A stretch of DNA of 24,000 nucleotides from Spirochaetota bacterium (lineage in GTDB: Bacteria; Spirochaetota; UBA4802; UBA5550): assembly GCA_963664815.2 (NCBI GenBank), contig CAXXHB010000003.1, positions 3,877,191 through 3,901,190 of the forward strand. Reading direction: 5' to 3'. Both the position numbers and the translations under genes were made by a program. The notes under the pieces were generated by a model that was given only the letters and a program-made list of their open reading frames with translations, had not been told where the DNA came from and did no database searches. Positions 1-24,000 of the stretch are shown here, piece by piece. Every line of letters starts with the position of its first letter. The stretch's first letter is position 1.

Positions 1-367
1 TGGCGCGATTATGGACGTATGCATATCCATAGCATCGGCAACCGAGGAAATATTCCGTGTCAACCCTGAAATCTCATTCGGTGAGGCATTCAAATCAATC
101 CTGACTGTAAGCTCCGATATGCTGGGAGCTACGATGAACACGCTTCTCTTTGCATATGTAGGAACTTCGCTGCCGCTTGTTCTTATTATTGCTTTAAAAC
201 TGGAACCTGGTATTCCAATCACCATGGTTCTGAATTACAATCCCGTTCTGAGCGAACTGGTTCAATCAGCTATCGGCTGTATTGGAATGTTTCTAAGCAT
301 GCCGGCGACTGCCCTTATATGTATAAAGCTTCACATGAAAAGCCGGAGAAATACACAGACTGATTAA
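1..367 (+). CDS. YibE/F-like integral membrane protein, C-terminal fragment (5' end lies outside the window)
   Basis: The frame is open from the window edge (GAI precedes the first ATG at 11). The translation MDVCISIASATEEI...MLGATMNTLLFAYVGTSLPLVLII resembles the conserved C-terminal part of YibE/F family proteins as I remember them. Hydrophobic helices follow. Confidence 0.55.
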   Translation, partial: GAIMDVCISIASATEEIFRVNPEISFGEAFKSILTVSSDMLGATMNTLLFAYVGTSLPLVLIIALKLEPGIPITMVLNYNPVLSELVQSAIGCIGMFLSMPATALICIKLHMKSRRNTQTD

Positions 368-521
368 TGGATTTGTTTTTTTTACTCGACTTTTTAAAAA
401 AATTGATATTATTTTACCGTTATACGTACTATAAACAATAATACTATTGCAAATATATAACCTGATGTTTTCAAAATTGTGCATTCCATAATGCCGTATG
501 GATATTATTCCGGAGGAACCT

Positions 522-1844
522 ATGTTTTCAGCAGCATACACAGCGTTTATAATTGCCTCAGCAGTTTTAATAATATATTTAACCTACAGGTTTAACCTGA
601 ATCCGTTTTTTATTCTTATACCGGCTTCTTTTATTTTCGGCATGGTATGCGGAGTTACTCCGGCAAATACAATAACCGCAGTCAGAAACGGTTTCGGGGC
701 AACAATTGCATATTACGGGATCCTTATCATTGCCGGAACAACTATTGCAGTTATCATGGAAAAGACAGGGGCAGTAATAACAATCGCAATTGGCATTGTA
801 AGGATAACCGGCAAGAAAAATTCTCCTGCCGCTCTTACGGCGGCTGCAGGCATACTCGCTGTTTCATGTCCTTCAGAGTCGGGATTTATTCTTTCTGCCC
901 CGATAGCGAAGTTTCTTGAAAAGGATGGCGGAAAACAGGCAGGAACCTTCACAATCGCCCTTGCAACAGGAATTTTTACTGTTCACTCTCTGCTCCCTCC
1001 GTCAGCAGGGCCAATTGCCGCTGCGGGAATACTCAACGCGGCCATATGGAAAATATTCCTTATTGGAATAGTATCCTCCGCAGCCGGAGTGGCGGCAGCA
1101 TACTTCTGGTGCCGGGAATTTGTCTCTGCAGATGTCGATATTACAAGTCATCTCTCCGATAAAAAACATATTATGGGGAAGGACCTGCCGTCTCTTCAAT
1201 CTTCAATACTTCCGCTGGCTGCGCCGCTTTTCCTTATTACAATAAGGTCTCTCACAACTCTTCAATCAAGACCATTCGGGAATGGTATATTCGCAGCTTT
1301 TTTTGAATTTTCCGGCGATCCCTCCGTTGCGATACTTGTCGGTCTCACACTGGCTCTTATTCTGCTGGACAGAAAGGATTTAGGTAAAACCTTCACCGAC
1401 TGGGCTGCCGAGAGCATAGATCGATCCGCAAATCTGCTCATAATTGCCGGAGCAGGGGGCGCCTTTGGTGCAATACTTAAGATGACACAGCTTACAAAAA
1501 TGATATCAGAAAACTTTGTATTCACAGGTATCGGACTGCTGCTCCCTTTTCTCATTGCTGCCGCAATAAAGACAGTTAACGGATCCTCATTTATTTCAAT
1601 AATCACCGCCGCCTCTGTATCCGCCGCCCTGATCCCGTCCATGGGAATTGACCCTGCATTCGCTGCAGCTGCAGTTTCTGCAGGTTCCATGGTAGTCTCT
1701 CATGCCAATGATCCCTACTTCTGGATAGTTTCAAGATACAGCGGAGTAAGCACAAGGGATTCATATAAACACTTTACCACATCAACCCTGATAGCCGGAA
1801 CTGCTTCATTTATTTCAATATGGATAATGTCGCTGTTTTTTTAG
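522..1844 (+). CDS. GntP-family (gluconate/organic acid:H+) permease
   Basis: A polytopic membrane protein of about 440 aa with GntP-like blocks: N-terminal GFG..IAYYGILIIAG, and C-terminal SHANDPYFWIV, which matches the GntP SH.ND.GFW.V motif. GGAGG at 512-516 lies 5 nt before the ATG at 522, so I prefer 522 over the ORF-track start at 498. Confidence 0.82.
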   Translation: MFSAAYTAFIIASAVLIIYLTYRFNLNPFFILIPASFIFGMVCGVTPANTITAVRNGFGATIAYYGILIIAGTTIAVIMEKTGAVITIAIGIVRITGKKNSPAALTAAAGILAVSCPSESGFILSAPIAKFLEKDGGKQAGTFTIALATGIFTVHSLLPPSAGPIAAAGILNAAIWKIFLIGIVSSAAGVAAAYFWCREFVSADVDITSHLSDKKHIMGKDLPSLQSSILPLAAPLFLITIRSLTTLQSRPFGNGIFAAFFEFSGDPSVAILVGLTLALILLDRKDLGKTFTDWAAESIDRSANLLIIAGAGGAFGAILKMTQLTKMISENFVFTGIGLLLPFLIAAAIKTVNGSSFISIITAASVSAALIPSMGIDPAFAAAAVSAGSMVVSHANDPYFWIVSRYSGVSTRDSYKHFTTSTLIAGTASFISIWIMSLFF

Positions 1845-1872
1845 CAAAACAAATAAATGACGGAGAATTTAA

Positions 1873-2523
1873 ATGAACATCAATAACGATAAATCACTGT
1901 ATAGAACAGCCTTTAATTTAAGCCTTGTAACAATATTCTATAATATCATTGAAGGCCTGGTGTCTGCGTATTTCGGGTATACCGATGAGACTCTTGTCCT
2001 GTTCGGCTTCGGCATTGACAGTTTCATTGAGGTATTGTCAGGGATCGGCATTGCACATATGATAGTAAGGTTCAGAAAAAATGATTTCAACAAAGAAAAC
2101 AGTTTCGAGAAAACTGCATTGAAAATAACAGGATCATCATTTTATCTTCTCTCAGCGGGTCTTGCTGTAACAGTAATCTACAACATATATACCCGGCATG
2201 CACCCGAAACTACTTTCTGGGGAATTGTAATCTCTCTGGCATCAATAGCCACAATGTACTTTCTTATGAAAGCCAAGTTAACTGTCGGGACAAAGCTTCA
2301 GTCACAGCCGATTATCTCCGATGCGGGATGCACCAGGGTCTGCCTTTATATGTCGTTTATCCTTCTTGCATCAAGTTTAATCTTTGAGTTTACAGGGATA
2401 AGTTTTATCGATTCTCTGGGAGCAGCCGGACTCGCGTTCTATTCGTTCAAGGAGGGGAGGGAATGCTTCGAAAAGGCTGAGGGTGAGGAGTGTTCATGCT
2501 CCTGCGGTGGAAAGTGCGGATGA
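1873..2523 (+). CDS. CDF-like cation-efflux membrane protein with the transmembrane domain only and a Cys-rich C-terminal tail
   Basis: There are six predicted TM helices. TM2 carries D..(I)E (FGIDSFIEVL) and TM5 carries SDAGC, at the positions of CDF metal site A. There is no cytoplasmic CTD. The tail is EGEECSCSCGGKCG. A GGAG lies 8 nt upstream of the ATG. Confidence 0.55.
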   Translation: MNINNDKSLYRTAFNLSLVTIFYNIIEGLVSAYFGYTDETLVLFGFGIDSFIEVLSGIGIAHMIVRFRKNDFNKENSFEKTALKITGSSFYLLSAGLAVTVIYNIYTRHAPETTFWGIVISLASIATMYFLMKAKLTVGTKLQSQPIISDAGCTRVCLYMSFILLASSLIFEFTGISFIDSLGAAGLAFYSFKEGRECFEKAEGEECSCSCGGKCG

Positions 2524-2574
2524 TAATTCGGGTTATTTCAAAAAAACATGAAAGACAGTAATAATTAATTTAAT

Positions 2575-2595
2575 TCTCCCGGTCACAACCGGAGA
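2575..2595 (-). terminator. Hairpin between convergent genes, a candidate terminator for the minus-strand lipoprotein operon
   Basis: The minus strand reads TCTCCGGT-TGTG-ACCGGGAGA (8 bp stem with one bulge) followed by AT/T-rich sequence. It lies between the stop at 2523 (+) and the stop at 2643 (-). Confidence 0.35.
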
Positions 2596-2642
2596 TGATT
2601 GTAAAAAAAAGTAAAAAAGACTCCTTCACTACACCCTGCCGA

Positions 2643-3230
2643 TCAGATTGTATGCTCACTGTGTATTATACCTACAAGGTATATTTTATCCTTTTCTTTC
2701 TTAAAAACAAGGTGCAGCGCTCTCCAGTCTATGCCTTCATACTGAGGATCAATCATGGGAATCATGAATTCTGTAAATATACACCCTGGATATGCTTCAT
2801 TAATATTATTTGCCGTGTTTCCTCTCTGGACAACTTCATTCACCGATACCTTCCCTTTTGTCAGAAAATCCGCATCATAGACAAACCTGCCGAAGTATTC
2901 CTTAATTGTCATTTTTATCGGTTCACCGCTCCCGTCATACTCACCCCAGATATATTTCTTCCCGGGCTGTTTAATGTTTATAAGCTGTTTTGCGGTAAAT
3001 TTCTGATCCTTTCCGGTATCAATATATGAATATGGAGTAAATCTTACTCCAAGCTCCGGATGAACATAAGCTGCGAAAGCTTTATAGTTTCTGACTTTTA
3101 TTGTTTTAAGAATGTCCTTTGAAAGATTTATGAGAACTGCATCCGGCACTTTCCCGGTATTATCCGATGCCTGAATACCGGTACTCACTGCAATTAAAAC
3201 TATCATAACCATGTTGAGAAAATATTTCAT
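2643..3230 (-). CDS. Exported hypothetical protein (signal peptide)
   Basis: The N-terminus MKYFLNMVMIVLIAVSTGIQA is a type I signal peptide. It starts 12 nt downstream of the previous stop and is the last gene of a six-gene same-strand array. Confidence 0.7.
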   Translation of the reverse strand: MKYFLNMVMIVLIAVSTGIQASDNTGKVPDAVLINLSKDILKTIKVRNYKAFAAYVHPELGVRFTPYSYIDTGKDQKFTAKQLINIKQPGKKYIWGEYDGSGEPIKMTIKEYFGRFVYDADFLTKGKVSVNEVVQRGNTANNINEAYPGCIFTEFMIPMIDPQYEGIDWRALHLVFKKEKDKIYLVGIIHSEHTI

Positions 3231-3242
3231 AACTTTGAACCT

Positions 3243-3689
3243 CTATTTATTATCCCTGCTCTTTTCCCTTTTTCTCCATGTATCCAAAGTCACGTATTCA
3301 TCATCTGTTATGTCAAGAATGGTAATCTTATAAGTAACGGGATCTACATGGAAAAAGTAGTATGTTTCAAACCTGTCGCTGCCGCTGTACCCCACCTGTA
3401 CAGAGTAACCGCGCCTCTTTTCATCATTATCAATTATTGATGTGACCCCCTTCCTGTGGAGGGAAACTTCTTCTATATTTTTTTGCGCCTCTTTATACTC
3501 CGTGAGTTCAGATATCCTTTTGATTATCTCATCCTGTACTTCAGCAGAGATATTTTTCTTACCTCTCCATTCATCTTCCGCTCGGGGTTCCGCGCCCGGG
3601 AGGAATCCTTCACTCTTTCTGACGGAATTTCCCGCACATCCGGAAATCATAAAGAGAACAATTATGGATAGAAATACTGCTTTCTGCAT
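3243..3689 (-). CDS. Lipoprotein, unknown function
   Basis: Signal peptide with lipobox (LFMISGC). There is a 6-nt gap to the upstream gene. Confidence 0.7.
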   Translation of the reverse strand: MQKAVFLSIIVLFMISGCAGNSVRKSEGFLPGAEPRAEDEWRGKKNISAEVQDEIIKRISELTEYKEAQKNIEEVSLHRKGVTSIIDNDEKRRGYSVQVGYSGSDRFETYYFFHVDPVTYKITILDITDDEYVTLDTWRKREKSRDNK

Positions 3690-3695
3690 AACATT

Positions 3696-4166
3696 TTACC
3701 TGCTCCTGACAAATTCGAGGTACTTTGTGTCACATCTTTTAAAACATACATACTGGTTCATTGAATTCCCGTAGTTCTGTATGAGAATTTTGTCTTCAGA
3801 ATAAAGTCCCTCAATGGCTGTTTTATCACCGCTGCGAAGTGTACCGCTGAATACAAGGTAGGTCTGCTCATCATCTTTTACAATTGTCAGTTTACCGCTG
3901 CTCTTTACACCCGCGCCGTTTATAGTATAAATGAAACCGCTTTTATCTTTTTTAACAGTTATCATAATATCACACACCTTGGTGTCTGACGATCTGTATG
4001 TACCGGAGTAATCAGCTTCACTTACCTTTTTCTCTGATGCTGCGGATTTACTCTCTTTAATATTCTGCGCGGAACTGTTGCTCCCTGCGCATGAGATACA
4101 TGTGAGCAGCAGTAAAATCATCACTCCGCCCGTCAATAATACATTTAAAGATTTATAATTATCCAT
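3696..4166 (-). CDS. Lipoprotein, unknown function
   Basis: The hydrophobic segment ends in a lipobox-like LLLTCISCAG. The ORF-track start at 4175 is a GTG. The ATG at 4166 is preceded by GGTGAG, so I prefer it. Confidence 0.65.
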   Translation of the reverse strand: MDNYKSLNVLLTGGVMILLLLTCISCAGSNSSAQNIKESKSAASEKKVSEADYSGTYRSSDTKVCDIMITVKKDKSGFIYTINGAGVKSSGKLTIVKDDEQTYLVFSGTLRSGDKTAIEGLYSEDKILIQNYGNSMNQYVCFKRCDTKYLEFVRSR

Positions 4167-4181
4167 TATACTCACCCGCCA

Positions 4182-4829
4182 TTATTTAACCTTGATATAA
4201 TCTATGAGTATATATCTGCTCTTACCCTTTTCTGTTACTTTCTGAAGAGTTGCTTGCATGACATTAGCAAGCTGCGGCACATCATCAGGAGAGAACTTCT
4301 TCCACTCCTTCTCCGTTCCATGAACATTCCCAGTCCACCCGGACCCTGCATAATATACGTTCACTGCCGCAGTATACATATTATTACCGATATCTGTAAG
4401 AGATACCAGTTGTGAAAAATAAAACACCTCACCGGATGCCTCAGAGATATAATACCAGCCGTCTTTATATATAATTCCATCGCTGTCAACAGACTGATGT
4501 TTTTTAATCTTCTTCCCGAAGAATCTGTTAACAGAATCATCGATGTACGAGACTTTTATCTTTAACTGGTACTCTTTGCCGCCCCTGACAAAAAGCTTTT
4601 CATTATTCCTGTAATTGTGAAGCACACTGAACTTTACAAGGTTTATATCTGTGATGTCGTCCTTTTTAAAAGGCTCAACAAATACCTCTGAAAAGTTGCT
4701 GAAAAAAGTGTTAAGTTCCTTTTTTTCTTTCGGGGTGAGTTTAACTCCTTTGGGTGCGGTCTGGGCAAAAGTTATACCCCCAATATAAAACAGTGCTATT
4801 AAAAGCACGATATTTTTTTTTATTTTCAT
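4182..4829 (-). CDS. Exported hypothetical protein
   Basis: Signal peptide MKIKKNIVLLIALFYIGGITFAQ. A GGAG lies upstream. I recognise no domain. Confidence 0.7.
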   Translation of the reverse strand: MKIKKNIVLLIALFYIGGITFAQTAPKGVKLTPKEKKELNTFFSNFSEVFVEPFKKDDITDINLVKFSVLHNYRNNEKLFVRGGKEYQLKIKVSYIDDSVNRFFGKKIKKHQSVDSDGIIYKDGWYYISEASGEVFYFSQLVSLTDIGNNMYTAAVNVYYAGSGWTGNVHGTEKEWKKFSPDDVPQLANVMQATLQKVTEKGKSRYILIDYIKVK

Positions 4830-4864
4830 AGTCTTTTCTCCATATTCTCTATTATAAATAACAA

Positions 4865-6019
4865 TTATATTCTTATAGTGATAATTGAATAAGGCGTTGA
4901 ACCTGTTCCAAAAGGACTCCCGGAAATTTCTGTTAAAGTTCCCGTTGCTGCATTAATTGAATAGGCAGAAACTTTTGCAGAGTTCCAGTTTGTGATATAC
5001 AGAAATTTTCCACTTGGGTCCACGCTGGGTGATGTACTTCCATTATAACTGACAGATATTGAACTGACATAAGTTAATACACCTGTATCAGCATCAACCG
5101 TATATAATAATATATTTCCACCACTCCCACCGCTCACAGTAACATAAACAAATTTTCCACCGGGATGTATTGTTATTCCATTGAGAGAAGCATAACCCGG
5201 ATAATAAGTGACAAGACTCCCGAGAGTCCCGGTAGCACCGTCAATGGCATAACAATAAATTCCCCCGGAAGTTACATCATAATGCACAGAATAGGAATAT
5301 TTTCCGTTTGGGTGAATAACCATTGCTCGCGGATATGGATAATTCGAGCCGCTTGTCCCTGGTGATGCTGCATAAGTGGCTATACTTCCATATATACCAT
5401 CTCCAATAGTGTAAGCCAGTATATTATAATCATAGCTTTCCAGAATATAAAGAAATTTATTACCAGGATTTATAGCTATTGAACAGGGACCTTTACCGGT
5501 ACTTATTGTTGTTTTGAATGTCAGTGATCCATCAGAATTGATTGTATAAACATGGACAGTTTTATCCGCAGTTAACGAACTAGAGCCATTCGCAACATAC
5601 AGATATTTACCATCGGGGTCTACTGTGACTGAAATTGAATTGCTGCCGGTTGAATAACTGTCGATTAATGTTAAAACACCTGTGATGCTGTTAATTGAAT
5701 AAGCATAAACATAACCGGCTGGTGGATTCGTACTATCCTCGCATGCAACATAGAGATATTTACAGGTAGGATCTGATGTTACACTCATAGGATGAGTAAC
5801 AGTAGAATAGGTATTGATTGACGTTAATGCACCGGTTGTACTGTCAATTGAATATGCTGAAACTGAATTAGAATTATAATTTGCCACATAGGCATAATAT
5901 TTATACGATTTTTCCGCTTTTTCCCCTTTGGTCTCATTCATCATATCCTCAAATCCAGATTCACATGAAGAGAACACAAATGCCGCTATCAAAAATATAA
6001 ACATTTTTTTAATTTTCAT
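4865..6019 (-). CDS. Lipoprotein with a lactonase-type 7-bladed beta-propeller
   Basis: Lipobox FVFSSC. Repeated blade signatures are YAYVANYNSNSVSAYSID..TGAL, KYLYVA, KYLYVANG, KFLYILE, KFVYVT and KFLYITNWNSAKVSAYSINAATGTL, typical of the PF10282-like lactonase propeller family. An AGGAG lies upstream. Confidence 0.75.
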   Translation of the reverse strand: MKIKKMFIFLIAAFVFSSCESGFEDMMNETKGEKAEKSYKYYAYVANYNSNSVSAYSIDSTTGALTSINTYSTVTHPMSVTSDPTCKYLYVACEDSTNPPAGYVYAYSINSITGVLTLIDSYSTGSNSISVTVDPDGKYLYVANGSSSLTADKTVHVYTINSDGSLTFKTTISTGKGPCSIAINPGNKFLYILESYDYNILAYTIGDGIYGSIATYAASPGTSGSNYPYPRAMVIHPNGKYSYSVHYDVTSGGIYCYAIDGATGTLGSLVTYYPGYASLNGITIHPGGKFVYVTVSGGSGGNILLYTVDADTGVLTYVSSISVSYNGSTSPSVDPSGKFLYITNWNSAKVSAYSINAATGTLTEISGSPFGTGSTPYSIITIRI

Positions 6020-6107
6020 TTTTCACAACTCCTTCTTTTTTACAATCTCCCCTCTCCATCCGAAGAGACGACGTGCTGAACCTGTCGAAGCAGGCAGAGA
6101 GCGAGGT

Positions 6108-7514
6108 TTACAACTCAACCAGTATTCCGCAGCTTACAAATCCCTCATAGAAAGGTTTAACACCCGCTCTTTCATATATAATCCCGTAATCACCGCCAAT
6201 TGAAAAAGTAAAATTATCACTGCTTACAGTTAACGCCAATCCGCCGTCTACAATTGGATCGATAATTGTTTTCTCTTTTTCAACATTGAGGCTTGTATAT
6301 TTAACCTTAGAATACGATTCCCCTATCTTCGCGAAAGGAAATAACGAAAACCAGTCGCCCAGCCACAGGTGATACCCTGCGTATAACGTAACCGGTATAA
6401 AATTCAATGTATCAGTACTCTTTTCTTCTATGCCGGGGAGTGTTATATAACTGGAACTTATCCCTGCTTCAAAATTCTGAAACATGAAATTTCTGAGTCC
6501 AATATTCACAGTTCCGCCATAGCCGGGATCAAACATCTTTCCAAGATCACCGGAAAGAACAAACACCGCGGGCGCGGCAGAAATAACAAGCTGCAGTGGC
6601 ATTAGAACACGCACCTTTGGAGATTCAGTGTCAAGATCATCAACTGCCGTTATCTCCAGCTTGTATACCGAAATGTTCCCGGGAACAGTGTATTCAGGTG
6701 TTTTAACTGTAGCTATCTTTCCCTTCTCTTTCTCATCCCTGTTGTATATGTTATAACCTTTAATCTTGCCATCCGGGTCATTAGAATCATTCCACCTGAC
6801 TGTAAGTTTTTTATCTTTTGTTTCACGCACAATACCTTCAGGTTCCGTTGGTGCGATGTTCTTTGTCTTTATCTTCAGTTCGTTGCTTGGAGGAGACTCG
6901 TAGTCGTCGCTGTCAACGCTTGTAACAATAATAAAATAGCTGCTGTTACTTGAAAGTTTTTTAATAGTAACGGATTTACTCCCCGTACTTTCGATAAGTT
7001 CATACTTATCTTTATCATTTTTCTTTATGTAAATATTATATCTCTTAACTTTGTCATATGGAGGCTCCCATGTTAGTGACACCCTGTCTGTCTCCGTATC
7101 TCCGACAACCTGCAGACCCGAGGGATTTTTCTCTGCGATGAATAGTACCGCGCTTCTTTTAAGGGTAAACTCCTCCGGCTTATATAAATCGAGCCTGAAA
7201 GTGTAGCTCTCCCTGTCCTCATCAACCATGTATGCTACAACACCCTTCCCGTCTCGCTTCTGGATATAAATCTTTCCCATCTTAAGCTCGGTGTAGAGTA
7301 TGCGAATTATCTCGCTACGTGGAATCGATTTAAGTTTTTTATCGGTCATACGGACGGTTACAGATGTTGCCCCGTCGGAGACTATGGTACCATTTATAAT
7401 TGAACCATCCTTTAAAAACACAGCTTCCGCGCTGAGAGGCTTTTCTGAAACAGAAGCAAAAAACCATGACACAACCGCTATAGCAAGCAGTTTCCCGAAC
7501 ACTTTGAGATTCAT
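6108..7514 (-). CDS. Exported protein with an N-terminal small beta domain, 2 FN3 domains and a C-terminal outer-membrane beta-barrel anchor (paralogue of 14138-15553)
   Basis: Signal peptide ...SAEA. FN3 signatures are VSLTWEPPYDKVKRYNIYIK...YFIIVTSVD and LTVRWNDSNDP..IKGYNIYNR...YKLEITAVD. The last ~160 aa show alternating hydrophobic/aromatic strands. A GAGGA lies 8 nt upstream. Confidence 0.75.
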   Translation of the reverse strand: MNLKVFGKLLAIAVVSWFFASVSEKPLSAEAVFLKDGSIINGTIVSDGATSVTVRMTDKKLKSIPRSEIIRILYTELKMGKIYIQKRDGKGVVAYMVDEDRESYTFRLDLYKPEEFTLKRSAVLFIAEKNPSGLQVVGDTETDRVSLTWEPPYDKVKRYNIYIKKNDKDKYELIESTGSKSVTIKKLSSNSSYFIIVTSVDSDDYESPPSNELKIKTKNIAPTEPEGIVRETKDKKLTVRWNDSNDPDGKIKGYNIYNRDEKEKGKIATVKTPEYTVPGNISVYKLEITAVDDLDTESPKVRVLMPLQLVISAAPAVFVLSGDLGKMFDPGYGGTVNIGLRNFMFQNFEAGISSSYITLPGIEEKSTDTLNFIPVTLYAGYHLWLGDWFSLFPFAKIGESYSKVKYTSLNVEKEKTIIDPIVDGGLALTVSSDNFTFSIGGDYGIIYERAGVKPFYEGFVSCGILVEL

Positions 7515-7808
7515 AATAGTTTCCTCAAAAAAAATTATATATTTATACCGGTTTTCATATGAAGTTTTATATCTACACCTTTATAGTAGAAATAAACTTC
7601 AAAAATTACCAAATTATTCAGAATCGTTTTACAGAAAATAAATGTAAAGGTTTAATTTACCCCTGAATACTTTTTTTAAAGTCTATTAACAGCACTATTA
7701 AACAACAGGCCCCCGAATGTTGTCATCGGAGGATATTTAACCGTATCAGCAATCAAAAGGATTCATCTTTACCATGTACGATTATACTTAAATAGCAAAA
7801 AATAAATC

Positions 7809-7839
7809 GCCCAGATTTATAATACTGTGCATTTTTATT
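7809..7839 (+). repeat. Degenerate copy of the palindrome-plus-T-run element (copy 0)
   Basis: GCCCAGATTTATAATACTGTGC followed by ATTTTTATT. It matches copy 1 at about three quarters of positions when aligned by eye, in the same orientation. Confidence 0.5.
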
Positions 7840-8011
7840 GCACGGCATTATAAAAAATACCTGTTTTGTTTTTCGACGGTTGTGGCTTCTGCGGCGGTTT
7901 TGGATCTCTTATATTCACCTTCAACCATCACTATGAGCCCCGGCTGACGATATAAAAATCAGTTTCTTCACCTGAAAAATGTATACTTCATCGATGTATC
8001 GTCTAAAATAC

Positions 8012-8042
8012 GTCCAAATTTATAAACCTGGACATTTTTTTT
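8012..8042 (+). promoter_or_regulatory. 22-bp AT-rich palindrome followed by T8 (copy 1), about 90 nt upstream of the AraC-type gene
   Basis: GTCCAAATTTATAAACCTGGAC (18 of 22 positions self-complementary), then A and TTTTTTTT. Closely related copies are at 10270 and 15678. Confidence 0.6.
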
Positions 8043-8123
8043 AATCGCAATATTAATAAATAGACAGAATATGCTGTTCACATAAAAAATTGTAATTAAA
8101 TACAATAGAAAGAATAGAGACTT

Positions 8124-9221
8124 ATGCTTGGAAATATAATATTATACAGTGAATTTGCCTGCGGAGTAATACTGCTCTTATTTGTGGTACTACAACTTAC
8201 ATACAGAAACAGGGAGTTTATCAACTATAACCTTGCCGGCCTTTACTTCTGCCTTTCATATGTTATTCTTATATTCTGGTCTTTCAAATCAGGGGTAATC
8301 CTGCACCTTCCCTGGATGTTTTACACTGATATAAGTATGGCTTTTGCTATCGGCCCTTTTGTATATTTTTATATTAAAACGGTAATCGGTCTGAAAACAG
8401 ACTCTCTCTTCAGGTACATGATTCATTTCATCCCGGCCTTTGTTTCGTTCATTGCCATAATAATATATAACATTACTGATAATTCACTCACTGACTATTA
8501 CATAAAAAACAATATCGATTACCCGGTTTATCATCTGAGTCACTTCATTGGTATAATCGAATTAATATCAAGTTTCGTTATGATATCATACATAGTTCCA
8601 GCCACAGGAAAACTTTACATGCTGCTGCGAGACAGAAGCCACAAATCGCTGAAAGAACTTAAAATTGTCTTCCGCTACCTGTCGCTTGTTATTTTCTTCA
8701 GCGGAATGATGCTGCTTGCCGGTATAATAAGGAATAATGTACTCAATGACATAGCTGTATATTTTCTGACTCTCCTTGCCGTCTGGTACTTTATATTCTC
8801 TTTCCGCTACCCTGATTTTACTCAGAAAGCCATCAAAGAAGCAAGGACTGTAAGATATAAAAGTTCTATAATTAACGGTATAGATTCTGATACCGTACTC
8901 AGACGTCTTGATGAACTGATGGAGGATGAAAAGGTTTTCGCGGATGAGGATATTACCCTGCAGAAACTTAGCGGTGAACTGATGATTACGCCTCACCAGC
9001 TTTCAAATATACTTAACTCAAAGCGTAAAATAAACTTCCGGACGCTTATTAATTCTTACAGAGTTAAAGAAGCCATAAGCCTGATGAAACAGTTCCCCGA
9101 TAAAAATATACTGGAGATAGCGCTGGATAGCGGTTTTAGCTCAAAGTCTTCTTTCAATTCTGTTTTCCTCAAAATAACAGGGATTGCCCCCAGAGATTAC
9201 AGAAAGAATATCAGACTGTAG
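8124..9221 (+). CDS. AraC-family transcriptional regulator with a polytopic N-terminal membrane domain
   Basis: The first ~230 aa contain about 6-7 hydrophobic helices. The C-terminal ~100 aa form a typical AraC/XylS double HTH (LQKLSGELMITPHQLSNIL...EIALDSGFSSKSSFNSVFLKITGIAPRDYRK). Confidence 0.85.
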   Translation: MLGNIILYSEFACGVILLLFVVLQLTYRNREFINYNLAGLYFCLSYVILIFWSFKSGVILHLPWMFYTDISMAFAIGPFVYFYIKTVIGLKTDSLFRYMIHFIPAFVSFIAIIIYNITDNSLTDYYIKNNIDYPVYHLSHFIGIIELISSFVMISYIVPATGKLYMLLRDRSHKSLKELKIVFRYLSLVIFFSGMMLLAGIIRNNVLNDIAVYFLTLLAVWYFIFSFRYPDFTQKAIKEARTVRYKSSIINGIDSDTVLRRLDELMEDEKVFADEDITLQKLSGELMITPHQLSNILNSKRKINFRTLINSYRVKEAISLMKQFPDKNILEIALDSGFSSKSSFNSVFLKITGIAPRDYRKNIRL

Positions 9222-9248
9222 AAGCGCAGCACACTACGTTTCTACAGT
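9215..9248. terminator. Strong hairpin between convergent genes, overlapping the stop codon of the AraC gene
   Basis: ACTGTAGAAGCG / CGTTTCTACAGT form a 12-bp stem with one G-T wobble pair and a 10-nt loop. There is no clear T-run, so function as a terminator is inferred from position only. Confidence 0.45.
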
Positions 9249-9260
9249 CTCTCATCAAAG

Positions 9261-10076
9261 TTATTGTTCCTGTTTAACCTTCTGTATAACTGCTTTATCT
9301 TTTATTTTAAATTTCTGAATTGCTATATCAATAAGACCCTTCTGGAACTCGCCGGAGTTACCCCCATTGTCTTTATAGAATTTTGATATTACCCACCATA
9401 GTTTCTGCTCCCCTTCGTCCCCCATGAAATCAGGATATCCGGCATTGTTAAATCTGATTGCAACTGCCTTGCATACTTTCAGCTGTTCAGTCTGGTCCAC
9501 TGATCCCCATGTAAAACCGTCATAATACCCGATTGAATTTTTAAGAGTTGGAGCTGATTCTTCTGTTGCGGATTCTTCAGCATTCCGGTTTACCTGTATT
9601 ACAGCATAAAGGACTTTCTTTGTCTTGCCGCTTACGGCAAAAGCCGTTACACACTCCATACCGCTGGCCTTGCCTTTATATATATAAGCCGGACCGTCAT
9701 CTGAATTTTCAACTTCATCCGCCTTTGGATAAGCGCTCAGAAGTCTGGCAAGAGGTGTACCATTGTTTATCCCCCTTGATGTTGTGAAACTATTTTTTAA
9801 CGCAACCTTAACAAGAGTACCGTCATCATTAAACTCCGCTTCTCCATCTTCCCATGTGTAGGTATTATTATTTTCCCATGAGCCCCCTTTAAATTTCTTA
9901 GTGAAAGATTGCTTTGTTTCATTAGGAACATTTATTTCAACTTTACCGCTTTTAATCCTCAGGTCATTTACTCCGATTGAAGCCGCGCCGGCCGCCATAA
10001 CCTCAGTATTTACCAATGAAAATGCAAACATTGAAGATGCGCCTAAAAACATCAGTTTTCGTAAAAATCCTTTCAT
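9261..10076 (-). CDS. Exported hypothetical protein
   Basis: Signal peptide MKGFLRKLMFLGASSMFAFSLVNTEVMAAGA. AGGAG lies 6 nt upstream of the ATG. It is divergent from the second AraC paralogue. Confidence 0.7.
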   Translation of the reverse strand: MKGFLRKLMFLGASSMFAFSLVNTEVMAAGAASIGVNDLRIKSGKVEINVPNETKQSFTKKFKGGSWENNNTYTWEDGEAEFNDDGTLVKVALKNSFTTSRGINNGTPLARLLSAYPKADEVENSDDGPAYIYKGKASGMECVTAFAVSGKTKKVLYAVIQVNRNAEESATEESAPTLKNSIGYYDGFTWGSVDQTEQLKVCKAVAIRFNNAGYPDFMGDEGEQKLWWVISKFYKDNGGNSGEFQKGLIDIAIQKFKIKDKAVIQKVKQEQ

Positions 10077-10269
10077 TTCTGTCTCCTTTTATTGAATCTT
10101 TTTATTTCATCAGATAACTTGCATTTGAAAAAACTTCCATTTATCTGATTATTTCATTGCAGTTTATAGCATAGAATAACCACAGATTTACCATATTGAT
10201 CCGGTAAATTAATCTGCATCATTATCACAGTATTCATAATTATTCATAACACACCTGTACACTCTAATC

Positions 10270-10300
10270 GTACAAGTTTATAAATCTGGACGCTTTTTTT
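10270..10300 (+). promoter_or_regulatory. 22-bp AT-rich palindrome followed by T7 (copy 2), about 96 nt upstream of the second AraC-type gene
   Basis: GTACAAGTTTATAAATCTGGAC, then GC and TTTTTTT. It has the same orientation and nearly the same distance to the ATG as copy 1. A second shared block TAGACA(A/G)AAT lies at 8061 and 10324. Confidence 0.6.
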
Positions 10301-10387
10301 ATTTTTCAGAGCAGGAATTAAGTAGACAAAATCTATACATTATCAAATAAACGTTGAAATTCTATTTTCAGGAAGTGTGTTGGCCTG

Positions 10388-11491
10388 ATGTTTGAAAGTA
10401 TTGTTAAATATAGTGAATTCACCTGCGGGGTTATACTCTTAATCTTTGCTGTAATACAGATTATATATAAAAACAGGAAATTTATCAACTATAATCTTGC
10501 CGGGATTTATTTCTGTCTTTCATATGTTATTCTCACATTCTGGGCTTTCAAATCGTGGATGATTTATCATGTTCCATGGCTTATTTTCACAGATATGGCA
10601 GCGGCGTTTGCCATAGGGCCATTTGTTTATTTTTACATGAAAACCGTTCTGGGGATCAACACCAAATCTGTTATTAAATACACGTTCCACTTCATCCCGG
10701 CCGTAGTTGTATTTTGTACTATAATTGCCATTAATATAATTGATGGCCATATTGTACGCTATTATATGCAGTTTCCCGGTGAATACCCGGAATATAACCT
10801 TAATCAATCAGTCCGCATTATCGATTTTATATCCAATTTCTACATGCTGCTGTATTTAACATTTACTGTTAAAATCATTTATGATCTTCTGAAAAAGAGG
10901 AATCAAAAATCAATCAAAGAGCTTAAGATCATATTAAAGTATATGTTATTTGTTGTTATATTCAGCCTCATGATGCTTATGGCAAGCATCACAGGGAGCA
11001 ACCTGCTTAATATAATTTCCATTTATCTTCTTACATTGGCTGGTATATGGTACTTTATATTCTCATTCCGCTACCCGGAGTTTACACAGAAAGCCATCAG
11101 GGAGGCAAAGTTTATACGCTATGAGAATACAATTCTGAATGGTATCGACGCAAATGTAGTTCTTGAACACCTTGATTACCTTATGAATGAGGAAAAAATA
11201 TATGTAGATGACGAACTTACATTGCAGAAACTGAGTGCCCAGCTGATGATTACCTCTCACCAGCTGTCGAAAATACTCAATTCAAAGAGAAAGGTCAATT
11301 TCAGAACCCTGGTGAATTCATACCGCATTAAAGAAGCAATGAGCCAGATTGCCAGTTATCCGGATAAAACAATTCTTGAGATTGCCCTTGCCAGCGGGTT
11401 TAATTCAAAGTCATCATTCAACGGTGTTTTTCTGAAAAGTACGGGGGTTACTCCCAGCGATTACAGGAAAAGCCTGACAGCAGTCCGGTAG
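10388..11491 (+). CDS. AraC-family transcriptional regulator with a polytopic N-terminal membrane domain (paralogue of 8124-9221)
   Basis: It is collinear with the 8124-9221 product along its whole length. Well over half of positions are identical in the stretches I aligned by eye, for example YSEF.CGVILL.F, FINYNLAG.YFCLSYVIL.FW.FKS, FAIGPFVYFY and WYFIFSFRYP.FTQKAI.EA. The C-terminal AraC HTH is the same. Confidence 0.85.
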   Translation: MFESIVKYSEFTCGVILLIFAVIQIIYKNRKFINYNLAGIYFCLSYVILTFWAFKSWMIYHVPWLIFTDMAAAFAIGPFVYFYMKTVLGINTKSVIKYTFHFIPAVVVFCTIIAINIIDGHIVRYYMQFPGEYPEYNLNQSVRIIDFISNFYMLLYLTFTVKIIYDLLKKRNQKSIKELKIILKYMLFVVIFSLMMLMASITGSNLLNIISIYLLTLAGIWYFIFSFRYPEFTQKAIREAKFIRYENTILNGIDANVVLEHLDYLMNEEKIYVDDELTLQKLSAQLMITSHQLSKILNSKRKVNFRTLVNSYRIKEAMSQIASYPDKTILEIALASGFNSKSSFNGVFLKSTGVTPSDYRKSLTAVR

Positions 11492-11559
11492 ATATGGTAG
11501 ATATGCAGACCAAAAACAAGGTTACGGGCCTGCATACCTGTGATATAAAAAACATTTAT

Positions 11560-14088
11560 CTACTTAACAAAAATTGAATAAGCAACCGTGCCGCCGGCAA
11601 GTATAGTTGGCGATCCATTATGCCAGTAAACGGCCTTCGTTCCATTCGTACCTGCGATGTAAATATCACACGATTGCGGAACTGCTATTGAATAAGCATT
11701 AGTTCCCCCGAACAGAGATTCATCAGAAATACAGTCATTTGACCCGGCATCATAAACCCAGTATTTTGCACTACCGGTAGCATCTGTCCCGACTATATGT
11801 ACCTTGCCATTCTGGATTAATACAGCATTTGCTGAAGATGCTGCTGATGCGGTTGCATTTAAAATAAACCTTGCCCCGTTTTTCCAGTAACATGGTTTTA
11901 TACCTCCATCATCACAAATACCGGCTACGAAAATGTCACTGCCGTTTACTGCGATTGAATTTGCTGCCGTACCCGAGAGAGAGTTAAACACACCATTAAG
12001 CCAGTAACCTGCAGCTGCATTGTTGTTACCCGAGATATAGACATCCGAACCTGATACAATTACCGAGGATGTTCTTGTACTTGTGCTGTAATTCACTGCA
12101 AGCTGTGTTTCAGTTGGTATTGTTGCTGCAGATGTCGTTGTCTGCCAGTATAATGCAGTCTGGTAATAACCTGACCAGTTTCCTTTTCCTCCTGTAATAT
12201 ACACATCATTTCCGCTTACGAATATTGATGAAGTACTATAATGTGCACCGGTACCGCTGATACCGACCCATGGAAGATGGACTGCGACATTATTTTTATA
12301 GTAAACACTGTTCTGATAACCACCATCCCATTGTGTTCCTGCTATATAAACATCAGTGCCTGACACAAAAATTGAGTATGCACCGGGAATTCCCGATGTC
12401 CATCCTCCGAGATCAAGAGTATATCCTGCATTATTTATCCAGAACTGGTTTGTGCCTGTTCCGCATATATATGTTATAAAAGGCACCCACTTGGCAAACA
12501 GGGTAATATCAGATGTGCCCATTGTAATGCTCTGTCCGGCTGTATATGTTGTACCTGAATCTCTGGACCATCCTGCAAAGGAATAACCGGCTTTTACCAT
12601 ATTCCCTGAATTACTTTTTATTATTACAGAGGACCCTGCCTCATAATTATTACCATCTGCGGGCAGAGACCCGCTGTCTCTGCCAAAATCATCATATATC
12701 ACTTTATAAGCAGCGTTTACAGTCCATACTGCGTACATAGTAATATTTGCCGTTCCCATAGGGAAAGCGGCTCCCGGCGCATAGGTAGTTGAATTATAAC
12801 TCCACCCGCCGAATGTATACCCGGACTTCGACAGAACAGGTGATCCTATATTGTTCTTTACAGTCACAATATCCCCCGGCAGGTATGACTGCGCAGAGGG
12901 GGGTGTCCCGTCACCACCGTTTTTATCGTATGTAACAGTATAGGTAACGGCAGATGTTACTGTTGCTGTACATGCCGCGGAATACCCGCCATCCTGCGTT
13001 GTTACAGTTATAACAGCTGATCCTGCAGCAACAGCAGTTATCATCCCGCCGCTGTCAACCGATGCTACAAGACTGTTGCTGCTTTTCCATACCAGGTTCT
13101 GGTCGGTAGCATTTGACGGAGTAATAGTCGCAGTCAGTTGCCCCTGGTTCCCCGTCTGAACGGTAACTGTTGAAGGTGAGATACTCACCCCTGTTACCGC
13201 GACCGGTGAAGATTCAACCGTTACAGAGATGCCTGCCGTATAACTGCCGTCAACTGTTGTTGCAGTGACGGTGGCGCTGCCGGCCGATTTCCCTGTTACA
13301 TTGCCGTAATTATCCACAGCCGCAACAGCTGAATTGCTGCTTGACCATGTAAGGTTCTGGTTAGTGGCATTTACCGGGGCAATCGTAGCGAACAGTGTTT
13401 CTGATTTCCCCGTTGCAATTACCGTTGATGTTTTATTCAGAGTTACACCGGTAACACTCACTGGGGTCAAAGTGACGGTAAAAAGGCAGGATGATGTAAA
13501 ACCACCATCAGCTGTGGTAACCATTATCCTCGCCGTCCCCGTGCTGCTCCCGGTCGTAACAACACCGTTTCCGTCAACTGATGCTACAAGGCTGTTGCTG
13601 CTGGACCACACGAGAGTCTGGTTTGTTGCGGCAGATGGCAACACTACTGCTGACAACGTCTCCGAGTTCCCGGTAAGAAGACAGGATATCCCCTTGTTCA
13701 GTGAAACACCCGTCACTGCTACCGGTTTTTCAACAACGTTAACAGTGCATTGCGCTGCAAAATTTCCCTCTTCGGTTGTCACTGTTATAACCGCCTGTTT
13801 GGTCTCGCCATGCATTACGCCTGAAACTACAGAAACAAGACCGCTGCTGCTTACCTGTGCAACAGATGTATCACTGCTGGACCACGTTACATTTTTATTG
13901 GCGGTTTTTGACGGGGAGACAACAGCAGAAAGCTGTTCGCTCCCGCCGCTGACAATTGTAGTTGTCCTTTTAAGACCCACTCCGTCAACCGGGCCTGTAA
14001 AATAGTTCTGCGCACTGTAGAATGAATCACTGCATCCCGCGAAGAGTATTGCTGCCATGATCAGTAAATTATATATCTTTTTTTTCAT
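11560..14088 (-). CDS. Large mosaic surface lipoprotein with 4 Big_2 Ig-like domains, 2 Listeria-Bacteroides (Flg_new) repeats and a C-terminal 6-repeat propeller-like domain
   Basis: Lipobox ILFAGCSD. There are four ~85-aa repeats with the pattern VTGV.L....(T/S)G....L.A...P..ATNQ.L.W.SSN..VA.VD..G.V. There are two repeats of the form YTVTYD.NGG...P......G......(S)GYTFGGWS....Y..G......ANITMYAVW. Six C-terminal repeats have the form YW.NG...(A)YSI.VSG.DVYI.G. GGAG lies 6 nt before the ATG at 14088, so I prefer it over 14100. Confidence 0.8.
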   Translation of the reverse strand: MKKKIYNLLIMAAILFAGCSDSFYSAQNYFTGPVDGVGLKRTTTIVSGGSEQLSAVVSPSKTANKNVTWSSSDTSVAQVSSSGLVSVVSGVMHGETKQAVITVTTEEGNFAAQCTVNVVEKPVAVTGVSLNKGISCLLTGNSETLSAVVLPSAATNQTLVWSSSNSLVASVDGNGVVTTGSSTGTARIMVTTADGGFTSSCLFTVTLTPVSVTGVTLNKTSTVIATGKSETLFATIAPVNATNQNLTWSSSNSAVAAVDNYGNVTGKSAGSATVTATTVDGSYTAGISVTVESSPVAVTGVSISPSTVTVQTGNQGQLTATITPSNATDQNLVWKSSNSLVASVDSGGMITAVAAGSAVITVTTQDGGYSAACTATVTSAVTYTVTYDKNGGDGTPPSAQSYLPGDIVTVKNNIGSPVLSKSGYTFGGWSYNSTTYAPGAAFPMGTANITMYAVWTVNAAYKVIYDDFGRDSGSLPADGNNYEAGSSVIIKSNSGNMVKAGYSFAGWSRDSGTTYTAGQSITMGTSDITLFAKWVPFITYICGTGTNQFWINNAGYTLDLGGWTSGIPGAYSIFVSGTDVYIAGTQWDGGYQNSVYYKNNVAVHLPWVGISGTGAHYSTSSIFVSGNDVYITGGKGNWSGYYQTALYWQTTTSAATIPTETQLAVNYSTSTRTSSVIVSGSDVYISGNNNAAAGYWLNGVFNSLSGTAANSIAVNGSDIFVAGICDDGGIKPCYWKNGARFILNATASAASSANAVLIQNGKVHIVGTDATGSAKYWVYDAGSNDCISDESLFGGTNAYSIAVPQSCDIYIAGTNGTKAVYWHNGSPTILAGGTVAYSIFVK

Positions 14089-14137
14089 ATTATGCTCCAT
14101 TCCTGCCCTGTTTTCACGTAACGACAGCAGATTACAT

Positions 14138-15553
14138 CTAAAAAATTATACAGGCTCCTAATGAGCCGTTTACGAAGCTCATTCTGCCGCTTTTCTGAAA
14201 TATTGCTGAATAATCAGCTCCACCGTAAATATCAACCTTTTCAGTCAGTTCAAACTGAAGATAAGCTCCGGCGGAAACCATGGGATTGAAACTGCTTTTA
14301 TCAGTTGTACTCGTAATAAGCGGATCAGATGGATTCCTGACCAGATATTTAATTACGTTATAACTTCCCCCCGATTTAAGTACCGGTCTTAATGAGAACT
14401 TATAGAAAAGCAGCATAGTATACTCAATATCAAAAAGAACAGGCACCATCACCATGTTGTCTATCTCTCCGGTATAACTGAATATCCAGTATCCGGTTTC
14501 AATACCCAGACTGAAGCTCTTACCCGAAGCGCCGGCATCAATCAACCCGCCATAGCCATATGAAGCCATTTCACTCATAACACCCAGTGGGTAAATATAC
14601 GATACAGCCCCCCTGATATATATTTTATACCCCGCGTCATATACAGCTTTCATCTCCTTCGACTCTGTAAAGATATCATTTACCGCCACTACCGAAAACC
14701 GGTGTCTACCCTCTGCCGGAAAATTCTTTATAATAAACTCACTGCCGGGAGATGTTCCCTTCTTTTTTCTCTCACCGTTTTCAGTTTCATATATTGCATA
14801 TGATTTTACCCTGCTCAGCGGGTCACCCACATCTGTCCATGAAAATGCCAGCGTTACGCTCTTCCCGTCCGCAGATAGTTTTTCAGCAATATTAAAGTTA
14901 CCCGGAGGCTCGGGGAGCGTATTGACTATAACCTTTTCGCTGGGGAGAGACTCCTCACCTGTATCGGCTATGGCTGTCGCGTAGATTTCATATGTCCAGC
15001 TTTTCTGAAGATTTTTCAGCGTAGTGGATAAATCTGATGTCTCTTCTGCGAGTTTAAACTTCTCATCTTTATTTTTTACATCACGTAAATATATCCTGTA
15101 AAACTTTGCAGGTTTAAATGGCGGACTCCATGTCACTTCGATAGAAACTGTCGAAGCATTCCCTTTGAGATCGGTGGGATTCGTACGGGCAATAAACATC
15201 ACCTTCTTACGCGGAACAGTAAACTCTTCTGGGCTGATAAGATCTTTTCGGAAAAAATAATTATCCCTGTCCTCATCAACCTGATAGCCCTCTACTACCT
15301 CCCCGCTTGTCAACCGCGCAAAAACCTTTCCAAGGTAAACTTCAGTATATATTATTCTCAGGATATCCCCGCGAACAACACCTTCATATGCACCGTCTTC
15401 TTTCTTCACTGTTAGTGTTGCTATTTCATCTTTAACGATAGATCCTTTAATGATAGAACCATCTTTTTTAAAAATATACTCGGCGCTTCCTGCCACCGGA
15501 ATACAGACAACAATCACTAACAGAATTACTACTTGTGAAAAAAAATACTTCAT
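14138..15553 (-). CDS. Exported protein with an N-terminal small beta domain, 2 FN3 domains and a C-terminal beta-barrel anchor (paralogue of 6108-7514)
   Basis: Same architecture and collinear similarity to the 6108-7514 product (F.KDGSII.G.IV.D....TV; YQVDEDRDNYFFR / YMVDEDRESYTFR; PEEFT; VTWSPPF..AKFYRIYL). It ends in a C-terminal Phe (GACIIF), typical of OM beta-barrels. GAGGGAG lies 5 nt upstream of the ATG. Confidence 0.75.
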   Translation of the reverse strand: MKYFFSQVVILLVIVVCIPVAGSAEYIFKKDGSIIKGSIVKDEIATLTVKKEDGAYEGVVRGDILRIIYTEVYLGKVFARLTSGEVVEGYQVDEDRDNYFFRKDLISPEEFTVPRKKVMFIARTNPTDLKGNASTVSIEVTWSPPFKPAKFYRIYLRDVKNKDEKFKLAEETSDLSTTLKNLQKSWTYEIYATAIADTGEESLPSEKVIVNTLPEPPGNFNIAEKLSADGKSVTLAFSWTDVGDPLSRVKSYAIYETENGERKKKGTSPGSEFIIKNFPAEGRHRFSVVAVNDIFTESKEMKAVYDAGYKIYIRGAVSYIYPLGVMSEMASYGYGGLIDAGASGKSFSLGIETGYWIFSYTGEIDNMVMVPVLFDIEYTMLLFYKFSLRPVLKSGGSYNVIKYLVRNPSDPLITSTTDKSSFNPMVSAGAYLQFELTEKVDIYGGADYSAIFQKSGRMSFVNGSLGACIIF

Positions 15554-15677
15554 TAAAACTCCCTCTTTTGAAAATGAACATTTTATATTTTTCCATTTTG
15601 ATTTTTTGCGATATAACCTTAAATTATACTAAACCGCATTATAAGGAGTTCTATTAACATTTTTAATTGATTCAGTC

Positions 15678-15707
15678 GTACAAATTTATAAATTTGGACT
15701 TTTTTTT
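15678..15707 (+). promoter_or_regulatory. 22-bp AT-rich palindrome followed by T8 (copy 3, the most symmetric copy), about 125 nt upstream of the minus-strand FN3/barrel gene
   Basis: GTACAAATTTATAAATTTGGAC (20 of 22 positions self-complementary) followed directly by TTTTTTTT. It has the same plus-strand orientation as the other copies, although no plus-strand gene follows. Confidence 0.6.
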
Positions 15708-16001
15708 AACCTGTTGCCTTATAAATATTATTTAATTTGAAAAAATATGGTTTTTTACTGAATGTTTAAACGTTATCCCGGGCTCAAAATGTCAGGAATT
15801 TACCATTTAAAATTGTTTTAAATGAAAATATATGTCTAAAAACAATTAATTGGAAATAAATTGCCGGTAATTCCGGAATCACTAATTTCTGCGGAGAGAA
15901 GTTTTCATATACATGCCGTAATCAAACAAGGATGACAATCGAACCATTCAATCAGGATATTCTCGCATTTAATGAGGATAATGGATATAGAGCGACCTGA
16001 A

Positions 16002-16988
16002 TTAAGACCGTACAATAGTTTTACTTTCATATTTCGGGCCTCTGAACCCCAGGTCAACCATCACTCCATAAGTCAAAGCAAGACGGAGGTTACCGAAAAA
16101 AGCCTCGCTCCCTTTCATCCCGTCAAACATACTGTCAATACGGTCTTTCCATAAGTATTCCGTTTCCGACATAACATAATCTGTTGAGGAATTTTCATTA
16201 AATGCTTTTATTATTGATTGCCTGAAGTTCTTCATAAACTCAACATGATCATCAAAGACAATATTAATATCATCACCGGACAGTATCCCGAAATGGCAAA
16301 GACCCACAAGCTCAGGGCTCATAATTCTTAACTTTTCCATGCTCGACATGTAATCATCATATTTGAAATTAGGGGGCATTGATGTGGGGGTTGAGAGCAT
16401 CCTGTCACCGGTATAAATTGTCCCCATCGCTTCACCTGCAAACATAAAGAGAGTCCTGTCACCAATCATTACGGAAGGAGAACAATGATCGGCGGTATGC
16501 CCGGGTGTAAAAACAAGTTTAACCCTCTCCCCGCCAGCAAATTCAACAGGAAGGAAACCATCCGGTTCCACTATATGGAACACCTCATCGGGGATATAAT
16601 CCATTGTACCGATAAACTTCCCGAAAGTGGTTTTTGCTCCACGCAGGTGGCCTGCCGCATCCTGCAATAATCCCTTTGTTATGCTGTTAGTATATATTTT
16701 AAAATCGCTGTTTATATCCTTAAAACGGTTCCATAACTCGGCGCATCCGCCGCCATGATCAAAGTGGTAATGACTTAAAGTAATGCCAACAAGGGATTCA
16801 GGAGCAATACCGTGCCGTTTTAGTGATTTTAATACAACGTCAACATTATCAGAAGTTCCTATATCCATGAGGAGCGACTTTTCACCGTCACTATAGCAGA
16901 AAGCTCCTGTTATTGTTCCCATATCAAACTGCATAGTATCAACAAGGTAGGCGTTCCCCATCCTGCACTCTTTTCTTATATAGGCCAT
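16002..16988 (-). CDS. MBL-fold metallo-hydrolase, substrate unknown
   Basis: It has the HxHxDH motif (LSHYHFDHGGG) and a downstream TPGHTADH, with further His/Asp positions in MBL order. The ORF-track start at 17015 is a TTG. The ATG at 16988 has GGAG 7 nt upstream. It lies 89 nt downstream of hgcB on the same strand. Confidence 0.85.
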   Translation of the reverse strand: MAYIRKECRMGNAYLVDTMQFDMGTITGAFCYSDGEKSLLMDIGTSDNVDVVLKSLKRHGIAPESLVGITLSHYHFDHGGGCAELWNRFKDINSDFKIYTNSITKGLLQDAAGHLRGAKTTFGKFIGTMDYIPDEVFHIVEPDGFLPVEFAGGERVKLVFTPGHTADHCSPSVMIGDRTLFMFAGEAMGTIYTGDRMLSTPTSMPPNFKYDDYMSSMEKLRIMSPELVGLCHFGILSGDDINIVFDDHVEFMKNFRQSIIKAFNENSSTDYVMSETEYLWKDRIDSMFDGMKGSEAFFGNLRLALTYGVMVDLGFRGPKYESKTIVRS

Positions 16989-17077
16989 TATATAACTCCA
17001 TGTAATGTTTTCCAATCACCCGGTCAATCTCTCCCTTCAAAGCAGCAGAGAGGGCTAAAAAGACATGCTCAAATACA

Positions 17078-17368
17078 CTAACAGCAGTTTCCCGAAGAAC
17101 TATTACAGTCGCAAGCCGGTTCGGTTCCTCTTATCATTCCGTTAATAACAGCTGCGGCACACCCTACTCCCGCCTTGACTGATATTGCCCCGAAGCTGCA
17201 GTTTTTTTCACACGCGCCGCATTCCATACACCTGTCTTTATTCATTATGGATACTTTTCTGTTTTCCATTTTAAACACGGGATGTGGGCAAACCTCCATG
17301 CACATCCCACAACCTGTACACTTTTCAGGAAAAACCTGTAAAGTTGTAATGTTCTTTAAATATATCAT
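17078..17368 (-). CDS. hgcB: HgcB, the 2x[4Fe-4S] ferredoxin of the mercury-methylation pair
   Basis: 96 aa. The first cluster motif is C17-x2-C-x2-C-x3-CP. The second is CMECGACEKNC, which carries the hgcB-diagnostic C(M/I)ECGA signature. A conserved GVGCA cysteine and the terminal vicinal CC (GNCC-stop) are present. The start overlaps the hgcA stop as ATGA. Confidence 0.92.
   Translation of the reverse strand: MIYLKNITTLQVFPEKCTGCGMCMEVCPHPVFKMENRKVSIMNKDRCMECGACEKNCSFGAISVKAGVGCAAAVINGMIRGTEPACDCNSSSGNCC

Positions 17369-24000: not shown

Follow-up and report, generated by a model that had tools for sequence, protein, structure and literature searches.

We identified a 24-bp palindrome, C-GTCCAGATTTATAAATTTGGAC-G, that occurs in the window (the whole 24,000-nucleotide stretch of Spirochaetota DNA analyzed here) as three strong copies and one degenerate copy, and that probably serves as the operator bound by two locally encoded AraC-type one-component regulators with seven transmembrane (7-TM) helices, AraC1 and AraC2. 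We infer the link between the element and these proteins from their association rather than from binding or expression. An earlier sequence-only reading of this DNA had offered three options for the element, namely an operator used by the membrane AraC regulators or by some other dimeric factor, an intrinsic terminator or attenuator rich in AU, and a small dispersed repeat family. The operator option has gained support from conservation of the element upstream of orthologous AraC genes and from matches of pattern-only scans that adjoin distant members of the AraC family, and the other two options have lost ground.

The palindromic element and its neighboring genes

The copies of the element and the genes around them are arranged as follows.

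6108-7514, minus strand: FN3A, secreted FN3 and OMP beta-barrel protein, divergent from AraC1, candidate target
7808-7831, no strand: degenerate copy 0, CGCCCAGATTTATAATACTGTGCA, 294 nt before the FN3A ATG
8011-8034, no strand: palindrome copy 1, candidate operator, CGTCCAAATTTATAAACCTGGACA, 90 nt before the AraC1 ATG
8124-9221, plus strand: AraC1, proposed binder, with a 7-TM N-terminal domain and a two-HTH AraC DNA-binding domain
9261-10076, minus strand: 271-aa secreted protein, divergent from AraC2, candidate target
10269-10292, no strand: palindrome copy 2, candidate operator, CGTACAAGTTTATAAATCTGGACG, 96 nt before the AraC2 ATG
10388-11491, plus strand: AraC2, paralogue of AraC1 (59% identical)
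11560-14100, minus strand: Big_2/Flg_new surface protein, paired with FN3B, candidate target
14138-15553, minus strand: FN3B, downstream of copy 3, candidate target
15677-15700, no strand: palindrome copy 3, candidate operator, CGTACAAATTTATAAATTTGGACT, 124 nt before the FN3B ATG

The coordinates and sequences of the palindrome cores given by the earlier reading were accurate, as were its distances of 90 and 96 nt to the start codons of AraC1 and AraC2. Copy 2 also lies 193 nt before the divergent gene for the 271-aa secreted protein, and each of the four copies is followed by a T-tract on the plus strand.

Each half-site reads C-G-T-C-C/T-A-G/A-A-T-T-T-A, and the two halves are arranged around a TTATAA center, which they share and which is the sole fully invariant block across 21 copies. 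The outer blocks are ~16 bp apart. The flanks of the copies are unrelated except for a short TTCAGTC stretch, such that the shared part spans only 24-32 nt.

The strict pattern GTMCAARTTTATAAAYYTGGAC matches the window only at positions 8012, 10270, and 15678, where 0.02 matches are expected by chance and none of 100 shuffles reached the observed count. A weight matrix derived from 14-18 members of the family revealed no site of at least 7-8 bits in the window beyond the four copies, and both scans thereby bear out the claim that the element is found nowhere else in the window. The earlier count of four copies holds for the three strong ones. The fourth, copy 0, is degenerate and scores 15-19 bits with the matrix, versus 31-36 bits for the strong copies. 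Its position matches that of the FN3-proximal copy in other genomes, and we regard it as a probable FN3-proximal site that is weak or in decay. It is not conserved in the closest orthologous FN3A spacer (L039).

Conservation of the element in related loci

Comparison of orthologous intergenic regions had been proposed as a check, and we found the palindrome upstream of the AraC gene in all nine independent loci of the spirochaete-like clade that were fetched via their AraC proteins (L026, L027, L029, L030, L032, L039, L048, L050, and L051), even though these proteins are only 39-61% identical to AraC1. Together with the two genes of the window, all 11 clade AraC genes examined are preceded by the element. 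Its end lies 56-98 nt from the AraC start codon in 10 of these genes and 180 nt away in L030. Counterparts of copy 1 occupy the same position in L026-L032, L039, and L048, and the intergenic DNA around the element has diverged between orthologous loci. In L051, both half-sites have changed jointly (GACCGG...CCGGTC), as expected if a dimeric binder changes its specificity.

Additional copies precede the FN3-barrel genes of four loci, as copy 3 does in the window (L026 8927, L030 7074, L048 1364, and L029 3276). The gene order of FN3-barrel followed by Big_2 is conserved in L026, L027, L030, and L032, and both FN3 proteins of the window carry the NF047433 Leptospira-type N-terminal domain, which is one basis for calling the clade spirochaete-like. 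No element was detected in the available DNA of two family members, P0088 (a same-genome paralogue, L049) and P0062 (L052), and we count this against an operator function.

Structural modeling of the proposed binders places a canonical DNA-binding domain of the AraC/MarA/AdpA type at the C terminus, after seven TM helices, and the model matches AraT, YesN, the AdpA-DNA complex, and MarA, all with the two-HTH fold. Conservation of the predicted recognition segments, TPHQLS...N and GF-x-SKSSF, extends to all element-bearing homologues. Because the predicted recognition helices of AraC1 and AraC2 are nearly identical, both proteins should read all copies. A Foldseek search with the 7-TM domain yielded only insignificant, generic GPCR-like matches.

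Pattern-only scans and the identity of the binder

Scans of metagenomes and genomes that used the DNA pattern alone recovered 38 loci, and nine of these, representing seven independent loci, have a 7-TM AraC homologue within 300 nt. These homologues include relatives from other lineages that are 26-39% identical, one of them in a Gammaproteobacteria MAG. Among the 16 loci from the metagenome scan, seven adjoin such a homologue, comprising three orthologues and four distant proteins (26-32% identical). With the distant homologues, the element follows the 3′ end of the AraC gene and precedes the adjacent gene, whose product is an OMP beta-barrel, an acyltransferase, or a lumazine-binding-like protein. 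Of the remaining nine metagenome matches, five fall inside an ORF and two are in nearly ORF-free, low-GC sequences.

The strict pattern matched 22 times in a collection of genomes without the source genome. This is about the chance number, and about half of the matches are in AT-rich Bacteroidota. Most of the 22 have no AraC homologue in the 8 kb available; two that do adjoin one are L014 and L017 (Gammaproteobacteria MAG). In total, searching by DNA pattern alone placed the element next to five independent distant AraC homologues. A single match to the strict pattern in the complete 4.9-Mb genome of a relative (OW818666.1) suggests a local rather than a global regulon.

It is distinctly unlikely, we judge, that the element is instead the operator of another dimeric DNA-binding protein encoded elsewhere, with the AraC and surface-protein genes as its targets. 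Compact symmetric palindromes with a flexible TA-rich center are typical of simple HTH dimers and not of AraC monomers, and the element has this form. Moreover, in L022 (a Leptospirales MAG), a good palindrome stands before the gene for a secreted protein, and the 6.5 kb available there contain no AraC gene. However, the 7-TM AraC homologue is the only consistent neighbor of the element across distant lineages, whereas nearby regulators of the ArsR/HTH_5 and XRE/HTH_31 types are present in some loci only, and the low copy number disfavors a global factor.

Proposed operator function and comparison to known systems

If the element is indeed the operator of AraC1 and AraC2, the C-terminal two-HTH domains of these proteins would bind the 24-bp palindrome. 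At the AraC genes, the site center would occupy a position of the kind used by class-I-type activators or for autoregulation, and the divergent genes that encode secreted FN3/beta-barrel, Big_2, and further surface proteins would be served by the same site or by a second copy. By sensing an envelope or external signal, the membrane domain may switch the surface-protein operons along with its own gene. Activation versus repression, the promoter positions, and the identity of the binder are parts of this model that we infer.

AraC-family monomers usually read asymmetric sites of 17-20 bp, and a palindrome as compact as this one, at 24 bp, departs from the textbook picture. Nevertheless, the spacing of ~16 bp (1.5 helical turns) between the outer blocks would accommodate two MarA-like monomers whose overlapping sites lie on opposite DNA faces. 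Each half of the element has a GC-rich block (GTCC), ~7 nt, and an A-rich block (TAAAT), which we take to be a loosely marbox-like two-block layout and treat as a lead.

The sites of the AraC/XylS family (AraC I1-I2/O, the MarA/SoxS/Rob marbox, and AdpA) resemble the present arrangement in that the cognate regulator, here a proposed one, is encoded beside the site, a −35 element, putative in the present case, adjoins the site or is located downstream of it, and the regulator has the canonical two-HTH DNA-binding fold, which is modeled for the proteins described here. Autoregulation and control of a divergent operon are a likely shared logic. However, AraC/XylS sites are direct repeats or a single asymmetric box of 17-20 bp, whereas the two halves of the present element mirror each other almost perfectly over 24 bp around the invariant TTATAA, and AraC/XylS regulators carry a soluble ligand-binding or dimerization domain in place of the 7-TM membrane domain of AraC1 and AraC2, for which binding is predicted. 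ToxR-type proteins likewise have a DNA-binding domain fused directly to a membrane-embedded sensor part, and their genes are found beside those for secreted or envelope proteins, the presumed targets. They differ in using one TM helix and an OmpR-type winged helix rather than seven TM helices and an AraC domain.

Some environmental bacteria commonly encode membrane-bound one-component regulators of the AraC type. The literature searched describes the class (PMC2386152) and gives neither an operator, or any other DNA site, nor a regulon for it. A 24-bp candidate operator that travels with the family across lineages would offer a handle for predicting regulons of FN3/beta-barrel, Big_2, and other secreted proteins and a basis for the design of binding and reporter experiments, and it would allow one to ask how a membrane-tethered 7-TM sensor reads a palindromic site. 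General concepts would be unchanged by this proposed pairing of a regulator with its operator, a useful but ordinary regulatory element.

A broader proposal, which we regard as speculative and rather unlikely, would make the palindrome the signature operator for an uncharacterized, widespread class of 7-TM AraC sensors that switch outer-membrane or surface-protein genes. Such a class would span spirochaete-like bacteria, a gammaproteobacterial MAG, and several unclassified metagenome contigs. Interdigitated, membrane-tethered MarA-like monomers would sit on opposite faces of the site, and the T-tract of the clade would have a function of its own, for example in directional bending, as an UP-like contact, or as the start of an unannotated plus-strand RNA.

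Probable promoter layout at the AraC genes

A second conserved block, TAGACA(A/G)AAT, lies between the palindrome and each AraC gene of the window.

8061-8070, plus strand: TAGACAGAAT, conserved block, probable −35 of the AraC1 promoter or extra TAGAC half-site
10323-10332, plus strand: TAGACAAAAT, conserved block, probable −35 of the AraC2 promoter

This block is conserved in seven of nine aligned AraC upstream regions. TAGACA occurs six times in the AraC upstream regions versus 0.26 expected, as does GACAGAA versus 0.24 expected. In seven orthologous or paralogous genes, TAGACA is found at a fixed 61-65 nt from the start codon, which supports the earlier guess of a −35 element, and the block is a probable −35 region of the AraC promoters. 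The TAGAC within TAGACAGAAT also equals one variant of the right half-site and may be such a half-site rather than a plain −35.

From the position of TAGACA downstream of the palindrome and its fixed distance to the ATG, the palindrome center is placed at roughly −68 to −83. Two aspects of this layout count against an operator function. The spacing between the palindrome and the downstream −35-like TAGACA varies over 20-34 bp (20, 26, and 30-34) without clean helical phasing, and the likely promoter of FN3A is 200-400 nt from copies 0 and 1. Next to the FN3-proximal copies, no promoter was identified.

The AT-rich center could itself be read, on either strand, as the −10 element TATAAA or TATAAT, which would make the unit a bidirectional core promoter with the T/A-tract as an UP-like sequence. 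The invariant TTATAA is near the −10 consensus on both strands, and there is an A-tract upstream of it on the minus strand. We nonetheless find this quite improbable. No conserved −35 is present 16-18 bp upstream on either strand, where the plus-strand flanks are variable and the minus-strand flanks are A/T homopolymer. In addition, a core promoter leaves unexplained the outer CGTCCAG/CTGGACG blocks, which are present also in genomes of ~50% GC (L041 and L042), and the separate −35-like TAGACA at its fixed distance from the ATG probably marks a promoter on the AraC side downstream of the palindrome.

Several other promoter or regulator types were considered. Promoters of the sigma-54, sigma-28, and ECF types, judged by eye, do not fit the conserved positions, and a CRP/FNR-type palindrome misfits in both spacing and half-sites. 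A Bacteroidota-type −7 promoter (TAnnTTTG), prompted by TAAATTTG in the element, was abandoned in view of the strong Shine-Dalgarno sequences of the genes and because it is the outer GTCCAG blocks that are conserved.

The polar T-tract and RNA folding

The three strong copies are flanked by the following T-tracts.

8035-8042, plus strand: T8 tract beside copy 1, on the AraC side
10294-10300, plus strand: T7 tract beside copy 2
15700-15707, plus strand: T8 tract beside copy 3, pointing away from FN3B

The T-run that the sequence-only reading had described after the palindrome is real and is polar over 17 copies of the clade: the right-hand 20 nt contain on average 12.6 T, and the left-hand 20 nt contain on average 6.7 A, which equals background. 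Tracts in the window range from T5 to T8 and start 0-2 nt after the palindrome, with copy 0 being ambiguous because its left side is A-rich too. The run is shifted by about 10 nt in L026_AraC, L030_AraC, and L050, and distant-lineage copies are without it. Its polarity is fixed even at the FN3-proximal copies, where it is aimed away from the gene served. We count this against an operator function, since a symmetric operator leaves fixed polarity unexplained.

An inverted repeat with a run of 5-8 T starting 0-2 nt behind it on one strand is also the layout of a Rho-independent terminator, and the consistent plus-strand T-run would agree with an AU-rich intrinsic terminator or leader attenuator of short plus-strand transcripts. 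A few copies do form good hairpins (L051, −13.2; L032, −10.9; and L026_AraC, −9.9 kcal/mol). However, the element differs from such terminators in that its stems are AU-rich, often mismatched, and unmaintained, and in that it lies upstream of genes in divergent spacers. The window copies fold in context at −4.1 to −6.1 kcal/mol, which is no better than shuffles (z −0.3 to −1.3), and their 24-nt cores alone at −1.3 to −5.3 kcal/mol, whereas the hairpins between convergent genes of the window reach −17 to −24 kcal/mol. The values for all 21 copies lie between 0 and −13.5 kcal/mol, most of them at −1 to −5, and the cleanest T7 tracts accompany the weakest stems (−1.3 to −4.3 kcal/mol). At the core G-C positions 10/27 and 11/26, pairing is lost in 6-7 of the 21 copies, pairing cells amount to 82.4% versus 79.9% in shuffles, and double changes at three pairs are equally explained by a symmetric protein site. 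None of the elements was detected by a consensus terminator scan, and an Rfam search of the whole window at a permissive threshold gave one chance-level match to a eukaryotic lncRNA only.

The genomic context is likewise unfavorable. The copies reside in divergent or upstream regions where the neighboring upstream genes are all on the minus strand, the probable AraC −35 is downstream of the palindrome, and the T-run is absent from the distant-lineage copies. Given the weak hairpins, the broken core G-C pairs, and the lack of an upstream plus-strand gene, we conclude that the element is very unlikely to be a terminator or attenuator, and this part of the earlier reading is not sustained.

Copy number and boundaries of the element

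That the element is a small mobile or dispersed repeat of the REP or MITE type that landed in spacers, as also suggested earlier, is scarcely credible given its low copy number and its tie to one gene family, despite the several copies of common polarity within 8 kb and the rearranged and duplicated module of the window (AraC1/FN3A versus AraC2/FN3B). The shared 24-32 nt are bordered by neither terminal repeats nor target duplications, no further copies of at least 7-8 bits were found with the matrix in ~150 kb of related DNA, and the complete 4.9-Mb related genome holds one strict match. The position of the element relative to the AraC start codon, by comparison, is conserved across proteins as divergent as those of the nine clade loci.

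An AT-rich palindromic element in two paralogous gene modules

The studied region of the window is made up of two paralogous modules.

Genes and element copies in the studied region (window coordinates)
6108-7514, minus strand, FN3-barrel gene FN3A, divergent from AraC1
7808-7831, element copy 0, degenerate
8011-8034, element copy 1
8124-9221, plus strand, AraC1, divergent from FN3A
9261-10076, minus strand, 271-aa secreted protein, divergent from AraC2
10269-10292, element copy 2
10388-11491, plus strand, AraC2, divergent from the 271-aa secreted protein
11560-14100, minus strand, Big_2/Flg_new surface protein
14138-15553, minus strand, FN3-barrel gene FN3B
15677-15700, element copy 3

FN3A and FN3B both carry the Leptospira-type N-terminal domain NF047433, and an OMP beta-barrel tail is also present in FN3A. 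These features, taken with the clear Shine-Dalgarno sequences of the genes and signal peptides of lipoprotein-like type, point to a probable spirochaete-like diderm that is uncultured. The spacer between FN3B and the adjacent metallo-beta-lactamase-fold gene is 448 nt long.

For the three strong copies, the positions of palindrome and T-run are exactly those given by the sequence-only reading. The conserved unit comprises 24 nt (a C, a 22-bp palindrome, and a G), and the consensus derived from 21 copies is CGTCCAGATTTATAAATTTGGACG, wherein TTATAA is invariant. A degenerate pattern is expected to match the window by chance 0.02 times, and a weight matrix applied at 7-8 bits or more recovered nothing beyond the three strong copies and the fourth, degenerate copy 0 (15-19 bits), which upholds the earlier statement that the element is absent elsewhere in the window. 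The T-tract is polar, wherein the right-hand 20 nt are 63% T and the left-hand 20 nt are 34% A, equal to background (17/17 clade copies).

Conservation upstream of orthologous AraC genes

A comparison of orthologous intergenic regions had been proposed from sequence alone, and we performed it with nine independent loci (L026, L027, L029, L030, L032, L039, L048, L050, and L051). The element is present upstream of AraC in every locus, and its T-rich side faces AraC in all nine. Its end lies 56-98 nt from the AraC start codon in the two window genes and in eight of the nine loci, the exception being L030 (180 nt). Seven loci share the gene order Big_2-type or other surface protein, FN3-barrel, spacer, AraC; L051 carries a Big_5/Flg_new gene divergent from AraC, and L050 has neither arrangement. 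A second copy precedes an FN3-barrel gene in L026, L029, L030, and L048, and corresponds to window copy 3 and, by position, to copy 0.

The spacers have otherwise diverged across these loci. L039, which has the closest FN3A/AraC spacer, can be aligned with the window only at the palindrome and at a block near FN3A, and no counterpart of copy 0 was found in its spacer. The L051 element (39% identity) reads CGACCGGATTTATAATTCCGGTCA, with the identical change in both half-sites, and L054 (40% identity) holds only a doubtful relative of this variant.

Two further features of the related loci were observed. A conserved gene for a lipoprotein of 147-149 aa without a Pfam family sits between the FN3-proximal and AraC-proximal copies in L026 (9117-9560) and L030 (7288-7737), unlike the window, where no lipoprotein gene lies between copies 0 and 1. 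In addition, a four-gene cluster (window 16002-18889) encoding a metallo-beta-lactamase-fold protein, a 96-aa 4Fe-4S ferredoxin, a membrane CdhD-like protein, and an ArsR/HTH_5 regulator always adjoins the AraC/FN3 module in related genomes, and is syntenic in L026, L029, L030, and L032.

Association with a family of membrane AraC regulators

We conclude that the element is a real, conserved cis-regulatory element, for which the best-supported role is that of a putative operator of 7-TM AraC one-component regulators. A strict-pattern scan of one genome per species gave 22 matches, approximately the number expected by chance, including L014, where the element precedes the AraC orthologue of the complete 4.9-Mb relative OW818666.1 by 98 nt, and L017, in a Gammaproteobacteria MAG, where it follows a 369-aa homologue by 76 nt and precedes an amidohydrolase gene by 57 nt. 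A degenerate-pattern scan of metagenomes gave 16 loci: three are orthologous loci, four adjoin 7-TM AraC homologues of 26-32% identity, five matches fall within an ORF, two are low-GC sequences almost without ORFs, and two are unrelated intergenic sites. At the four distant loci, the element comes after the AraC stop codon and before the next gene, whose product is an OMP beta-barrel, an acyltransferase, or a lumazine-binding-like protein. Over both scans, a member of a single regulator family is found no more than 300 nt away at 9 of the 38 pattern-defined loci (7 independent), an association beyond chance.

Among the three options raised by the sequence-only reading, this linkage to the AraC family favors an operator, and the other two were not sustained. 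The terminator or attenuator option was rejected based on weak, unselected stems, broken pairs, and the lack of a preceding plus-strand gene at any copy. In context, the plus-strand folding energies of the window copies are -4.1 to -6.1 kcal/mol, not better than shuffles; the 21 core sequences range from 0 to -13.5 kcal/mol, and the weakest stems belong to copies with the cleanest T7 run. The two central G-C stem pairs are broken in 6-7 of the 21 copies, and overall stem pairing is 82% versus 80% in column shuffles. Because mismatches of both kinds occur (C.A on one strand, A.C on the other), neither transcript is favored. Far stronger hairpins (-17 to -24 kcal/mol) occur in the window between convergent genes. 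A dispersed repeat was dismissed because the L014 site is the sole strict-pattern match in the OW818666.1 chromosome and the place upstream of AraC is conserved.

The strong hairpins at 9215-9250 (AraC1/271-aa gene) and 11500-11545 (AraC2/Big_2 gene), which have no clean U-tracts, are probably bidirectional terminators. Separately, a Leptospirales MAG (JBNKQE010000090.1; L022 3480-3509) carries the extended perfect palindrome CCCTGTCCAATTTTATAAAATTGGACAGGG 107 nt upstream of a gene for a 320-aa secreted protein with a terminal Phe. A CdhD-like/ferredoxin gene pair adjoins this site, just as one (17078-18537) flanks the window module, and no AraC gene occurs within the 6.5 kb examined.

Promoter context and a possible mode of action

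A second block, TAGACAGAAT (TGGACAGAAA in L039), was found 20-34 bp downstream of the palindrome in seven of nine aligned AraC upstream regions. Its earlier interpretation as a -35 element is supported by a fixed distance of 61-65 nt to the start codon and by an AT-rich -10-like AATAAA/TAATAA approximately 17 bp beyond it. This would put the center of the palindrome outside the AraC transcript, at about -68 to -83. Because one of the right half-site variants is TAGAC, the second block may be an additional half-site.

The FN3 side yielded no shared block of this kind. To the right of three FN3-proximal copies, at a distance of 60-93 nt, there is a GTCAGAAT or GTCAGGAAT block (window 15789-15799; L026 about 9008-9020; L048 about 1463-1475) similar to the AraC-side GACAGAAT; this block may be a plus-strand promoter remnant or an unannotated plus-strand promoter. 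The block GTAGAAATAAACTTCAAAAATTACC (window about 7585-7615), 70-100 nt upstream of FN3A and conserved with L039, is probably the FN3A core promoter; it is far from copies 0 and 1.

Through the putative operator, the regulators would control their own genes and adjacent genes for surface or outer-membrane proteins, a regulator-plus-operator case of familiar type. The outer blocks of the palindrome are approximately 16 bp (1.5 turns) apart and share a common A/T center similar to the A-rich second block of the marbox. Two monomers on opposite DNA faces would fit this spacing, a geometry suggested by the known MarA and AdpA complexes. A symmetric operator does not account for the polar T-tract. 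One possibility is a bending or UP-like tract that separates the operator from the AraC -35 and was carried along as the FN3-proximal copies formed; another is that the tract marks a plus-strand start site that is not annotated. No operator for membrane-embedded AraC regulators is described in the literature searched, and as far as this literature shows, the element is the first candidate.

AraC proteins and additional observations

In both AraC1 and AraC2, a long hydrophobic N-terminal region precedes a C-terminal HTH_18 domain. In an AlphaFold2 model (pLDDT 85.6), seven long helices lead into a canonical two-HTH AraC domain, and only this domain has significant PDB matches (AraT, YesN, AdpA-DNA, and MarA). 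Approximately 60 AraC1 homologues have 55-69% identity and further ones 37-45%, and the predicted recognition segments are kept in all element-bearing homologues. No element was found near the gene for the AraC-family protein P0062. The genome that carries AraC1 and AraC2 also encodes a third 7-TM AraC paralogue (P0088, L049 6001-7158; 28% identical), upstream of DUF2860 and RND-type transporter genes; the canonical element was not found nearby, and the sequence CGTTCGACCTTATAATCAAAGACG after its stop codon (L049 7172-7195) is a doubtful relative.

One metagenome contig is identical to the window. A second (Logan ERR12035211, L003) matches window 7761-9957 at 99.95% and diverges at 9957 (L003 2198), within the 271-aa gene; the product there is 320 aa long, and the next gene encodes a ribonucleotide reductase. 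Either strains differ by a rearrangement here or the assembly is chimeric. Within the Big_2 surface-protein gene, DNA tandem repeats of approximately 258 nt with 65-79% identity (window 13054-13629) correspond to its repeated Big_2 domains.
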